Assembly (NCBI GenBank): GCA_964528155.1
Contig: CAZGRL010000006.1
Span: 26,648 to 90,647 of the forward strand
Direction of reading: 5' to 3'
DNA from: an uncultured Anaerolineaceae bacterium
GTDB taxonomy: Bacteria > Chloroflexota > Anaerolineae > Anaerolineales > E44-bin32
DNA length: 64,000 nucleotides
Shown: positions 1-64,000 of the stretch, piece after piece
Layout of the letters: every line of letters starts with the position of its first letter
Numbering within the stretch: the first letter of the stretch is position 1
Translations under genes and position numbers: made by a program
The notes under the pieces: model-generated
What the model was told of the DNA's origin: nothing
Databases searched by the model: none
The model's input: only the letters and a program-made list of their open reading frames with translations

Positions 1-305
1 ATCGCCGGAGGCGTGAACAGCCAATCGAGACCGCCGAGCGGTCCACTCCGCGAGAGCAGCAGGTAGACGGCCAGGCCGACCACGACCGGTGGGAGACCCA
101 TGCCCGTGTAGAGCAGAGCGACGAGGAACCTGCGGCCGGGGAACTGCGTCAGCCCGATCGCTGCACCGATCGGAACACCAATGACAGCGCTGATGAGGAG
201 CGCCGTCCCGGTGACCTGAATGGTCAGGCCGATCACCCGCCACAATGCCGGGTAGCCGGTGAACAGCAGCCTGGCCGCCTCAATCAGCGATTCCCAGAAA
301 TCCAA
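1..305 (-). CDS. ABC transporter permease, N-terminal part (TupB-like), runs off the window
   Basis: Absent from the ORF track because it is open at the edge. My minus-strand translation from TTG 305 (GGGAGAG 5 nt upstream; alternative GTG 335) reads MDFWESLIEAARLLFTGYPALWRVIGLTIQVTGTALLISAVIGVPIGAAIGLTQFPGRRFLVALLYTGMGLPPVVVGLAVYLLLSRSGPLGG. It is hydrophobic and permease-like, and lies downstream of the binding-protein gene. Confidence 0.6.
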   Translation of the reverse strand, partial: MDFWESLIEAARLLFTGYPALWRVIGLTIQVTGTALLISAVIGVPIGAAIGLTQFPGRRFLVALLYTGMGLPPVVVGLAVYLLLSRSGPLGGLDWLFTPPA

Positions 306-516
306 TTCAACTCTCCCGTAGGTGTATGACCGCACGCGGCCATCGACTCCGACTCGGCATGGTCGGCATTCGTCTTGTTAGGACCATCATGCGAAAATAT
401 CACACGCATCGACAGTCGTGAAGCCGGAATGCCGGGACGGCTCCGCCGAGTCGCCGTGCGTTCTGGAGCCCAAACGAGTCGGGCTCCGGAACTGTGTGCT
501 TCAGCGAGTGACGATC

Positions 517-1401
517 TCAAGGCTGGCTGTTCGCCGCGTGGTAGGCCTGCGAGTCGGGATAGAAGAGAGGCTGGCCGAACTTGTCGACACCATACTTACC
601 GATCATCTCCTGGGTATCGAGCGACGTCAGCCATTCCACGAACTTGTTGCCCAGGTCCACCTCGATTTCCTGGTGGATCTCGGGGTTCACGGGGATAACA
701 CCATAAGGATTGTAGAGGGCCTTGTCGGGATTGTCGTCGATTGTGTCGCCTCCGACGAGCACAGTCAGCCCCGGCAGGTTGTCGCGCTGGGCAAGAAATG
801 TCCCCCGATCGGTCAGCGTGTAGGCCTGGCGTTCGCTGGCGAACTGAAGCGTTTCCCCCATCCCCTGACCGAGGGAAAGGTACCAACCACTGGAGGGATC
901 GGGCTCGATGGAGGCCGCCTTCCACAGAGCAAGCTCTTTTGTGTTCGTCCCCGAGTCATCACCGCGCGAGGCAAACGGCTGCTCCGCCGCGGCGATCGCC
1001 GCCAGAGCTTCGGAGGCGGACCGCATTCCCTTGATCCCGGCCGGATCGTCAGGCGGTCCAACCAGGACAAAGTCGTTATACATGACGTCATAGCGGGCGA
1101 CGCCGTTGCCGCTCTCGACGAAGGCATCTTCACGGGCGCGCGCGTGGACGAGGATGACATCGGCATCCCCATTCTCACCAAGCGCGATCGCCTGACCGGT
1201 TCCGACTGCAACCACGTCGACGCGGGCATTGTAGCGAGATTCGAAATCCGGCAGGATCGCGTCGAGCAGTCCAGAGTCATACGTACTGGTGGTCGTCGCC
1301 AGCCGAAGCACGGTCGGCTCCGGTTTGGCGCACGCGGCCAGGCCGATGACCACGCAGCCCGCAATGATGATGAAGAGAAGGCTCTTGAATCTGGTACGCA
1401 T
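517..1401 (-). CDS. tupA: Tungstate/oxyanion ABC transporter substrate-binding lipoprotein (TupA-like)
   Basis: 294 aa. Lipoprotein signal LFIIIAGCVVIGLAAC, then the LRLATTTSTYDSGLLDAILPDFE motif typical of TupA/WtpA-type binding proteins. RBS GGAGAG lies before the ATG. Confidence 0.75.
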   Translation of the reverse strand: MRTRFKSLLFIIIAGCVVIGLAACAKPEPTVLRLATTTSTYDSGLLDAILPDFESRYNARVDVVAVGTGQAIALGENGDADVILVHARAREDAFVESGNGVARYDVMYNDFVLVGPPDDPAGIKGMRSASEALAAIAAAEQPFASRGDDSGTNTKELALWKAASIEPDPSSGWYLSLGQGMGETLQFASERQAYTLTDRGTFLAQRDNLPGLTVLVGGDTIDDNPDKALYNPYGVIPVNPEIHQEIEVDLGNKFVEWLTSLDTQEMIGKYGVDKFGQPLFYPDSQAYHAANSQP

Positions 1402-1431
1402 TTTGTCTCTCCACAGGCGTTATGTCGCACC

Positions 1432-1460
1432 ATCATAGCGAGACCCAGGTCGGTTGTCAA
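1432..1460 (-). promoter_or_regulatory. Candidate sigma70-type promoter for tupA (TTGACA-17-TATGAT)
   Basis: On the minus strand: TTGACA (1460..1455), a 17-nt spacer, TATGAT (1437..1432), about 30 nt upstream of the tupA ATG. Confidence 0.5.
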
Positions 1461-1664
1461 GCGGAGCGGCACTCTCGAGCGAGTCTGGCAGTTTCAATCC
1501 GGCCGCCCACCGAGAGAAGCCAGATGCGTCTTCGGCGATGCCTACAGGCGCCCAATCGGTTCCCCGGTTGCCCACCCATCCCATTGCCGATGGCACAGCA
1601 GGATTTCACCGGGATCGGCACCAAGCTTTGCAGCAGCAAAACGCGGATAGTTCGTCCAGCCAGC

Positions 1665-1693
1665 TTGACAGCATCTTTCTCAGCCGAGACAAT
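1665..1693 (+). promoter_or_regulatory. Candidate promoter for era (TTGACA-17-GACAAT) ending 6 nt before the ATG
   Basis: TTGACA 1665..1670, 17-nt spacer, GACAAT 1688..1693, era ATG at 1700. No Shine-Dalgarno sequence lies between them. Confidence 0.4.
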
Positions 1694-1699
1694 AGCATC

Positions 1700-2641
1700 A
1701 TGAGTGACTGGGAAGTGCCTCCAGATCACCGGTCAGGTTTCGCGGCCGTAATCGGGCGCCCAAACGTGGGTAAATCGACCCTGGTGAACGCCTTCCTTGG
1801 CCAGGCCGTGGCTGCAGTCTCGCCGCGACCGCAGACGACGCAGCGTCGCCAGATCGGAATCCTCACACTGCCTTCTGCGCAGGTGATCTTCGTCGACACG
1901 CCGGGCATTCACCAACCGATCCACAAGTTGGGCGATCACATGAACCAGTCGGCGCTCGAGGTCATGAGGGACAGCGACCTCATTCTGACGATCTTCGACA
2001 TCAATCGTCCGCCAACCGCCGACGACGAGCGTGTCGTCGAATCGCTCCGAGAGCTCGACAAGCGCGTGCCCATGGTCACGGCCCTGAACAAGGTCGATCT
2101 GATCCCACCCGCCGTCTTCAAGGAACGATTTGCCGCGTTCGAGGCGCTCGTCGGCGGCGATCCTCTTCCGGTCTCGGCCACACGAGGCGACAACCGGCAG
2201 GTCCTGCTCGATCGCATTGTCAGCCTGCTGCCCTCGGGGCCGCGCTACTACCCCGAGGAGGAGGTCACGGACACGTATGAGCGCGAGATCGCCGCCGACC
2301 TGATACGCGCGGCGGCGATGCAGCTTCTACGCAATGAGGTGCCGTACAGCATCGCCGTCCGCATTGACGATTACGAGGAGAGGAATGACCGCGGCGCGTA
2401 CATTAGCGCCACGCTCTTCGTGGAACGTGAGTCTCAGAAGGGGATCGTCATCGGTAAGGGTGGATCGATGCTGCGCGAGATCGGTTCTTTGGCCCGGCGC
2501 GAGATCGAAGCGATGAGCGGAAGACACGTCTATCTGCAGACCCGTGTGAAAACCCTGGTAGGCTGGCGAGACGATCTGAAGCAATTGAAGCGGCTGGGAT
2601 ACAGCGTTCCATCTCGGCGGGAGAAGGGCCGGCAGGCGTGA
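1700..2641 (+). CDS. era: GTPase Era
   Basis: G1 GRPNVGKSTL, G3 DTPG, G4 NKVD and a C-terminal KH domain. The ORF-track start at 1454 adds an implausible N-terminus. Internal ATG 1700 gives MSDWEVPPDHRSGFAAVIGRPNVGKS. Confidence 0.9.
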   Translation: MSDWEVPPDHRSGFAAVIGRPNVGKSTLVNAFLGQAVAAVSPRPQTTQRRQIGILTLPSAQVIFVDTPGIHQPIHKLGDHMNQSALEVMRDSDLILTIFDINRPPTADDERVVESLRELDKRVPMVTALNKVDLIPPAVFKERFAAFEALVGGDPLPVSATRGDNRQVLLDRIVSLLPSGPRYYPEEEVTDTYEREIAADLIRAAAMQLLRNEVPYSIAVRIDDYEERNDRGAYISATLFVERESQKGIVIGKGGSMLREIGSLARREIEAMSGRHVYLQTRVKTLVGWRDDLKQLKRLGYSVPSRREKGRQA

Positions 2642-3522
2642 CCAAGCGAAAACGAAAGTCCACCCGGACCAGCGCCTTCGGTGCGCCGGGTCGCATCAGC
2701 CATGATTCCTCGGATTTCTACGCAAGTCGCCTGTACCAGGACCAGAGCGATCCGGAGCCTGTCGAATACGTCGAACAGGCCGTCCCGTCAGAGGTTCTGG
2801 ATCAGATCATCCCGAAAACCGCCGAACAGATGGGTGATCTCCCCGATTGCTCCATCCATCTGATGGTAACTTCGCCTCCGTACAACGTACGCAAGGAATA
2901 TGATGAAGATCTGACACTTGACGAGTACCTCGATCTGCTACGCCGCGTGTTCCAGGAGACTCGCCGGGTCCTGGTCCCGGGCGGACGTGCCTGTATCAAC
3001 CTGGCCAACCTCGGTCGCCGACCTTATCTCCCGCTCCACATCTACGTGATCCAGCTCATGCTTGAGACCGGGTTCCTGATGCGCGGGGAGATCATCTGGG
3101 ACAAAGGACCGAGCGCCAGTGCCTCCACCGCCTGGGGATCGTGGATGTCGGCGACAAACCCCGTCTTGCGAGATGTCCATGAGTACATCCTCGTCTTCTC
3201 CAAGGACAGCTTCTCCCGGCCGGGAGAAGGCAAGGAGAGCACGATTCAAAAGGAGGATTTCCTGGACTGGACCAAGAGCGTGTGGTCCTTCCCGGCCGCT
3301 TCGGCCCGACAGGTCGGACACCCGGCGCCATTCCCGGAAGACCTGCCCCGGCGCTTGATCGAGCTGTACTCCTTTCGCGGGGATGTGGTGCTGGATCCGT
3401 TCTGCGGATCGGGGACGACCTGTCTGGCCGCGCGAGGAGCAGAGCGTCACTTCGTCGGGTACGAGATCGATTCGGGCTACGTCGTGTTGGCCAGGAAGCG
3501 CCTCGAGGATTCGCGAGAATGA
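2638..3522 (+). CDS. Beta-class N4/N6 DNA methyltransferase (SPPY motif before FCGSGTT)
   Basis: MVTSPPYNVRKEY (motif IV) precedes DPFCGSGTTCLAA (motif I), which is the beta-class order. GTG start overlaps the era stop (GTGA). The N-terminus is K/R-rich. Confidence 0.8.
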   Translation: MTKRKRKSTRTSAFGAPGRISHDSSDFYASRLYQDQSDPEPVEYVEQAVPSEVLDQIIPKTAEQMGDLPDCSIHLMVTSPPYNVRKEYDEDLTLDEYLDLLRRVFQETRRVLVPGGRACINLANLGRRPYLPLHIYVIQLMLETGFLMRGEIIWDKGPSASASTAWGSWMSATNPVLRDVHEYILVFSKDSFSRPGEGKESTIQKEDFLDWTKSVWSFPAASARQVGHPAPFPEDLPRRLIELYSFRGDVVLDPFCGSGTTCLAARGAERHFVGYEIDSGYVVLARKRLEDSRE

Positions 3523-3617
3523 TCGCTGCCCGGCCCGGATCGCCAGGGAAGCCGGATGCTTCAGCGTTGTTCCTCCGGGAGTGACCCGGGCCATCGATTC
3601 TAGGCGGAGGCGAACTC

Positions 3618-4373
3618 TTGGCGAAGATGCGCCTGCGACATTGGGCCTTCTTGATCACGGCGCTGGCCGTCGCCGCGGCCTGCGTCCGTCTGGGATTCTG
3701 GCAGCTGTCTCGCCTGAGACAACGTCGACAATCGAACGACGTCATCCGCAGCCAGATGGCGATACCCCCACTCGAGATCTCCGATGCAGACTTGCCTGCC
3801 GGCCTGACGGCATACCGTCACGTCGTGGCGTCGGGGACGCTCGACTCCTCCCGGCAGGTGATCTTGCTCAACCGGAGCTACAACGACGAGCCGGGGAACC
3901 ACCTCATCACACCCCTCTTGCTGACGTCATCCGGGCCGGCGATCCTGGTCGACCGGGGATGGATCCCCTACGACGACAGCACCGGGATCGACCTTTCCGG
4001 CCTGGATCCACCTGGAAATGTGCAGATCCACGGTATCTTGCGCGCCTCGCAGCCTGAGCCGGGCTGGTCGATTCTGGCCGACCCTCCATCCAACGGAGAG
4101 TGGCGCCAATCGTGGCGCAACTTAAGTCTCGAAAGACTGCAGACGCAGTTTCCCTATCCGATCCTTCCGGTGTATCTGGCCCAGACGGATCCACTCAACG
4201 GCGCCGACCTGCCGCGTCCGGATGCCACAATCGACTTGTCCGAAGGGCCACACCTGTCATACGCCATCCAGTGGTTCTCTTTCGCTCTGATCGCGCTCGT
4301 CGGAGGAGGGATCTGGCTCAGGCGTCAGCTAGTCGATCGGCCGGCAGCCGTTGGACCCGGCCCAGAGAAGTAG
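3618..4373 (+). CDS. SURF1 family cytochrome oxidase assembly protein
   Basis: N-terminal TM segment with the LGFWQLSRLRQRR signature and a C-terminal TM segment (YAIQWFSFALIALVGG). TTG start lies 7 nt after GGAGG. Confidence 0.75.
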   Translation: MAKMRLRHWAFLITALAVAAACVRLGFWQLSRLRQRRQSNDVIRSQMAIPPLEISDADLPAGLTAYRHVVASGTLDSSRQVILLNRSYNDEPGNHLITPLLLTSSGPAILVDRGWIPYDDSTGIDLSGLDPPGNVQIHGILRASQPEPGWSILADPPSNGEWRQSWRNLSLERLQTQFPYPILPVYLAQTDPLNGADLPRPDATIDLSEGPHLSYAIQWFSFALIALVGGGIWLRRQLVDRPAAVGPGPEK

Positions 4374-4399
4374 TTCGTCCCAGCAGCGGACTTCATAAC

Positions 4400-4431
4400 A
4401 GACAAGGCCGGCGACTCTGCCGGCCTTGTCT
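4400..4431. terminator. Bidirectional hairpin between convergent SURF1 and thyX
   Basis: AGACAAGGCCGGC / GACTCT loop / GCCGGCCTTGTCT, a 13-bp perfect stem. Confidence 0.6.
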
Positions 4432-4461
4432 CAGTTGCTCCACGGACCGATATGTTCCGAC

Positions 4462-5886
4462 CTAGACCTGGGAGAAATTCTCATGTTCGATCATCTGCCA
4501 GGTAACACCCTCCGGCAGACGCATGAACCCGGCCACAAGCGGATGTACGTCAGCGATCAATTCCGCCAGGCGAAGGGCGATCCGCCGCACGGAGAAGTGA
4601 GCGTTCGGCGCTGAACGCAACTCACAGAAATGAAAGGCCTCGCGAAGATTCAGGGTCATCAAGACGCGCCTCTTGAAGCCGTTTGGCACGACATACGCCG
4701 CGACATCTTCGTTCGACTCCGCCAGCGTGGCATAGGCCTCAGCCGCAGCCTCCATCGCCGAACGATAGCTCGCTTCCTGCCCGGCTTCGGTGATCAACTT
4801 CGGGATTGCGTATCCCAGCTCGGCGGTCAGCCGTTGGGGAGACTGGCTCATCATGCGATGGCGCTTGACTTCGAAATAGGCGCCCTGATCCATCAAGGCA
4901 TCCACGGTGTATTCGGCATGCTCGAGACAGCGCAACGGGATATCGAACTTGTCCATCGAGCCGAGCAAAGCCTCGGCTAGCTTGGTCTTCCGCTGTGTAT
5001 CGAGGTTGCGAACGTAGTCGAGAGCGGTGTTGAAAGCACAGGGTTCGTGCTCATACAGGGCGGCCGCCAGGATGCGGTTCTCGGCGTCGGGATCGTAGGC
5101 TACCAGAGCTAGCATGTTCCGATCGCTGTCCTCGCCTACGTCTCGAGCCGCCTGGCGCGACTCACGCCGAGACTCGATGAGGTGTGACCGCTTGTCGGCG
5201 TACTTGACCAGCGTCGGGACCTCTTCTTGCACGACTCGCTTGGCCGCTTCCCCAATCTGGCGGACCTCGGACAGCGGGTGAGAGAACATTTTTCCCAATG
5301 CATGTTCCAGTGCGCGCGCATTAACCGTCATCCCGACGTTCGCCACAGCCGCGGCCGGCAACAAGAAACGACACACATCGACATAGCGCGAGCGAACACG
5401 GCCGTCCCAGCGAGCCTCGCTCTCATCCGGCCGCCTTGGGTTCACACCTTGCACGACACGCCGAACCGGCTCGAGGGACTGCCGATAGGCCTCGAAGAGC
5501 CGATCGCACGCCGCCCGGTAGATTGCCTCGTGTTCGCTCCCGGCGAGCTCATCCGGGATGTAGTACCCATCCGGCTTCCACTTCTGGTAGCGGGTCGACT
5601 TCTCGGTGTAGGACGCCAGGCGGTTGGACTCGATACATTCGATGGCCAACCGAGAGATGTTCTCGAATGCCAGGTGGAGCACGGCGTGCTCGGCCACCGA
5701 AGCATGGCCGTAGCCGACGACCCACTTCTCATGGAAGTCCGCGGACTTTTCGTCAGTCAGCTCTTCGGCGATTTCGCGAAACGATTGCGGTGACCTGGAC
5801 GTCTTGGCGAAGGTCACCGCAATGGTCTCCGGGCTCAGTTGGCGCGGGCTGAGAAGATACACCTGTCGTTCAGCCGCCGTTGTCAT
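4462..5886 (-). CDS. thyX: FAD-dependent thymidylate synthase, tandem-duplicated ThyX fold (475 aa)
   Basis: C-terminal half has RHRMMSQ plus FHFCELRSAPNAHFSVRRIA. N-terminal half has GHASVAEH and SNRLASYTEKSTRY. Start moved to ATG 5886 (MTTAAERQVYLL), because the track start at 6222 would overlap ribF. Confidence 0.8.
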   Translation of the reverse strand: MTTAAERQVYLLSPRQLSPETIAVTFAKTSRSPQSFREIAEELTDEKSADFHEKWVVGYGHASVAEHAVLHLAFENISRLAIECIESNRLASYTEKSTRYQKWKPDGYYIPDELAGSEHEAIYRAACDRLFEAYRQSLEPVRRVVQGVNPRRPDESEARWDGRVRSRYVDVCRFLLPAAAVANVGMTVNARALEHALGKMFSHPLSEVRQIGEAAKRVVQEEVPTLVKYADKRSHLIESRRESRQAARDVGEDSDRNMLALVAYDPDAENRILAAALYEHEPCAFNTALDYVRNLDTQRKTKLAEALLGSMDKFDIPLRCLEHAEYTVDALMDQGAYFEVKRHRMMSQSPQRLTAELGYAIPKLITEAGQEASYRSAMEAAAEAYATLAESNEDVAAYVVPNGFKRRVLMTLNLREAFHFCELRSAPNAHFSVRRIALRLAELIADVHPLVAGFMRLPEGVTWQMIEHENFSQV

Positions 5887-6823
5887 CCTGGGCCTCCTTG
5901 GCGTTCTCGAGGATCTCCCGCGCTCGACCGATGTCGCGCTCAATCTGCGTGAGCAGCGCCTCCGGCCCGGGGAACCGCCTCTCGTCGCGCAGCCGGTCGA
6001 TGAACTCGAGTGTGATCTCTTTTCCGTACAAATCGCCCTCGAAATCGAGGATGTGCGTTTCGACAACCGGCGAAGGTTCGCGCCGCTCGAATGTTGGACG
6101 GACCCCGATGTTGGTGACGCCCTGGTACTTGCCGTGTCCCACGTCGACCCTGCAGGCATACACGCCGGCCCCCGGGATGGCGCGCTCTTCCCAGATCGAC
6201 AGGTTCGCCGTCGGGATCCCAAGCTTGGCCCCGCGCGCCGATCCCTTCACCACGATCCCCGGAAGGCCAAACGGTCGCCCGAGGTAGGAGGCCACACGTG
6301 AGACATCTCCCGAGCGAAGGGCTTCGCGAACGCGTGTAGAGCTCACGACTTCTCCGCCGACGTTCAAAGGTGGGACGACTTTGAGATGAAAGCCACTCTG
6401 TCGAGCTGCCCTGGCCAGGAACAACCGATTCCCTTCACGCTGATGTCCGAGCGAAAAATCCTCGCCGATCCACAAGGTCGTGAAGGTCAGGTGTCTTCGC
6501 AGGAGTTCGAGGAACTCGCCGGCCTTGACCCTCGACAGCTCCAGGTCGAACTTCTGGGTGACGACGAGATCCACGCCCAATTCTCCCAGGAGCTGCGCCT
6601 TTTCGTCGGGCGTATTGATGTAGAACGAAGGTGTTCGTCCGCGCAGGACAACGGATGGATGCGGGAAGAACGTCAACACAACGGCTGGCACGCCCTGTTC
6701 CCCGGCACTCTCAACCATATCCCGTACCAGGATCTGATGGCCCCGGTGAACACCGTCGAAGGAGCCGATGGTCACCTGACAGGCGAGCAGATTGGCTTGA
6801 GTGAGATCATGTAGGTGCTGCAT
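5870..6823 (-). CDS. ribF: Bifunctional riboflavin kinase / FAD synthetase
   Basis: 317 aa. Contains VTIGSFDGVHRGHQ, an FTFHPHP-like motif (TFFPHPS) and a C-terminal riboflavin kinase domain (GIPTANL, VTNIGVRPTF). Confidence 0.9.
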   Translation of the reverse strand: MQHLHDLTQANLLACQVTIGSFDGVHRGHQILVRDMVESAGEQGVPAVVLTFFPHPSVVLRGRTPSFYINTPDEKAQLLGELGVDLVVTQKFDLELSRVKAGEFLELLRRHLTFTTLWIGEDFSLGHQREGNRLFLARAARQSGFHLKVVPPLNVGGEVVSSTRVREALRSGDVSRVASYLGRPFGLPGIVVKGSARGAKLGIPTANLSIWEERAIPGAGVYACRVDVGHGKYQGVTNIGVRPTFERREPSPVVETHILDFEGDLYGKEITLEFIDRLRDERRFPGPEALLTQIERDIGRAREILENAKEAQDDNGG

Positions 6824-6830
6824 TCAGGGG

Positions 6831-7715
6831 CTAGCCGATGAAGACCTTTCGCGGTTGGTATTCGTTATCCCCATTGACAACCTCGAGCAAAGCCACAAGA
6901 TCGCCGTCCGGGCCGATCGCCTTGGCCAGGCCGGTTGCCCCGGGTTCGGCCGGTATTCGGTGACCGTTGCGGACGAGGTCGAGTGTTTCTCCGTCGACCT
7001 CCACTACCGGTAGATCGGGAAGGGCATCCGAGGCGGGGCGCATGTGCTGCTCCCATTTGTCGGTCACGAACCCCACTTCCAGGCGGGGAAGTGGGACGGC
7101 ATCGCGCAAAGTGAAGGGCCCAGCTTTCGTCCGGCGCAGCGCTGCCAGGTGACCTCCCGACTCGAGGGCCTCCCCGAGTTCATGTGCCAGAGAGCGGATG
7201 TAGGTCCCGGCCGAACAGTCGACCGAGAGCGAAAGATCCGGAGGCTGATAGGACACCACCTTCAGCTCGAAGATGTGTACCGTACGCGGTTCGAGCTCGA
7301 CGTCTTCCCCGCGCCTGGCCAGTTCATAGGCCTTTCGACCCTGGACCTTGATGGCGCTGAACGGCGGGGGAACTTGCTCGATCTCACCTCTGAACTGAGG
7401 CAGGATGCCCTGGACCTGTGCAAGTGTGGGCAGGGTGTCCGAACGGCGGACGATCTCGCCGTCCGCATCAAACGTCTTGGTCGAAGTGCCGAAGCGGACT
7501 ACGGCCTCATAGCGTTTCGGCGATGTCGAGAGGTACTCGCTTAGCCGGGTGGCGGAACCCAGACACAAGACGAGGACCCCCGAAGCCCGAGGGTCCAGCG
7601 TGCCGGCGTGTCCCACTTTGCGGATCCCCGTTCCGCGTCTGACGAGGTTGACCACGTGATGCGAAGTCGGTCCTACAGGTTTGTCGACGATGAGCAGTCC
7701 GAAGTTCTTTCTCAT
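6831..7715 (-). CDS. truB: tRNA pseudouridine(55) synthase TruB
   Basis: GLLIVDKPVGPTSHHVV and KVGHAGTLDPRASGVLVLCLG. Start ATG 7715 overlaps the nrnA stop (ATGA). Confidence 0.9.
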   Translation of the reverse strand: MRKNFGLLIVDKPVGPTSHHVVNLVRRGTGIRKVGHAGTLDPRASGVLVLCLGSATRLSEYLSTSPKRYEAVVRFGTSTKTFDADGEIVRRSDTLPTLAQVQGILPQFRGEIEQVPPPFSAIKVQGRKAYELARRGEDVELEPRTVHIFELKVVSYQPPDLSLSVDCSAGTYIRSLAHELGEALESGGHLAALRRTKAGPFTLRDAVPLPRLEVGFVTDKWEQHMRPASDALPDLPVVEVDGETLDLVRNGHRIPAEPGATGLAKAIGPDGDLVALLEVVNGDNEYQPRKVFIG

Positions 7716-8683
7716 GCTTTGGCTTCCATGGAATCGTGTAGGAGTTTGCGGGTCGCCTCGACCACCCGCGCCTTGACGTCTGCCAGGGAGCCTTCGATCA
7801 CGGCTCCCGCTGCCGGTTTGTGGCCGCCCCCGCCAAACGAAGCTGCCAGGCCCGAAACATCCAGGCCGTCCTGGCACCTCCAGCTGACCTTTGTCTTGCC
7901 GCCCGGCTGTTCGACCAGGATCACGACGATTTGACCCCCATCGATCGTCGACAGCAGGTCGACCAGGTCAGCATCGTCGGGACCGGGATATCCGATGCGC
8001 TCACGGTCCTTCAGGCTGAGGCTCGCCCAGATAAGACCGCCGTCGCGCTCGAGGTTCGACAGCCCACTCCCCCAATAGCGCGCCGCCACAAAACTCCGCT
8101 GGCTGAGACAGCGTTCATAGATCTGAGCCAACGGAGCCCCGCGCTCCAGCAGGTCGGCCGCTATACGCAGCACTTTCGGCGACACATTCGTTGTCCGAAA
8201 ACCGATCGTGTCATTCACGATACCTGCCAGGAGATTCGTGGCAACATCCAGATCGAGAGGCATCCCGAGGGCGAGGATCATATCGTAGAGGATCTCAGCC
8301 GTGGAGGCTGCTACCGGATCGACGATGTTCACCCCTGCGAATTCCGTATTCGTGGGGTGATGATCGATGTTCACATCCGGCGTGCGACCGAGGAGCTCCG
8401 GATCGAGCCCCAGGCGTCCCAGATCGCCTGAGTCTACACAGATGAGCAAATCCCACGAGTCGGGCAGCCGCGTCTGCACGGACTGCGCAGCGGGAAGAAA
8501 ACGAAACCGGCCCGGGACTCCATCTGCCAGGACCGGCACCGCGGTCTTCCCGCTCAGTTGCAGGCTGACGGTCAGGGCGAGGAGCGAACCCACTGCATCC
8601 CCGTCCGGCCGTTCGTGACTGATCAGGCAGATGTTCTGGGCCGCCTCAATGAGCTCGCCCGTCCTGCGGAATTCACTCCTCAC
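7712..8683 (-). CDS. nrnA: DHH/DHHA1 phosphoesterase (NrnA-like nanoRNase / pAp phosphatase)
   Basis: HERPDGDAVGS, NIDHHPTN and GGGGHKPAAGA. Proposed GTG start at 8683 overlaps the rbfA stop. The rbfA-DHH gene order resembles actinobacterial operons. Confidence 0.8.
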   Translation of the reverse strand: MRSEFRRTGELIEAAQNICLISHERPDGDAVGSLLALTVSLQLSGKTAVPVLADGVPGRFRFLPAAQSVQTRLPDSWDLLICVDSGDLGRLGLDPELLGRTPDVNIDHHPTNTEFAGVNIVDPVAASTAEILYDMILALGMPLDLDVATNLLAGIVNDTIGFRTTNVSPKVLRIAADLLERGAPLAQIYERCLSQRSFVAARYWGSGLSNLERDGGLIWASLSLKDRERIGYPGPDDADLVDLLSTIDGGQIVVILVEQPGGKTKVSWRCQDGLDVSGLAASFGGGGHKPAAGAVIEGSLADVKARVVEATRKLLHDSMEAKA

Positions 8684-9053
8684 TCGGCTGCCTCTTACCC
8701 CCTTGATCCTCGAGGCGCAGCTGCTCGAGCAGGGCCTCAACACGTGCGCCTCGATCCTGCGAAGTGTCGAAACGGAAGCGCAGGTCGGGAAAAGCACGCA
8801 GCTCGATCTTCGCGGCCAGTTGACTGCGCAGGTGACCGCGTGCTTTCCGCAGCGCGGCGAGAATCTCCTCCCGATGCGGGCCGCCTTCTACTGTGCTTAC
8901 GTAGACGGTAGCGAAAGCCAACTCCCGATCAACCTCCACGTCAGTCACGGTGATCGGGGCCAGCCGGGGATCGGCGATCTGCGTCAAGAGCATCTCGGCC
9001 AGTTCGCGGCGGATCCGTTCGGCAATACGATGAGCCCGCGTATCACTAACCAT
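8673..9053 (-). CDS. rbfA: Ribosome-binding factor A
   Basis: 126 aa. RAHRIAERIRRELAEMLL and PITVTDVEVDRELAFATVYV. Confidence 0.9.
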   Translation of the reverse strand: MVSDTRAHRIAERIRRELAEMLLTQIADPRLAPITVTDVEVDRELAFATVYVSTVEGGPHREEILAALRKARGHLRSQLAAKIELRAFPDLRFRFDTSQDRGARVEALLEQLRLEDQGGKRQPSEE

Positions 9054-9065
9054 GCGAGACCGACC

Positions 9066-10859
9066 TCAAGCCGCGGCCACTTTCTCCTCGGTGTAGCAAT
9101 CCAGGATGTCTCCGGGCTGGAAGGAATCGAACCCTTTCACACCCACCCCACAAACGAATCCCTCACGAATCGCTCGCACGTCGTCCTGCTCGTGCTTGAG
9201 CGAAGCGATACTGCCTTCGAAGATCGATTCTCCGTTGCGAGTCACGCTTACGAGCGCGTTCCTGCGCAGCTCACCACGGGTGACAATGCATCCGGCGATA
9301 TTGCCCAGCTTCGGGATTCTGAACACGGCGCGAACCTGCGCCTGACCGAGAGCGACACGACGCGTCTCCGGTTCGAGCATTCCCTTGAGGGCCTTCTCAA
9401 TGTCTTCGGTCAGCCGATAGATGACGTCATAGTCACGGATATCGACGCCTTCACTCTCCGCCACCCGCCGCGCCGCCTGATCGGCCGTGACGTTGAATCC
9501 GATCACAATCGCATCTGAAGCCGCGGCCAACAAGACATCGTTTTCGGTGATATTGCCGGTTCCGCTATGCAGAATGTTGACCCGAATATCTCCGGCGACG
9601 AGATCCTTGAGCGAGTTCACGATGGGCTCCAGAGAACCCTGAACGTCAGCCTTGAGGACCAGGCGCAACTCATGGACTTCACCGGCCTGGAAGGCTTCGA
9701 AGATCTGCTCGAGCGATTTTGCCGCCCTGGGCCTTGTTTGCGTCTCCTGCTCCGCCTGTCTTCGATCAGCCACGATGGACCTGGCTTCGCGCTCCGAATC
9801 CACCACGGTGAAAAGCTCTCCTGAGACGGGGACGTCCGACAGCCCCAAGACCGAAACCGGCGTCGAGGGGAGGGCTTCCTCGGTCGGGTTCCCCTGGAAA
9901 CCGAACATGGCGCGGATTCGACCGCTGGATACGCCGGCGACGACGACATCCCCCACGCGCAGTGTTCCGTTTTGCACCAGCAGGGTTGCTACAACGCCCT
10001 TGGACTTGTCGAGCTCGCTCTCGATGACCGTGCCGAGAACCTTGCCCGCCGGGTTGGCGTTGATCTCGGTCGAGTCAGCCACAAGCAGGATGGCTTCGAG
10101 CAGATCGTCGATCCCTTGCCTGGCCTTGGCCGATACTGGGACGATCATCGTGTCCCCTTCCCAGTCATCCGGCTCAAGTCCGATCTCCGAAAGCTGATGC
10201 TTGACACGATCGGGATTAGCGTTGGGACGATCGATCTTGTTCAGCGCGACCACGACAGGCACGCGCGCCGCCTTGGCATGCGCCAGGGCCTCCCGCGTTT
10301 GCGGCATGACTCCGTCGTCGGCCGCCACGACCAGCACGGCCAGATCGGCCCCTTGCGCTCCCCGCGCCCGCATGGCCGTGAACGCAGCGTGACCAGGCGT
10401 GTCGAGGAAGGTTATCGGTCGTCCATTGTGGGTTACCTGATAGGCCGCGATGTGCTGGGTGATCCCCCCGGCCTCCCCTGCGGCGACGTTGGTTTCCCGG
10501 ATGGCATCCAGCAGGGTCGTCTTGCCGTGATCGACATGTCCCAAGATCGTGACCACCGGCGGACGGCGTTCGAGCGAAGCCGGCGCCTCATCGCCGATCA
10601 GGCGGCGCCAATGTGGCGCCGCCGTCTCATCTTCAGTCGTTTCGGCTTCAGGCGGGGCGAGCGGTCGGGCTTCAAACCCGAACTCCTCGATGACGATGGC
10701 CGCAGTATCGAAATCGATCTGTTGGTTGATGTTGGCCATCACCCCGTTTGCCATCAGTTGTTTGATGACGTCGATGGGGCTTGCTTCGATTCGTTCCGCC
10801 AGATCACGCACGGTAAGCGTGGAGGGGATTTCGATGACCTTATGGCCGTTCTCGCTCAT
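9066..10859 (-). CDS. infB: Translation initiation factor IF-2 (short N-terminus)
   Basis: [21 protein letters not shown] and the C-terminal IF2 domains. ATG 10859 is preceded by GGAGGTGAGACT. Confidence 0.92.
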
Positions 10860-10982
10860 AGTCTCACCTCCAGCGGGTACTGCCGGCCGTGGCGAGCGAG
10901 CGGCCCGCAGTGTCAATCGGGCCGTCGGCCGGCAACCTCCCGCTGTTCTTGCCCTGCAGGAGACAGACTCCCCCTCGCCATC

Positions 10983-11303
10983 TTACGCGTCCGTCAGCCT
11001 TTCCATGTGACTCTGTAGTGTTTGGCGATCTTCCGGCGACAGTTCAACATGAAGGGCCTTGGCCAGCGCACCCTTGAGGCCAGCCTGCCAACACGACTTG
11101 CGATCGTGGAGGTAGGCGCCCCGTCCAGCCATCTTCCCGGTCGGGTCGACGCGAACACCCTGTGGAGTTCGGACGATCCGGGTCATGGCACGCTTCGGCA
11201 GGACCATCCTGCAGCCCACACACGTCCGCTGAGGGACATGCTTCTGTCGCACAGCTTTCTTGGCCTTCACCCTCGTTTCTCTTGCGATCCGCACAGTGCC
11301 CAA
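10983..11303 (-). CDS. ylxR: YlxR/DUF448 family RNA-binding protein
   Basis: QRTCVGCRMVLPKRAMTRIVR and GRGAYLH. It sits between nusA and infB. Confidence 0.85.
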   Translation of the reverse strand: MGTVRIARETRVKAKKAVRQKHVPQRTCVGCRMVLPKRAMTRIVRTPQGVRVDPTGKMAGRGAYLHDRKSCWQAGLKGALAKALHVELSPEDRQTLQSHMERLTDA

Positions 11304-11316
11304 GGATTGGGCTGCA

Positions 11317-13290
11317 TCAGGGGCTGAATTCTTCCCACTCTCCGCCGCGCTTGCGACGTCGTTTCACGACCATCTCACCGGTCACCGGATCGTATTCGAT
11401 GTGCCTGGCCCCCTTCTTCTTCTTGCGCTTCTTGGGCGACACGACCCCGGTTTCTCCCTCTTCTTCATCCTCGTCGGTTGCCTCTTCGACAACTTTGAAC
11501 TGCTTTGCCAGTTGCTCAAAGGCCTGCTCAACATCAACGATGGCCGGAGCCGGTTCGCCAGTTTCGGTCACCTCTGCCTTGGCTTCTTCAGGGACTTCGG
11601 CCGCCTGCTCGATCTCAGCGCCGGCAGTCTCTTCGGGCATGGCTTCCGCCTCAACCGGGGCCACAACCGCCTCGGCGGCAGGCTCAGCCTGCTCGGCGGC
11701 CGCAGTGGCTTCTTCTGAAACCGTCTCGGCCTCCGCCTCTTCACCCTCGGGCTGTTCGACTTCCACCGGCGCCTCGAAGATCTCGGGAGCGGGGATCGGA
11801 TACTCAAAGGACTCCAGAACCTCGTGAAGTTCATCCATCGATTTCGGTCCGAACCCGGATAGGCCGAGGATCTGGTCGGGGTCCAGGCCCATCTTCTCGA
11901 GAACCTGGCCGGCAGTCTCATAGCCGGCCTCGTTCAGCAGGCTGAACACCCGTGTAGACAGACCGACATCTGCCAGCGGCGTTTCGTAGGCCCCGGGAGG
12001 AATGGCGGCCTTGACACTCTCGAGCTTTTCCAGGTAGTCCCGCCGGCGCACATCGCGTCTCTCTTCGAGGACTTTCTGCACGAGATCGACGAAAGCGGTC
12101 AGCACCTGGTATTCCTCGGGTGTCACCGGTCGCCCTTCGGCCTTCTTGGCCAGGACTGTCTCGACCTGGGTCACCCGCTCGGCTTCTGCCTCAGCCAATT
12201 CAGCGAGAGTGTCGTCGGTTGACAGACGGTTGAGAGCCTCGGCGGCGGCTTCGGGCAGGCTCTTGATATCAATCCGCCATCCGGTCAACCTTGCTGCCAG
12301 ACGCGCGTTAACGCCGGCGCGGCCGATCGCAAGGCTGAGCTGGTCCTCCGGTACGACGACCATGGCCGTCTTGCCTCGCTCCAGACCTTCATCGAGAAAC
12401 ACGCCCGAAACTCGCGCCGGGCTGAGCGCCTTGGCGATGAACGTGGCCGGATCGGGGTTCCATTCGATGACGTCGATCTTCTCATCGTTCAAATCGCGGA
12501 CGATGGATTGGATGCGCACTCCGCGTAGACCGACACACGCCCCGACAGGATCCACCCCTTCCCGTAGGGCGGCGACGGCCACTTTGGCGCGCTTGCCCGC
12601 CTCGCGAGCGATGGCCTTGATCTCAACCAATCCCTGGTTGATCTCCGGCACCTCCATTTCGAGGAGCCGACGGAGCATGTGCGGGTGTGTACGCGAGACG
12701 ACGATCACCGGGCCGCGCGAAGACTTGCGCACCTCGAGAACGTAAACCCGGATCCGGTCGCGCACCCGAAATTGCTCTCCCGGGATCTGCTGATTTCGCG
12801 GCAGGATCGCCTCGGCCCTGCCAAGGCCGACGGTCACCGCCTGCGGCGTGATCGAGTGCACGGTGCCATGGACCATGTCACCCTCGCGCTCGATGAATTC
12901 GTCGTATTGGGCGTCGCGCTCAGCCTCACGCAGTCGCTGTAGGATCACCTGCTTGGCAGTCTGCGCCGCCACCCGGCCGAAGTCTTTGGGGGTCGACTCC
13001 ACCAGGAGCATCCCGCCAGACTCGACCAGCGGATCGACCTTGCGGGCGATGTCCAGGGCGACTTCGGTCTGCGGGTTCTCGACCGAGTCAACCACCTCTT
13101 TCTCGGCGTACACCTTGACTTCACCCGTCTCAGGGTCGATCTTGGCCTCTACGTTCTGTGCTGTCGACGCGTTTACCGATCGACGGTAGGCCGAGATCAT
13201 CGCCGCTTCGAGGGCTTCCATCACAGTGTCCTGTGAAAGGCCGAAACGCTCTGTAATCTCGTTGAAGGCTAACGTGAATTCACTTTTCAT
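11317..13290 (-). CDS. nusA: Transcription termination/antitermination factor NusA with a long C-terminal extension
   Basis: NTD, S1 and KH1/KH2 regions are recognisable (MKSEFTLAFNEI..., RVAAQTAKQV, GACVGLRGVRIQ, AIGRAGVNARLA). About 310 further residues include one HhH-like module, an acidic tract and a KKRKKKK/RRRKR tail. Confidence 0.9.
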   Translation of the reverse strand: MKSEFTLAFNEITERFGLSQDTVMEALEAAMISAYRRSVNASTAQNVEAKIDPETGEVKVYAEKEVVDSVENPQTEVALDIARKVDPLVESGGMLLVESTPKDFGRVAAQTAKQVILQRLREAERDAQYDEFIEREGDMVHGTVHSITPQAVTVGLGRAEAILPRNQQIPGEQFRVRDRIRVYVLEVRKSSRGPVIVVSRTHPHMLRRLLEMEVPEINQGLVEIKAIAREAGKRAKVAVAALREGVDPVGACVGLRGVRIQSIVRDLNDEKIDVIEWNPDPATFIAKALSPARVSGVFLDEGLERGKTAMVVVPEDQLSLAIGRAGVNARLAARLTGWRIDIKSLPEAAAEALNRLSTDDTLAELAEAEAERVTQVETVLAKKAEGRPVTPEEYQVLTAFVDLVQKVLEERRDVRRRDYLEKLESVKAAIPPGAYETPLADVGLSTRVFSLLNEAGYETAGQVLEKMGLDPDQILGLSGFGPKSMDELHEVLESFEYPIPAPEIFEAPVEVEQPEGEEAEAETVSEEATAAAEQAEPAAEAVVAPVEAEAMPEETAGAEIEQAAEVPEEAKAEVTETGEPAPAIVDVEQAFEQLAKQFKVVEEATDEDEEEGETGVVSPKKRKKKKGARHIEYDPVTGEMVVKRRRKRGGEWEEFSP

Positions 13291-13454
13291 CCTTGCTCGT
13301 TCCTCACCCTTGCGGTGCCTGCGTCGGGATCGCTCGGCATCGGAATTCTTGGCACACGACAGGCCAAGTTGCAGACGACCCGGCTAATATGCAGAAAAGT
13401 GGGGGGATGCCCACTTTTCCAAGGAACCGCTCGATCCATACTCCAACCTTGCCG

Positions 13455-13483
13455 ATTCTAGCACACCCGCCGACCGCCTGCAA
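13455..13483 (-). promoter_or_regulatory. Candidate nusA operon promoter (TTGCAG-17-TAGAAT)
   Basis: On the minus strand: TTGCAG (13483..13478), a 17-nt spacer, TAGAAT (13460..13455). This leaves a leader of about 155 nt. Confidence 0.45.
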
Positions 13484-13625
13484 GGGATAGTGCCCGCAGG
13501 TGAATCTTGGTTTGGCGGGCAGCCGATCGATCCCGGCCTCACCAAAGACACCGGCCGGGGTGGCCTCCCACAATCTGTCCATTTTCAGGATGAGCTGACG
13601 AGACGGATACGCCCAGATTGCACTT

Positions 13626-13678
13626 TTGCCGAAATGAGATCGCAGGCGGCTCCGCTGCCTGCGATCTCATTTCGGCAA
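13626..13678. repeat. Perfect 22-bp-stem palindrome with GGC-TCC-GC apex (hairpin A)
   Basis: TTGCCGAAATGAGATCGCAGGC ggctccgct GCCTGCGATCTCATTTCGGCAA, located between divergent nusA and gyrA. Confidence 0.85.
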
Positions 13679-13823
13679 GACTGGAGTAAGGGGGTGAAGC
13701 AGTGCTACCTCAAGGTGCAGCCGATGATGCGCACTCTACGGACCCGGGGCCTGCGGTTTGACGGAAGCGGCGCTACCCCGTATCATTCCGGCGGCAAGAT
13801 GGCAACCCTCGAGGTGACATCCA

Positions 13824-16535
13824 ATGGAAGTTGGCATGGTTCGTCGCATCAACATCGACTCCGAAATGCAGCAGTCGTACCTCGATTACGCCATGAGCGT
13901 GATCGTGGCCCGCGCCCTGCCCGACGCGCGCGACGGGCTCAAACCTGTCCACCGGCGGATTTTGCACGCGATGCACTCCATGGGGATTCGACCGACCTCT
14001 GACTTCAAGAAGTCCGCCCGGATCGTCGGTGAAGTCCTCGGCAAGTACCACCCGCATGGAGACATGGCTGTATATGATGCGATGGCGCGCATGGCGCAGG
14101 ACTTCTCCATGCGCTATCCACTTGTCGACGGTCAGGGCAACTTCGGCTCCATCGACGGAGATCCGCCGGCGGCGATGCGTTACACCGAGGCCAGAATGTC
14201 CCCTCTGGCTATGGAAATGCTGCGCGATCTTGACAAGGAAACAGTCGGTTTCGCCGAGAACTTCGACGGATCCCTCGACGAACCTACCGTACTTCCGGCG
14301 GGTTCACCGAATCTGCTGGTAAACGGCGCGACGGGAATTGCCGTCGGAATGGCGACCTCGATCCCTCCCCACAATATGGGCGAGGTCTGCGATGCACTGG
14401 TTTACATGCTCGAGAACTGGTCCCACCTCGACAAGATCACTCTGGAAGATCTGATGGGGTTCATCCACGGTCCCGACTTCCCCACCGGGGGGATCGTGCT
14501 GCGCAGTCGCGACGACGCCGATGAGCTGGCTTCCGCCTATGGCACCGGCCGCGGCAAGATCGTTGTCCAGGCGCGGGCTCATGTCGAGGATATGGGGCGC
14601 GGTCGTTCGCGCATTATCGTGACCGAGTTGCCCTTTCAGACCAACAAGTCAAGTTTGATCGAGAGGATCGCTGATCTGGCACGCGCCGGACAGCTCGAAG
14701 GTCTGGCAGATCTCCGCGATGAATCAGACCGGCAAGGGATGCGGATCGTCATTGAATTGGCGAAAACGGCGGAGCCCGATCGAGTCTTGACCCAGCTCTA
14801 TCAGCGCACGCCGATGCAGAGCACATTCAGCATGATCATGCTGGCCCTCGTCGAGGGAGAACCGCGGCTGCTGAATCTACGTCAGGCGCTGAGGGTCTAT
14901 CTCGAGCATCGAGTAGAGGTCGTCCGACGTCGGAGTGCCTATGAGCTCGCCCGGTCATTGGAGCGCGCTCATATCCTCGAAGGACTGCGGCTGGCGCTCA
15001 AGCACCTGAACGAGGTCATCGAGATGATCCGGGGCTCGAAAGATGCCGAGCAGGCTCACCAGCGGCTCAGGAAACGATACAAGCTGAGTGAGATCCAGGC
15101 CAGGGCAATCCTGGACATGCCGCTGCGACGTCTGGCCAGTCTCGAACGCAAGAAGATCGACGATGAATTCAAGGAGACTCGCAAGCGGGTCAAGGATCTT
15201 GAGGCTCTCCTCGGCTCGGACAAGAAGCTGCGTGGTGTGATCGCTGAAGAACTTCTGCAGATCAAGACACAGTTCGGTGACCGACGAAGAACACAGATCG
15301 TCGAGGCGAAACGAGGCCGGAAGGCCCAGAAGGTCTTTCGGGCCGGCGATCTGGTGGCAGACAAGGAAACCTGGATCGTCCTCACCTCGAAAGGTCACAT
15401 CTCGCGTAGCCCGTCAGCCCGTTTGCCGCGGTTGGCCGGACGAACAGCACCGGTGCTTGTGCTCGGGGCCAACACGCGTGACACCATGTATCTTTTCGAC
15501 GAACGCGGCATGGCCGTCGCGGTGGCGGTGCATACACTGTCTGAATGCGACGATCCCGATGAGGGCAACCCCGTCGCCGGTGCCACGCCGTTTCCACCGG
15601 GAGTGGAAGTCGTGGGCGGGATCACCGTCCCGAAGGGCAAGGTCGGCTCCCAGGCCTTCTTGCTGGCGGCGACGGTCGGGGGGATGCTGAAGAAGAGCCC
15701 GCTGTCTGCGTTGCCCGGACCGTCGGCCAGGCCGTTCTCAGCCGTCAAGGTGACGGAGCCGGATCAGCTCGGATGGGTCCGGCTGACGCAAGGCGATGAC
15801 GAGATCTGCCTGGTCAGCAACTACGGTTCGGCGATCATTTTCAGCGAGGAGGATGTGCGCCCCATGGGCCTCGGTGCGGCCGGAGTGCTGGGCATCCGGC
15901 TGGACGAACCATCCGCCCGGGTCGTGGCGATGGATGTGACCCGAAGAGGGCCCGAGCTACTCCTGATCACGCGCGACGGCCTGGCCAAGAGGACCCCGCT
16001 GGCGCAGTTCCCGCGCCAACGCCGACATGGCAAGGGCGTACTCGCCTGGAAATCAGGAGAAGGGATCGAGCTCGCCGGGGGTGCAGTGGGAAGCGAGGAA
16101 GATCGGTTCGTCGCCCACCTGGCTAAGTCTCCTGATCGTTCAATGCGTTTCGCTGACGTCAAGCGAAGGTCGCGCGCCGGTGCCGGACCAGCTGCGGTCG
16201 CGTTGAAAGCCAATGACGAGATCACTGGCGTCACGCCGGTTATCTCGCGCGTGGAGCTGGATGTCAGAGTTGAAGTGGAAGAGCCGCCGGAGAAGCCCAA
16301 GGGCGCGCCAGAGCGCACGCGTGCGGGCACCCGCAAGGCCCGTGCGACGAAGGCCGCAACGCGTCGTCGCGGGGCGAAGAAGGCTCAAGCGAAGTCGCCA
16401 GGTCGAACGAGAGCCTCGAAGTCATCCAAACGCACATCGAAGAAGCGAGCGACGCGGAAGAGCCCCGCGCCCAAATCGAAGTCGCGACGATCATCCAAGG
16501 CCACAAGCAAGTCCGGCTCAAGGCGCAAGAAGTAG
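13824..16535 (+). CDS. gyrA: DNA gyrase subunit A with an 82-aa K/R/S-rich tail
   Basis: [26 protein letters not shown] (catalytic Tyr) and a QRRHGKG GyrA-box-like motif in the CTD. RBS GAGGTG lies before ATG 13824. Confidence 0.9.
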
Positions 16536-16557
16536 GTTGTGGGTCGATCCCTTCGGC

Positions 16558-18039
16558 TTACTTGAGCTCGTAGATGATTCTGTTCGCGCGTGTGGTGCAG
16601 GTGCACGCCTCAACGACTTTCGACCCGCGGCGCAGGGTGCCCTCGTACGGTCTTTCTCCGTAGTGCGCCACCCAGCCGTCCAAGATGAAGGGCAGCGCAC
16701 CGGCGGCCGGGATCCACTCGCCGTTGTACCGTCGGGCAAAATGAAAGTGCGTCCCCGTTGCCTGACCCCCTTCACAAGACGGATGACCGATCGTGTCACC
16801 CCGCTTGAGAGCGGTGCCCACCGGGACTCGATCTCTGTCGGCAACGTGGAAGAAGAGCAGGACCCACCCCGTTCGGTCATCGCGGTCACCGTCAAGATCG
16901 AGCAAGACGAGCGCCTCATCGCTCCGGGTCACCACGCCGTCGGCCGGCGCAGCGATCCACTCATTGGATGTTGCACATCCTCCTTCGGTGGCAGGTGGTG
17001 CGAAGTCCAGGGCGCCCATCGGAAGGCTCTCCCCCCATGTTGCGTGTGGGCCGCCGGTGAAATCCCAGATTCTGTTGGGCAGGAAGGGAAGACTCAGCTC
17101 CGGCTGGCGCAGATTGCCAGGAATGATTTCAGATTCCAACTGGGCCGGATCTCCCCAAAGGGATACGTACGTCTGGTAGAAGCCGTCAGGGCCGACAATG
17201 CGATCGAAGTCGGCCTGGCCGTACAGCGACGCGAAAAACATCTGAACGCCGACCGTCCCAGCATTCTGCCACTCATCGGGTCTCGTCATTCGCCCATCAG
17301 CCAATGAGATCGAGTCAAGCGTGCCGCCGCGCCAGCCATAGTAGCCTTCGTTGATCCGTTCGGCGGCCCAAATCAATTGGCGGTAAAGCCCGCGGTGAAG
17401 AGGATCACGGATTCCGAGCGGATAGATGGCATCATCACCTTTTGCGAACGGACGCGTGAGAGCGTGCGTCTGATACTCAAGGAGCGCCAGGAGGACTCGG
17501 GGGTGAATCGAATAGTTGCGCGAGGCGACGTCGATGACCTCCCAGGCGGTGTGTTGTCTCCCGAAAGCGTAATCTGTCAATCCAGAGAGAAATCCGGGAT
17601 GGCTGAGGATTTCCTGGCGGATGTCGAAGTCGACGGCGGTCGGTCCATTGACCACCTCACTATCCGGGAGGATGTGGAAAGGTGATCCAGTCAGCGGGGC
17701 GTAATAGGCCGGGACCCTGAGGGGGTATCCGGCCGGCAATGTGGTCAGGTCTTCGGGAAGGTCGGGATTAGCCGCAACGACCTCCTCGACGGACGTATGG
17801 AAGTGTGCGGCGACGGCCGACAGCGTGTCCCCACTCTGGGCCGGATAGTCGAAGATCTGGCCAGGAGAGAAGGCCGTACGAGTGGGCAGCGGGGTCGGCC
17901 CCGACTCAGCGACCTCAACGGCTGGGAGGGCCGTCGGGGAGGGTTCCAGCATTCCCACGTCACCGGCGGGTGCGCAGGCCACAAACAGCACCCCAACGAT
18001 CACGGACGCCGCAGCGCGCCTGACACGCATGGCGTTCAT
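16558..18039 (-). CDS. LysM + M23 metallopeptidase lipoprotein (paralog 1)
   Basis: Signal VGVLFVAC, LysM (YPAQSGDTLSAVAAHF), central ALLEYQ domain, M23 C-terminus (FHVADRD...GHPSCEGGQATGTHFHFARRYNGEWI). ATG 18039 overlaps the stop of paralog 2 (ATGA). Confidence 0.85.
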   Translation of the reverse strand: MNAMRVRRAAASVIVGVLFVACAPAGDVGMLEPSPTALPAVEVAESGPTPLPTRTAFSPGQIFDYPAQSGDTLSAVAAHFHTSVEEVVAANPDLPEDLTTLPAGYPLRVPAYYAPLTGSPFHILPDSEVVNGPTAVDFDIRQEILSHPGFLSGLTDYAFGRQHTAWEVIDVASRNYSIHPRVLLALLEYQTHALTRPFAKGDDAIYPLGIRDPLHRGLYRQLIWAAERINEGYYGWRGGTLDSISLADGRMTRPDEWQNAGTVGVQMFFASLYGQADFDRIVGPDGFYQTYVSLWGDPAQLESEIIPGNLRQPELSLPFLPNRIWDFTGGPHATWGESLPMGALDFAPPATEGGCATSNEWIAAPADGVVTRSDEALVLLDLDGDRDDRTGWVLLFFHVADRDRVPVGTALKRGDTIGHPSCEGGQATGTHFHFARRYNGEWIPAAGALPFILDGWVAHYGERPYEGTLRRGSKVVEACTCTTRANRIIYELK

Positions 18040-19595
18040 CGCGAGATGTACGTCTCGCGCGACCCGCATGGGCATGCCACGACGGTTTCCCCGTCCTTGA
18101 TGAGCAAACCCTGGTAGGCCCGCGTCCCCGCATGAGCGACCCAACCGCTTAGCTCGAACGGCAACGGTCCGTCAGCCAGGATCCACTCACCGTTGTACTT
18201 CCGGGCGAGGTGCACGTGAGTGCCGGTGGCGATGCCTCCTTCGCAGGAAGGATGGCCGATAAGATCGCCCGCCTCGACATGCTTGCCCGCCTCGATCCGA
18301 CCGACTGCAGCGATGTGCAGATAGAGCAGGTCCCATCCGGTTTGTTCGTTGCCGTCCCCGTCCAGATCGAGCACGACCACTCCATTGGCACTCCGAACGA
18401 TCAGCCCTGGTGCTGCAGCGACCGCCCAATCTTCGGATGTCTTGCACCCCGTCTCCGTGGTCGATGGGGCAAAGTCCAGGGCGGCCCAGGCCGCTTCCCT
18501 TTCCCATGCCCCGTGCGGCCCGCCGGTGAAGGCCCAGATATGGCCGGGCAGGAACGGAAGGATCATCTCCGGCTGTTTGATGCCAGGTTCAAACAGCGGA
18601 CTTTGGTAGGCCATAGGGTCGCCGAAGAGCGACTCGTATGTCGCCAGGAAACCATCCGGCCCGATGGCCTGCTCCCAGGCGCCGCGGGTCATGCGCTGGG
18701 CGAAGTACCATTGAAGCGCGACAGTGCCCGCGTTCAATTCTGGCGCGATGCGCAGACTTGAGCCGTCCTTGAAGTGCAAATCCGTCAGGGTCCCGGCGCG
18801 CCAGCCGTAGTAGCCATTCCCCAGTTCATTCGCCAACCAGGTCAACTGCCGATAGAGCCCGGGTATCTGAGGGTCGATCTGACCCATCGGGTAGTTGAAC
18901 GCATCCCCATCCGGGCGCTTCGGGTTGGTCAGCCAGCCGGATTGGTACTCCAGGAGGGCGATCAACAGGCGCGGGTTGACCGAATTGTCTCGGGCCGCCA
19001 GAGCCAAAACCTCAGGCCCGTATCGCCATTGGCCCTCGACCACGTTCTTGTACTCGTTCAGGAAACCGGGGTAGTCCGCCGCGAAAGCGACGGGATCGAA
19101 TGCAGATGCGGATGGCGAGAAGACAACTTCGCTGTCCGGGATCAGTTCATCCGGTGGGCTGGTCTGTGCCAGTCGGCGCGGCACGACGAGGATCTGCCCC
19201 GGGAGGAGCATGTCGGTTTCGCCGGGGAGGGCAGCGCCAGCTGAAGTGATGTCCGAAGGCAGGACGGCGAAATGGACAGCAACCGATCGCAACGTATCGC
19301 CCGACTGGGCCTTGTAGAGGATATTCTCCCCTGCAGAATTACCAGAGGATGTTGGAGTCGGGGGGATAGTGGGCGATGAAACCGGCTCCGGCGCATGAGG
19401 CGTCGGAGTATCAGTCGATGGCGGCTCCGATGTGCGGGTGGAATTGGCGGTTGGAGGAACTGCGGTCGCCAGGATCTCCGGTGGATCCGCTGTGATGGTG
19501 GCGAATTCGGTCGGTGCGGGCACGTCGGACCTGGCGCACGCCAGGATGGCCAGGAAAAGGCTTCCGATGAACAACAGGAACACACGGGAACGCAT
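18036..19595 (-). CDS. LysM + M23 metallopeptidase lipoprotein (paralog 2)
   Basis: Signal LFIGSLFLAILAC, P/T-rich linker, LysM (YKAQSGDTLRSVAVHF), NPRLLIALLEYQSGW, and GHPSCEGGIATGTHVHLARKYNGEWI. Confidence 0.88.
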   Translation of the reverse strand: MRSRVFLLFIGSLFLAILACARSDVPAPTEFATITADPPEILATAVPPTANSTRTSEPPSTDTPTPHAPEPVSSPTIPPTPTSSGNSAGENILYKAQSGDTLRSVAVHFAVLPSDITSAGAALPGETDMLLPGQILVVPRRLAQTSPPDELIPDSEVVFSPSASAFDPVAFAADYPGFLNEYKNVVEGQWRYGPEVLALAARDNSVNPRLLIALLEYQSGWLTNPKRPDGDAFNYPMGQIDPQIPGLYRQLTWLANELGNGYYGWRAGTLTDLHFKDGSSLRIAPELNAGTVALQWYFAQRMTRGAWEQAIGPDGFLATYESLFGDPMAYQSPLFEPGIKQPEMILPFLPGHIWAFTGGPHGAWEREAAWAALDFAPSTTETGCKTSEDWAVAAAPGLIVRSANGVVVLDLDGDGNEQTGWDLLYLHIAAVGRIEAGKHVEAGDLIGHPSCEGGIATGTHVHLARKYNGEWILADGPLPFELSGWVAHAGTRAYQGLLIKDGETVVACPCGSRETYISR

Positions 19596-19620
19596 GGTCG
19601 GTCACGTCCCCTTACCCGGA

Positions 19621-21411
19621 TCAACGCCAGATCTGGTTTTCATCATTGCGGCAAGAACACGCCTCTAGCGTGACACCGTCCCTACTCAGCGTTCCGTCGT
19701 ATTCATACTCGAGGCCGGCCGACACCCATCCGTCCAGAATGAACGGCAGATCGGCATCCGCCGGAATCCACTCGCCATTATACTTTCGCACCAGGTGGAC
19801 GTGCGTTCCGTTGGCGACGCCTCCCTCGCAGGACGGATGGCCGATCCGGTCTCCGGCTTTGACCTCATCCCCAACTTGAACGCGGCCCCTATCCTCGACG
19901 TGCATGTACAAGACGACCCACCCAGTCTGCTCGAACCCATCACTATCAAGATCTTCGATAACCTCACCATTGTCCGAGCGCAAGATCCTTCCATCGGCGA
20001 CGGCGACGATCCATTCATTGGACAACATGCAACCGAGGGCGTTGCCGGGAGGGGCGAAATCAAGGGCGGCCCAGGCCGATCCCTCACCCCACGCGCCGTG
20101 CGGCCCCCCGGTGAACGACCAGACCTTGCCAGGCTCGAACGGGAGCTGCATCGTCGGCTGCTCGATGTTCGGCGGGACGAGGGGCTCGACCGCCCTGTCG
20201 AATGGGTTGCCGAAAAGTTCCACATACGTCTGGAAGAAACCATCTTCCCCGACCATCCATCGCCAGTCACCTTCGTTCTCCAGCGAGGCGAACAGATTCT
20301 GGACGGCAGCCGTGCCGGCGTTGATCCCGGAGCCTGGAAGGATCGTCGTCCCGTCTGATAGGATGTAGGGGCCGGCCCAACCCGCCCGCCAGCGATAGAA
20401 ACCGGCGTTGAGTTGGTCGGCTGCCCACGAGAGCTGGGTGAACAAACCCTCGTACCCCGGACTATAGAAGCCCATCGGGTAAGTCTGCGTTGCCACAGGC
20501 GCTTCAGCCTGGCTGAGCCAACCGCTCTGGACCTCGAGCACGGCAAGCAGGAGGCGCGGGTCGACAGAGTACCGTTGGGAGACGAGCTGGACGAGCTCCG
20601 CGCCGCTCCGATCTTGACCCTCGACTTCCTCCACGTAGGTGCTAAGTGCCCCGCCGCCGTCAACCACGAATCCATTCAGATCGAACTGCACGCTCGACGG
20701 GCCGTAGACCAACTCCGAATCCGGGAGGATCTTGAAGCTCGGTCCAGGCTCGCGCGGAATGGGTGCCGGGATGAGCAGGACCTGGCCAACCGACAGAAGA
20801 TTCGGGTTGAGCAAGCCGTTGGCGGCGACGATTTGACTTGCACCGACACCGTAGCGCAGGGCGATCCCTCCGAGCGAATCGCCATAGCGAACGACGTATG
20901 TCTCGGATGCTTCTCGGGTGGCCGGAGGCTCACGGACAGGGTCCGCCGTGGGAGAGGCATAAGGCTGATCCGGGGAGCGCGTGGGTGGCAGAAGATCGAG
21001 GATCGAATCCGGGGTAGGAGTAACCGGAGGTGAGACGCTGATGTCGACCTGGCCCTGAGACTGGCCAACCCACGGCTCGATCACTTGCCGGGACGGCATC
21101 TGGGAACTCGCGGGGCCGCACGCGAAGCACGCCACGAGCAGGCCGACGAGGCCCCCGATCGGACGGACCCAAGGGGATAGACCAGATATCCTCCGGGCGC
21201 CTCGGAGGGAGAAGGCCAACCCGCTGGGAACCCACCCATGCTTCTCGTTCGGTGCGTTGCCTGTTGACGAGACTCTTGACATAAGGCTATCGACGGCCGA
21301 TTTCGGGGTGCGTTTGAGTGCATGATCCAGTCTCATCGGCTCAGTCATCCGCGCCCGTTTCGCCATTTGGGCCGGAAGGGCCCCGTCCCGCTGCAGTCCC
21401 CAATCATACAC
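19621..21411 (-). CDS. LysM + M23 metallopeptidase (paralog 3; start uncertain)
   Basis: TM/lipobox GLLVACFAC, LysM (YVVRYGDSLGGIALRY), DPRLLLAVLEVQSGW, and GHPSCEGGVANGTHVHLVRKYNGEWI. Several in-frame ATGs lie upstream of the TM segment. Confidence 0.8.
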   Translation of the reverse strand: MYDWGLQRDGALPAQMAKRARMTEPMRLDHALKRTPKSAVDSLMSRVSSTGNAPNEKHGWVPSGLAFSLRGARRISGLSPWVRPIGGLVGLLVACFACGPASSQMPSRQVIEPWVGQSQGQVDISVSPPVTPTPDSILDLLPPTRSPDQPYASPTADPVREPPATREASETYVVRYGDSLGGIALRYGVGASQIVAANGLLNPNLLSVGQVLLIPAPIPREPGPSFKILPDSELVYGPSSVQFDLNGFVVDGGGALSTYVEEVEGQDRSGAELVQLVSQRYSVDPRLLLAVLEVQSGWLSQAEAPVATQTYPMGFYSPGYEGLFTQLSWAADQLNAGFYRWRAGWAGPYILSDGTTILPGSGINAGTAAVQNLFASLENEGDWRWMVGEDGFFQTYVELFGNPFDRAVEPLVPPNIEQPTMQLPFEPGKVWSFTGGPHGAWGEGSAWAALDFAPPGNALGCMLSNEWIVAVADGRILRSDNGEVIEDLDSDGFEQTGWVVLYMHVEDRGRVQVGDEVKAGDRIGHPSCEGGVANGTHVHLVRKYNGEWIPADADLPFILDGWVSAGLEYEYDGTLSRDGVTLEACSCRNDENQIWR

Positions 21412-21619
21412 CTACAGGCAAACGCGAGGCCCTATGCCCGCCCGCGTGTCCGACCCGGCCTGGGCTCAGCCTGAGTCTCCCCGGGCGGCGAATTCGGGAG
21501 CATGAAGTGGGTTCAAGAAGTGTGCCAGGCGCCGGAGGGGCAAGGATCGAGGGCTTGAAAATCAAGCGGACACAAGGGAGAGAGCTTCGGTGGCAGGCGG
21601 AGAGTTGTGCAGGGCGAGC

Positions 21620-22114
21620 CTACTCCAACAGGACCTTCTCCAGCAACCACGATGGCTCGACCACATGCTGCATCTTCCCACGGTCATCGACGAATGACCA
21701 CTCACCGCCTTCTTCGGCGAAGAGGGAGTACCCCAACCGCTCATACATTTGACGGGCGCGAGGATTGTCCCTGGCGACGGCGATCATCGTTCGTCTGAAC
21801 CCGAGCCTGGCAAGGGCCGATTCGGCCTCGATGATCAGACGCGTCCCAATCCCACGGTTGCGCCATTCGGGTCGAACGCGGAAAGCGTAGAGATAGCCAG
21901 TGCCGGCCGAATCGGCTCGATTGAGCTGGACAATGATCTGGCCGATGATCCGGCCGGCGACTTCAGCAACCAGCACGAAACGTCTGCCGGCCTTGGTTTC
22001 GTCCATCGCCATCCTGTACAGCCGGCGGTAGCGACGGTATTCACCCTCCCACTCCATCCCCGGAAGATCACGCTCGGTTCCGTTTCGGATGACGACATCA
22101 ACGGTTTCAACCAC
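21620..22114 (-). CDS. GNAT family N-acetyltransferase
   Basis: 164 aa. Acetyl-CoA motif FRVRPEWRNRGIGTRLI. Its start overlaps the upstream gene's stop by 8 nt. Confidence 0.8.
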   Translation of the reverse strand: MVETVDVVIRNGTERDLPGMEWEGEYRRYRRLYRMAMDETKAGRRFVLVAEVAGRIIGQIIVQLNRADSAGTGYLYAFRVRPEWRNRGIGTRLIIEAESALARLGFRRTMIAVARDNPRARQMYERLGYSLFAEEGGEWSFVDDRGKMQHVVEPSWLLEKVLLE

Positions 22115-24737
22115 CGGATTCGGTCTCTTCCATCAATTGGCGCAAGAGCTCCTGCTCGTCGCCATCACTCTGGATTTCACCATCCAGCCGGGCGTCGCGA
22201 AGCCTCCCGAGAATGTCGCCGTAGACCGGTCCGGGCGCCAATCCCAACTCGCGCAGGACCAGGCCGTCGACAGCCGGCGAGATCCAACGCCACTCAGAGA
22301 GGTAGGTCGCCAGACGGCTTTGGACCTCCGTGCGGTCCTTGGCCGCCAGCCAGGCTGCCACGATCGCCATCTCGTGCATCTTGTCCAGCATACCCGAGAT
22401 CAGGCTGGGAGCCTCCCGGCCGGTCCAATCCCCCGCACGCCGCGCGACGCTGTTCGCCTCGAGAACGACATCGCGCCGGCCGGCGGGGAAATGCAGCCGG
22501 TTGAGAACCTCGCCTGCATCCTCGGCGGTGAGTCGAATGAGCAAGAGCGCATATCGTAGGAGGTCTCGATCCGGACGGCCATGCAGCCTCCAGCCCTCCG
22601 GCGCCTCAAGAACCGACGCCGCGTGAAATCGATCCGCCAGCCACTCGTCCCAGGCCACGGATTCGTGAATTGCCTTCAGAAGGCCGAGTTCTTGCAGGCG
22701 GGCCATGGTGGCCGTGCTTCTCGGCTCGCTGAAGATGAGGTCGAGTTCGTTACGGATGCGCTCACCACTGACGCGATCCAGAAGCGGTAGGGCTTGATGC
22801 ATGAGTTCCAGCGTGCGTTCTTCGATCGCAAACCCGAGCCTCTGCTCCAGACGGACGGCGCGCAGCATCCTGGTGGGATCATCGACAAAACTGAGAGAAT
22901 GAAGCACGCGGATCTTGCGCTCATGCAGGTCACGTCCCCCGCCCCAATGATCGATCAACTGACCGTAGTGATGTCCATCGAGACGCAACGCCATCGTGTT
23001 GATCGTGAAATCCCGTCTGTGCAGATCGAGCTTGATACTGCCCGGCTCCACGGATGGGAGGGCCGTAGGATGCGCGTAGAACTCCGTGCGGGCTGAAACG
23101 AAATCCAGCGTAGCGGGAACGTCCGTCGATACCGATCCGTTGACCTGGAGCGCCTCGATGAGTCGCGGCTCACTCGGGTCCAGCCGCCATTTCGCCGTTT
23201 TGAAGCGGCTGTGACTGCTCACCCTGCCGCCGTAACGATCCACCAGAAGACGGGCAAGACCAATGGCGTTGCCCTCGACGACCAAATCAAAGTCTGTACC
23301 CGGGGCGCCCAGGATCAGGTCCCGGACGAACCCCCCGACGATATAGAGCGCGTCTTTGTGCTCTTCCGCGGCTGTGGCGACCAGGCGCAGCAGACGCAGA
23401 CGGGAAGGCGACAGGGCTTGCTCCAGCTTGTCCGCCAGCCTTCCGCCGTCCGCTCTCGTCCGCTCTGATCCGAGAGTCTTGATCAGATCCGTGCGGGTGA
23501 CGATCCCGATGATCAGCCCCGTCGCCGGGTCCACGACGGGGACCTGGCCCCAGTCGAATTGGATCATCATCCGCTGAAGATGCTGGATGGAATCGTCCGG
23601 GCTGACGACCAGGCTGCCGGCGTCCATGATGGTGCCGACGTGTTCGTCGCTCATCCCGTGTGCGATCGCCCGATCGACCGCCCGGCGCGTCAGCAGTCCC
23701 ACTACTTGGCCCCCATCCACGACCGGATATCCCTCATGTCCGAAGCGCTGCATACGCTGGAGCGCCTCCGAGATCGGCACATCTCGAGTGAGCAATTGCG
23801 GGTCGCGCGACATGATCTCTTCGACGGTCGTTGCCGGCCGGACGATGGAGGGCAAGAGCGCCAGGAGTTCGTCTCGGACGGCTTGTCCGGAGCGACCGCG
23901 GATAAGTGCCGCGGCGGCGCGCCCATGTCCACCGCCGCCGAAGTGCTCGGCCACCCGGGCGACATCCAGCGCATCCGTCGTCGATCGAGCAACCAACTGA
24001 ACTCTTCCGTCCAGATCAACCAGGACGAACAGCCCCTCTGGATCAAAGAGATCCCGCAGTTTGTGAGCCAGGGTCGAAATCTCGTCGTCCATTCCCTCTG
24101 CAGCGGCACCGGCGACGATGATCGAGAGTCCTTCGACCTCGTGCACCTCAGACCCTTCCAGCAGTCGATCGTACAACCGACGTTGATCCGCCGAAAGCGG
24201 ATGGTTCAGGAAGTCGGCGGCGACCGTCAGACTTGCTCCGCTTTCGAGGAGCCATGCGCAGGCGCGCACATCACGCGGCCCGGTGCCAGCATATGACAAT
24301 GAACCGGTGTCCTCGTAGATACCGAGCAGCAGGAGCGTTGCCGCCACGCTATCGGGTTTCTGGCCGGCCTCCTGCAGGGCTTCAACCAGGATGGTCGTCG
24401 TTGCTCCAACGTCATCGACGGTCACCATCCATTCAGGATCGAGACCGGACATCCGAGGGTGGTGATCGATCACATGCACCTTGAGACTGGGGGAGAGCCT
24501 CTTGAGAGAGGCGAGCGTTTGCGTGTCAACGAGCGTGATCTCATCGATCTCCTGGCGAGGTAGATCATCGAAATCGATGAACGGCAGATCGTCGCCATAC
24601 AGAGTCAGGTAGGCGCGCACGTTCCGATTCACCCTGCGCGGAAGGACGATCAAGGCCGACGGATTTCGCAGGAAAACCCCAAGAGCAGAGGCAACGGCGT
24701 CGAAGTCGGCCTGCTCGTGGGTGAGGATCAGGTGCAT
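22107..24737 (-). CDS. DHH-DHHA1 / CBS pair / CCA-adding (poly(A) polymerase family) nucleotidyltransferase fusion
   Basis: N-terminus has THEQADFDAVAS, VIDHHP and GGGGHGRAAAA. Then come two CBS modules, then YIVGGFVRDLILGAPGTDFDLVVEG and RDFTINTMA. ATG 24737 is preceded by GGAG. Confidence 0.8.
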   Translation of the reverse strand: MHLILTHEQADFDAVASALGVFLRNPSALIVLPRRVNRNVRAYLTLYGDDLPFIDFDDLPRQEIDEITLVDTQTLASLKRLSPSLKVHVIDHHPRMSGLDPEWMVTVDDVGATTTILVEALQEAGQKPDSVAATLLLLGIYEDTGSLSYAGTGPRDVRACAWLLESGASLTVAADFLNHPLSADQRRLYDRLLEGSEVHEVEGLSIIVAGAAAEGMDDEISTLAHKLRDLFDPEGLFVLVDLDGRVQLVARSTTDALDVARVAEHFGGGGHGRAAAALIRGRSGQAVRDELLALLPSIVRPATTVEEIMSRDPQLLTRDVPISEALQRMQRFGHEGYPVVDGGQVVGLLTRRAVDRAIAHGMSDEHVGTIMDAGSLVVSPDDSIQHLQRMMIQFDWGQVPVVDPATGLIIGIVTRTDLIKTLGSERTRADGGRLADKLEQALSPSRLRLLRLVATAAEEHKDALYIVGGFVRDLILGAPGTDFDLVVEGNAIGLARLLVDRYGGRVSSHSRFKTAKWRLDPSEPRLIEALQVNGSVSTDVPATLDFVSARTEFYAHPTALPSVEPGSIKLDLHRRDFTINTMALRLDGHHYGQLIDHWGGGRDLHERKIRVLHSLSFVDDPTRMLRAVRLEQRLGFAIEERTLELMHQALPLLDRVSGERIRNELDLIFSEPRSTATMARLQELGLLKAIHESVAWDEWLADRFHAASVLEAPEGWRLHGRPDRDLLRYALLLIRLTAEDAGEVLNRLHFPAGRRDVVLEANSVARRAGDWTGREAPSLISGMLDKMHEMAIVAAWLAAKDRTEVQSRLATYLSEWRWISPAVDGLVLRELGLAPGPVYGDILGRLRDARLDGEIQSDGDEQELLRQLMEETESGG

Positions 24738-24935
24738 ATCACTCCGTTCGAATGCCGAACATCTCCCGGTCACGCCGGATCGATGGCGGTCGAGGCGGAT
24801 TATACATCGTGGGCCAGGCCGGGCGGCGCGGAAGCGCGGGCATGCCAAATCCGGCGGCTCAGAATCACGCCTGGGGCCCCTGATCGCAGATCGACGTCAG
24901 AGGTAGGCAGTCCGAGCGATCTTCAGACAGATTGG

Positions 24936-26342
24936 CTACAACGGTGCGTGGAGGAGAGCGCCCCCAAAGGGCGGAAGTTTCACCTCGAGGATGCCGTCCT
25001 GCAACCCTACCTCCCGCTCCCTGACAGCTTCGACGAGCACAGGACCTACTTCGAAACTGTGGTCAGCCGGGCGAAGACGGAAAATCTGTGTGGCTCTCGT
25101 TGTGTTGGCAACAACGATCACCGGCTTGTGGTCAATGACGCGGGCGAATGCGCTTATCCCCGCCTGGTCGTCATCTCCAAGCAGGCGACATTCACCCCGG
25201 CTGAGCTGTGGCAGCCGACGTCGTAGACCGGCCAACTTCTGAACCAGGCCTCGCGTCTTCTTATCCCATTTGCTTTCATCCCAAGGGAACGCTGCTCTCG
25301 AGGCAGGGTCCTTGCCGCCTTCAAGCCCGATCTCATCCCCATAGTACACGCACGGAGCACCAGGATAGGCAAACTGAATCAGCGTGACCAGCCGGGTTTT
25401 CGCTGCTGATCGCCCGAGGAGCGTCCGGATCCTCTCGGTATCATGCGTCCCGATCGGCACCAGATGGGCCAGGTTGTTCTCCATGGGGTAAGCGTTCAAG
25501 ATCCCGGCCAGGCGGCCGGGGAATCCGGCGGCGGCCTCAGGGCTGCCGTTCATAAGGTCAAGCAGTGCCGCCCGAAACGGGTAATTCATCAGGCCATCGA
25601 AATGGCCCGGGCTGACCCAGCGCGGGTTTACGTCCCAGATTTCGCCGACCAGATACGCCTCTGGATTGACATCCTTTACGACATATTCAAACTCTGCCCA
25701 GAAGGAATCATCGTCGATCTCATTCGGGACATCGAGGCGCCAACCATCGCAACCCTGTTCGATCCAGAATGCAGCGACACGCAGAAGATACTTCCTGACA
25801 TCCGGATTATCCATATTGAACTTCGGCAGGCTCTTGAGGTTCCACCAACCCAGGTAGTTCCGGGCCGTTCCATCGCCGTAGGCCTGGAGCGGGAATTTGC
25901 GTACGTGGAACCAGTCCAGATAGGGCGAGTGCTGCTCATTCTCCAGGAGATCGTTGAAGGCGAAGAAACCGCGGCCGCAGTGGTTGAAGACACCGTCGAG
26001 GATCACGCGCATCCCCCGCCTGTGGGCGTCGGTGAGGAGCTGTTGGAAGTCACTCATGTCTCCCAGCTTCGAATCGATACGGAAATAGTCCGTTGTGTTG
26101 TAGCGGTGGTTCGAGGTCGCTTCGAAGATGGGATTCAAGTACAGAGCATTGACGCCAAGATCTTGAATGTAATCGAGGTGCTGAATGATCCCTTGGATGT
26201 CACCACCCTGGAAACCCCATTTCGTCGGAGCTGAGCCCCACGACTGAACATTCACAGGATCGTTGGAAGGATTGCCGTTGGCGAATCGATCAGGGAAGAT
26301 CTGATAGAAGACCGAGTCTTGAACCCACGCCGGTACTCCCAT
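24936..26342 (-). CDS. GH13 alpha-amylase family glycoside hydrolase (neopullulanase/cyclomaltodextrinase-like)
   Basis: VFYQIFPDRFANG, GVNALYLNPIF, DGVFNHCG, GWRLDVPNE, GEIWD and THDTERI. Start taken at ATG 26342 (MGVPAWVQDSVFYQ). Confidence 0.88.
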   Translation of the reverse strand: MGVPAWVQDSVFYQIFPDRFANGNPSNDPVNVQSWGSAPTKWGFQGGDIQGIIQHLDYIQDLGVNALYLNPIFEATSNHRYNTTDYFRIDSKLGDMSDFQQLLTDAHRRGMRVILDGVFNHCGRGFFAFNDLLENEQHSPYLDWFHVRKFPLQAYGDGTARNYLGWWNLKSLPKFNMDNPDVRKYLLRVAAFWIEQGCDGWRLDVPNEIDDDSFWAEFEYVVKDVNPEAYLVGEIWDVNPRWVSPGHFDGLMNYPFRAALLDLMNGSPEAAAGFPGRLAGILNAYPMENNLAHLVPIGTHDTERIRTLLGRSAAKTRLVTLIQFAYPGAPCVYYGDEIGLEGGKDPASRAAFPWDESKWDKKTRGLVQKLAGLRRRLPQLSRGECRLLGDDDQAGISAFARVIDHKPVIVVANTTRATQIFRLRPADHSFEVGPVLVEAVREREVGLQDGILEVKLPPFGGALLHAPL

Positions 26343-26508
26343 GTTCAACACCTTCCTGAGTGCAGAAGCCGCCAGGACCAAGAGTTCGAGGCCGCCTTGC
26401 CTCCCCTGACGGCAAGGGAACCGGCCGAGTCTACCACGCCGGATGGAACGCGGAAGCATCATAGCCCAGCCTGGGGCCGTATCACACAGCACGGATATAA
26501 TCCCGTGT

Positions 26509-27336
26509 GTGTCTCAAGATGATTCCCGTTGGCGCTTGATTATCTCGCCCCCGGCCGAAGGCGTTGCCAATATGGCGACGGATGAGGCAATCCTCGAGTC
26601 AGTCGCGGCCGGAGCTGAGCGACCCACGCTGCGGTTGTACGCATGGGAGCCTGCGTGTCTATCGATCGGATACGCTCAGCCCGTGTCCGAGGCGGATGAG
26701 GCACGCCTGGCCGAGAAGGGGTGGTCCCTGGTTCGGCGGCCAACGGGTGGGCGGGCCATTCTTCACACCGACGAGCTAACCTACGCGGTCGTCGCTCCCG
26801 CCTCGAACCCTCACCTTGAAGGCGGTGTCCTGGCCAGCTACCAGCACCTGAGCCAGGGTCTGCTCATCGCCCTGCAACGTCTCGGGCTCGAGCCCGAGAC
26901 GCGAGACGCCGAGCCCATCCCCGAGGAGCAACGCGCAGATCCGGTGTGCTTCGAGGTGCCCAGCGCCTATGAGATCACCGTCAGGGAGAAGAAGCTGATC
27001 GGCAGCGCCCAACTCCGCCGTCAGGGTGGCGTGCTCCAACATGGATCTCTGCCGCTCACGGGCGACATCGGCCGCATTTGCCTCGTGTTGCGCTTCCCGA
27101 ACGAAATGGACCGTCAAGCGCGCATCGACCGACTACGCATGAGAGCATCTACTGTCGCAGATATGCTCGGCCGCAGTGTATCGTGGGAAGAGGCAGCCAG
27201 CGCGATTCGCGCCGGTTTCACCGAGGGGCTTGGGCTGGATTTCGATGAGGATTCTCTCAGCCTGGATGAGATCCGGCGGGCTGACCAGCTGGCCCGGGAG
27301 CGCTACGCCCGACCGGATTGGACCCGCCGAGTATGA
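26509..27336 (+). CDS. Lipoate-protein ligase / octanoyltransferase family protein
   Basis: MATDEAILESV, RRPTGGRAILHTDELTY and KLIGSAQLRR. The start is uncertain: GTG 26509 is my choice, while the track starts at 26443. Confidence 0.75.
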   Translation: MSQDDSRWRLIISPPAEGVANMATDEAILESVAAGAERPTLRLYAWEPACLSIGYAQPVSEADEARLAEKGWSLVRRPTGGRAILHTDELTYAVVAPASNPHLEGGVLASYQHLSQGLLIALQRLGLEPETRDAEPIPEEQRADPVCFEVPSAYEITVREKKLIGSAQLRRQGGVLQHGSLPLTGDIGRICLVLRFPNEMDRQARIDRLRMRASTVADMLGRSVSWEEAASAIRAGFTEGLGLDFDEDSLSLDEIRRADQLARERYARPDWTRRV

Positions 27337-27370
27337 GCGGTTGACGGTTGCCTCATCCCGCAAGCCGAGG

Positions 27371-28084
27371 CTATCCTTCGTCGTCCAGTAGGGGGATCGG
27401 GCTTGGTGTGAGCTGCGGGGAGGAACTCGTTTCGGCCGGGACGAAGATCACATCGTCGAACTCGAGCGTGCGCAGCAGACGATACAGGTAGTTCTCAGCA
27501 TTGAGCCTGGCCTGATCGAGGATGCCATCCTCGAGTGCGGCCTGCCTGATCTCGTCTTCGGCCGATCGGCGAACGGTCGCTTCGAGGTTGAGGTCGCCGT
27601 GGGTGAAGAGGCCGGTATCTCGATCGTAGACATAGGACTTGTCGTTGTCGAGTGTGGCCACGAAGATCTCAGCCTCGGGAAGGCGCAGGTACACCCGGCC
27701 CTGCTCATCGATCCACACATCCTCGGGCCCGATCTTCCCCAGATCGACTCCGGCGATCACCACTCCATGAGCGACGAAGAGCAGCCGGTCGCCGAACAGG
27801 AATTCGAGCGCCCCTTGGTTGACCTCTCCGGTGAGGATCTTCTCGACGCTGAACTGAATGGTCTCGAGACGCGCTAGAGCACGGACTTCGCGCACGATCG
27901 TGACCGGATCGGGGCGAACGGTAGGTGTTGGATGCAGCAGCTCAGAAACCTGCGTTCCGACCGCCGCGGACATCCCGGCAATCGGCTCGGTTGAGCGTCT
28001 GACAGATTGGGTCACGGCAAAGGCCGCTAGCCCGAAGACAGCCAGCAGGCCTACCACCAGAACCCAGCCCATTCCTTTGGACAT
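27371..28084 (-). CDS. Membrane-anchored DUF4230-like protein
   Basis: N-terminal TM segment (WVLVVGLLAVFGLAAFAV). The pattern LETIQFSVEKIL...GVVIAGVDLGKI...LRLPEAEIF...SYVYDRDTG is recalled as DUF4230. Assigned from memory, not searched. Confidence 0.55.
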   Translation of the reverse strand: MSKGMGWVLVVGLLAVFGLAAFAVTQSVRRSTEPIAGMSAAVGTQVSELLHPTPTVRPDPVTIVREVRALARLETIQFSVEKILTGEVNQGALEFLFGDRLLFVAHGVVIAGVDLGKIGPEDVWIDEQGRVYLRLPEAEIFVATLDNDKSYVYDRDTGLFTHGDLNLEATVRRSAEDEIRQAALEDGILDQARLNAENYLYRLLRTLEFDDVIFVPAETSSSPQLTPSPIPLLDDEG

Positions 28085-28181
28085 GCTGCGATTATAGCAG
28101 GGGGCGAGGCCTGGGGGAATTCATTCGTCCGGCGCTCTCCTTCGGCTTGCCCGACATCTGTAGAGTGACTAGACTCGAGGT

Positions 28182-28466
28182 ATGCACGTGGCTACGCTGA
28201 CCATAGAGCTCCATTTACCGGATTGCTCGTCGCTGAAGCAGAAGCGCAGCCGCCTCAAGCCGCTCCTGGCCCAGCTTCACCGCGCCTTCAACGTCTCGGC
28301 CGCCGAAATCGGAGACAATGACCGCCATCGATCGGCGATCATCGCCGTCGTGGTCGTGAGCAACGACGCCCGTCATGCACAGCGGCTGCTTTCGGGCGTG
28401 CCAGCGTGGATCGAAAGCCGTCGTCCCGACATCCAGGTCGTGGATCACCAGTTGGCGCTGCTCTGA
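28182..28466 (+). CDS. DUF503 (YlxP-like) protein
   Basis: 94 aa. TIELHLPDCSSLKQKRSRLKPLLAQLHRAFNVSAAE. A candidate promoter TTGCCC-17-TAGACT lies upstream. Confidence 0.75.
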   Translation: MHVATLTIELHLPDCSSLKQKRSRLKPLLAQLHRAFNVSAAEIGDNDRHRSAIIAVVVVSNDARHAQRLLSGVPAWIESRRPDIQVVDHQLALL

Positions 28467-28644
28467 GTCCGCCGTGTTGCTCTAGCCGAAGAACAGATGT
28501 GTGTGTTGTGCCGGGAACCCGCACGGCTGTCTGTCGCCAGTGTGCGCTGACATCAGCCTGAATCCAAACCACGCAACCGAAGCTGCGTGGATTGGAGAGT
28601 GGAAAACGCGGTTGCCAGCCAGCGTTCTCAACAAGATTTGGGGG

Positions 28645-29034
28645 TTACGCCACTTGCTCCGCAGGCTTGAGTGCTCGACGCCTCACAAGCGTTCGCAGTC
28701 GGGAAGATAGCAAGCTGGCGTGAACCGGTTTGATCAGGTAGTCATCCGCCCCGGCGTCCAGAGCGCGGGCAACGCTCCCTGGAGAGCCCAGGGCCGAGAG
28801 GATCAGGATCGGGACATCTGAAAAATCGCGAATCTTCTTGCAGACTTCCCACCCATCCATGCCCGGCATTAGAAGGTCGAGGATGACCACGTCAGGGGGA
28901 GAGGATTGGCACGACCGGACACCCTCCTCGCCCGTCAGCAGCGCCTGGATCTGGAAGTCCTGGCCTCGCAGGAGCATGCGCAGCATGACGGAGAGAACTG
29001 GGTCGTCGTCGATCAATAGAACCTCAATGGCCAT
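28645..29034 (-). CDS. Single-domain CheY-like response regulator
   Basis: VLLIDDDP, DVVILDLLMPGMDG and YLIKP. Confidence 0.85.
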   Translation of the reverse strand: MAIEVLLIDDDPVLSVMLRMLLRGQDFQIQALLTGEEGVRSCQSSPPDVVILDLLMPGMDGWEVCKKIRDFSDVPILILSALGSPGSVARALDAGADDYLIKPVHASLLSSRLRTLVRRRALKPAEQVA

Positions 29035-29291
29035 TTCCTACTCCCATCGTCCGCCAACATTATGGGCCATAACCCCCTGAATTCACCTTACAGGCGCCTT
29101 GCAGTGATCGGGCGGGCTCGCGGCGGCGCCGAAACGGGCGGAATGCCCTCCTGCCTTGGAGCAAGCCTGCCTGGTCGCTCGGCCGGTAGGACCAGCGAAT
29201 GGGCAATAGGAAAACGCGCACGCTTGCCCCTGCCCGGCAGAGAGGCTATGATAGCCTCGTTCAGAGATCCCACGCAGGAAAGGGCGACTCT

Positions 29292-30464
29292 ATGCTGGGT
29301 CCTAGGGGAGATCCGGGACCGCTCGCGTGTCCACAATGTGGCCACACCCTACCACCTGACGCCAGATCTTGCCCCAGCTGTGGAGTAGATCTGGCGCTTC
29401 TGGCGTTGCTGGCGGAACGCGCGTACATCGAAGGTGTGCCCCAGACATCGCCTATCGGATCGACCCCCGAGGCCCTCGTCCCCCGCATTGGAGATTATCT
29501 GCTGGAACAGGGACTCCTCACCCCTGACCAACTGCACGAGGCCCTGGAACGGCAGAAGACCCAGACCGCACAAGGCCAACGTCGGCTTCTCGGCCAGACC
29601 CTGATCGAAATGGGTCTCTTGGACCGAGAGACCCTGGATCGGGCCATCACCCGCCAGATCATCGAGCTACATACCGCACTCCAGGAAGCCAACCGAACAC
29701 TGGAGCGGCGTGTCGCCGAGCGTACCGCCGAGTTGCGGCGCGCGCTCGAGAGGTTGACCGAGATCAACCAGATCAAGGCGAATTTGATTTCGAATGTGTC
29801 ACACGAACTGCGCACACCTTTAGCCCATATCAAGGGCTATGTCGAGCTGATCCATGACGGTGAACTCGGCGCGCTCAGTCCTGAGCAGCAAAAGGCGATG
29901 GGGGTGGTTCAGCAGGGCACCAAGCGCCTTGAGCGTTTGATTGAAGACTTGATCGAGTTCTCAACGGCTTCGCGCGAAGGCCTGTCCCTCAAACTGCAAG
30001 CCGTGGCCCCCGACGAACTGGCCAGGGATGTGATCGACCGTTCCCGCGAGAAGGCGGACAAGGCGGGGGTGTCTCTGGAGTACGCCGTGACCGAGGGGCT
30101 CCCGTCTGTCCGGGCCGATCCTGAGAAGCTCGGCTGGGTTGTCTTCCAACTTGTGGACAACGGGATCAAGTTCACCCCGTCGGGCGGCAAAGTCCGGGTG
30201 GAGGCCGACCAACAGGACAAGATGATCCAGATCTGCGTCAGGGATACCGGCATCGGAATTCCCAGCGAGCGCTTGAGCGAAGTCTTCGAGCCTTTCCATC
30301 AACTTGATGGATCGCCGACCCGCCGCTATGGCGGGACGGGGCTGGGACTGGCACTGGTCAAGTCGATCCTGACGGCCCACGGCGCCGAGATGAAAGTCGA
30401 GACCGAAGAGGGCGTGGGCAGCGCCTTCAGCTTCCCGATGCCGATCATGAACGCCGACTCATGA
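29292..30464 (+). CDS. Cytoplasmic histidine kinase with N-terminal zinc ribbon and GspE-N/MshEN-like domain
   Basis: CPQCGHTLPPDARSCPSCG, then RIGDYLLEQGLLTPDQLHEALERQ and LLGQTLIEMGLLDRETLDRAITRQ, then a coiled coil, HisKA (NVSHELRTPL) and HATPase (DTGIGIP, GGTGLGLA). Start taken at ATG 29292. Confidence 0.85.
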   Translation: MLGPRGDPGPLACPQCGHTLPPDARSCPSCGVDLALLALLAERAYIEGVPQTSPIGSTPEALVPRIGDYLLEQGLLTPDQLHEALERQKTQTAQGQRRLLGQTLIEMGLLDRETLDRAITRQIIELHTALQEANRTLERRVAERTAELRRALERLTEINQIKANLISNVSHELRTPLAHIKGYVELIHDGELGALSPEQQKAMGVVQQGTKRLERLIEDLIEFSTASREGLSLKLQAVAPDELARDVIDRSREKADKAGVSLEYAVTEGLPSVRADPEKLGWVVFQLVDNGIKFTPSGGKVRVEADQQDKMIQICVRDTGIGIPSERLSEVFEPFHQLDGSPTRRYGGTGLGLALVKSILTAHGAEMKVETEEGVGSAFSFPMPIMNADS

Positions 30465-31741
30465 CCGGACCGCTTGTACCCCCTGGCCCCCTCACCCACG
30501 GCACCGAACTCAACGCCGTCTATGCCATCGCTCGAATCGTGGCCGAGACCTTCGACACCGAATCGGGGTTGGATGCGGTGTTCCGGCTGGCGCACACGAT
30601 TTTCATTTTCGACGTCGTAGCGCTCTACCTGCAAAACGAAGAAACCTCCGATCTGGAGCCGACATATGCCCGGGCACTCGGCCGGGGCAGGACGCGCGAA
30701 GCCGACCTGACCTGGGGGGAACCGGCGGCGATCGAGGCCTTCCGCACCGGGCAGACCATCCTGCGCCAGGAAGATGTCGGGCCGGCGGTCGAGGGACGCG
30801 AGCGCCGCCGCGACTATCTCGGTCTGCCGCTGATGGTCGGGGGCCGCTGTGTCGGTGGGCTGGTTTTCGGACGATTTGGCGGCCCGGCCTTCCCCTCCGA
30901 GCACATCCGGCTCGCGGAATTCGTCGCCTGGCATGTCGGTCAGCTGCTCGAGAACCGGCGCATGGCAAGCCGGATCGCCACTCTCGAGGCCCAACGCGAG
31001 TTGGCCCGGATGCAGGATGAGTTCGTCTCCACCATTTCACACGAGCTCCGCACGCCTTTGGGGTTCATCAAGGGCTATGTCACCACGCTCTTGCGCGAGG
31101 AGACGAAATGGGATGCCGAGACGCGGAGTGAATTCCTGCGGATCATTGACGACGAAGCTGATCGCCTGAGTGAATTGATCGACAACCTGCTCGATTCCTC
31201 ACGCCTTGAGACCGGCCGGCTGAGCATGACCCAAGAACCGACGCGCATCGCCACCCTCGTTCGCGATGCCGCCTCGCGCACCCGATCGATGTTTCCTGAC
31301 ATCGAACTAACGGTGGCCGTCGATGACGATCTCCCGCTTCTGCTGGTCGATTCGACCCGCATCGCCCAGGTCATCGACAACCTGCTTTCCAACGCACGCA
31401 AGTACGCGCCGGGAGCGCCGGTGACGATTCGGGCTACCAGACAGGACAAGAAGATCTCGCTCGAGGTCGCCGATGAGGGCGAAGGGATTCCTCAAGAGCA
31501 TATCTCCCACCTGTTCGAGCGCTTCTACCGCGTCCCCAACAACAATCGGGCTGTCCGGGGCACAGGACTGGGGCTCTACATTTGCAGAAAGATCGTCGAG
31601 GCCCACGGAGGCGAGATATGGGTCGAGAGCGCCCCCGGCCAGGGCACGAGATTCTTCTTCACCCTGCCCATAGCGTCTCCGCTTGAGCAGCCCGAGCTGG
31701 AGGAGGAACATGAGCCAGACCAAGACCATCCTGGTCGTTGA
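30461..31741 (+). CDS. GAF-domain histidine kinase
   Basis: ATGA overlap with the upstream kinase. GAF-like N-terminus, HisKA (TISHELRTPLGFIKGY) and HATPase (DEGEGIP, GTGLGLYICRKIV). Confidence 0.85.
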   Translation: MTGPLVPPGPLTHGTELNAVYAIARIVAETFDTESGLDAVFRLAHTIFIFDVVALYLQNEETSDLEPTYARALGRGRTREADLTWGEPAAIEAFRTGQTILRQEDVGPAVEGRERRRDYLGLPLMVGGRCVGGLVFGRFGGPAFPSEHIRLAEFVAWHVGQLLENRRMASRIATLEAQRELARMQDEFVSTISHELRTPLGFIKGYVTTLLREETKWDAETRSEFLRIIDDEADRLSELIDNLLDSSRLETGRLSMTQEPTRIATLVRDAASRTRSMFPDIELTVAVDDDLPLLLVDSTRIAQVIDNLLSNARKYAPGAPVTIRATRQDKKISLEVADEGEGIPQEHISHLFERFYRVPNNNRAVRGTGLGLYICRKIVEAHGGEIWVESAPGQGTRFFFTLPIASPLEQPELEEEHEPDQDHPGR

Positions 31742-32423
31742 CGACGAACCGCGCTATGTTCGACTGGTCGAAGTTAATCTGACGACGGAGGGGTACACCG
31801 TCGAGACGGCCAGCAATGGTCAACAGGCGGTGGAGTCAGTGGCCGCGCGTCAACCGGACCTGGTGCTCCTCGACGTCATGATGCCGATCATGGATGGTTT
31901 CACGGCTTGCGAACGGATCCGAGAGTTCTCTACCCTACCGATCATCATCTTGACCGCCAAGGGCGAAGAGAGAGATCGGGTTCGCGGTTTGGATGCCGGC
32001 GCCGATGACTACATCGTCAAACCCTTCTCCGCCCAGGAACTGCTGGCGAGAGTTCGTGCGGTCCTCCGCCGGGCCGAGCGACAGTCCTCGGGCGACTTCC
32101 ATCAACCCGTGTTCACGCACTACGAGTTGGAGATCGACCTACCGCGGGCAATGGTGACGACGGACGGGAGCCCGGTATCTCTGACGGCGACCGAGTATCG
32201 CTTGCTCCAAACGATGGCTGCCGCCATCGGCAAGGTTCTCACACCCGAGGAGTTGTTGTCGAACGTCTGGGGGCCGGAATATCGGGATGACAAGGAGATC
32301 CTCTGGGTCTGTCTGAGTCGCTTGCGCCAGAAGATCGAGGTCGATCCAAAGAGTCCCGTGCATATCGTCACCCGCCAGGGACTTGGCTACTTGATGCCGC
32401 CCGAAGAACAGCCTGCCGCCTGA
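31710..32423 (+). CDS. OmpR/PhoB-family response regulator
   Basis: ILVVDDEP, DLVLLDVMMPIMDG and a winged-helix C-terminus (LTATEYRLLQ...VTRQGLGYL). ATG 31710 follows GGAGGAGGA. Confidence 0.88.
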   Translation: MSQTKTILVVDDEPRYVRLVEVNLTTEGYTVETASNGQQAVESVAARQPDLVLLDVMMPIMDGFTACERIREFSTLPIIILTAKGEERDRVRGLDAGADDYIVKPFSAQELLARVRAVLRRAERQSSGDFHQPVFTHYELEIDLPRAMVTTDGSPVSLTATEYRLLQTMAAAIGKVLTPEELLSNVWGPEYRDDKEILWVCLSRLRQKIEVDPKSPVHIVTRQGLGYLMPPEEQPAA

Positions 32424-32454
32424 GGCGTCCGGTGATCATCCGTAGCAGAACAGT

Positions 32455-32478
32455 CAGGCGCCCTTTCGAAGGCGCCTG
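32455..32478 (+). terminator. Hairpin after the response-regulator gene
   Basis: CAGGCGCC ctttcgaa GGCGCCTG followed by TCGTTGTCTTG. The T-tract is weak. Confidence 0.45.
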
Positions 32479-32647
32479 TCGTTGTCTTGACCGCGAAGGA
32501 GGCGAAGTCAGGCGGCCGGGATCGGCGGCTGGGATCAGTCGACTCAGACAGCCGACCGGCCGTATGTCGGACACCTGCGATCTACCATGCACCCTTCGCG
32601 AATCTTAGTTCTGCTATAATCCGCACGCGTCCATACGGAGATTGTCC

Positions 32648-33319
32648 ATGGCCGACAAACAGATGCTTTCTCTGCGTAGCAAGATCCTCGGGGCGATCAT
32701 GAAAAAGGCGCGGGTGGCGGCGGGAAAAAGCCTGTCCGACATGTCGGCGTTGATTGGGGAAACCAGTGGAAGCTTGTCTTCAATGGAGCGCGGTTCTCGA
32801 GCCATCTCCTTGCCCCAACTCGAGCTTTTCGCGTACCACCTGGACATCCCGCTCGGCCACTTTCTTGGCGACGATGAAGCTCTGGTCGAGGAGAAAGAAG
32901 ACCTGAATCCCACGATCGTCGTCGCGCTGAGACAGCGGATGATCGGCGCATTGCTCAGAACGCATCGGACCGAGGCGGGCTTGAGCATGCGCGAGTTGGC
33001 CGAGATGTCGGGCCTGTCTTCGCGGAGGATCTCTTCCTACGAGCAGGGGGAAAGGCCGATCCCGCTTCCCGAACTCGAAGCCCTGGCCGCGTCCCTTGGA
33101 CGGGTGGTCGAGGACTACGTCGATCTCGAGGGTCCTGTGGGGGAATGGCGGTCGCGCCGACGGGCCTTCGAAGCATTCCTGGAACTCCCCATCGAATTGC
33201 GCGAGTTCCTGGGCGAGCCCACGAACCGACCCTATCTCGACCTCGCCCGTAATCTGAGCGCGGTCTCGATCGACAGGCTTCGTGCCCTCGGCCAGGGACT
33301 GCTCGATATCACGCTGTGA
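32648..33319 (+). CDS. Tandem XRE-family helix-turn-helix protein
   Basis: Two HTH_XRE modules (KKARVAAGKSLSDMSALIGETSGSLSSMERG and RTHRTEAGLSMRELAEMSGLSSRRISSYEQG). ATG 32648 lies 7 nt after GGAGA. Confidence 0.8.
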   Translation: MADKQMLSLRSKILGAIMKKARVAAGKSLSDMSALIGETSGSLSSMERGSRAISLPQLELFAYHLDIPLGHFLGDDEALVEEKEDLNPTIVVALRQRMIGALLRTHRTEAGLSMRELAEMSGLSSRRISSYEQGERPIPLPELEALAASLGRVVEDYVDLEGPVGEWRSRRRAFEAFLELPIELREFLGEPTNRPYLDLARNLSAVSIDRLRALGQGLLDITL

Positions 33320-33861
33320 ACACATCGCCATCGATTGGCACGGAACAAGAAGCTCTAGGCCTGAGGCACTACGAAGCAGGCGATCTCGAGGCTGCGATCG
33401 TCCACTTCACTCAGGCGAGACAGGCCTACGAAGCAGCCGGGGACAAGCACAAGTCGCTTGAGGTTCGCAACAGCTTGAGTGTAACGTTGGTTCGAGCGGG
33501 ACGACCACTCGAGGCTCTGGAGGAGGTAGAAGGCAGTCCCCAGGCATTCGACGAACTTGGAGATCGATCGAGCGCCGCCAAGGCATTTGGGAATCTGGCC
33601 TCCGCCCAGGAGGCCTGTGGGGATCACGCCGCGGCCGAGGCGAGCTACCGCCTGGCCGCTGAACGCTTCGCCGAACTGGGCGATCGCGAGAATCACAATT
33701 TCACCATGAAGGCGCTCTCGCAGCTTCAGCTGCGACGCGGTCAACCCCTGATGGCCGCCCTTAGCCTGCAATCCGCCCTCGAGGACAAGCCAAACCCCGG
33801 ACTGCGCGAGCGTTGGATACTCAGGCTGCTCAAAGTCCCGTTTCGACTTCTGCGGGGCTGA
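33316..33861 (+). CDS. TPR-repeat protein
   Basis: GTG start overlaps the upstream stop (GTGA). Repeated A-x-x-Y/F-x-x-A helical hairpins (LGLRHYEAGDLEAAIVHFTQARQAYEAAGD...). Confidence 0.6.
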   Translation: MNTSPSIGTEQEALGLRHYEAGDLEAAIVHFTQARQAYEAAGDKHKSLEVRNSLSVTLVRAGRPLEALEEVEGSPQAFDELGDRSSAAKAFGNLASAQEACGDHAAAEASYRLAAERFAELGDRENHNFTMKALSQLQLRRGQPLMAALSLQSALEDKPNPGLRERWILRLLKVPFRLLRG

Positions 33862-33862
33862 C

Positions 33863-34783
33863 TTGCGACTTTCGATACCATCAAGACGGAATCGCCCGCC
33901 GGCGACGGTGCGCCCAGCCGTCGAAGCCGATCGGGCCGCGATCACTGAGCTGATCTCCACCGCGCGCTGGAAACACCAACACCTTGACTGGGCCGACACG
34001 CTCGGTGTGATCGGCCAGCAACCACTCCTCACGGCCTACGATGGTTCGCGTCTGATCGGCGTGATGGGCTTCCCTCCCGACCCGCCCGGGGTCGCCTGGC
34101 TGCGCATATTCGCCGTAGCTCGGGGCCATTCCCCGAAAGTCGTGTGGGACCGCATGTGGACACGGGCTTCGATTCTTGCGGCCCAGATTGGGATCGAGGA
34201 TCTTGCCGCGCTCGATATCGGCGGCTGGCTCCACACGTTGCTTAAGCGCTCGGGGTTTCGCCAAACCACCGAGGTCATGTTCATGGAGTGGAATGGCTCA
34301 CGCCCACCGGATTCACCGCGCCCGATCGATGGATTGCGAACACTGGAACATCGAGACTTGCAGGAGTTGGCCGGACTTGACAGCCGCGCATTCGGCCCGA
34401 TCTGGCAGCACTCACAGAAGGTACTTGCCCTGGCTTTGCAGCAGGCGTCTATGGCAAGCGTCGTCGAACGTGACGGAAATCTTGTCGCCTATCAGATTTC
34501 AACCGCTTCGGCCTATGGCGCACACCTGGCTCGCCTGGCTGTGGATCCAGACTGGCAGAATCGGGGGATAGGTTCGAACCTCGTGATCGAGGTCCTGAGG
34601 CAGTTTGCCCTCCAGGGCTTCATGCGGGTCACCCTCAACACTCAGGCCGACAACATGCAAGGCCTGAGGTTGTACCAACGGCTCGGTTTCTCGGAGACCG
34701 GTCAGCGGTTCCCGGTTTATCAGGTCAGACTCGATCGACCGACCAAACCTTCACGTCATCTGACACGAGATCTGCAGTCTTGA
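33863..34783 (+). CDS. Two-domain GNAT acetyltransferase
   Basis: The C-terminal domain has LAVDPDWQNRGIGSNLV and LYQRLGF. The N-terminal half is also GNAT-like. Start is TTG 33863 or GTG 33908. Confidence 0.7.
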   Translation: MRLSIPSRRNRPPATVRPAVEADRAAITELISTARWKHQHLDWADTLGVIGQQPLLTAYDGSRLIGVMGFPPDPPGVAWLRIFAVARGHSPKVVWDRMWTRASILAAQIGIEDLAALDIGGWLHTLLKRSGFRQTTEVMFMEWNGSRPPDSPRPIDGLRTLEHRDLQELAGLDSRAFGPIWQHSQKVLALALQQASMASVVERDGNLVAYQISTASAYGAHLARLAVDPDWQNRGIGSNLVIEVLRQFALQGFMRVTLNTQADNMQGLRLYQRLGFSETGQRFPVYQVRLDRPTKPSRHLTRDLQS

Positions 34784-34894
34784 TCCGTCGATTGGCATAT
34801 GGTGCATCATGCAGAGCACGCGCCCGGGCGCGATGAGGACGGCTTGCTCGGCCGAATGACCAAAACGCAATTACTGCCGTTGGGGAGGGGTTGA

Positions 34895-35383
34895 GTGACT
34901 GGCGAAGGGGCCGAACTTTCCGTGAGTGCTCGGCGCGTCCAGGATGCGCTGGCAGAGCTGGGTTTCGAGTTGAACGTGATCGAGCTACCTCAGAGTACGC
35001 GCAGCGCCAAAGATGCGGCGCAGGCCGTCGGATGCGAGGTCGGTCAAATCGCGAAATCGCTTGTCTTCAGTCGAGGGGCCGGCGGGGAGGCGATTCTGGT
35101 CATCGCCAGCGGAGCCAACCGTGTGGACGAGGCCAGGCTTTCAGACGAGGTCGGCGAGTCGGTGAGCATCTCAACTGCCAAGGACGTGCGTCGACAGACG
35201 GGTTTTGCCATCGGCGGCGTTCCTCCGGTCGGGCACATCACACAGCTTTCAACCTACATCGACGAGGACCTTCTGGCGTATGACGAGATTTGGGCAGCCG
35301 CTGGAACCCCGAACGCAGTCTTCAGACTCAATCCGGCCGACCTGGTGAGAATGACGGCCGGCAGGGTCATCAAGATCCGCTAG
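34895..35383 (+). CDS. YbaK/EbsC-type aminoacyl-tRNA editing domain protein
   Basis: 162 aa. TRSAKDAAQAVGCEVGQIAKSLVF and GFAIGGVPPVGH. Confidence 0.8.
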   Translation: MTGEGAELSVSARRVQDALAELGFELNVIELPQSTRSAKDAAQAVGCEVGQIAKSLVFSRGAGGEAILVIASGANRVDEARLSDEVGESVSISTAKDVRRQTGFAIGGVPPVGHITQLSTYIDEDLLAYDEIWAAAGTPNAVFRLNPADLVRMTAGRVIKIR

Positions 35384-35439
35384 ATCACCCGATCAATCTG
35401 CGATTGGCGCGAGAGCTCCGGCAAGTGGCAGCGGAGCAG

Positions 35440-35880
35440 CTACGCAGTGGCCAGTAGAGGTCGAATCGTTTCTCGGAGTTCGCGGGCAGTGAACGGCTTG
35501 GGCAAGAAGGCGTTCGCCCCGGCCTGTAATGCTGCCGCCCGGTCCTCTTCCAGCACTCGAGCGCTGACGACCACCGCCGGAATCCGTGACCAAGACGGCT
35601 CGGATCGCAGGCTACGGACCAGGTCCAGGCCGTCGATATCGGGCATCATCACATCCGTCAGGATCAGATCCGGCGCTTTGTGGGCAAGAGCCGCCAGTGC
35701 CTGGATGACACTGTGGGCTTCCGAGACAAGCATTCCATCGATGCTCAAGATCTCTTTGACAACCTGACAGAAGTCGGGCTCGTCATCGACAACAAGCACA
35801 GAGGCCCGGCTCCCTGGTTGGGCCTCTCGTTCCGGCCGCATCGCCGTTTGGCTTTCCTTCTCGGGCTCTCCGGACACCAT
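35440..35880 (-). CDS. Single-domain CheY-like response regulator
   Basis: VLVVDDEPD, DLILTDVMMPDIDG and FLPKPF. The start may be an internal Met. Confidence 0.85.
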   Translation of the reverse strand: MVSGEPEKESQTAMRPEREAQPGSRASVLVVDDEPDFCQVVKEILSIDGMLVSEAHSVIQALAALAHKAPDLILTDVMMPDIDGLDLVRSLRSEPSWSRIPAVVVSARVLEEDRAAALQAGANAFLPKPFTARELRETIRPLLATA

Positions 35881-36143
35881 CGCACCCTCCCTTCCAGACC
35901 ACAGCCGGGCCTGACCTGCAACTCCGACCCTTCGGGCCTGCTGCGGTTTCTACCGTAGTCGCCTGTTCGCGCTCCTGACTGACGGTCGTGTCCGCAGTCT
36001 CCCGCTGCGGCGCAACTTCTGACGCGTGAGGCGTCTCGAATAGCGCTGCCCCCTTGGGAGGCGATCCTATCTTGAGCTTGAGGTTGAATCTATCCCCTCG
36101 CCGACTCCGTCGTTCCCTCGGGAGACAGTGATGCGATCTGGGT

Positions 36144-36380
36144 CTACCTGGAGAGCAAAAACGTCACGATGATGAGACCACCCTGGAAACTGACGTCGTG
36201 CGAGTGGATCGTCCAGCCTCCGCCGTCGAGGCTATCGAGCGCAGGCCGGATTCTGGCGGATATCTTGTGCATCGCCGCCTCGACAGCCGGACCTTGATCG
36301 CTCAGTGTATCAAGGAGACCGGGCACGAGAAATCGCGTCGTCTCGACCAGGAACCGGTACTCCGTTGGTTGCTCAGGCAT
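36144..36380 (-). CDS. Small hypothetical protein (78 aa)
   Basis: ATG 36380 lies 8 nt after AAGGAG. Sequence begins MPEQPTEYRFLVETTRFLVPGLLD. I recognise no family. Confidence 0.45.
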   Translation of the reverse strand: MPEQPTEYRFLVETTRFLVPGLLDTLSDQGPAVEAAMHKISARIRPALDSLDGGGWTIHSHDVSFQGGLIIVTFLLSR

Positions 36381-36539
36381 TCTCGGTGCTCCTTGGCGAA
36401 TTGAACTCACCACATAACCGCAACGGCCTGCGAGTATAGCGCAAGTCGGGTGGCACGCCACCCATCGGGAGATCGCCTGTCGGAGGAGGAGACGGCCGAA
36501 GCCGCTTGAGGTTGTGTCGAGCTTCCTGGAATCTTTCCG

Positions 36540-37322
36540 TCACTCCGCACGTTTTTCGGCTGATAGCCGATATAGACCCTCCAGAATATCCACCGGGACG
36601 GGGAAGATGATCGTGCTATTCTTCTCAACCGAGATCTCGTTCAGCGTCTGCAGATAGCGAAGTTGAACGGAGATGGGGTGCTGCGACATCAGATCGGCTG
36701 CCTCCGTCAGCTTCACCGCCGCGGCCAGCTCGCCTTCGGCGTGGACGATCTTGGCCCGCTTCTCACGCTCGGCTTCAGCCTGTTTGGCCATCGCCCGCTG
36801 CATTGTCTGCGGCAATTCGACATCTTTGACCTCGACAATGCCGACTTTGACGCCCCAAGGCTCTGTCGTTTCGTCGATGATCTGCTGAAGTCGTGCGTTG
36901 ATCTTCTCTCGGTTTGAGAGCAGATCATCCAGGTCGAATTGACCGAGGACGTTGCGCAGCGTCGTTTGGGCGATGTTCCAGGTTGCTCGTTTGTAGTCTT
37001 CAACCTGTACAACCGATGCGCTGGGATCGATCACGCGGAAGAACACCACGGCGTTGACCTTGACCGTGACGTTGTCCTTGGTGATCGCTTCTTGCGAAGG
37101 GACGTCCAGGGTGATCACCCGAAGGTCGACTTTGACCATGCGGTCGATGATCGGAATGATGATGAACAGACCTGGACCTCGGGGGCCGGCCAACCGTCCG
37201 AGCCTGAAGATCACGCCACGCTCATACTCCTGGACGATCTTGATCGCTGATCCCAGGAAGGCCACCAGGAGAAGGACCAAGAAAAGGACCGGAAGACTTA
37301 GGACTTCGAGTAGCAGTTGCAT
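36540..37322 (-). CDS. SPFH/band-7 (stomatin/prohibitin-like) protein
   Basis: N-terminal TM segment, then [28 protein letters not shown], and the [11 protein letters not shown] coiled-coil tail. Confidence 0.88.
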
Positions 37323-37552
37323 GTAGACATCTCCTTTGATGCATGCACGACGGGCGATCTCGATTGCCGGCCGTGCGCTGTTTCATGGTCCGAGGGGCGC
37401 CCTGAGTGAAGCGGCCACCTTGGTCCCCCTCACGATTCGACTCACGACTGGGTGCTGACGCGTGTCACATTAGATTGTACACTCCCAATGCTACAATTCG
37501 ACCGTCGCACTTGCCGGGATGCAGGCAGGAGCGAGAAAGGAAAGGTTGCAGC

Positions 37553-38392
37553 GTGACGTATCTCTCCTCAAAACTGACAGCCCAGGATGGTATTGGCTTG
37601 CATTTCGCGCGCTGGGAGCCGGAGGGCACTCCGCGAGCGATCGTTTTCCTCATTCACGGCCTTGGGGAACACACTGGTCGCTACGCTCACGTCGCCGACG
37701 CCCTCAACGGTGCAGGCATCGCTTGCTGGGGGATCGACTTGCGCGGCCATGGCCAATCTGACGGACCGCGCGGGCATACGCCCAGCCTGGAGCGACTGCT
37801 GGACGATGTGTCCTTGATGATGCGTCAGAACAGCCGCATCAAGCCGGCTTTCCTCTACGGACACAGTCTCGGCGCTACGCTCGCGCTCCAATTCGGACGC
37901 CTCCGTCCCGAAGGGCTGTCCGGGCTGGTCGCTTCCGCCGCGTGGCTTCGGCTCAGATTCGAACCCCCGCGCTACAAGATCATCATGGCCAGGGTCATCC
38001 CCAGGTTCGCCCCCGGGCTGACCCTTTCGAACGGGCTAGACGTCCAGGCGCTATCCCGGGACAAGTCGGTTGTGGCCGCTTACGTCGACGACCCCCTGGT
38101 TCACGATCGAATCACGGCGCAATTGGGCGCCGTCATGCTGACCCTGGCAGACGATCTCCTCGCTCACCCGGGGGACTTCAGGCTCCCGTTGCTGATGATG
38201 CATGGCGAAGAGGATAACCTCACCGATCCGGCGGCGACCTGCACTTTCTTCGAAGGCGTGGGAAGTCTTGACAAGACTCTCAGGCTTTGGCCCGGGCTCT
38301 TCCATGAGATTCACAACGAACCAGAGCAGCACGAGGTCATCGCCCAGATCGTGTCCTGGCTCGAGGCGCACGTCGAGTCAGCGCCAGACTGA
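37553..38392 (+). CDS. Alpha/beta hydrolase (lysophospholipase / monoacylglycerol lipase-like)
   Basis: HGLGEHTGRY, nucleophile elbow GHSLGA and a C-terminal FHEIHNE. GTG 37553 follows GAAAGGAAAGG. Confidence 0.8.
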   Translation: MTYLSSKLTAQDGIGLHFARWEPEGTPRAIVFLIHGLGEHTGRYAHVADALNGAGIACWGIDLRGHGQSDGPRGHTPSLERLLDDVSLMMRQNSRIKPAFLYGHSLGATLALQFGRLRPEGLSGLVASAAWLRLRFEPPRYKIIMARVIPRFAPGLTLSNGLDVQALSRDKSVVAAYVDDPLVHDRITAQLGAVMLTLADDLLAHPGDFRLPLLMMHGEEDNLTDPAATCTFFEGVGSLDKTLRLWPGLFHEIHNEPEQHEVIAQIVSWLEAHVESAPD

Positions 38393-38478
38393 TAGTCGGC
38401 ATCAACATACACTGGATGAAGGTCTGCGCCACGGTCGGGGCGTCTGCATCCGGAGTTGCACTCCCTTGGGGAAGATTA

Positions 38479-38529
38479 GTGGATTTGGGTTTGTTGGGGG
38501 GGGGGGGGGGGCAAAAAAGCCAAAACCAC
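38479..38529. repeat. Degenerate copy of the palindrome family, with a G16 homopolymer at the apex (hairpin E)
   Basis: GTGGATTTGGGTTTGTTG + G16 (38496..38511) + CAAAAAAGCCAAAACCAC. The arms pair at 15 of 18 positions. The left arm closely matches the left arm of hairpin B. Confidence 0.6.
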
Positions 38530-38643
38530 CAACTCTACACAGCGGGGTGGAAACAAAAACCCGGGACACCCCACAAAAAGCGAGGATAGACAAAGGCGGT
38601 CTTTTATGGCACGATACTTGGACTCTTGTAGCATGGAGGCTGC

Positions 38644-39357
38644 ATGGCGAAGAGGTCCGCTTACCGAGAGAAGCATCGACAGCAACAACAGCGCCGCCGC
38701 CTGACGATCATCATCGTCGTCAGTATAGCCGCACTGGCGGTGGTCGCATTGCTGATCCTGCCGAACTACCTCCCCGTCGGAGAAGTCGCCTCTGTGACCC
38801 CACGCGCTCGCCCGGATGCACAGGGCATGACCATGGGGAACCCGGACGCGCCAGTGCGTATCGACGTGTTCGAAGACTTCCAGTGTCCCTCGTGTCGAGC
38901 ATTCACGGAGAACTACGAACCCTTGCTGATTGCCAACGACATTGCCAGCGGCCGGGTGTACTACGTGTTCCGCAATTGGGCTTTTATTGGGCCCGAATCC
39001 CTCCAGGCCGCCAACGCCGTAATGTGCGCCAACGCTCAAGGACGCTTCTGGGACTACCATGACATGCTGTTTGCCAATCAGACCGGTGAGAATGTCGGCG
39101 CTTTCTCCGACAGACGCTTGGTGGCATTCGCCGAGCAACTTGGATTGAACATGGCCGATTTCAATGCGTGCTTCGATAAGAACGAGTATCAGGCCGAGAT
39201 CCAGAATGACTATTCCGAGGGGAAACAGATGGGAGTCAGCGGCACGCCAGCTGTCTTTGTCAATAGCGTGCAAATCGCGCCGGGCTTTATCCCCAGCTAC
39301 GATCAGATCGTACAGGCAATCGACGACGCCATCGGCGGGACTCCGATCGCGCCCTGA
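38644..39357 (+). CDS. Membrane-anchored DsbA-family thiol:disulfide oxidoreductase
   Basis: TM segment (LTIIIVVSIAALAVVALLIL), CPSC active site in VFEDFQCPSCRAF, and GVSGTPAVFVN. Confidence 0.85.
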   Translation: MAKRSAYREKHRQQQQRRRLTIIIVVSIAALAVVALLILPNYLPVGEVASVTPRARPDAQGMTMGNPDAPVRIDVFEDFQCPSCRAFTENYEPLLIANDIASGRVYYVFRNWAFIGPESLQAANAVMCANAQGRFWDYHDMLFANQTGENVGAFSDRRLVAFAEQLGLNMADFNACFDKNEYQAEIQNDYSEGKQMGVSGTPAVFVNSVQIAPGFIPSYDQIVQAIDDAIGGTPIAP

Positions 39358-39396
39358 TCGTCCATCGAGATCGCATCACTCTGGTCCAGGACAAAA

Positions 39397-39427
39397 AGTG
39401 CGGCGGGTCAACCTCACCCGCCGCACT
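39397..39427. terminator. Hairpin between convergent dsbA-like and DUF554 genes
   Basis: AGTGCGGCGGGT caacctc ACCCGCCGCACT, preceded by AAAAA. This gives a U-tract for the minus-strand transcript. Confidence 0.65.
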
Positions 39428-39518
39428 TACATCTTCACCCTCGCTTTGGGTCACCCGGACCGAGCTATGTGACCGGGGCTCCAGTGGAAGCGGAAGCCCC
39501 TCGTCTCACAGATGATCG

Positions 39519-40229
39519 TCAGATCCGACCAATCCACTGCATAAACCAGACGATGGCCGGGGATACGGCCAGGGCTGGCAGCAGATTGCCGGTCCTGATC
39601 GGCTTGAGCTCGAGCAGGCTTCCGATCGACAACCCCATGAGCAGGATCCCGCCGACGGCGGTCAGCTCGGCCGTCATCGGATCGGTCAGGATGCTGCGCG
39701 CCTGCGCCGCCAGCAGAGTAAGCCCGCCCTGGTACACGATGACAGTCAGGATCGAGAACATCACGCCGATCCCCAAGGTCGAGGCGAACGCCAGCGCGGC
39801 AAAACCGTCCATCACGGATTTGATCGCCAGAAGTTGGTAATCGCCGAGCAATCCATCCTGAATCGAACCGATGATGGTCATGGGCCCGACACAGAAAAGC
39901 AGACTTGCGGCCAGGAAACCGCGCACAAAGCGATTGCCTTCGCTCTCCTGATCGCCGGCCGCGAACTTCGTCTCCAGCCATGATCCCAACGCCCGCAGAC
40001 GGTCCTCGATACGCCACCATTCCCCGAGCAGTCCCCCGATCAGCAACCCGCCGAGTGCGATCAGTGGGTTTTTCGTCTGGAGGAACATCTGGATGCCGAT
40101 GGCGAAAGTGAACAGCCCCAGTCCGGCCATGACGGTCTGGCGGACTCTCTCTGGAAGGCGCGAGCCGATAGCCATCCCAAGCTGGGCGCCCACAACAATC
40201 GTGACAACGTTCAGAATGGTGCCGGTCAA
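39519..40229 (-). CDS. DUF554 family membrane protein
   Basis: MTGTILNVVTIVVGAQLGMAIGSRLPERV and a polytopic profile. The start overlaps the upstream stop (ATGA). Confidence 0.7.
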   Translation of the reverse strand: MTGTILNVVTIVVGAQLGMAIGSRLPERVRQTVMAGLGLFTFAIGIQMFLQTKNPLIALGGLLIGGLLGEWWRIEDRLRALGSWLETKFAAGDQESEGNRFVRGFLAASLLFCVGPMTIIGSIQDGLLGDYQLLAIKSVMDGFAALAFASTLGIGVMFSILTVIVYQGGLTLLAAQARSILTDPMTAELTAVGGILLMGLSIGSLLELKPIRTGNLLPALAVSPAIVWFMQWIGRI

Positions 40230-40783
40230 TCCGGCCTGCCTTTGGCCAGGCTCGGCGAGTCAACGCCGGCAGCCTGCGTCTCGAACAGAGCCAGAATAAA
40301 ACACAGGGACGACAGGCGATTGAGGTAGGCCAAGACCATCCCGTTGGAGAGACCGCCCTCATGCATCAGGCGAGATACCAGACGCTCGGCGCGCCGGACG
40401 ACTGTTCGCGCCAGGTCAAAAGCTGCGCCGGCGAGTGAGTCCCCTCCCAGCACGAAGTCCTTCGGCATGTTGACATTGGGCCCGATCCGGTCGATGTTCG
40501 CCTCGATCCACTCGAGACGAACCCGATCCACCGATTCGAAGCGCGCCGCGTTATCATCCGTCGAGGCCAGCTCCGACATCACGCGATACAGGTCGCGTTG
40601 GATCTCCATTGTCAGACGGCGGCCTTCGTCGGTCTTCGCCAGGGCGCGCGCCAGACCCAGCGCGGCCGAAGCCTCGTCCACAGTTCCATAGGCCTCCGGC
40701 CTCAGGTCATGCTTCGGCACCCGGCCCTCACCCAGCAGGCCGGTATATCCGTCGTCGCCTTGCCCGGAATAGAAGGATGACAT
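40226..40783 (-). CDS. PduO-type ATP:cob(I)alamin adenosyltransferase
   Basis: YSGQGDDGYTGLLGEGRVPKHDLRPEAYGTVDEASAALG. Start taken at ATG 40783 (MSSFYSGQGDDG). Confidence 0.85.
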   Translation of the reverse strand: MSSFYSGQGDDGYTGLLGEGRVPKHDLRPEAYGTVDEASAALGLARALAKTDEGRRLTMEIQRDLYRVMSELASTDDNAARFESVDRVRLEWIEANIDRIGPNVNMPKDFVLGGDSLAGAAFDLARTVVRRAERLVSRLMHEGGLSNGMVLAYLNRLSSLCFILALFETQAAGVDSPSLAKGRPD

Positions 40784-40899
40784 GTTGGCGATTATAACTG
40801 CTTTGAATCGCGACCTCGTCTCCTCTATAATGTTCCTGAGGTCTCCTCGCTCCCGGGTGCTCACCAGACAGCATCCGATTCGACCAGGGGGTTGCACCC

Positions 40900-41460
40900 A
40901 TGTTCCGACGTGGCAGCATCTATCTCGCAGGGCTTCTGACCGGCCTGCTCGCGTCCGGCCTGCTGTACCTCATGGTATCCAAGCCCCGGGGCGAGCCCGT
41001 TCGTCTGCTGCCGCCGCCCACTCTCCGCCCGGTCAGTGTTCACGTCGTTGGTGCGGTTCAGGTGCCTGGCGTCTACCAGCTGCCACGAGGGTCGATCGTG
41101 CAGGACGCCCTCGCCGCTGCCGGGGGCCCGGCGGCCGAGGCGGATCTGGCCGCGATCAATCTGGCTGCCGGTCTATCCGACAGCCAGCAGGTGTACGTGC
41201 CATCCGTCGGAGAAACGCCTCCGCCCGTTCAGCGTCAGGGGTCGTCTAGCCTAGCCGCTGGAGACACTCTCCTCAATCTGAACACCGCCACCGCTCCGGA
41301 GCTGGAGCGACTGCCAGGCATTGGACCGAGTCTGGCTCAGGCGATTATCGAATACCGCGAAGGCAACGGGCCATTCCAGCGACCGCAAGATCTGCTCGAG
41401 GTTCCGGGCATCGGGCCAGCCAAACTGGCCCAGATCGAGGATCTGATCACCGCCCCGTGA
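40900..41460 (+). CDS. comEA: ComEA-family helix-hairpin-helix DNA-binding protein
   Basis: N-terminal TM segment, an SLBB-like region (GAVQVPGVYQLPRGSIVQDAL), and LNLNTATAPELERLPGIGPSLAQAIIEYRE...VPGIGPAKL. Confidence 0.85.
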   Translation: MFRRGSIYLAGLLTGLLASGLLYLMVSKPRGEPVRLLPPPTLRPVSVHVVGAVQVPGVYQLPRGSIVQDALAAAGGPAAEADLAAINLAAGLSDSQQVYVPSVGETPPPVQRQGSSSLAAGDTLLNLNTATAPELERLPGIGPSLAQAIIEYREGNGPFQRPQDLLEVPGIGPAKLAQIEDLITAP

Positions 41461-41875
41461 TCCCTCGCCCTGCAGGATCGACACACGCGCTCCAGCCCTC
41501 CCCCATCCGGAGATCGCCGACAGCACAGCAGTCCCCAGGGTTCTCCTTGTCTCACGCTCACCACTGTTGTATCCTGCCTGGAGGGTGTCTTCACCTCACC
41601 CACGCGGAGCGAAGTTTCATTGGCACGTCACGATAGCTTCCGAGCAGTCAATGTTCAGCGACTTCAGGTCATGTGCTGCTCCGGGTCACGCGTGGGCTGA
41701 ACGTTCACCGGCCTCACTGGTGTACGTCCGGGCTCGACTGGCGACGTATTTCCGGCTGAGGCCTGCCGCCGAAAGTCCAGGCGCCGCGCTCAGTTGTCAT
41801 GCACCATCTCTGACCGCGCCGGGCAGTGAAGATGGATGCGGCGAACAAGCAAAGAGATGAAAGGAGGCATTGACT

Positions 41876-42952
41876 ATGCCGGGATTTGTCGCCGGGTGGG
41901 AAGACCTGCTGATCTCACTGGGCATCTTGCTCGGAGCTGGCGTCGCAGGCCTGATCGTTCATCGAGTTGCCTTTGGGATCGCCTCCTCGCTTGGCAGCAA
42001 AACGAGGACGGATGTCGACAATGCCTCGATCCGCCACGCCCGGAGACCCGGCCGGCTGATCATCCCGACGCTCGCCTGTCTCTTTGTGCTTCCCGTACTG
42101 CAATTCTCCGCGACGACGATTGCGACCTTGCGGCAAATCATCGGCCTGGTCTTGATCGCCGCAGTTGGATGGACCGCGGCTGAGTTGACATTTGTCGTCG
42201 AGGATGTGCTTGAAGCTCGATATGAGATTAAGGCTGAGGACAACCTGCAGGCTCGCCAGATCCTGACGCAGGTTCAGGTCTTGCGCCGGATCGCAGTCAT
42301 CGTGATCGCGGTCGTGACGCTTTCGGTCATGCTCATGACGTTTCCAGATGTGAGGAGTATCGGCGCCAGCATTCTGGCGTCGGCCGGGCTGGCCGGGCTT
42401 GTTGTGGGCATGGCTGCCCGGCCCGCGCTATCGAACGTCATCGCCGGGATCCAGATCGCCCTGTCTCAACCGATGAGGATTGATGATGTCGTGGTGGTTG
42501 AGGGTGAATGGGGCAAGATCGAAGAGATCACCGCGACTTATGTCATTGTTCAGATCTGGGATCTTCGAAGGCTGGTCCTCCCTCTGACCTACTTCATCGA
42601 GAAGCCTTTCGAGAATTGGACTCGCCAGAAGGCCGAAATCATGGGAACTGTGCTCCTCTACGCCGACTACAGCGTGCCGGTCGAAGATATCCGACGCCAA
42701 TTGCACGATGAGCTCAAAGCCTCCGATCTGTGGGACGGTCGAGTCTGGAGCCTACAGGTGACGAACGCCACGGAGAGAACGGTTGAGCTTCGCGCCCTGA
42801 TGAGCGCGGCAGACTCGGGAAAGCTGTGGGACTTACGATGTCTGATCCGCGAGAGACTCGTCGGTTACCTCCAGGAAAAATATCCCGCCAGCCTTCCCAC
42901 CTTCCGGGCCGAGGTCGTCCAGCTCACGCGGAGTGGCAGTTCTGTGGGATGA
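41876..42952 (+). CDS. MscS-family mechanosensitive channel
   Basis: Several TM segments, then LSNVIAGIQIALSQPMRIDDVVVVEGEWGKIEEITATYVIVQ. ATG 41876 lies 8 nt after AAGGAGG. Confidence 0.85.
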   Translation: MPGFVAGWEDLLISLGILLGAGVAGLIVHRVAFGIASSLGSKTRTDVDNASIRHARRPGRLIIPTLACLFVLPVLQFSATTIATLRQIIGLVLIAAVGWTAAELTFVVEDVLEARYEIKAEDNLQARQILTQVQVLRRIAVIVIAVVTLSVMLMTFPDVRSIGASILASAGLAGLVVGMAARPALSNVIAGIQIALSQPMRIDDVVVVEGEWGKIEEITATYVIVQIWDLRRLVLPLTYFIEKPFENWTRQKAEIMGTVLLYADYSVPVEDIRRQLHDELKASDLWDGRVWSLQVTNATERTVELRALMSAADSGKLWDLRCLIRERLVGYLQEKYPASLPTFRAEVVQLTRSGSSVG

Positions 42953-43131
42953 CGCAGGTTGACCCGGCGGATAGGTCGCCATTCAGCACTTCGTCCAGCG
43001 GCGCCAGAGAAACAGGGATTTTCTGGGTGGCCTCAGGGGGTCGACAACATTGTCCCGGCTGCATCAATCGCTTTGGGGTCCGCCAGCCGGCCGATTCGCC
43101 CCTGCAAGCCCCAAGGGTATAATCCGCGACA

Positions 43132-43959
43132 ATGCCCGAACTGCCCGAAGTCGAAACGATTGCACAGGCGCTAAAGGAAGGCTACGGCGGCCGGCCTCCC
43201 CTGCCGGGAAAGCGCATCGAGGGTCTGAGCTTGCGCTGGCCGCGGCATATCGCCGAGCCTTCGGTTCCCGTCTTCCGCCGCCGCATGCGCGGCCAGACTA
43301 TCCACGACGTCAGTCGCCGGGGAAAGTACTTCGTCATGCCTCTCGACGAAGGCACACTCCTGGTCCATCTCAAGATGAGTGGCGACTTGAAGGTCACGGA
43401 GCGTCGGACGGCCCGCGGCAGGTTTGAGCACACGATTCTGCACCTTGACGGCGATTGGGATCTTCGATTCAGCGATGCCCGCAAATTCGGCAAGATGTAT
43501 CTGCTCGCTGACCCGGATCGGCTTTTAGGTCCTCTGGGACCGGAGCCCCTATCTCGAGGCTTCACGCCTGCTGTGCTTGCTGCGCACCTGGCTCAACACG
43601 ACCGGCGACTCAAGCCGCTTCTGCTCGATCAGACATTCGTCGCCGGTCTGGGGAACATCTACGCCGATGAGGCACTTCACCGGGCCCGCCTTCATCCGCT
43701 GCGCCGCAGCCGTAGCCTGACCTCGGATGAGGTCGGCGCGCTTTGGCGCGGTATTCGAGCCGCATTGCGGCAGGGCATCCGCCACAACGGAGCAAGCATC
43801 GATTGGGTGTATCGCGGTGGGGATTTCCAGAATCACTTCCGTGTGTATCAGCGAGCTGGAGAAGCGTGTCCTGTGTGCGGAACCACGATCGTCCGCACGG
43901 AGATCGGCCAACGGAGCAGTCACTTCTGTCCCCGTTGCCAACCGGAGCCAGAGCCATGA
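43132..43959 (+). CDS. mutM: Formamidopyrimidine-DNA glycosylase
   Basis: MPELPEVETI N-terminus, H2TH region and C-terminal zinc finger CPVCGTTIVRTEIGQRSSHFCPRCQ. Confidence 0.92.
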   Translation: MPELPEVETIAQALKEGYGGRPPLPGKRIEGLSLRWPRHIAEPSVPVFRRRMRGQTIHDVSRRGKYFVMPLDEGTLLVHLKMSGDLKVTERRTARGRFEHTILHLDGDWDLRFSDARKFGKMYLLADPDRLLGPLGPEPLSRGFTPAVLAAHLAQHDRRLKPLLLDQTFVAGLGNIYADEALHRARLHPLRRSRSLTSDEVGALWRGIRAALRQGIRHNGASIDWVYRGGDFQNHFRVYQRAGEACPVCGTTIVRTEIGQRSSHFCPRCQPEPEP

Positions 43960-44750
43960 TCGACGATCAACTTCTCGTCGGGATCGTTCTCATCGCCGCG
44001 GGTGTTGCCATTGGCCTCCTGGCATACGCCCTCGTATTGAACCGGCGGGAGGGCGTGCAGAATGGGGAGGCCGACGCGGAGCCGCCTTCAGAGATGGAGA
44101 TAGAGGGCGCCACTGAAGCACAGGCCGAGGAACCAGACGAGGACCAGGCCGAGCAAACCCAGGTTGAAGGGCAGGTAGACGAGGCGCCTGAGGCGATTGA
44201 GCTTGAGGAAGAGGCCGAGCTCTCCCGACAGTCCGGAACGGATGAGACGGAACGTCCGGTCGATGAGCAGCTCTCGGTTTCGCCCGCCGAACTTGTGAGC
44301 GAGCCGGCCGATGAAGCCCCGCCTGTTCCAGCCGGACGCCGAGCTATTGCCACCCTCATGCGTGACACCAGAACCGGAAAGCTCGCGTTGATCGTCGGCG
44401 ATCGCGAATACGCCAACCCCTCGGAGCTCAAGGGCACCAACGACTGGTTTGGCGTCGAAGAGGCTTCAAGAGACCTGGTCGACTGGCTGAGTGACGCCCA
44501 GCCACCTGGAGCACGAGCAAGGAGAACCCCTCCGAGGGCAAAGAGTCTGGTCGATGAAGTCAACGAGATCCTCGAGCAGAAACTTGCCGAATCGGGGTTG
44601 ATCAATCGTGGCGTACGTCTCAATGAAGACCGCGACGGCTCGGTTCGGGTCTATATCGGGCTACAGGCTTACACGCTGGATGAGGTGCCAGACCCCGAGG
44701 TTCGAGAGGTCATTCGGCAGGCAGTGGCCGAGTGGGAGGGGCGCAAATAG
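43956..44750 (+). CDS. Hypothetical membrane-anchored protein with an acidic linker
   Basis: ATG overlaps the mutM stop (ATGA). Contains a TM segment (LLVGIVLIAAGVAIGLLAYALV), an E/D/A-rich tract, and a globular C-terminus of unknown family. Confidence 0.5.
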   Translation: MIDDQLLVGIVLIAAGVAIGLLAYALVLNRREGVQNGEADAEPPSEMEIEGATEAQAEEPDEDQAEQTQVEGQVDEAPEAIELEEEAELSRQSGTDETERPVDEQLSVSPAELVSEPADEAPPVPAGRRAIATLMRDTRTGKLALIVGDREYANPSELKGTNDWFGVEEASRDLVDWLSDAQPPGARARRTPPRAKSLVDEVNEILEQKLAESGLINRGVRLNEDRDGSVRVYIGLQAYTLDEVPDPEVREVIRQAVAEWEGRK

Positions 44751-44751
44751 G

Positions 44752-45600
44752 CTAGGCTTCGATCTCTAGCGGCTGAAGTTCCCGGCGAGCTCCACGTTCG
44801 ACAAGCCGCGCAGCAGGCGTGTAGGGGTCATGTTCGAAGAATAGCCAGGCTTTCTCCTGCAGTGCCCATTCTTGCCAGCGCTCCTTGGTGGCGATGTTCT
44901 CCAAAGGCAAGACATCGTAGGATGTCAGCCAGGCTGTCCGGAGGAAGTGAACGGCATACGAAGCCATGTCGGCCACATACAGTGCGCGCCACTCCCCCGA
45001 GCGTAGCATGATCGATTGGTGGCCGCGTGTGTGCCCGGCAGTGACGACACACAGCACTTCATCCGTAACCTCGTAGTCCCCGTGTAGAAGCTGCAATTTC
45101 CCCTGACGCATGACGGAGTCGAAGTTGTCCAAATGATACGTGCCGCGCGTCCTGGCATCGACGTGGCTGGCTTCAGCCCATTCCATCCGTTGAACGAGGT
45201 AAGTCGCCTTCGGGAAAGTCGGCATCGCAGCCTTGCCTCTCCAGCACGTATTTCCTCCGCAGTGATCAGCATGCAGATGCGTATTGATCACGATGTCCAC
45301 GTCTTCCGGAGATACACCGAGTCTCTCGAGTTCGGAGATCAGGCCGCCTTCGGGGCGAGTACGGTGCCAGGTGGCATTCTCATCCTCAGACAGCTTGTCG
45401 CCCAAACCGGTGTCGATGAGGATGGTTTTCCCTCTCGAATGGACCAGCAGGCAGTTCAGAACCATCGGCACCAGGTTCTCTTCCGAGGGGTCGAAGTAAC
45501 GCTGATACAGCCCGCGCGGGACGAGGCCAAACGGCCCACCGGCGTCGACCTCGACTCGCCCATCACTGACGATGTGGAATTCCAGGTCACCAACCTTCAT
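44752..45600 (-). CDS. MBL-fold metallo-hydrolase
   Basis: VINTHLHADHCGGN and a downstream TAGHTRGH. Confidence 0.85.
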   Translation of the reverse strand: MKVGDLEFHIVSDGRVEVDAGGPFGLVPRGLYQRYFDPSEENLVPMVLNCLLVHSRGKTILIDTGLGDKLSEDENATWHRTRPEGGLISELERLGVSPEDVDIVINTHLHADHCGGNTCWRGKAAMPTFPKATYLVQRMEWAEASHVDARTRGTYHLDNFDSVMRQGKLQLLHGDYEVTDEVLCVVTAGHTRGHQSIMLRSGEWRALYVADMASYAVHFLRTAWLTSYDVLPLENIATKERWQEWALQEKAWLFFEHDPYTPAARLVERGARRELQPLEIEA

Positions 45601-45672
45601 CTGCGCCTCTCGTCGTCCCGAGCTATCTTCACCGTCCCCTGAATTGCACCACCTCCTCGCCCAACACCAGGT

Positions 45673-46713
45673 TCACCCGAAGAAGGCCGACTTCAACCGG
45701 GACTCAAGCGCCCTGCGCGCGGCGGCGGGCTGGAATATCGCCTGCGCAGAGCCGAGAATCGTGGCCCTTACCGTTTCCTGGGAAAGTCCGAGAACTCCGA
45801 CAACCAGGGCATACTCGTCCGCCAGCGTGATTTGCGACACTCCCGGATCGTCCGTATTGATCGTGACCTGGAGACCTGCTTCGATCATCCTCACAAGAGG
45901 ATGTTCAGCTGCAGAGGGGACCGCCCCAGATTGGATATTGCTCGTCGGGCAGACTTCGAAGACGGTGCGCCTCTCGACTGCGAGTCGGATCACGTCAGGA
46001 TCCTCCGTCGCATGCACGCCATGACCGACCCGAACATCGGGAGAGATGTCGAGTGCCCTGCCCACGCTGTCCGCCCCGGCCCACTCGCCGGCATGGACTG
46101 TCAAGCCCAGTCCCGCCTGGCGCGCCTCACGGAGCAAGGGGTGGAACGGATCACTCGGGAAGCGGAGTTCGTCTCCCGCCAGGCTCAACCCAACGATACC
46201 CCTATGCATCCAGTCGACGGCCTCCCCGGCAACCGCCGTCCCAGCCGCGACCGGCTCGTGGCGATTGATGCTGGCGATCAGCCCGATCTGGATTTCCCCT
46301 TGGGCAGCGGCGCCCTGGGCTGCCTCAGTCACCCATTCGAATACATCTTTCAGATCGAACCCCCGGTCTTGAGCCAACGCTGCGGGAGTGAAATGAAGCT
46401 CGAGATAGATGATGTGCTCGGCCGCGGCGTCGATCACGGCCTCTGTGACCACCCTGTGGATGATCTCCGGTGAGCGGAAGATGCGTCGCAGCGACTCGAA
46501 TTTCGATAGAAAGGCTTGTGGCGTCTTGGGATCGTTCGGATGTACTTGGACAAGCGGTTTAAGCTGATCCACCGAGGAAGGAAGGTCGAGGCCCTCACTT
46601 AGTACCACATCATGGATCGTCGACAGCCTCAGCGATCCTTCGAGATGCCGGTGCAACTCGATCTTGGGGATCGACATCAGGCTTGCGGAGTGATCGGGTG
46701 TCCTCCCGGTCAA
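45673..46713 (-). CDS. add: Adenosine deaminase
   Basis: PKIELHRHLEGSLR, HAGE (LTVHAGEW) and NTDDPGV. The start may be the internal MSIPK. Confidence 0.88.
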   Translation of the reverse strand: MTGRTPDHSASLMSIPKIELHRHLEGSLRLSTIHDVVLSEGLDLPSSVDQLKPLVQVHPNDPKTPQAFLSKFESLRRIFRSPEIIHRVVTEAVIDAAAEHIIYLELHFTPAALAQDRGFDLKDVFEWVTEAAQGAAAQGEIQIGLIASINRHEPVAAGTAVAGEAVDWMHRGIVGLSLAGDELRFPSDPFHPLLREARQAGLGLTVHAGEWAGADSVGRALDISPDVRVGHGVHATEDPDVIRLAVERRTVFEVCPTSNIQSGAVPSAAEHPLVRMIEAGLQVTINTDDPGVSQITLADEYALVVGVLGLSQETVRATILGSAQAIFQPAAARRALESRLKSAFFG

Positions 46714-46922
46714 AGCCTGTCTGATCCTTGTGAGGCACCGGGCGGTCAGTCAGGGCGAACTGCCGATCACCCTGTCGTCTCACTCGCGGCATCTTTACTG
46801 CCGAGCGAGCCCTGCAGTCGGTCCGCCTCGAGGGGCGCGCCCGGCATGTCCGCCCGCCAATTGGAAGAACGAAACCGACCGGGCATCCGGCAGTATGCAT
46901 CTCATGTTCACCGAGGCCGAGT

Positions 46923-49900
46923 CTATCGCTTCCGCCGACGGCGTCTTTTCTTACCGCCTTCCGAGCCATTCCCGCCAGACCGTGCTGCGACGGTCTCCGG
47001 GATTCTGGCGGGTGGGGCGGCCCCGGTCGCCGGGATTGCTTGTGGCGGACGGGCACCGGCTTGTGTTCGGAACAGATTGGATACCACACCCGAGCGGATC
47101 TCGGATGTGAGTTGTTGAAACATGTCAAAAGCGCGACTCTTGTACTGGACCAGGGGGTCACGCTGACCATAGGCTTCCAATCCTATCGACGTGCGCAACG
47201 CCTCCATCTGCGTCAGGTAGTCGATCCAGAGTCGATCCCCCACGGCCAGGATCAAGCCGCGATAGGCCTCCATCAGGAATACGCTTCCCATTGCACGGGC
47301 AAGCCTGGCCCGAGAGTCGCCAGCGAGGGAACCAATCGGTCCTGCTCCTGCGAGGTCGGCGAAATCCTCCTCCCCCAGCTCACGCCGGAGCGCAGCCTGC
47401 AGAGTGGGTTCCAACTGATCCAGGGCAAGGGCACTGTTCCTGGCCAGACCGGCATTCCCCAGGCTGTGCTGCAGGGCCGCTTGTGCACCTCTCAGATGAT
47501 CAAGAACATGCTGACTGAGATCGTCGACTCGCCAATCGGTAAGCAAACCGGCGGCAGCGAATGCATACGACAGGCGCGGCACAACCAGGGTGCGCCTCTG
47601 ATGGGTCTTTCGATCGAAAAACGTACGTTGGCCGTAACTAAGCTGGACGAGAAGCCGTACCTTCAATCGTTCGTTGACCTCGGTACCGTTGGACAAACGG
47701 TCGTCCAGCTCGCGGCCTATCTCCTCCAGCGTTCGGTCTTGGCGTTGGGTCCACGTCGAATCGAGCGCCGCCAGCAATCTCTCAGACGCCGCGTCCCAAT
47801 CGATCGGCGTCTCGAGGGTCGGCTCAAGGCCCAGGCTTTCGCCAATTCTCCGCTCGACTGCCTGCACTATGCCCGCCCAGACGCGAATACCCAGACTGGC
47901 CTCCACGATCTCGGGCACCATGTCACGGAATCGATCCGGATCGTCGCGCACTTGATCGAGCCCGGCCTTGTCGATCTGAAGGCGAAGGCCGGCGTTTTCC
48001 TCGACCGACCTGACCAGAGCCTGAGGGTCAATCGCCGTCTCGTTTGTCTCAGCTTCGAGCAAGGACCCTTCGATCGCAGTCTCTGCCATCTCCACACGCT
48101 GCCGGACTTGATCCTGCAAATGATCAAGAGAGCGGTCGAACTGCTCCTCGGCAGAACGCGCAAGATGCTCCTTCTGTGTCTCAAGGGCCTGTCGTGCGGC
48201 ATCCAGAAGCTGTGCCCGAAGGCTCTCAACATCTGTTGCAGTGACTAGTTCGTCGAGCAGCAACCGGAGCATGAATGAGGGATAGGGTTCTTCACTTTCC
48301 AGATTGAGGGTCGGCTGGGTTTCTTCCAGCCAGGCAAGGAGCTTCCACGGTCCTTCCGGATCCTGCAAGGCCATGCTCACGTGCTTCTCGACGTCGACGC
48401 TCAGCATTTGATCCACGTCGTCGCGAATGTCGTCCTTGGCGAAGACCCTGTTGCGCTGGTTGTAGAAGACTTCGCGCTGTTGATTGAGTACATCGTCGTA
48501 CTCGAGCAGGTGCTTGCGGGTGTCGAAGTTGGCGCCTTCGACTCGCATCTGCGCTTGCTCGATCGTGCGATCCACGATGCTGTGCCCGATCGGGACGGCT
48601 TCGTCGATGCGCAAGCGCTCCATCAAACCGGAAACCTGGCTTCCACCAAACAGCCGCATGAGCTCATCTTCGAGGGAGAGGAAGAATTGCGAGGAGCCAG
48701 GATCGCCCTGCCGCGCAGAACGACCACGCAGCTGATTGTCGATCCGCCTCGATTCATGCCGCTCGGAGCCGATCACGTGCAGCCCTCCGGCCTCACGGAC
48801 CCGTCTCTCATCGGCGATAAAGCCGCGATACAGCTCCATCTCCGATCCGTAGATACCGATCGCCTGACGGTCCACCTCCGACAGCTTGGCGAGCCGCTCC
48901 TCCATGTTGAGGTATTCGGGTTCAGCGATCCCCGCGCGTCGCAGGACCCGGTTGACCGCCGCCAACACCTCTTCGGCGATCTCACCGCCGAGGCGAATGT
49001 CAACGCCACGTCCGGCCATGTTGGTGGCAATCGTGACGGCTCCGAAAGCCCCGGCGTCAGCAATGATGCGTGATTCTTCGTCGTGCTTCTTCGCATTCAG
49101 AACATTGTGCTTGATCCCCCCTTCGAGAGCCTCTCTCAGCCTTTCTTGCTGCGACGCCTCGAGCTCAAGCACGGCCGTCAGCCGCTCGAGATTTCTGTCC
49201 CGGGCCGGGTTGAGAGATAGATCCAGGTCCCGGGCGAAAGGCCGCAACACTCCCGGGCTCAGATCATCAATCGATTGATACAGCGGCATGAGCTCTTCGA
49301 CGCGCGTACCGTCATCCGCCAGCCCCTCGCGCTCGAGATAGGCATCTCGCAGGAGTAGAACCATCGCCAGGCGCTGGAGCGGTTCGGCGCGCAATCTTCC
49401 CGAGAGACGTTCGGAGAGCTCGACCGATGTCGTCCCGACAAGCAGCGGCTGTCCGAGGACGTGCCTTCGCAGAATCTCCGTCGTCACCGCCCTGAGCTTC
49501 GCTTCTTCGGTACGATAGACCGCGTCGGGGTAATCCTTGCGTTTCCAGAAGATTGGCGTCTGTTCCTCGTCGTCCTCGCGCGCGTAACAGATGAAATGGT
49601 TTCCGTCTTCTCGGAACTCGACTTCGACGAGGTCCGTGTCGGGAGCCAGGGCGATGTATTCAAGATTCGTCGGAAGAGGTGTGACGTCGACGTTGTAGAT
49701 CTTGTTGAACTCTTCGGCTTCGGTGACCGCCGTACCGGTCATGCCGGCGAGCTTGTCGTACATCCTGAAGTAGTTCTGCAGGGTGATCGTGGCGTAGGTG
49801 ACGTTGTCCTGCCGCACACGTACACCCTCTTTCGCCTCGACCGCCTGGTGGAGACCGTCCGACCAGCGCCGCCCTTGCATCAACCGTCCGGTGAACTCGT

Positions 49901-50948
49901 CAACGATGATCACCCGGCCGCCCTGGACGACGTAGTCTTTGTTGCGCTTGAAGAGGAACTCGGCCCTGAGTGCCTGCTCGAGGTATCCCATCAAGCGCGC
50001 CTGTTCCGGCGTGATGTCTTCCGGACGATCGGGATCGCGCAGCGGAGTCGCCAGGAGCTCCTCGATGTGGTTTTCGCCGATCTCGGTCAGTGAAACCATC
50101 CGGTCTCGCTCGCTGATCTCGAAATCTTCGGCCCTCAGGTGTTTGACTACCTGCGCCATTTGCTGATACAGACTGGGGTCTTCCTCGGCCGGACCGGAGA
50201 TGATCAGTGGTGTGCGCGCCTCGTCGATCAGGATGTTGTCGACCTCATCCAGAATCGCGTAGTTGTGACCGCGCTGGACCCGATCTTCCAGGCGGCGCGC
50301 CATGTTGTCACGCAGATAGTCGAAACCGAATTCGTTGTTCGTGCCATAAGTGACGTCGGCCGCGTAGGCCATCCGGCGGTCGACGATCTTCAGCTGGTGG
50401 ACGTCTTCCTGGACGGAGTCGCGCGTTGGGTCGTACAAGAATGCCTTCCGGCCGTTCTCGGTGCGAGCAGCCTCCTGAAGGATACCCACGCTCAGGCCGA
50501 GGAATTCAAAGATAGGACCCATCCAACGGGCGTCACGCCGGGCCAGGTAGTCGTTGACCGTGACAAGATGAACGCCCTTCCCCTCCAGGGCATTCAAGTA
50601 GATCGGCATCGTCGCTACCAGCGTCTTGCCCTCGCCGGTGCGCATCTCGGCGATCATTCCCTGGTGCAACACCACCCCGCCGATGAGCTGAACGTCGAAA
50701 TGGCGCAGCCCGATCGTACGCACGGAGCACTCCCGAACTACGGCGAACGCCTCCGGCAGGATGTCGTCAAGCGTCTCCCCCTCGCCGAGCCGCTGCCGAA
50801 ACTCGTCCGTCTTGGCGCGCAGTTGCTCATCACTCAGCGCGTGCATGGCCGGCTCGAGCTCGTTGATCGCTTCGACAAAAGGTTGATAGCGCTCGATTTC
50901 ACGGCGGACGGGATCGCCGCCGATGATTCGTGTCAGCGTCTTGAACAT
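46923..50948 (-). CDS. secA: Preprotein translocase ATPase SecA, unusually long (1341 aa)
   Basis: [59 protein letters not shown] and [13 protein letters not shown]...[18 protein letters not shown] lies before ATG 50948. Confidence 0.92.
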
Positions 50949-51032
50949 TGAATTGGATCCTTCCAGGCGGGATTATAGCACAGGCGTTTTTACGTCCGAT
51001 TCTTGCGCGATGTTGAGTGAATCCTCCGTAGT

Positions 51033-51093
51033 GCCTGGTGGATTTGGGCATGTTGGGCGTCTCCGCCGCCCAACATGCCCAAATCCACCAGGC
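51033..51093. repeat. Perfect 26/27-bp-stem palindrome (hairpin B)
   Basis: CCTGGTGGATTTGGGCATGTTGGGCG tctccgc CGCCCAACATGCCCAAATCCACCAGG, located between the divergent secA start and tRNA-Leu. Confidence 0.9.
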
Positions 51094-51171
51094 TTGCTCC
51101 GCGGCGTGCAACATACACCCGTGACGTCATTCGGCTTGACGGGTATACCGCCCGATATACAATAGCCACGA

Positions 51172-51255
51172 GGGGCGGTGGCGGAATGGGCAGACGCCGG
51201 GGACTTAAAATCCTCTGAGGGTGACCTCGTGTGGGTTCGACTCCCACCCGCCCCA
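51172..51255 (+). tRNA. tRNA-Leu (anticodon UAA), type II, no encoded CCA
   Basis: Acceptor GGGGCGG/CCGCCCC, anticodon loop CTTAAAA, long variable arm GAGG-gtga-CCTC, T-arm GTGGG-TTCGACT-CCCAC, discriminator A followed by CTA. Confidence 0.85.
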
Positions 51256-51339
51256 CTACGGGGCTCTTACACCTCACGCTCGCCGGGCTCCGGCTTGAAC
51301 CTTGCAACGCCGTCAGCTTGAGTAGGATCGGAGGCCGGA

Positions 51340-52266
51340 ATGCCAAACCGCCTTACCCTGATCGCCCTGAGCCTAGCAGCCGGGTTGGTCGGTGCATGCA
51401 CATTGCCCGGGGCAGCTTCGCCGACACCGTTCACTTTCCCCACTCCGAATCTCACGCTGACCGCGGTCTTCGCCGCGGTAGCCACATCGGCGCCCCCGGT
51501 CCAAGCCACATCGACGCCGGTCCCACCCACTGCTACACAGACTCCGTCCGCGATCCCTCAGGATGAAACACCCGAAGCGACCGGTGCCGCCACATCGGCC
51601 GCTTCGTCCGGGAGCCGACCCAACGGAACGCTGGTGACAGCGGCTTTCCTGACCACCCCGCCAACCATCGACGGATCATTGTCCGACTGGAACACAACGG
51701 CCTATACAGCGAATTACGTCGTCTTCGGATCTCGATCCGGAACGAACGACCTTTCGACTACGTACCACATCGGCTGGGATCTGACGTATCTGTATCTCGG
51801 TGTCCAAGTGACGGACGACAAGTTCGTACAGATTTCGCAGGGGCGCTCGCTCTATAAGGGGGACGAGGTCGAGATTCAGTTGGATGCAGCGCTCGATGCG
51901 GATTTCTCGTCGACCACCCTGAGCGCCGACGATTACCAGATTGGATTGTCTCCCGGAGATTTCGACTCGAATGATCCGGAGGCCTATCGCTGGTATCCGT
52001 CGAGCAAGGCCGGCTCCCTGACCAATATCCTGCTGAAGTCGGCATCGACGGCGTCGGGGTACAACCTCGAGGCTCGCATCCCGTGGTCGGTCTTCGGCAC
52101 GCTTCCAAAGAGCGGCAACCACTACGGGTTCGCCCTTTCTGTATCCGATGACGACCAGGCCGGCGAGGCGGTGCAAGAGAGCTTGATCTCGAGCGTAAGC
52201 ACGCGCAAACTACTCAACCCAACAACCTGGGGTACGCTCGAGCTTGAGCCAAGCGGTGGGAGTTGA
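51340..52266 (+). CDS. Secreted lipoprotein with a CBM9/DOMON-like carbohydrate-binding domain
   Basis: Lipobox LAAGLVGAC, T/P-rich linker, then IDGSLSDWN...WDLTYLYLGVQVTDD...GDEVEIQLD...NLEARIPWSVFG. The family call is from memory. Confidence 0.55.
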   Translation: MPNRLTLIALSLAAGLVGACTLPGAASPTPFTFPTPNLTLTAVFAAVATSAPPVQATSTPVPPTATQTPSAIPQDETPEATGAATSAASSGSRPNGTLVTAAFLTTPPTIDGSLSDWNTTAYTANYVVFGSRSGTNDLSTTYHIGWDLTYLYLGVQVTDDKFVQISQGRSLYKGDEVEIQLDAALDADFSSTTLSADDYQIGLSPGDFDSNDPEAYRWYPSSKAGSLTNILLKSASTASGYNLEARIPWSVFGTLPKSGNHYGFALSVSDDDQAGEAVQESLISSVSTRKLLNPTTWGTLELEPSGGS

Positions 52267-52284
52267 GCCTCACCCGGAGGCCGC

Positions 52285-52920
52285 ATGACAGGGCCGACCC
52301 CGTCGTTCCCCACCGGCGGCTTCCGACGGGAGCTCACCCCCGACCAGAGGACAATCATCGACAGCCTGAGCGATCCGTGGTCGCTCCAGGCATTCATCGC
52401 CGATGAGCTCGACTACAACTTCGAGCTCGACGGGCCCACAGCCTACGGCCCGATCGAGGTCTTGAAAAGAAGGACCGCCCATTGCTTCGAGGGGGCGGTC
52501 TTCGCTGCAGCGGCCCTGAGGTATCACGGTTATCCCCCTACCCTCGTCCTGCTCGAAGCACCGGATGATTTCGATCACAACTTGATCGTCTTCCAAGAGA
52601 ACGACAAGGTCGGTTCAGTCTCTCAATCGCGCCATCGCGAACTCCTCGGCAAACCGCCGATGTTCGACAACTTGCGCGATCTCGTCATGTCCTACTACCC
52701 AGATTACTACAGCGATTAGACCGGAAACCGCGACGAACTCACCCTGCGCGGGTTCTCCGATCCGATCGACTTGCGCAGATTTCGGTCAGATTGGGTGTTT
52801 GCCGATGAGGTATGGTCGATCTACCGGGAGTTCGTCGTCGGGGTGGGATTTGAGAAGCTGTTCCCCGAGTCCGAGGGTGGTCGCTACTACGAGTACCCTG
52901 AGGAACACATCCACGAGTGA
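52285..52920 (+). pseudogene. Hypothetical protein (Cys/His papain- or transglutaminase-like motif) interrupted by an in-frame TAG at 52717
   Basis: The track ORF ends at TAG 52717..52719. The same frame continues for 66 sense codons with no further stop (TGNRDELTLRGFSDPIDLRRFRSDWVFADEVWSIYREFVVGVGFEKLFPESEGGRYYEYPEEHIHE) to TGA 52918..52920, 32 nt before a strong hairpin. Confidence 0.6.
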
Positions 52921-52951
52921 GCCGCTAGTGCTCCGTCCAAGAGAATTCACT

Positions 52952-52996
52952 GGGTTATTAGGGTCGGGTTGCTGCGCAACCCGACCCTAATAACCC
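52952..52996. terminator. Perfect 21-bp-stem triloop palindrome between convergent genes (hairpin C)
   Basis: GGGTTATTAGGGTCGGGTTGC tgc GCAACCCGACCCTAATAACCC. Confidence 0.7.
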
Positions 52997-53026
52997 ATCA
53001 ATCCTTGTTGGACAGAGTACTAGGTG

Positions 53027-53866
53027 TCAGAAGAGCACCGAGGCCAACTCGTCGCGGTACTCACGCGTAAGCGGATCGTCTTCTCCCAACAAGGCGAAGA
53101 TCCCAAGAAGGACCTTCCGGGGAAGGCCGTTCTGGTAATTCTTGTCCTGGCGCAGAATGTCAATCAGACCATCCATCGCGCCGGGCAAATTCCCACGGGC
53201 GATCAGACGGCCAGCTTGATGCAAACTGGCCTGTAGCGGGGAAGCCTCATCCTCTCCCACATCGGCCGATTCCGCATCCGCCAGGAAGGCCGCCAGCGGG
53301 CGCAGCTCCTCGGCCGTAGCCCACTCGGTGCTCGGCGGGAAATCGCCCAAGATCTCGAGCGCTTCGCCTCCCTTGCCTTGCATCAACAAAGCCTGCACCA
53401 GCCCCAAGGCAGCCGGGGCATTCGTCTCGTCCTCTTGCCTGACCGCCCTGAAACTCTCTTCCGCCTCGCGCCAATGGCGGGTGGCCAGCAGGCTGCGCGC
53501 CTCGGCCACCGCCTGCTCGGCCGGGTTCGGCACCAGGCGCTCGATGAAACGGCGGACCGCAGCTTCAGGCTGGGCACCCACGAATTCACCCTGGACCTCG
53601 CCGGCGATGAAGGCCTTCACGGCAGGGATGCCCCGGACACCATAGCGAATGGAAAGGTTGGGGCTTTCATCCACGTTGAGTTTGGCTAGGCGGAAGGCGC
53701 CTCCAGCCTCGATCGTCAGCCGTTCGAGCAGCGGTCCGAGAACCCGGCAAGGGCCACACCACGGAGCCCAGAAGTCCACTACGACGGGGACCTCGTGCGA
53801 GCGTTCCAGGACTTCCACCTGGAAGCTGGCCTCATCGACGTTCACGATATGTTCAGAAAGATCCAC
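53027..53866 (-). CDS. Thioredoxin-domain + TPR protein (YbbN/CnoX-like)
   Basis: VVVDFWAPWCGPCRVLGP, followed by a TPR-like helical C-terminal half. Confidence 0.85.
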   Translation of the reverse strand: MDLSEHIVNVDEASFQVEVLERSHEVPVVVDFWAPWCGPCRVLGPLLERLTIEAGGAFRLAKLNVDESPNLSIRYGVRGIPAVKAFIAGEVQGEFVGAQPEAAVRRFIERLVPNPAEQAVAEARSLLATRHWREAEESFRAVRQEDETNAPAALGLVQALLMQGKGGEALEILGDFPPSTEWATAEELRPLAAFLADAESADVGEDEASPLQASLHQAGRLIARGNLPGAMDGLIDILRQDKNYQNGLPRKVLLGIFALLGEDDPLTREYRDELASVLF

Positions 53867-53970
53867 TGCGACTCCTCAGACCAAGCCTATCGTGAAGCAT
53901 AAACCCACAAGGTTAGACGATCGTATGCGGACTGGCGGGAAGCCCGCGAGGCCGACCCACCCTGTTCTCT

Positions 53971-54393
53971 CTACTCGGGGGGTTCCTCCGGACCGCTCGG
54001 CTGTTCGACGCGCACGACATCCCCATGCACGTTCACCACGACCTGGAATCCGAGCATCCCTAGCCAGGCCCGTCCCTCCTCGGGCAACCCGGCCGTGATC
54101 AGTCGATCAAACTGGGCATCCAGATCTCGCAAGGAGGATTCGATCATGGCCTTGGTGAAAATGTCCTCCTGCCCGATCATTTTCATTGTGCCCTGGCTGA
54201 TCAGGTCTTCATGACCCTGGATCAGTTCGCGCATCTGCTCCAGCACCTGGCGGTCAACCTTCTCACTCTCAACGTGTCGAAGGAAGCCGTCGTCGTTGAT
54301 GACATAGAAGGCTTCGTCCCCGATCTGTGTCACCTCGACCGGTGCTCCGACCTCGTCGATCACCAATCCACCAAACAGCGCTCGTTGTGCCAT
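53971..54393 (-). CDS. Hypothetical protein (140 aa)
   Basis: Clean ORF between flanking genes on the same strand. I recognise no family. Confidence 0.45.
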   Translation of the reverse strand: MAQRALFGGLVIDEVGAPVEVTQIGDEAFYVINDDGFLRHVESEKVDRQVLEQMRELIQGHEDLISQGTMKMIGQEDIFTKAMIESSLRDLDAQFDRLITAGLPEEGRAWLGMLGFQVVVNVHGDVVRVEQPSGPEEPPE

Positions 54394-54486
54394 ACCACGA
54401 TGATACCAGGGGTTTGTGATCTGAGTCAGGACAGCGACACCCCGGGTTGTATTCGGCGGTGTGTTGCACGCCGCGGAACAGACCTG

Positions 54487-54537
54487 GTGAAATTGGGACT
54501 ATTGGGCGGCGGAGCCGCCCAATAGTCCCAATTTCAC
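54487..54537. repeat. Perfect 24-bp-stem triloop palindrome (hairpin D), in terminator position after the L,D-transpeptidase gene
   Basis: GTGAAATTGGGACTATTGGGCGGC gga GCCGCCCAATAGTCCCAATTTCAC. It is preceded by CCTG, as in hairpin B. Confidence 0.9.
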
Positions 54538-54590
54538 TTATCGTCCCCGATCAGTGCAACAGAGTGACGCGCGGATTGGAGACGAGATCC

Positions 54591-55601
54591 TCAGGGATGG
54601 ACGTTTACGAGGGTTCCGACAGAGGCGAAGCCGAACAACCATTCGGCGTCGGGCGTGGCCAGGTTGACGCATCCGTGACTCATAGGGTGCCCGAAGTTGT
54701 TGTGCCAGTACGTGCCGTGAAGCGCGAATCCTTTATAGTAGTACATCGTGTACGGGACGCCGGGCAGATAGTAACCCGGGCCGGCCATTGGAGTCGCCCG
54801 CAGTTTCACGTAAATGCGAAATTGGCCGGTCACCGTCGGGTGGGCAGCCACGCCGGTCGACACGATGAACGTGCGGATCGGATCGGCACCTTCGTAGGCG
54901 ACGACCTTTTGCTCGCTCAGATCGACGTCGATCCACCGACCCTCATCCGCCAAATCGGCGGGGTTCTCCGTGTAATCCCACGAGACGTTCGGACGCGGGG
55001 TCGGCGTTTCCGTCGGCGTTGGGGTTTCGGTCGGGGTCGGCGTCAGCGTCGGGGTGAGTGTGGGCGTATTGGTCGGAGTCGGCGTCGGTGTAAATGTCGG
55101 GGTCGGCGTCGAACTGGCCTTCTCCACCTGGGCCGGCCCAGCCTGCGGCTGCTTGGCGTCTGCGGGCTGACCGCCGAACCACAAGCCGAGACCGACCACA
55201 AGTGCCAGCGCCGGGAGCATGGCCTGAGGCGAGAAAAGCCTCCGAACGGTCAGCGCTTCAAGGGGTGCGATCTGGTAGTTGAGACCTGCGGGAAGTCGTG
55301 CCTGCCGCGCCGCGGCCTGGCGATTCTGGCGAGGGATGCGCCTCATGCACCAATCGACTGCCTTGCGCGCGGGGGCGCTCTGAGGATTGATCTCCAGGGC
55401 ACGGACGGCATACGCCAGCCCGGCTTCGGCATCCTCGGCCGAGGCGGCCATGCACAGCCAGGCAGCCTCCGAATCGGGAGCCAGCGCCACCGCCCGCCGG
55501 GCGATCCGCCTCGCCCGGGCGCGATCGCCCTGGCCGAGGGCCGCCTTGCAGGCCTGGAGCATTTCACCGAGTGCCTCGAGCGAAAGTCCGTCTCGCGTCA
55601 T
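54591..55601 (-). CDS. L,D-transpeptidase (YkuD domain) with TPR-like N-terminus and a Thr/Pro repeat linker
   Basis: Catalytic [24 protein letters not shown] and the linker [38 protein letters not shown]. Confidence 0.88.
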
Positions 55602-56416
55602 GGCCCTTCCGGCTCGCCCGGCAACGTGGCCGGCTCATTGTTGATGTAGCACAGGATCCCTTCGGCGATGCCTCTCGCCGCACGGTCAGGATGTGATGTC
55701 AGGAAGTCCCGGTCCAGGTAGAGAAAACCGGTCTCGATGATCGCCGCCGGTGTCTGGTTGTGAATCTCGTAGAACGAGTGATATTCGGTCATATCCCGGG
55801 TGATGCTTCCCGGGCGAAAGGGGAGGTCCGTCGCCTGCGCGTAACGATCTGCCAGACATGCGACCAGACGCTGGGCACGGTCGGGGACGGATGTGTCGAG
55901 GGCAGCAGCGACCTTGAAGCCGGTTGCCTGGTCATTGATCGGAACACAAGCGTCGGCGTGGATTGAAACAAGCGCCACCGCCCGGTATCCGGGCAGACGC
56001 GGATCGAACTCCTCGAGCAGGTCAGCTTCGATCCCGGCCGCCTGCAGTCCGCTGACAACAAGGTCAGCAATGGCACTGTTGACCTGGAGCTCAGTCAGTC
56101 CGTCCGGACAGACCGAGCCCGGGTCGGGAAGGCCCGTTTCCCGGTTTGGCCCAGAATGACCTGCCACAATCCCCACCTTCAGGCGCTGGTCGGCTTCGGC
56201 TCCGCTGCTGACGGCCGTTGACTGCGATCCCGCTCCGGCACGATCGGCGGCCGCGGCCAACTGCTCGACCAACTCCCCCGGCCTCAGGCTGGCTGGCGTC
56301 CAGGCTGTGAAGACCGTCGCCAGAACAGCCGCAACCCCCACACAAACAGCCAATGGACGCAGCACCTGGCGTACGCCAGGTGTTGATCCAAGATCCTCTT
56401 GAGCCTTGTTGGACAT
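55598..56416 (-). CDS. N-acetylmuramoyl-L-alanine amidase (Amidase_3)
   Basis: TM anchor, [18 protein letters not shown] and ETGFL. The downstream ldt start overlaps this gene's stop (ATGA). An extended -10 (TGCTATAAT) lies on the minus strand at 56446..56454. Confidence 0.85.
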
Positions 56417-56591
56417 GGTCCAACAGATCGTACCCTTAGGCTTTGATTATAGCAATATGCCGTTGGCTCAGGCACAGGACGGGGGTAACCCCCTGAGTGA
56501 GTGCCGCCGGACCCCAATGCCCGGGGTCAGTAGGTGGATCTGCTCCGCGTCAGGCGAGATGCCGGCGGGTTCCCCCGAACGAACCTGACTC

Positions 56592-56619
56592 TTGACAAGC
56601 CTGCTCACTCGCATATAAT
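56592..56619 (+). promoter_or_regulatory. Near-consensus sigma70 promoter (TTGACA-16-TATAAT)
   Basis: TTGACA 56592..56597 and TATAAT 56614..56619, inside an AT-rich island unusual for this window. Confidence 0.65.
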
Positions 56620-56625
56620 ATTGAT

Positions 56626-56844
56626 CAACTTAGTCATAGAAATTAGGGTGAGAATGACTTCCTTTGACTGCATGTGTCTGAGGCGGGGACGCTAGCCTCC
56701 TTGTCTCGGATCGCCTGAAACCAGCACCCCAGGCGGCCAACAGACGAGCGACGGCCCGTCCCCGCAAAGCGATCTCCGGATCGCTAACGGCAGGCGAGCC
56801 TGTTCGCAAACGGCTGTTGGCTTTTTGTTTCCCTGGAGGATCAA
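56626..56844 (+). promoter_or_regulatory. Structured ~220-nt leader of the cysM block, with a 13-codon Cys-containing mini-ORF and a terminal U-tract
   Basis: Mini-ORF 56654..56695 encodes MTSFDCMCLRRGR. Pairings: GCGGGGACG (56683..91) with CGTCCCCGC (56757..65); CGGATCGC occurs twice around GCGATC; GCCAACAG (56736..43) with CTGTTGGC (56814..21), followed by TTTTTGTTT. Confidence 0.45.
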
Positions 56845-57798
56845 TTGACTGAGGTCACTCTTCAGACCAGGATCATCGAAGACAAGCTCGGAGAGGCGAA
56901 TCAGCTGTTCGCCCACGTGGGTGGCACACCCTTGCTCCCGCTACGGAGGGTCGCTCCAGACCTGCCGGATGAGGTCCGGATATGGGGAAAGGCGGAGTGG
57001 TTCAACCCCGCCGGTTCGGTCAAGGATCGCCCAGCCTCCGGCATCATCCGCTCCGCCCTGCAGAACGGTCGACTGGGCGAAGGGCAAATCCTGCTCGACT
57101 CGACCTCGGGCAACATGGGGATCGCCTATGCGACTTTCGGGGCCGCACTCGGCATCCCCATCAGGCTGGCGATACCCGGCAATGCTGGCCCTGCCCGCCT
57201 GGCGATCCTGAGAGCCCTCGGAGCGGAGCTTGTCATCACCGATCCGACGGAAGGCTCGGACGGCGCCCGCGTTGTCGCCCACCGAATGGCTGACCAGGAT
57301 CCGGATCGGTTCTATTACGCCGACCAATACAGCAACCCTGCCAACTGGCAGGCACACTTCGAAAGCACAGGGCCCGAAGTCCTCGCCCAGACACGCGGAA
57401 GGCTAACGCATTTCGTCAGCGGGCTTGGCACGACAGGCACCTTGACGGGCGTCGGTCGCTACTTGCGAGAGCACGCCCCTGAGGCCCGCCTAATCGCGGT
57501 TCAGCCGGATGGACCGATGCATGGGTTGGAAGGGTTGAAGTATCTTCCGACCAGTCACATGCCTCCGATCTACGATTCGACTCTCCCGGACGAGACGGTT
57601 TCCGTCTCGACGGAGGAGGCCTACGCGATGGCCCGTCGCCTGGCGAGGGCTGAAGGATTGCTGGTCGGCCTTTCGGCGGCTGCAGCAACGGTGGCGGCCT
57701 TGCGAATCGCTGAGGCTGAACGATCGGCAACGATCGTCGTGCTGTTTCCCGACTCAGGGATCAAGTATCTCGATCTCCCATTTTGGAGCCAGGCATGA
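56845..57798 (+). CDS. cysM: PLP-dependent cysteine synthase family enzyme (CysM-like)
   Basis: NPAGSVKDRPA (PLP lysine), TSGNMGIA and GTTGTLTG. TTG start lies 4 nt after GGAGGA. Confidence 0.85.
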   Translation: MTEVTLQTRIIEDKLGEANQLFAHVGGTPLLPLRRVAPDLPDEVRIWGKAEWFNPAGSVKDRPASGIIRSALQNGRLGEGQILLDSTSGNMGIAYATFGAALGIPIRLAIPGNAGPARLAILRALGAELVITDPTEGSDGARVVAHRMADQDPDRFYYADQYSNPANWQAHFESTGPEVLAQTRGRLTHFVSGLGTTGTLTGVGRYLREHAPEARLIAVQPDGPMHGLEGLKYLPTSHMPPIYDSTLPDETVSVSTEEAYAMARRLARAEGLLVGLSAAAATVAALRIAEAERSATIVVLFPDSGIKYLDLPFWSQA

Positions 57799-58247
57799 CG
57801 ATCATTCTCAGCTCATCCCTCATTCGTCAAATCCATGAAAACGGCGAACGGCATTATCCGGAGGAGGGCGCCGGGCTCATTTTGGGAAAGGCCGACGCGC
57901 AGGCGCGCCGGGCGACCGGACTCATCCATCGCGCCAACAGTTTCGCCCCCGAGTCGCGTCGCCGACGGTATGCCATCGGTCCGCAGGAGATGCTTGAGGC
58001 GGAAGACCAGGCCGAGAGCCTTGGGGTCGACATCGTCGGGGTCTTCCACTCCCACCCAGACCACCCGGCACGTCCATCAGAATTCGACCTTGCCTGGGCC
58101 ATGCCCTGGTACTCGTACGTCATCACCAGTGTTTCTAATGGGAGAGCTGTTGAAAGCCGCTCGTGGCGGCTCTCCGATGATCGGAGCTCGTTTGTCGAAG
58201 AACAGCTTGTTCAGATTGAAATCGAAGCCTCCGAGGAGGAACGATGA
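57795..58247 (+). CDS. JAMM/MPN+ metalloprotease (Mec+-like)
   Basis: EEGAGLILG and HSHPDHPARPSEFD (H-x-H-x7-S-x2-D). ATGA overlap with cysM. Confidence 0.85.
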   Translation: MTIILSSSLIRQIHENGERHYPEEGAGLILGKADAQARRATGLIHRANSFAPESRRRRYAIGPQEMLEAEDQAESLGVDIVGVFHSHPDHPARPSEFDLAWAMPWYSYVITSVSNGRAVESRSWRLSDDRSSFVEEQLVQIEIEASEEER

Positions 58248-59011
58248 GTCTGGTACGTCTACCGACCCCGCTACGTCCCTATGCTGACGGCCGCAAGCAA
58301 GTCGAAGTGAAGGGCACGACGGTCGCCGATGCTCTCGCAGATCTGGCGAAGTCGTACCCGGAGTTGAGCCACCATCTTTACGACGATGGTGGACGCTTGC
58401 GCCCGTATGTGAATGTGTTCCTGAACGACGACGACGTACGCACCCTCCAGGGTGAATCGACCCCAATCACCGACGAAGATCGTCTTGTGATCGTCCCCAG
58501 TATTGCGGGAGGGAGAGCAGGTTCGCCGGAGAGCACAGCCCTGCGCCCGGTCGATCATACGGCCTTGCGCGTGAACCAGGCATTCATCATCAGCTTTCTC
58601 GGTGCGGCTTTCATCGCCGGATCCATCCCGCTGGTCGCGTTGGTTTGCCTGGTTATGGGCATCGGCAGTGTCGTCGGCCGTCCTGGTTTTCTCCCGCTCT
58701 ACCGCCTGCTTCGGGGTCGCGGTCTCTTCAAGCCCGATGTCGTTCAAGACAACTCCGAGCCGCACCGCTTCGCCCAAGGTATGGGCGCCGCAGTCCTGGT
58801 GGGCAGCGTGATTTGTGCGGTCGCCGGCCTGAGCATTGTCTCTTGGACGCTGGCCTGGGTGGTCATCGCCCCGGCCGCCCTCAACCTTTTCGGCGGTTTC
58901 TGCGTCGGCTGCGCCATTTACTACTGGCTCAGTCGTCTCGGGGCTCCCGGTTTCAACCGGGCGCCGCCTCCCGGGGTAACCCCCGGCCGACGGCCGTCCT
59001 CATCGGCCTAG
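58244..59011 (+). CDS. ThiS/MoaD/CysO-like beta-grasp sulfur carrier fused to a DUF4395-like membrane domain
   Basis: Residues 1-90 end in VIVPSIAGG (GG codons at 58508..58513). The ORF then continues through four hydrophobic segments to 59011. ATGA overlap with the JAMM gene. Confidence 0.7.
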   Translation: MSLVRLPTPLRPYADGRKQVEVKGTTVADALADLAKSYPELSHHLYDDGGRLRPYVNVFLNDDDVRTLQGESTPITDEDRLVIVPSIAGGRAGSPESTALRPVDHTALRVNQAFIISFLGAAFIAGSIPLVALVCLVMGIGSVVGRPGFLPLYRLLRGRGLFKPDVVQDNSEPHRFAQGMGAAVLVGSVICAVAGLSIVSWTLAWVVIAPAALNLFGGFCVGCAIYYWLSRLGAPGFNRAPPPGVTPGRRPSSSA

Positions 59012-59017
59012 GTTCCA

Positions 59018-59464
59018 ATGCTGGAACGACTTATTCTCACCCTTTTTCTCGCCGGCCTGGGCTGGCTGGCCTATCGAACGATCTCCGGCTACATCCTCCG
59101 CAGGCATGCCGGCCGCACGCTGCGCCTCGACGGCTACAATCCGGGCCAGCCAGCGATCCTGTATTTCACCGCTCCCGGCTGTGGTCCGTGTGAGACCATC
59201 CAGCGACCGGCTCTACTCGAGCTCGAAGCCCTTTCAAACGGCAGAGTCCAGGTGATCGAAGTCGACGCCATCGAGCAGCCAGAGCTGGCTGACGCCTGGG
59301 GTGTTCTGACTGTACCGACTACCTTTGTCATGGACTCCCACGGCCGGCCGCGCGGGGTGAACCACGGCGTTGCCCGGGCTGGGAAGCTCGCCCATCAATT
59401 GACCGCCGTCGGCGAACTGAAAACCCCGGGGCTGGATCCGAGTCACGTGCATGAGAGCAAGTAG
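59018..59464 (+). CDS. Membrane-anchored thioredoxin-family protein
   Basis: TM segment (LILTLFLAGLGWLAY), CGPC active site in LYFTAPGCGPCE, and VPTTFV. Confidence 0.85.
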   Translation: MLERLILTLFLAGLGWLAYRTISGYILRRHAGRTLRLDGYNPGQPAILYFTAPGCGPCETIQRPALLELEALSNGRVQVIEVDAIEQPELADAWGVLTVPTTFVMDSHGRPRGVNHGVARAGKLAHQLTAVGELKTPGLDPSHVHESK

Positions 59465-59556
59465 AATGAAGGCCGGCGCTGAGAGCGCCGGAAATTCGAT
59501 GTCATGCTTCAAACTGACGTCGCGCCAAAGGATCACGAATCTATAGAGAGTGACGA

Positions 59557-60735
59557 ATGGATATCCCGAAGAAGTCAAATAGCAATGGGCAATTGTCCCA
59601 CTCTGAAATCCTGCGCTACTCGCGCCACCTGCTGATGCCGGAGGTCGGCCTGGAGGGACAACAGAAGCTCAAACAGGCCTCCGTCCTTGTGATCGGAACC
59701 GGCGGGCTCGGTTCGCCGGTGGCGATGTACCTGGCGGCGGCCGGTGTCGGTCGGCTGGGTTTGGTCGATTATGACGTTGTGGACTTCACCAACCTGCAGC
59801 GGCAGATTATCCACGGGACACAGCGATTGGGTGAGAGGAAGGTCATCTCCGCCCGCGACAGATTGCTCGATATCAATCCTTCGATTCAGATCGACGTGTA
59901 CGACGAGCCTTACACATCCGAGAATGCGATGAGCATATCGGAGCCGTACGACGTGATCATCGATGGGACGGACAACTTCCCCACCCGCTATCTTGTGAAC
60001 GATGTGTGCGTCCTGAGTGGAAAGCCCGACGTCTTCGGCTCGATCTTCCGATTTGAGGGGCAGCTAAGCGTGTTTTGGGCGGAGAAAGGGCCGTGCTATC
60101 GCTGTCTATTCCCCGAGCCGCCTCCACCGGGCCTGGTGCCTTCATGCGCCGAGGGCGGCGTGTTCGGCGTGCTCCCCGGTACGATTGGCACGCTTCAGGC
60201 GACGGAAGCCCTCAAGCTGATCCTCGGGATCGGCGAACCCATGATCGGGAAGCTTCTCCTGTTCGACGCATTGGGGATGGACTTCGACGAAGTTCGCCTG
60301 AAGAAGAACCCTGACTGCAAGGTGTGCTCGGACCACCCCGAGGTGACCGAGTTGATCGACTACGAGGAGTTCTGCGGTGTGCCCGGGCACGACCGCCCGG
60401 AGTCGCTGCTGGTCAGTGAGTGGGAGATCGACGCCAGGGACCTGGCGACGCGCCTGCAGAACGGAGAGCGGATCCGGCTGATCGACGTGCGCGAGCCCCA
60501 CGAGCTGCAAATCTCGCACATCGACGGCGCCGAGTTGATCCCCCTCGGGACGCTGGCGGGCCGGATGAACGAGCTAGATAGCGCCGAAGAGATCGTTCTG
60601 TTCTGCAAGGCCGGCGGCCGCTCCGCCCAGGCGCTTCAACTTCTGGCGGGGGCCGGTTTCCGCAAGATCAAGAACTTGCACGGCGGGATCAACGCCTGGG
60701 TGCGCGAAGTGGACCAGAGCCAGCCCGTGTATTGA
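59557..60735 (+). CDS. moeZ: MoeZ/MoeB-type E1-like adenylyltransferase with C-terminal rhodanese domain
   Basis: RYSRHLLMPEVG, VIGTGGLGSP, CxxC pairs (CYRC, CKVC), and a rhodanese domain with the active-site loop FCKAGGRS. Confidence 0.88.
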   Translation: MDIPKKSNSNGQLSHSEILRYSRHLLMPEVGLEGQQKLKQASVLVIGTGGLGSPVAMYLAAAGVGRLGLVDYDVVDFTNLQRQIIHGTQRLGERKVISARDRLLDINPSIQIDVYDEPYTSENAMSISEPYDVIIDGTDNFPTRYLVNDVCVLSGKPDVFGSIFRFEGQLSVFWAEKGPCYRCLFPEPPPPGLVPSCAEGGVFGVLPGTIGTLQATEALKLILGIGEPMIGKLLLFDALGMDFDEVRLKKNPDCKVCSDHPEVTELIDYEEFCGVPGHDRPESLLVSEWEIDARDLATRLQNGERIRLIDVREPHELQISHIDGAELIPLGTLAGRMNELDSAEEIVLFCKAGGRSAQALQLLAGAGFRKIKNLHGGINAWVREVDQSQPVY

Positions 60736-60760
60736 CTCGTCCCGATTCCGGGCCTATACT
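60732..60760 (+). promoter_or_regulatory. Candidate promoter for the T-box leader (TTGACT-17-TATACT)
   Basis: TTGACT 60732..60737 overlaps the moeZ stop. TATACT is at 60755..60760. Confidence 0.55.
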
Positions 60761-60766
60761 CTATGG

Positions 60767-61103
60767 ACAATTCACCTCAAGAACGGCTTTGAAGAGGGCG
60801 AGTAGCCGCCGAGACGGTCAACCAGAGAGTGGGGAGTGGTGGAAACCCCACAGGCACGCCGGCGGTGAATGGACCTCGGAGCTGCAGGGCCAAAGGCTGA
60901 TCGCCGAGTAACCCGTGCCGGAGCTGCCACCGTTATCAGGGTAAAGGGCATCGCGGATTTTCCGCCGTGCTCAATGAGAGTGAGGCTGGCTTTTTCAACC
61001 CCGTCGCATCACCGGCGGGGTTTGCGGTTAAGCCGGCCTAACCGGGGTGGCACCGCGGGCGTTCAGACGCTCGTCCCCGACCGGGGACGGGCGTTTTTTG
61101 TTT
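60767..61103 (+). promoter_or_regulatory. T-box riboswitch leader, specifier UGG (Trp)
   Basis: Stem I elements GAGTAG, AGAGAG (60824) and a GGTGGAAA distal loop. Specifier loop GTGAA-TGG-A has TGG at 60870..60872. T-box sequence AACCGGGGTGGCACCGCGGG is at 61040..61059. Terminator ACGCTCGTCCCC gacc GGGGACGGGCGT is followed by TTTTTTGTTT. Confidence 0.8.
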
Positions 61104-61272
61104 CCAGAGACCCTGCCCGTCTCCCTGACCGCTGGTCATGGACGAGGTCGAGCTTCGATCTGGCGTTCATGATCACGAGCGACGGACAGGAGGTGTGAAG
61201 GGAACGATCGATCACAGGATCAGTTCGTACGCCGACACAATGCTTGCTCAACCCAATCAAAGGAGGCCGGAA

Positions 61273-62646
61273 ATGACCGACCGAACGCGTTTCATCTTGA
61301 CCGAAGAGGAACTCCCGAAGGCCTGGTACAACATCAACCCCGACATGCCTGTTTCTCCCGGCCCGGTCTTGCACCCCGCAACCTTCGAGCCTGTGACCCC
61401 TGACTTCCTCATGGCGCTCTTCCCGGCCAAGTTCGTGATGGAAGCGGTCAGCATGGACCGTTTCATCGAAATTCCAGACCCCGTCCGGGATGTATATAAG
61501 CTCTACAGGCCGAGCCCGCTCATCCGCGCTCGACGCCTGGAGAAAGCCCTGGACACCCCGGCTCACATCTACTACAAGTACGAGGGGCTCTCACCGGTCG
61601 GCTCCCACAAGCCGAATACGGCCATCGCCCAGGCATTCTATGCGAAGGAAGAGGGGGGGACTGGTCTCACAACAGAAACCGGTGCCGGGCAGTGGGGATC
61701 CGCCCTGGCCATGGCCTGCCAGTTCTTTGGGCTGGACTGTCAGGTCTACATGGTCAAGATCTCCTACAACCAGAAACCGTATCGCCGCGTCTTGATGGAG
61801 ACCTATGGCGCGTCGGTCACGCCGAGCCCATCCGAGAAGACCGAGTTCGGCCGGAAAATCCTCTCTGAAAACCCCGAAAGCCTGGGCTCCCTGGGCATTG
61901 CCATTTCGGAGGCCGTGGAAGCCGCGGTCACATCGAACGGCAAGTACAAGTACTCCCTCGGCTCGGTCCTCGGCCCGGTGCTGATGCATCAGACGGTGGT
62001 CGGGCTAGAGACGCTCAAGCAGTTCGAGCTTGCCGATGAATACCCCGACATCTTGATCGGGTGTGTCGGCGGGGGAAGCAACTTCGCCGGCTTCTTCTTC
62101 CCCTTCCTGTACCAGAATTTCACCGCTGGGAAGAAGACCCGCATCGTGGCAGTCGAGCCGACCGCCTGCCCCAGTTTGACCAAGGGCCTGTACGCCTTCG
62201 ACTATGGGGACACCGCAGAAACGGCGCCCATCGTGAAGATGCACACGTTGGGTCACACTTTCGTCCCACCGGGGATCCATGCCGGGGGGCTGCGCTATCA
62301 CGGCATGGCACCTCACCTGTGTGCCCTCTACAGCCACGGCGACATCGAGGCTGTAGCCGTCCATCAGCTGGCAACCTTCGACGCCGCAATCAAGTTCGCC
62401 AGGGCCGAGGGTATCGTCGCCGCACCCGAATCGGCGCATGCGATCCGGGTAACGATCGACGAAGCCTTAAAGTGCAAAGCCGAAGGGGTCAGCCGGGTGA
62501 TCGGCTTCAACCTATCCGGCCACGGACACTTTGACTTGAGTGCATACGAGGCGTTCCTCAGCGGAAAACTGAAAGACTACGAGTATCCCGAAGCTGAGAT
62601 CGAGGCGGCCAAAGAACATCTTCCACGCATTCCCGAGCTCGCCTGA
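61273..62646 (+). CDS. trpB: TrpB2-type tryptophan synthase beta-like PLP enzyme
   Basis: N-terminus ILTEEELPKAWYNINPDMP, PLP lysine in GSHKPNTA, and GCVGGGSNFAG. ATG 61273 follows AAAGGAGG. Confidence 0.85.
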   Translation: MTDRTRFILTEEELPKAWYNINPDMPVSPGPVLHPATFEPVTPDFLMALFPAKFVMEAVSMDRFIEIPDPVRDVYKLYRPSPLIRARRLEKALDTPAHIYYKYEGLSPVGSHKPNTAIAQAFYAKEEGGTGLTTETGAGQWGSALAMACQFFGLDCQVYMVKISYNQKPYRRVLMETYGASVTPSPSEKTEFGRKILSENPESLGSLGIAISEAVEAAVTSNGKYKYSLGSVLGPVLMHQTVVGLETLKQFELADEYPDILIGCVGGGSNFAGFFFPFLYQNFTAGKKTRIVAVEPTACPSLTKGLYAFDYGDTAETAPIVKMHTLGHTFVPPGIHAGGLRYHGMAPHLCALYSHGDIEAVAVHQLATFDAAIKFARAEGIVAAPESAHAIRVTIDEALKCKAEGVSRVIGFNLSGHGHFDLSAYEAFLSGKLKDYEYPEAEIEAAKEHLPRIPELA

Positions 62647-62667
62647 CGCGAGCATCCTCCCTCAAGC

Positions 62668-62704
62668 AAGGCCCCAGGTGCATGGCGATGACACCTGGGG
62701 CCTT
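62668..62704 (+). terminator. Hairpin after trpB2
   Basis: AAGGCCCCAGGTG catggcgatga CACCTGGGGCCTT, a 13-bp stem with no clear U-tract. Confidence 0.5.
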
Positions 62705-62834
62705 CGCCTCACTCCCCTACTTGCAGGCATCTCCATACGCCTCAGACAGGCCTTCGGGTGCAGAGCGGCGGCCCACGGCCATCCCGCGGTTCGGCACCGT
62801 GCTGTGGGAGCTTCACAGAGTAGAATCCACGTCG

Positions 62835-64000
62835 ATGATCACGCGGCGCATCGCCCTTCCAGCCCTGTTGCCAATCGTGGCTATCCTTGCCGCGTGCAAG
62901 TCGCTGTCGCCTCATTCGCCGGCGGAGATCCCGACATCCCCGACAATTGCGACGTCTCCTCCGGGCGAACAACTGACCGCGCTCCCGAGTTCAACCCCAA
63001 CCCTGGATGCTGAGTTCCAGGATGTCACGTTGATCCCCGGCCGGCTTCGAGGCGACTGGTCGGTCATCGGTCTTGTCACAAATGAGTCCGCCGGCAGCGT
63101 GGGCGGGATTGAGCTGAACATCAGCCTCTTCGACGCAGACGACACCATGCTTGCTGCGCAGACAGTCAGTCCGGTGTTGACCACCCTCGGTCCGGGCGCG
63201 CAATCTCCTTTCTCGGCGCGATTCCCCGGCGCCGGAGTGGCAGATCATGCCCGGGTGGAAGTGATCGCATACCTTCCATCAGGCCAGTCCTCGGCGCCAG
63301 TCGAGATCGAGCAGCTCGAAACGCGACCCACGGGTGATGGACGGATCGCGGTCTACGGCCGAGCCAGGAACAGCAGCCAGCAGACGGTAGAAATCGTAGA
63401 TCTTGTGCTCATGGCGAGCTCCTCGACCGGCGAGCCGATCGCGCTGTCGGACAACGCGAAAGGTCTTTCCGTACTCGAGCCCGGTGCATCGGCGCCTTTT
63501 GTGGCAGTTCTCGGCGCGAGCGATGCATCTGTCCAACTGCAGGTGTTCTCCGTCGCGCAGCCCGTCGCCAGCCGGAGCGAGCCGGCCCTGGGCTTATCCG
63601 AGCCAATCCAGATTGAATTTGATGACGACGGATCCCCGCTTGTGATCGGGACTCTCCACAACGATAGCCACGACTGGTTGAACGCCGACGTCGTAGTCGA
63701 GCTTCACCAGGGCGACGAACTCGTGGGTCTGGGCGAGCTCGAACTCCCGTGGCCGATCGCCCCGGGTGAATCTCAGCCTTTCCTCATCAGCGAGTTTCCC
63801 GGCCTGCCTGAGCGCATCCGAAGCTTAGGAACCGAAGTGGGGAACCTCGTCGCGACCGCCGAGATCGACCCGGCCGGGTCAGGCATCAGCACCTCCCCGC
63901 CGATCACGCTCGAGGCGGACATCACTGCACAGGAAGTGATCGAAGGGTCCCTTTTCCTGAAGGGAACCCTGACCAACGGCGGATCCGAGAAGATCGATCG
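62835..64000 (+). CDS. Lipoprotein with at least three repeated beta-sandwich-like modules; runs off the window
   Basis: Absent from the ORF track because it is open at the edge. My translation from ATG 62835 begins MITRRIALPALLPIVAILAACKS. It shows repeating modules of the form G-x-V-x-N-x-S ... L-x-D ... PG-x-S-x-PF, and there is no stop through 64000. Confidence 0.65.
   Translation, partial: MITRRIALPALLPIVAILAACKSLSPHSPAEIPTSPTIATSPPGEQLTALPSSTPTLDAEFQDVTLIPGRLRGDWSVIGLVTNESAGSVGGIELNISLFDADDTMLAAQTVSPVLTTLGPGAQSPFSARFPGAGVADHARVEVIAYLPSGQSSAPVEIEQLETRPTGDGRIAVYGRARNSSQQTVEIVDLVLMASSSTGEPIALSDNAKGLSVLEPGASAPFVAVLGASDASVQLQVFSVAQPVASRSEPALGLSEPIQIEFDDDGSPLVIGTLHNDSHDWLNADVVVELHQGDELVGLGELELPWPIAPGESQPFLISEFPGLPERIRSLGTEVGNLVATAEIDPAGSGISTSPPITLEADITAQEVIEGSLFLKGTLTNGGSEKID

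Follow-up and report, generated by a model that had tools for sequence, protein, structure and literature searches.

The spacer between secA and a tRNA-Leu(taa) gene, in the 64-kb stretch of DNA analysed here (the window), holds a long perfect hairpin, B, from which the two genes diverge. The features of this locus are as follows.

46923..50948, minus strand: secA, 1341 aa

50972..50980, minus strand: extended −10 box of secA, TGCTATAAT, invariant in four syntenic genomes, between B and the secA start codon

51011..51113, minus strand: whole B element, about 103 nt, consisting in minus-strand reading of TGTTGCAC, 14 nt, the palindrome, about 14 nt and ACTCAACA

51033..51093, no strand: core of hairpin B, 27-bp perfect arms and apex, its letters backed by independent contigs

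51136..51163, plus strand: tRNA-Leu promoter TTGACG-16-TACAAT, beyond the B element and kept in relatives

51172..51256, plus strand: tRNA-Leu(taa)

As originally predicted, secA and tRNA-Leu point away from B, which lies between their core promoters. Neither of these conserved promoters transcribes B, which lies upstream of each; B thus falls outside the units whose transcription begins at the two mapped promoters and is no terminator.

Four exceptional hairpins (A, B, C, and D) with perfect stems of at least 22 bp are present in the window, where chance would give about 8 × 10⁻⁸ such stems in 64 kb at the GC content of the window. The next-longest perfect hairpins have 13-bp stems and resemble ordinary terminators (4400 and 39396). 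Element copies in the window number 4–5, all of them intergenic and distributed over both strands. Those outside the secA–tRNA-Leu spacer, together with the sequence that covers part of one copy, are listed below.

13609..13695, minus strand: element A, core 13626–13678, with 22 perfect bp, a G.T pair, 2 further bp, and a TCC triloop

38455..38498, plus strand: left half of a third copy of the B/D type, the GTTGCAC flank followed by the arm GTGGATTTGGGTTTGTTGGG

38499..38579, no strand: G16 run and A-rich stretch, probably an assembly artefact over the remainder of the third copy

52925..53023, minus strand: element C, a 99-nt near-complete hairpin, core 52951–52997 with 22-bp perfect arms, z = −11.6

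54462..54561, plus strand: whole D element, 100 nt, with outer inverted repeat, unpaired shoulders, and palindrome

54487..54537, no strand: core of hairpin D, 24-bp perfect arms, GGA triloop with C-G closure (GCGGAGC)

Element A is located directly upstream of gyrA (plus strand), between it and a 92-aa ORF and the nusA operon on the minus strand. C occupies the spacer of a convergent gene pair (Trx-TPR/CBM9), and D separates a YkuD-domain gene from a 140-aa ORF (orf140), both on the minus strand; D begins about 30 nt past the YkuD stop, and the promoter-like site of orf140 comes after D. No T-tract follows A, B, C, or D, and a terminator consensus scan flags none of the four. The copies at 3′ ends (C, perhaps D) may have a secondary role in stopping or stabilising transcripts.

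The arms of B (51033–51059 and 51067–51093, 27 nt) and those of D (54487–54510 and 54514–54537, 24 nt) are 100% complementary, and the two hairpins share both apex and flank, which bears out the original prediction that they are perfect palindromes of one family. The sequence TTGGGCGNCTCCGCCGCCCAA is common to B and the reverse complement of D without a single difference (shuffled sequences gave 0 matches), and the shared apex is an exact 21 nt. Within the apparent 7-nt loop of B, a T.C mismatch is followed by a C-G pair that closes a TCC triloop (minus-strand reading GGA), so that B and D differ at six stem positions. The claim that every arm difference is mirrored on the opposite arm holds for five of these six stem differences but fails at 51060 (T versus G). 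These mirrored changes had been taken as covariation that argues for selection on the hairpin; the changes themselves stand, but selection is not their sole reading, since template switching within a palindrome also produces mirrored changes. Homology between B and D extends beyond the hairpin into a one-sided flank of 28 nt, TGTTGCACGCCGCGGArCArrCCTGGTG, which precedes the hairpin on the strand with the GGA loop (minus for B, plus for D) and differs at 3 of 28 positions. As B and D are only 76–90% alike, neither copy is a recent insertion. The idea that the arms change faster than the flank was set aside, 5/21 against 3/28 differences between B and D being too few for such a claim. No close copy of B is indexed in four other windows of the same genome.

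The window is found in salt-marsh metagenome runs, whereas no RNA run contains the secA–B region. Logan contigs from four of the metagenome runs reproduce the letters of both hairpins: contig X4 reaches up to 51064, X1 resumes from 51088, and X2 spans 54490–54700, all with 0 differences. Since independent contigs match the letters of both hairpins, the palindromes are real and not assembly artefacts. The third copy is a different case. It had been described as a decayed copy at 38479, and it does share the flank and the left arm, with letters backed by contigs as far as 38492–38498. However, 0 contigs of the four runs cover 38499–38579, although the same runs cover both flanks at 100% identity, and an X1 contig enters this gap from the right with different letters (...CAACAAACAGCCGGATACACCCATCAGACT). 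The G16/A-rich segment is therefore probably an assembly artefact, of the kind in which low-quality reads yield poly-G, over a palindrome, rather than biological decay.

The element unit of about 100 nt comprises an outer inverted repeat, unpaired shoulders (~15 nt), and the perfect core. The outer repeat of D is a perfect 8 bp, TGTTGCAC (54462–54469) and GTGCAACA (54554–54561), and its helix is present in the minimum-energy DNA fold (z = −9.3); the outer repeat of B matches at 5 of 8 positions (51011–51018 and 51106–51113). Terminal inverted repeats are thus found in D (8/8), in B (5/8), in C, which ends in CTAGT...ACTAG, and in Anaerolineaceae relatives (TAGGAGTTACGCAGTT and AACTGCGTAACTCCTA). 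The outer repeat units are not themselves palindromic, except weakly in B. DNA-fold z-scores of the hairpin elements range from −7.7 to −11.6, those for the core of B being −8.3 to −9.4. Read on one strand, the apices are all GC-GNA-GC: GCGGAGC in A, B, and D, and GCGCAGC in C. The triloop of C is GCA on the minus strand; that of A is GGA on the minus strand, with ATTGCAC at 13617–13623, and A carries the GGC-TCC-GC apex that had been ascribed to it. A 10-nt phasing, TTGGG-N5-TTGGGCG, is kept in B, D, many Chloroflexota copies, and one Solirubrobacterales MAG. A and C have the same design without this phasing and are more distant members of the family.

In Rfam 15, tRNA-Leu alone exceeds the gathering threshold; with E relaxed to 10, B and D still overlap no family, and C has one far-sub-threshold mir-981 match, read as chance. 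The whole B element has no match in plasmid and phage collections, and the flank pattern has none in genome contigs, in a search for a parent element that was not exhaustive. No direct repeat of the target-site-duplication kind surrounds B or D. GTAG occurs once, adjoining B (CCGTAGTGCC), and does not adjoin D, A, or C. A CRISPR-repeat origin of the flank (GTTGCAC...ATTGGGAC) was rejected, the copies being single and dispersed, without an array; the GTTGCAC heptamer itself is seen 8 times against 7.8 expected, which is chance frequency. An attC site (GTTRRRY / RYYYAAC) was likewise rejected, as the motifs lie at the apex and not at the outer ends.

The closest relatives by SecA are Anaerolineales MAGs, with up to 69% identity, and the neighbourhood secA / tRNA-Leu / CBM9 / Trx-TPR / orf140 / YkuD / amidase is kept in six Anaerolineales or Chloroflexia MAG loci. 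The secA–tRNA spacer measures 223 nt in the window versus 92 nt in locus L010 and 110 nt in L013, and in an alignment with these two B appears as an insert of ~130 nt between two conserved core promoters, which places it outside both transcription units and makes it lineage-specific. In L013 and L019 the YkuD–orf140 spacer, which corresponds to the D site, is free of hairpins; aligning the D spacer to the orthologous spacers is uninformative, as the sequences are too divergent. At the C site the convergent Trx-TPR/CBM9 spacer of relatives carries ordinary hairpins of 11–16 bp. Long hairpins, counted with a 20-bp stem window and at most two mismatches, number 0 in 205 kb of syntenic relatives versus four in the 64 kb of the window; element-bearing Chloroflexota loci have 33 in 451 kb (with pattern-forced copies left out), and other phyla have three in 1017 kb. 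The relatives with such empty sites are distant (SecA 52–69% identical), so the absence of the hairpins could reflect loss or turnover instead of insertion.

An arm pattern that fixes only conserved arm letters, TTGGGNNTNTTGGGCG-N3-9-CGCCCAANANNCCCAA, is found at nine genome loci and in six metagenome contigs, with 0 matches in viral contigs; the genome loci belong to Anaerolineales and Chloroflexia MAGs and, with four copies, to a single Solirubrobacterales MAG. At the three positions per arm left free by this pattern, 48 of 51 cells are Watson-Crick pairs, with 3–4 pair types at each position and G.U in 0/51, and the three unpaired cells are all in the Solirubrobacterales copies. A pattern for the apex only, TTGGGCG-N1-2-C-GNA-G-N1-2-CGCCCAA, which forces just 9–10 bp, is present at more than 120 loci. 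Among the matches listed, these are mostly from Anaerolineae and Chloroflexales, the latter represented by isolates too (Oscillochloris trichoides DG6, Oscillochloris sp. ZM17-4, and Chloroflexales strain ZM16-3); a few other taxa and a single Prochlorothrix MAG make up the rest. The perfect stems, again among the matches listed, reach up to 27 bp, with 19 bp as the median and 21 bp as the most frequent length. The eight viral-contig matches of the apex pattern are of even length in seven cases and hence asymmetric, like chance matches. Arms of the Chloroflexales copies differ by mirrored changes (e.g., TTTTTGTTGGGTTTGGGCGGC, ..GTCAGG.., ..GCTGGGA..), and the same loci carry further long perfect palindromes with unrelated arms and the same apex. 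Where the triloop was not forced by a pattern, it is GNA in 44 of 62 cases among the matches listed, versus 1/8 expected (p = 3 × 10⁻²⁶), and 43 of these 44 are closed by C-G. The related Chloroflexota elements are perfect palindromes of 17–27 bp with variable, mirrored arms and a GC-GNA-GC apex, which in many relatives reads GCGAAGC. GCGNAGC is a very stable mini-hairpin DNA motif in which the C:G closing pair is worth ~3 kcal/mol (PMC13037366, PMC3201870).

The outer flanks are asymmetric in many relatives, so that orientation can be defined apart from the loop; an Anaerolineaceae example has an alpha arm TAGGAGTTACGCAGTTCCGGGGAAAA and a beta arm TAGGACTTACGCACTTGGTTGGAGGA. Relative to such flanks the loop is inverted in a large share of copies, yet one strand always carries GNA. 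MAG CAYXDC01 has GNA on the alpha-first strand in two copies and on the beta-first strand in two (2:2), MAG CAYWIC01 has the two loop orientations 1:1, and loci L008 and L009, from a single MAG, have opposite loop orientation relative to their flanks. Both loop states are also common among the Prochlorothrix copies, about half of which are flipped. Because the Prochlorothrix elements were sampled by their flanks only, their stems entered the sample without bias: the stem is perfect in 25 of the 59 copies and has a single mismatch in 16, with more in the remainder. Sub-families recur among them, each with its own perfect stem variant (TTGGGTTGGGCGGC, TTGGGTTGCGCGGC, TTGTGGCCGGCGGC, TTGAGGCAGGCGGC), in a manner that looks like the master-copy dynamics of REPINs.

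Placement relative to genes appears indifferent. By crude ORF maps, the classifiable elements of related genomes lie in 22 convergent, 32 tandem, and 13 divergent contexts, which does not differ from a 1:2:1 random intergenic expectation (p = 0.28); the slight excess of convergent sites (22/67 vs. 16.75 expected) is not significant. Where genes are in tandem, GNA falls on the sense strand 13 times and on the antisense strand 11 times. With A and B in divergent spacers as well, the copies are not confined to 3′ ends and are not purely terminators. Clustering of 3452 ORFs from element-bearing loci revealed no recurrent transposase near the copies but housekeeping families only (e.g., histidine kinase, ABC transporter, acetyl-CoA synthetase). 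As to the RAYT or IS200/IS605-type enzyme originally suggested, ~130 element-bearing loci were scanned for a crude HUH-Y1 (HUH...Y) motif in ORFs no shorter than 100 aa, with 0 matches, a result that is not decisive.

The reading favoured here, with moderate confidence, is that B and D are diverged copies of a non-coding element of ~100 nt and that they belong to a REPIN/MITE-like family of dispersed, non-autonomous repeats, one that has multiplied in certain Chloroflexota genomes, including that of the salt-marsh Anaerolineales bacterium analysed here, and is placed between genes regardless of transcription. The REP/BIME-like behaviour first proposed for these hairpins agrees with the absence of the palindrome at orthologous sites of syntenic relatives and with the multi-copy state of related families in other Chloroflexota. 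Counting against this reading, no transposition event, within-population empty-site allele, or mobilising enzyme was observed; the arms of the copies in the window are mostly unrelated, unlike those of typical high-copy REP/MITE families; and C, possibly also D, occupies a site where a terminator would be expected. A hairpin or cruciform at the DNA level is preferred to a strand-specific RNA on account of the Watson-Crick symmetry, the DNA-stability apex, the indifference to transcription, and the position of B outside mapped units. The element would then act as DNA: its GCGNAGC apex may nucleate hairpin formation in single strands, or cruciform formation in duplex DNA, and this structure, rather than the letters of the arms, would be what is propagated or recognised, possibly by an enzyme acting in trans.

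Two processes could keep the stems perfect. New copies may arise only from copies with an intact hairpin, as has been proposed for REPINs, or template switching during replication may recopy one arm of the palindrome from the other and sometimes invert the loop. These processes are compatible with each other, and either or both could operate; template switching inverts spacers and would thus explain the loop flip-flop too. A more radical form of this mechanism, which we regard as quite unlikely, is that the palindromes are "self-symmetrising": their arms would be continually recopied via an apex-nucleated DNA hairpin, and spread or upkeep would proceed by hairpin-templated synthesis with no conventional transposase. 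A copy of this kind would stay perfect over the long term while its arm letters drift and its loop flips, and the flipping may be likened to the flip/flop of parvoviral terminal hairpins.

Selection by the host for an RNA hairpin, with the elements serving as bidirectional intrinsic terminators lacking a U-tract, as insulators, or as 3′-end stabilisers, would also generate compensatory changes, through selection on RNA pairing. The convergent spacer that holds C in the window, where relatives have terminator-like hairpins of 11–16 bp, would suit this explanation, as would the location of D ~30 nt after the YkuD stop and ahead of the promoter-like site of orf140, the mild convergent excess (22 of 67 sites against 16.75), and the A-tract and CCCCTTTT flanks of the copies at loci L006, L090, and L092. 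However, A and B each lie between divergent promoters, with B upstream of the secA and tRNA-Leu core promoters alike; A–D are without a T-tract, and the ordinary terminator-like hairpins of the window have stems of just 13 bp. The complete lack of G.U at the free positions (0/51), the random strand orientation relative to genes, the lack of such hairpins in the closest relatives, and an apex that is a DNA-stability motif also speak against an RNA function, which is rather unlikely.

Less likely still is a DNA site for a protein or for topology, whether a cruciform or operator for a dimeric regulator, a nucleoid protein or gyrase, or a buffer of supercoiling between promoters. BIMEs bind gyrase and IHF, the 10-nt phasing of TTGGG-N5-TTGGGCG is conserved even in the Solirubrobacterales MAG, and A and B are both between divergent promoters, A directly upstream of gyrA. 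This reading is weakened by the symmetry at variable positions and by A and C, which keep the design without TTGGG phasing; mirroring that persists at variable positions is not needed by a model of protein contacts. No candidate regulator gene is linked to the elements, which are absent altogether from the genomes of close relatives (205 kb scanned). The dimeric-regulator site offered as an alternative in the original prediction is itself unlikely, the palindromes being 51–61 bp, far beyond known operator length, with arms that differ between copies and variable positions that are symmetric.

That the palindromes are chimeric artefacts of assembly or sequencing is extremely improbable: short-read contigs do tend to break at these palindromes, and the G16 and A-rich segment of the third copy is unsupported, but independent contigs of several runs match B and D with 0 differences, and hairpins of this design are also carried by isolates (e.g., Oscillochloris trichoides DG6, Oscillochloris sp. 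ZM17-4) and by many MAGs obtained by different assembly methods.

Chloroflexota are abundant yet little studied, and the family reading preferred above would make these elements a natural system for asking whether hairpin perfection is due to selection or to template-switch mutation, and which enzyme, if any, moves the elements. They are also of practical concern, in that these palindromes break short-read assemblies and can seed artefacts like the G16 stretch at 38499–38579. Copies also adjoin the promoters of core genes (secA, tRNA-Leu, gyrA) and could affect their expression. Should the palindromes prove self-symmetrising, they would constitute a new kind of replicator or genome punctuation, widespread in Chloroflexota and present in some Cyanobacteria.

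Among known systems, the closest counterparts of these hairpins are extragenic repeats. A REP is a short imperfect palindrome with a conserved 5′ GTAG or CGTC tag, and a REPIN consists of two inverted REPs and a spacer. These REP doublets are mobilised by RAYT, a Y1 HUH transposase (PF01797-like) whose gene is usually flanked by the repeats. Like REPINs, the present elements are non-coding extragenic hairpins of ~90–110 nt in which the ends are conserved and the paired central part varies more, and they exhibit compensatory changes, random intergenic placement in either orientation, and lineage-specific abundance. Unlike REPINs, they have a perfect central palindrome of 22–27 bp with a GC-GNA-GC triloop apex, ends that are not short palindromes of the REP type, an inconsistent GTAG tag, and arms that differ strongly between copies of one genome. 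REP stems are 5–13 bp long (PMC3733652), and in REPINs hairpin-preserving compensatory changes are reported to be common (PMC3116915).

The elements also resemble bacterial MITEs (Correia/NEMIS, Nezha, RUP) in their length of ~100 nt, terminal inverted repeats, intergenic location, multiple copies, and lack of an ORF, and the Prochlorothrix relatives are MITE-like in their conserved flanks and at least 59 copies in sampled loci. They are unlike MITEs in that neither a target-site duplication nor a parent insertion sequence was found for them, and in their perfect hairpin core, loop flip-flop, and mirrored variation; the mismatches that arise as ordinary MITEs decay are not mirrored. With intrinsic terminators they share GC-rich hairpins and, for C and D, a position downstream of genes; they differ in having no U-tract, stems about twice the needed length, A and B away from 3′ ends, and both strands equally foldable.

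Triloops of the d(GNA) type closed by C:G are present in the phage G4 origin, ssiA, and the phage N4 virion-RNAP promoters. In these known mini-hairpins the stems are 2–7 bp and serve as priming or promoter signals; in the present elements, whose apex sequence is identical, the motif caps a palindrome of 22–27 bp in a dispersed chromosomal repeat. The GCGNAGC mini-hairpin motif has known functions in single-stranded DNA (PMC13037366, PMC3201870). Template switching during replication at quasi-palindromes is reported to homogenise arms, to produce mirrored multi-nucleotide changes, and to invert spacers (PMC8604942, PMC8794818), and all three predicted signatures are present in the hairpin family. 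It is, however, a mutational process and not an element family, and leaves the origin, spread, and conserved apex of the elements unexplained. No description of such extragenic repeats in Chloroflexota was found in the searchable literature, and to our knowledge long mirrored stems, a GCGNAGC apex, and loop flip-flop have not been described jointly for any REP, REPIN, or MITE. Extragenic palindromic repeats as such are already known; what seems new is the combination of a perfect 22–27-bp core, a GCGNAGC apex, mirrored hypervariable arms, and a loop that flips between copies.

In the window, secA and the elements that precede it are read from the minus strand:

46923-50948, minus strand: SecA, 1341 aa
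within 50946-50980, minus strand: secA extended −10 box TGCTATAAT, invariant in four syntenic genomes

The extended −10 box lies only ~24 nt upstream of the secA ATG, implying that the predicted leader is very short (~17 nt). Several of the closest Anaerolineales and Chloroflexia relatives match SecA nearly end to end (residues 1 to ~1300–1340); the long form is therefore typical of the lineage and does not stem from a mistake in the window's sequence.

The left half of a third copy of the B/D-type palindrome is followed by a G16 run and then by A-rich sequence of low complexity (38499–38579). None of the contigs from four metagenome runs supports these letters, and one contig contradicts them; the stretch is likely a poly-G or low-quality-read assembly artefact at the palindrome. 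Two open reading frames are called in this region:

39451-40362, minus strand: ORF, GC3 0.50, no Pfam match
38476-39273, minus strand: ORF, GC3 0.59, no Pfam match

Their GC3 is unusually low against ~0.72 elsewhere, and both may be spurious or foreign. The call at 38476–39273 overlaps the suspect stretch and may be affected by the suspected artefact.

Palindromic repeats also occur at loci from other phyla. A very abundant MITE-like family occurs in the Prochlorothrix sp. MAG JAYKIB01 (L116–L211), where the ~150 kb of loci sampled contain at least 59 copies. Its flanks, GGGCACCTCGATTAA ... CCCTGATTCTGCCGTGGG...ATTAATCG, are conserved, and the middle 6–7 nt of its 14-bp hairpin are hypervariable yet mirrored. 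Near secA in a Peptococcaceae MAG, of an unrelated phylum, stand two perfect 21–24-bp palindromes (L080, 1307–1359 and 6233–6277) with arms related to each other, GGGGACGG(G/T)GACTTTTTGCG. Another multi-copy repeat, CGTCACGCTGAGC-CCTTGGGCGAC-gNa-GTCGCCCAAGG-TGTCGAAGCGGAC with an 11-bp stem, occurs in Chthonomonas sp. AMX-MBFR-81 (L142, L144, L150, L186) and a Fimbriimonadaceae MAG (L203); it shares the gNa apex style of the long-palindrome family but is itself a separate repeat.

Perfect 28–32-bp palindromes at two further sites (L096, 5484–5552; L199, 2934–2994) have arms built of tandem 7–8-nt repeats (CACTGAGG ×4 and AGATTGC ×4). Small GC hairpins, GGGGCGGC-gaa/ttc-GCCGCCCC and CTGGGGC-ttc-GCCCCAG, flank the long palindromes of Oscillochloris sp. 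ZM17-4, Chloroflexales ZM16-3 and ELA251 (L108, L109, L167, L199, L210, L214), and these mosaics of long palindromes and small GC hairpins resemble BIMEs.

What the first reader, a model, noticed from the sequence alone, without database searches (positions are those of the whole stretch)
58244..59011. Sulfur-carrier beta-grasp domain with an internal Gly-Gly fused in-frame to a polytopic membrane domain, next to a JAMM protease
Seen in sequence: residues 1-90 (MSLVRLPTPLRPYADGRKQVEVKG...DEDRLVIVPSIAGG) look like a ThiS/MoaD/CysO carrier, which normally ends at the GG that is adenylated and thiocarboxylated. Here the GG codons (58508..58513) are not followed by a stop. The frame continues RAGSPESTALRPVDHTALRVNQAFIISFLGAAFIAGSIPLVALVCLV... 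through four hydrophobic segments (DUF4395-like, recalled from memory) for about 165 more residues. The gene overlaps by ATGA the stop of a JAMM/MPN+ gene (HSHPDHPARPSEFD) and is followed by a TM-anchored CGPC thioredoxin. Established knowledge: in M. tuberculosis, CysO/CysM/Mec+ works through a free carrier C-terminus, and in quinolobactin synthesis the JAMM enzyme QbsD trims residues after the GG of QbsE. Inference: the carrier may be made as a membrane-tethered pro-protein that the adjacent JAMM protease must release, as with ubiquitin precursors. Alternatively, the membrane domain and the thioredoxin may form a redox or sulfur-delivery module.
Basis: partly seen in the sequence, partly recalled or inferred. 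Interest (0 to 1): 0.72.

Follow-up and report, generated by a model that had tools for sequence, protein, structure and literature searches.

The report
Membrane-tethered sulfur-carrier precursor, thioredoxin partner
A small sulfur-carrying protein used to make cysteine is encoded here as the front end of a membrane protein, most likely to be cut free by the neighbouring protease; the membrane part always sits next to a membrane-anchored thioredoxin, which points to an undescribed redox module in bacterial sulfur metabolism.

Summary
ORF 58244..59011 (255 aa) is a full CysO/ThiS-type beta-grasp carrier (res 1-90) ending in Gly89-Gly90. A 12-residue linker joins it in frame to a complete DUF4395 four-helix membrane domain. 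It lies in a tight operon: CysM, JAMM, fusion, TM-anchored CGPC thioredoxin, MoeZ. It is not an assembly error. The 120 best of 898 homologues, 51-90% identical, all have this architecture. AGG is invariant and the linker varies (4-21 aa).

Related genomes carry the same operon with the parts as separate genes, or with CysO fused to MoeZ instead. So CysO C-terminal fusions recur wherever the pathway's JAMM is present. Most likely the JAMM cuts after Gly90 and releases CysO, as shown for MoaD-MoaE and inferred for QbsE and CxnE. This is inferred, not shown.

The new result concerns the membrane half. In 62 of 62 loci from several phyla, DUF4395 is followed by a TM-anchored thioredoxin, and natural DUF4395-thioredoxin fusions exist. 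Both are predicted to face the cytoplasm. A two-domain rhodanese, Rrf2 regulators or cysteine-metabolism genes are often adjacent. DUF4395 has a conserved CxGC and no solved structural relative. I read the pair as a cytoplasm-facing membrane thiol-disulfide module serving rhodanese/persulfide chemistry. It is a new variant of a known kind, of moderate interest.

The parts
56592..56619 (+). Promoter-like site (TTGACA-16-TATAAT, 12/12) upstream of the operon
   Evidence: This is a consensus match only. No Rfam element was found between it and cysM.
56845..57798 (+). CysM-like PLP cysteine synthase
   Evidence: PALP, E 1e-64. TIGR01138 cysM scores 319 bits, below the equivalog cut-off of 394. PDB relatives are E. 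coli CysM 2bht (1e-66) and M. tuberculosis CysM 3dwg_A (2.5e-49).
57795..58247 (+). JAMM/MPN+ metallopeptidase (Mec-like). The likely start is ATG 57795, which overlaps the cysM stop (ATGA). The mechanical ORF starts at TTG 57783.
   Evidence: Prok-JAB, E 2e-23. The motif E..HSH-x7-S-x2-D is intact. The closest solved relative is 2kcq_A, an MPN family protein (4e-29), and PfJAMM1 5ld9 is more distant.
58244..59011 (+). CysO~DUF4395 fusion ORF (255 aa)
58244..58513 (+). CysO/ThiS-type beta-grasp carrier domain, res 1-90, ending PSIAGG
   Evidence: Pfam ThiS covers the full profile. Foldseek top hits are M. tuberculosis CysO 3dwg_C (39% identity, TM 0.86) and CysO 4n6e_B. pLDDT is above 90.
58508..58513 (+). 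Gly89-Gly90 codons, the predicted JAMM cleavage and adenylation site
   Evidence: Invariant in 115 sequences. pLDDT is below 50 for res 89-94.
58514..58549 (+). Linker, res 91-102 (RAGSPESTALRP)
   Evidence: In 113 homologues the linker is 4-21 aa (median 8), rich in A/P/R/S, with any residue after GG.
58550..58936 (+). DUF4395 membrane domain, res 103-231: a small beta-hairpin plus helices 105-125, 128-144, 150-158, 172-193, 197-217 and 221-231
   Evidence: Pfam covers the full profile. AF2 pLDDT is 93-99. Family-wide conserved residues are D104, Y153, P173-H174-x-F176, W201 and C220-x-G222-C223. All K/R lie on the side of the N-terminus, the loop between helices 2 and 3, and the C-tail (sequence).
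58901..58912 (+). CVGC (Cys220..Cys223) at the N-cap of the last helix, cytoplasmic end of helix 4
   Evidence: Invariant in the fusions. About 81-82% conserved over 97 family representatives that include fragments, and at least 90% in 40 divergent full-length members.
59018..59464 (+). Thioredoxin with a single N-terminal TM anchor. CGPC is at 59180..59191. The domain is predicted to face the cytoplasm.
   Evidence: PF00085, E 2e-9. In about 50 loci the protein starts M-x-E/D-R plus a TM, followed by mostly 3-7 K/R (2 in three loci) in the next 15 residues. Natural DUF4395-Trx fusions have no TM between the domains.
59557..60735 (+). MoeZ-type E1-like adenylyltransferase with a C-terminal rhodanese domain
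   Evidence: ThiF, E 3e-83, plus Rhodanese, E 3e-17. NF006444 MoeB scores 465 bits, above its cut-off of 449. NF005902 MoeZ scores 495 bits, below its cut-off of 647.

Best explanation
The gene encodes a pro-form of the cysteine-pathway sulfur carrier CysO, fused at its Gly-Gly end to a DUF4395 membrane domain. The proposed mechanism has four steps.

Step 1 (shown). The operon encodes CysM, a Mec-type JAMM peptidase, CysO~DUF4395, a TM-anchored thioredoxin and MoeZ. The genes are tightly packed or overlap.

Step 2 (inferred). In the M. tuberculosis pathway the JAMM enzyme hydrolyses the CysO-Gly-Gly-cysteine amide once per turnover. Here it would also cut the Gly90-Arg91 peptide bond, releasing a soluble 90-residue CysO with a free GG carboxylate. 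Only then can MoeZ adenylate CysO and its rhodanese domain thiocarboxylate it, so that CysM can make cysteine. Because the pathway already contains a GG-X amidase, C-terminal fusions of CysO cost nothing. This explains why they recur, whether to DUF4395, to MoeZ or as short tails.

Step 3 (shown by association, chemistry inferred). DUF4395 stays in the membrane and works with the thioredoxin encoded next to it. The conserved CxGC of DUF4395 and the CxxC of the thioredoxin are both predicted to sit at the cytoplasmic face of the membrane, where they could form a thiol-disulfide relay. Recurrent linkage to rhodanese proteins (MoeZ, a two-domain sulfurtransferase) suggests the relay serves persulfide chemistry. 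It could reductively resolve the rhodanese persulfide or the CysO acyl-disulfide. Alternatively, it could generate sulfane sulfur from an inorganic source. The direction of electron flow is unresolved.

Step 4 (inferred). The fusion gives 1:1 co-production and releases CysO next to this module.
For: Architecture and its reality:
- Both Pfam profiles are covered end to end.
- The 120 best of 898 homologues share the architecture down to 51% identity.
- AGG is invariant.

The carrier is a CysO orthologue:
- Foldseek top hits are M. tuberculosis CysO and BexX-bound CysO at 36-39% identity.
- It is the only ThiS-like ORF in the 64-kb window.

The linker behaves like a cleavable spacer:
- Its length is 4-21 aa, with any residue after GG.
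- The only stretch with pLDDT below 50 is res 89-94.

The same operon occurs with other arrangements:
- CysM-JAMM-DUF4395-Trx-CysO(free)-MoeZ in L004, L012 and L013.
- CysM-JAMM-[CysO~MoeZ]-DUF4395-Trx-rhodanese in L090.
- CysM-JAMM-[CysO~MoeZ] in eight Thermoanaerobaculia/Acidobacteriota loci.
- Free CysO with short or long tails after GG: AGGSS, AGGLFW, AGGCRCEPSG....

The JAMM:
- It is present and has an intact motif in every fusion locus with upstream sequence: L001-3, L081-83.

Precedent:
- DR0402 cleaves the natural MoaD-MoaE fusion at GG, and HvJAMM1 cleaves linear SAMP1 fusions (PMC8832034).
- JAMM trimming of the QbsE-CF and CxnE tails is proposed (PMC5925218).

The DUF4395-Trx module:
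- A thioredoxin lies downstream on the same strand in 62 of 62 loci with enough sequence.
- These include a gammaproteobacterium (Sulfuriflexus), a spirochaete MAG and further contigs with no taxon given.
- DUF4395-Trx single-chain fusions exist: P0136, P0176.

Topology:
- The cytosolic beta-grasp at the N-terminus forces the N-terminus inside.
- All K/R of DUF4395 lie on that side (with the helices).
- The Trx anchors are followed by mostly 3-7 K/R.
- The natural fusions lack an intervening TM.

Sulfur context:
- A two-domain rhodanese lies within 4 kb in 10 loci. An Rrf2/CymR-like regulator lies nearby in 5. Cysteine synthase, cysteine desulfurase-like or CysS genes appear in others.
Against: - No experiment or proteomic datum shows cleavage.
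- I could not check whole genomes for a second free CysO.
- Some linkers are only 4 residues long, which might hinder protease access. Against that, linear polyubiquitin has no linker at all.
- The JAMM is also present where CysO ends exactly at GG (L013), so its presence does not by itself argue for precursor processing.
- DUF4395 has no detectable relationship to any known oxidoreductase.
- D104, H174, C220 and C223 could instead bind a metal.
- No redox partner (quinone or reductase) is identified.
- Most stand-alone DUF4395-Trx pairs have no obvious sulfur gene beside them.
Confidence: 0.5

Rival explanations
1. The fusion is not cleaved. The beta-grasp domain is a permanent cytoplasmic docking module that recruits MoeZ, CysM or the JAMM to the membrane-bound DUF4395/thioredoxin pair. 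A separate free carrier elsewhere in the genome does the sulfur chemistry.
For: No direct evidence of cleavage exists. L012 and L013 carry a second ThiS-like gene a few kb upstream of the operon, so extra carriers occur in this clade. Beta-grasp domains fused to membrane proteins without processing are known, for example YukD/EccD (PMC1779556).
Against: A88-G89-G90 and the preceding PSI are invariant over 115 sequences. A docking role would not demand this. The domain is the closest relative of the free operon CysO of L004 and L013 (51-52% identity) and of M. tuberculosis CysO. Neither the fusion operons nor the 64-kb window hold another carrier.
Confidence: 0.15
2. CysO is released as in the best explanation. 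However, DUF4395 is a small channel or transporter for an inorganic sulfur species (thiosulfate or sulfide in, sulfite out), not a redox protein. The thioredoxin and rhodanese process that substrate at its cytoplasmic mouth.
For: It is a four-helix, roughly 130-residue membrane domain, comparable in size to small oligomeric transporters. A two-domain thiosulfate/3-mercaptopyruvate-type sulfurtransferase is adjacent in 10 loci. De novo cysteine synthesis needs an inorganic sulfur source (established knowledge). Conserved cysteines line the pathway of the thiosulfate importer YeeE (my recollection, not checked here).
Against: The two outward turns are 1-3 uncharged residues long. Every conserved polar residue sits at the cytoplasmic face. 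The strict pairing is with a thioredoxin, including single-chain fusions. That is the signature of thiol-disulfide partners, not of transporters. No similarity to any transporter family was found.
Confidence: 0.2
3. D104, H174, C220 and C223 of DUF4395 bind a metal or an Fe-S cluster. The domain would then be a membrane-bound sensor or structural anchor, not a dithiol-disulfide relay.
For: These four residues are the best-conserved polar positions family-wide. The secondary-structure model places all of them near the cytoplasmic ends of the helices. Rrf2-type regulators are sometimes adjacent.
Against: His105 is replaced by Arg in most Chloroflexales members (VDRTALR). Within CxGC the two Cys are spaced as in redox CxxC motifs, and the motif caps a helix. 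I had no model coordinates to test whether the four residues converge.
Confidence: 0.1
4. The long ORF is an artefact: a frameshift or lost stop codon in this assembly merged two genes.
For: One related locus, L009, a long-read MAG, has CysO ending AGGSS* and DUF4395 in another frame, starting at a GTG that overlaps the stop. So split versions, or 1-nt errors, do exist.
Against: The identical architecture occurs in the 120 best homologues, drawn from JGI, ENA, NCBI and Logan assemblies, and in L001-3 and L081-84.
Confidence: 0.01

Closest known systems
M. tuberculosis CysO / CysM / Mec+ / MoeZR protein-thiocarboxylate cysteine pathway. This is operon type 4c (ThiS/MoaD + E1-rhodanese + JAB + cysteine synthase) of Iyer, Burroughs and Aravind 2006 (PMC1779556). 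MoeZR is described in PMC3227635.
   Same: The same four proteins sit in one operon. The carrier domain is 36-39% identical to the solved CysO proteins and superposes on them. The JAMM motif is intact, and the E1 carries a rhodanese domain.
   Different: The carrier is not a free protein ending at GG. It continues into a polytopic membrane domain. The operon also holds a membrane-anchored thioredoxin. CysM and MoeZ score below the NCBIfam equivalog cut-offs. O-phosphoserine use was not tested.
JAMM-processed sulfur-carrier precursors: the MoaD-MoaE fusion DR2607 cut by DR0402, linear SAMP1-MoaE fusions cut by HvJAMM1 (PMC8832034), the QbsE-CF tail with QbsD, and the CxnE decapeptide tail with CxnF (PMC5925218). 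From my own knowledge: MoaX of M. tuberculosis and HcyS-Ala/HcyD of Wolinella.
   Same: There is an internal GG followed by extra residues, with a JAMM peptidase encoded alongside. The GG must be exposed before the E1 can act.
   Different: The C-terminal partner here is an integral membrane domain of unknown function, not a soluble pathway enzyme or a short tail. The precursor would therefore be membrane-tethered. Cleavage is not demonstrated.
Membrane thiol-disulfide modules with a thioredoxin-fold partner: DsbB-DsbA, VKOR-Trx fusions, CcdA/DsbD-ResA/TlpA, MauE-MauD (from my own knowledge).
   Same: A small helical membrane protein with a conserved Cys pair is strictly paired with, and sometimes fused to, a thioredoxin-fold protein.
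   Different: No sequence or fold similarity was detected. There is only one Cys pair. Both partners are predicted to face the cytoplasm, not the periplasm. No quinone or second redox partner is known.
E. coli YgaP, a membrane-anchored rhodanese with a two-helix TM domain (PMC4730233).
   Same: It is a cytoplasmic sulfur-transfer domain tethered to a small helical membrane domain that carries a G-F-C motif just after the last helix. Seven of 40 DUF4395 proteins give sub-threshold Pfam hits to YgaP-like_TM.
   Different: The hits are not significant (E at least 0.12). hhalign against the YgaP TM domain gives 0.35% probability. YgaP has two helices and a single Cys, and no thioredoxin partner is known to me.
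Eukaryotic ubiquitin precursors (polyubiquitin, ubiquitin-ribosomal protein fusions).
   Same: A beta-grasp modifier is translated with its GG blocked by a C-terminal fusion and is freed by a dedicated peptidase.
   Different: This is a bacterial sulfur carrier, with a membrane partner, and nothing here indicates protein conjugation.

Membership tests
ThiS/MoaD/CysO sulfur-carrier beta-grasp (PF02597) | Sequence match to the family profile over its whole length | tested here: met
   PF02597, E 5e-13, res 4-90, profile 1-76/76. NF041918 SAMP1 scores 62.6 bits, above its cut-off of 60.
ThiS/MoaD/CysO sulfur-carrier beta-grasp (PF02597) | Beta-grasp fold superposable on solved carriers | tested here: met
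   The AF2 model has pLDDT above 90 for res 1-88. Foldseek hits 3dwg_C CysO (E 7e-8, TM 0.86) and 4n6e_B, 3dwm_A and SAMP1.
ThiS/MoaD/CysO sulfur-carrier beta-grasp (PF02597) | Gly-Gly at the end of the domain | tested here: met
   G89-G90 are invariant in 115 sequences.
ThiS/MoaD/CysO sulfur-carrier beta-grasp (PF02597) | The GG is the free C-terminus of the translated protein | tested here: not met
   The frame continues for 165 residues. A free GG would need proteolysis.
ThiS/MoaD/CysO sulfur-carrier beta-grasp (PF02597) | Adenylation and thiocarboxylation by an E1-like enzyme | not testable with these tools
   A MoeZ-type E1 with a rhodanese domain is encoded two genes downstream. The chemistry was not assayed.
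DUF4395 (PF14340) | Full-length profile match and the family's conserved residues | tested here: met
   E 3e-24, profile 1-130/130. D104, Y153, PH-x-F 173-176, W201 and C-x-G-C 220-223 are shared with 97 representatives.
JAMM-processed carrier precursors (QbsE/QbsD, CxnE/CxnF, MoaD-MoaE/DR0402) | Extra residues after the GG of the carrier | tested here: met
JAMM-processed carrier precursors (QbsE/QbsD, CxnE/CxnF, MoaD-MoaE/DR0402) | A JAMM/MPN+ peptidase with an intact metal and catalytic motif in the same operon | tested here: met
   Prok-JAB, E 2e-23. The motif HSH-x7-S-x2-D is present. The genes overlap by ATGA. This is conserved in all fusion loci with upstream sequence.
JAMM-processed carrier precursors (QbsE/QbsD, CxnE/CxnF, MoaD-MoaE/DR0402) | Cleavage after GG actually occurs and is needed for activity | not testable with these tools
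   Only indirect evidence is available: invariant GG, a variable low-confidence linker, and unfused orthologous operons.
M. tuberculosis-type CysO-dependent cysteine synthesis | CysM-type PLP enzyme, Mec-type JAMM and MoeZ-type E1-rhodanese together with the carrier | tested here: met
   All four are in one operon. This matches operon type 4c of PMC1779556.
M. tuberculosis-type CysO-dependent cysteine synthesis | CysM uses O-phosphoserine and CysO-thiocarboxylate | not tested
   The CysM-like protein is about as close to E. coli CysM (1e-66) as to M. tuberculosis CysM (2.5e-49), and lies below the TIGR01138 cut-off.
DsbB / VKOR / CcdA-type membrane thiol-disulfide oxidoreductases | Homology in sequence or fold to one of these families | tested here: not met
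   No Pfam hit even at E up to 10 for 40 members. No PDB sequence hit beyond chance. No Foldseek hit for the membrane domain with probability above 0.3.
DsbB / VKOR / CcdA-type membrane thiol-disulfide oxidoreductases | Conserved membrane Cys pair plus a dedicated thioredoxin-fold partner | tested here: met
   CxGC is conserved. A thioredoxin lies downstream in 62 of 62 loci, and natural fusions exist.
DsbB / VKOR / CcdA-type membrane thiol-disulfide oxidoreductases | Active sites face the periplasm | tested here: not met
   The charge distribution, the N-terminal cytosolic CysO, and TM-less DUF4395-Trx fusions all predict a cytoplasmic face. This is prediction only.
YgaP-like TM domain (PF11127) | Significant profile match | tested here: not met
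   There are sub-threshold hits in 7 of 40 members, with a best E of 0.12. hhalign against the E. coli YgaP TM domain gives 0.35% probability.

The most novel reading that the evidence does not exclude
DUF4395 plus its anchored thioredoxin would be a previously unrecognised, cytoplasm-facing membrane thiol-disulfide oxidoreductase system, a kind of inverted DsbB/VKOR. It would couple a membrane redox pool to the making or resolving of persulfides on rhodanese domains, so feeding inorganic sulfur into protein-thiocarboxylate-dependent cysteine synthesis. In Anaerolineae, CysO would be made as a membrane-tethered zymogen, and its release by the JAMM would be a control point for the pathway.
Probability: 0.15. 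Interest if true: 0.8.

Novelty: new variant of a known kind. Interest (0 to 1): 0.55.

Why it matters
If the reading holds, it matters in three ways.

First, it extends the principle that a JAMM peptidase unmasks a sulfur carrier. That principle is known for soluble fusions and short tails. Here the precursor would be anchored in the membrane. It also explains why CysO tolerates many different C-terminal fusions: the pathway's own GG-X amidase regenerates the free end in every catalytic cycle.

Second, it gives the first functional handle on DUF4395. I found no functional literature on this family. The family turns out to be an obligate partner of a membrane-anchored, apparently cytoplasm-facing thioredoxin, and it is repeatedly linked to rhodanese and cysteine-metabolism genes.

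Third, it bears on an open question in thiocarboxylate-dependent cysteine synthesis: where the sulfane sulfur and the reducing equivalents for the MoeZ rhodanese step come from, given that cysteine itself cannot be the source. The fusion, the split operons and the stand-alone pairs give several natural constructs for testing this.

Tried and rejected
- Sequencing artefact: rejected, because the architecture is conserved.
- Plasmid collection searched with the DUF4395 domain (tblastn): no match.
I used the search for homologous proteins plus look-up of encoding contigs instead.
- Fold relatives of DUF4395 in the PDB: none. Only non-specific helical-bundle hits at probability below 0.3 (TRPV2, pentameric channels, ZnT1).
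- PDB sequence search with a family profile: only stannin (E 0.018, a chance TM-plus-GCxC resemblance) and CALHM6 (E 1.6).
- Relationship to the YgaP-like TM domain: sub-threshold Pfam hits, not supported by hhalign. Kept only as a weak lead.
- A riboswitch or leader in the roughly 220-nt 5' region of the operon: none found at E up to 0.1.
- A second ThiS-like gene in the window: none.
- An internal start codon that could express DUF4395 separately: the only in-frame start-type codon between GG and the first helix is GTG, encoding Val110 within the conserved ALRVNQ stretch, so this is unlikely.
- Neighbours of the stand-alone pairs other than rhodanese, Rrf2 and cysteine genes: they differ by clade (ABC transporter, glycosidase, GNAT, cyclopropane-fatty-acid synthase, ProRS, MutS-like) and were judged unrelated.
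- The second structure job and a DUF4395-Trx model: not run. Model coordinates are not returned, so Cys-Cys distances could not have been measured.
Full report
OBSERVATION

The ORF at 58244..59011 (+) exists as described. Gly89-Gly90 are encoded at 58508..58513 and are followed by AGA (Arg), not a stop. Pfam finds two complete domains. ThiS (PF02597) covers res 4-90 and the full profile 1-76 (E 5e-13). DUF4395 (PF14340) covers res 103-231 and the full profile 1-130 (E 3e-24). NCBIfam places the N-terminal part in SAMP1/MoaD-type carriers.

The surrounding genes, with evidence, are:
- a CysM-like PLP enzyme, 56845..57798;
- a JAMM/MPN+ peptidase with an intact HSH-x7-S-x2-D motif, most likely 57795..58247;
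- the fusion;
- a thioredoxin with an N-terminal hydrophobic anchor and CGPC, 59018..59464;
- a MoeZ-type E1 with a C-terminal rhodanese domain, 59557..60735.

ATGA overlaps join cysM to the JAMM gene and the JAMM gene to the fusion, and only 6 nt separate the fusion from the thioredoxin gene. A perfect sigma-70-like promoter match lies at 56592..56619. The next gene, a TrpB2-like gene, has its own Trp T-box leader. I therefore take the operon to end at moeZ.

IS THE FUSION REAL?

Yes. A search of 5.8 billion proteins gave 898 relatives. The best 120 are 51-90% identical and 237-263 aa long, come from JGI, ENA, NCBI and Logan assemblies, and all carry both Pfam domains. Named members are Anaerolineales or Chloroflexota MAGs.

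In a 115-sequence alignment, P85, S86, A88, G89 and G90 are invariant. The segment between GG and the first conserved DUF4395 residues is 4-21 aa long (median 8), is rich in A/P/R/S, and has no preferred residue after GG. AlphaFold2 with this alignment gives mean pLDDT 92. The only stretch below 50 is res 89-94. The pTM of 0.65 is what I would expect if the two well-folded domains have no fixed mutual orientation.

Foldseek against the PDB puts the N-terminal domain closest to M. tuberculosis CysO (3dwg_C, 39% identity, TM 0.86) and to CysO bound to BexX (4n6e_B), followed by SAMP1 and Urm1. The window contains no other ThiS-like ORF.

COMPARATIVE ANATOMY OF THE OPERON

I fetched loci from species-representative genomes and mapped them with the window's proteins. 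Four arrangements appear.

(i) CysM-JAMM-[CysO~DUF4395]-Trx-MoeZ, as in the window. This occurs in L001-L003 and in metagenomic loci L081-L082. L083 has a 77-aa ORF and a two-domain rhodanese inserted before the thioredoxin gene, and L084 carries the same downstream genes but lacks upstream sequence.

(ii) CysM-JAMM-DUF4395-Trx-CysO-MoeZ, with all genes separate. This occurs in L004, L012 and L013. There the free CysO is 47-52% identical to the window's carrier domain and ends AGGSS*, AGG plus 17 residues, or AGG*.

(iii) CysM-JAMM-[CysO~MoeZ]. This is a 486-518-aa ThiS-ThiF-rhodanese protein with an A/P-rich linker after AGG. It occurs in eight Thermoanaerobaculia/Acidobacteriota loci and in L090, where DUF4395-Trx-rhodanese follow directly.

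(iv) The classical CysM-JAMM-CysO-MoeZ or JAMM-CysO-CysM without DUF4395.

L009 has CysO ending AGGSS*, and DUF4395 starts at a GTG overlapping that stop in another frame. This is either a genuine adjacent-gene intermediate or a 1-nt homopolymer error in a long-read MAG.

Two conclusions follow. First, the carrier and DUF4395 are separate genes in relatives, so the fusion links two functionally associated proteins. Second, blocking the CysO C-terminus with something else has happened repeatedly in operons that contain the JAMM.

HOW THE CARRIER HALF MOST LIKELY WORKS

In the M. tuberculosis pathway the JAMM enzyme Mec+ hydrolyses the amide between CysO-Gly-Gly and the newly made cysteine in every turnover. 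An E1 can only adenylate a free GG carboxylate. Both points are established knowledge (Burns et al. 2005, from memory; MoeZR is described in PMC3227635). The Gly90-Arg91 bond of the fusion is the same kind of bond.

Published work shows that JAMM enzymes cut natural or engineered linear carrier fusions at GG. DR0402 cuts the MoaD-MoaE fusion DR2607, and HvJAMM1 cuts SAMP1 fusions (PMC8832034). JAMM trimming of the QbsE and CxnE tails is proposed (PMC5925218).

Taken with the invariant GG, the variable linker and the absence of another carrier in the operon, the best reading is that the adjacent JAMM releases a 90-residue CysO from the membrane-bound precursor. MoeZ and CysM would then use it. 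I put about 0.65 on cleavage. It is inferred, not shown.

The main rival is an uncleaved docking domain. That rival does not explain why GG stays invariant.

THE MEMBRANE HALF

DUF4395 is a small family. A phmmer scan of 1.84 billion representatives with the window's domain found 335 clusters, most of them 140-170 aa and stand-alone.

The model shows:
- a short beta-hairpin (res 101-104 and 166-169);
- four long helices (105-125, 128-144, 172-193, 197-217);
- an amphipathic helix (150-158);
- a final helix (221-231) capped by C220-V-G-C223.

The two outward turns are 1-3 uncharged residues long. All Lys and Arg lie before helix 1, between helices 2 and 3, and in the C-tail. With a cytosolic carrier at the N-terminus, this fixes an N-in/C-in topology, with every conserved polar residue at the cytoplasmic face. 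Family-wide conserved positions are D104, Y153, P173-H174-x-F176, W201 and C220-x-G222-C223.

No solved structure resembles the domain. No other Pfam family matches it significantly. Weak hits to the YgaP-like TM domain were not confirmed by hhalign.

The literature holds nothing functional. DUF4395 or PF14340 appears in four papers. The two naming DUF4395 only list it in tables, and I did not open the two naming PF14340.

THE THIOREDOXIN PARTNER

Of 63 loci that carry DUF4395, 62 have at least 600 nt of downstream sequence. In all 62, a thioredoxin gene follows on the same strand. These include Chloroflexus, Roseiflexus, Kouleothrix, Thermoflexus-like and Anaerolineae genomes, an Armatimonadota MAG, the gammaproteobacterium Sulfuriflexus mobilis (two DUF4395 genes plus a thioredoxin), a spirochaete MAG and contigs with no taxon given. 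Single-chain DUF4395-thioredoxin proteins exist: P0136 and P0176.

The separate thioredoxins all begin M-x-E/D-R, followed by a hydrophobic segment and then mostly 3-7 Lys/Arg (2 in three loci) within 15 residues. By the positive-inside rule, this places the thioredoxin domain in the cytoplasm. The single-chain fusions have no hydrophobic segment between the DUF4395 C-terminus and the thioredoxin domain. This independently puts the two Cys motifs on the same side.

Recurrent additional neighbours are:
- a two-domain rhodanese of the thiosulfate/3-mercaptopyruvate sulfurtransferase type, within 4 kb in 10 loci;
- an Rrf2/CymR-like regulator, in 5 loci;
- the CysO operon, marked by a JAMM within 4 kb, in 11 loci;
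- in single cases, cysteine synthase, class-V aminotransferase (cysteine-desulfurase-like) and CysS.

Most other neighbours differ by clade and look unrelated.

MECHANISM PROPOSED FOR THE MODULE

The strict pairing, the fusions, the shared predicted face and the CxGC/CxxC motifs point to a cytoplasm-facing membrane thiol-disulfide relay. The common denominator of its sulfur-related neighbours is a rhodanese domain (MoeZ, or the two-domain sulfurtransferase). I therefore propose that the relay acts on rhodanese persulfide chemistry.

There are two possible directions. In one, the thioredoxin reduces the rhodanese persulfide or the CysO acyl-disulfide to give the thiocarboxylate. In the other, the pair generates sulfane sulfur from sulfide or thiosulfate. 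De novo cysteine synthesis cannot take its sulfur from cysteine. I cannot decide the direction of electron flow, or whether a quinone or a metal is involved.

Two alternatives are not excluded: a small sulfur-anion channel, or a metal-binding anchor or sensor. I put about 0.5 on the relay.

WHAT THE FUSION WOULD ADD

The fusion would give equimolar synthesis of CysO and DUF4395. It would also release CysO at the membrane next to the thioredoxin. This is inference only.

NOVELTY AND VERDICT

The operon type was catalogued in 2006 (PMC1779556, type 4c), and JAMM processing of carrier precursors is known. Three things are new:
- a polytopic membrane domain as the C-terminal partner of CysO, conserved in hundreds of Anaerolineae sequences;
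- the recurrence of different C-terminal fusions in this operon family;
- the obligate DUF4395-thioredoxin pair with a predicted cytoplasmic orientation.

Databases already label these proteins "DUF4395 family protein" or "molybdopterin converting factor small subunit". No paper in the searched library discusses them.

I classify this as a new variant of a known kind, with interest 0.55. The most novel reading that the evidence does not exclude is an inverted DsbB/VKOR-like system that feeds persulfide sulfur to thiocarboxylate-dependent cysteine synthesis, with JAMM-gated release of a tethered CysO. I give it about 0.15 probability.

Noticed in passing
window 60780-61081 (+), with gene 61138-62646 (+): A T-box leader (RF00230, 89.1 bits, just under the gathering score of 93; E 4e-20) has the specifier UGG (Trp) in the GAA-UGG-A context and a terminator-like hairpin at 61065-61096. 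It lies upstream of a TrpB2-like PLP enzyme (NF009057, 697 bits). This gene is therefore regulated separately from the CysO operon, probably by uncharged tRNA-Trp.
   Followed up: partly
L031, L037, L038, L043, L044, L048, L052, L053 (about 6001-7550 in most); L090 2474-3934: CysO is fused in frame to MoeZ (ThiS-ThiF-rhodanese, 486-518 aa, with an A/P-rich linker after AGG). It sits next to JAMM and CysM in Thermoanaerobaculia/Acidobacteriota MAGs. This is a second, independent way of blocking the CysO C-terminus in JAMM-containing operons.
   Followed up: partly
L009 6001-6767: CysO ends AGGSS*. DUF4395 starts at a GTG that overlaps the stop (GTGA), in another frame. This is either a genuine split-gene intermediate on the way to the fusion or a 1-nt error at a G5 run in a long-read MAG. 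The free CysO of L004 has the same SS tail.
   Followed up: partly
L085 4178-5963 (Sulfuriflexus mobilis AP018725): Two tandem DUF4395 genes are followed by one thioredoxin, in a sulfur-oxidising gammaproteobacterium. The pair is therefore not confined to Chloroflexota.
   Followed up: no
L086 966-5960: In a spirochaete MAG, the DUF4395-Trx pair is transcribed divergently from Rrf2, PALP (cysteine synthase-like), LuxS, a class-V aminotransferase and ThiF.
   Followed up: no
L083 8757-8990 and L084 802-1035: A 77-aa ORF with no Pfam or NCBIfam hit lies between the CysO~DUF4395 fusion and a two-domain rhodanese. It may be another small component of the sulfur relay.
   Followed up: partly
window 57795-57798 and 58244-58247: ATGA start/stop overlaps occur at both the CysM/JAMM and the JAMM/fusion junctions, which suggests translational coupling of three genes. 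The mechanical ORF call for the JAMM (TTG 57783) probably starts 12 nt too early.
   Followed up: partly
window 54591-55601 (-) and 55598-56416 (-): Upstream on the opposite strand is an ORF with a long (T-P)n low-complexity linker, which looked like an L,D-transpeptidase on reading. It is followed by an ORF that looked like a cell-wall amidase. Neither was analysed with any tool.
   Followed up: no
DUF4395 family (A2 members P0152, P0172 and others): Seven of 40 DUF4395 proteins give sub-threshold Pfam hits to the YgaP-like TM domain of the E. coli membrane rhodanese. The hits fall on either helical hairpin, which hints that DUF4395 might be a duplicated YgaP-like hairpin. hhalign did not support this.
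   Followed up: yes
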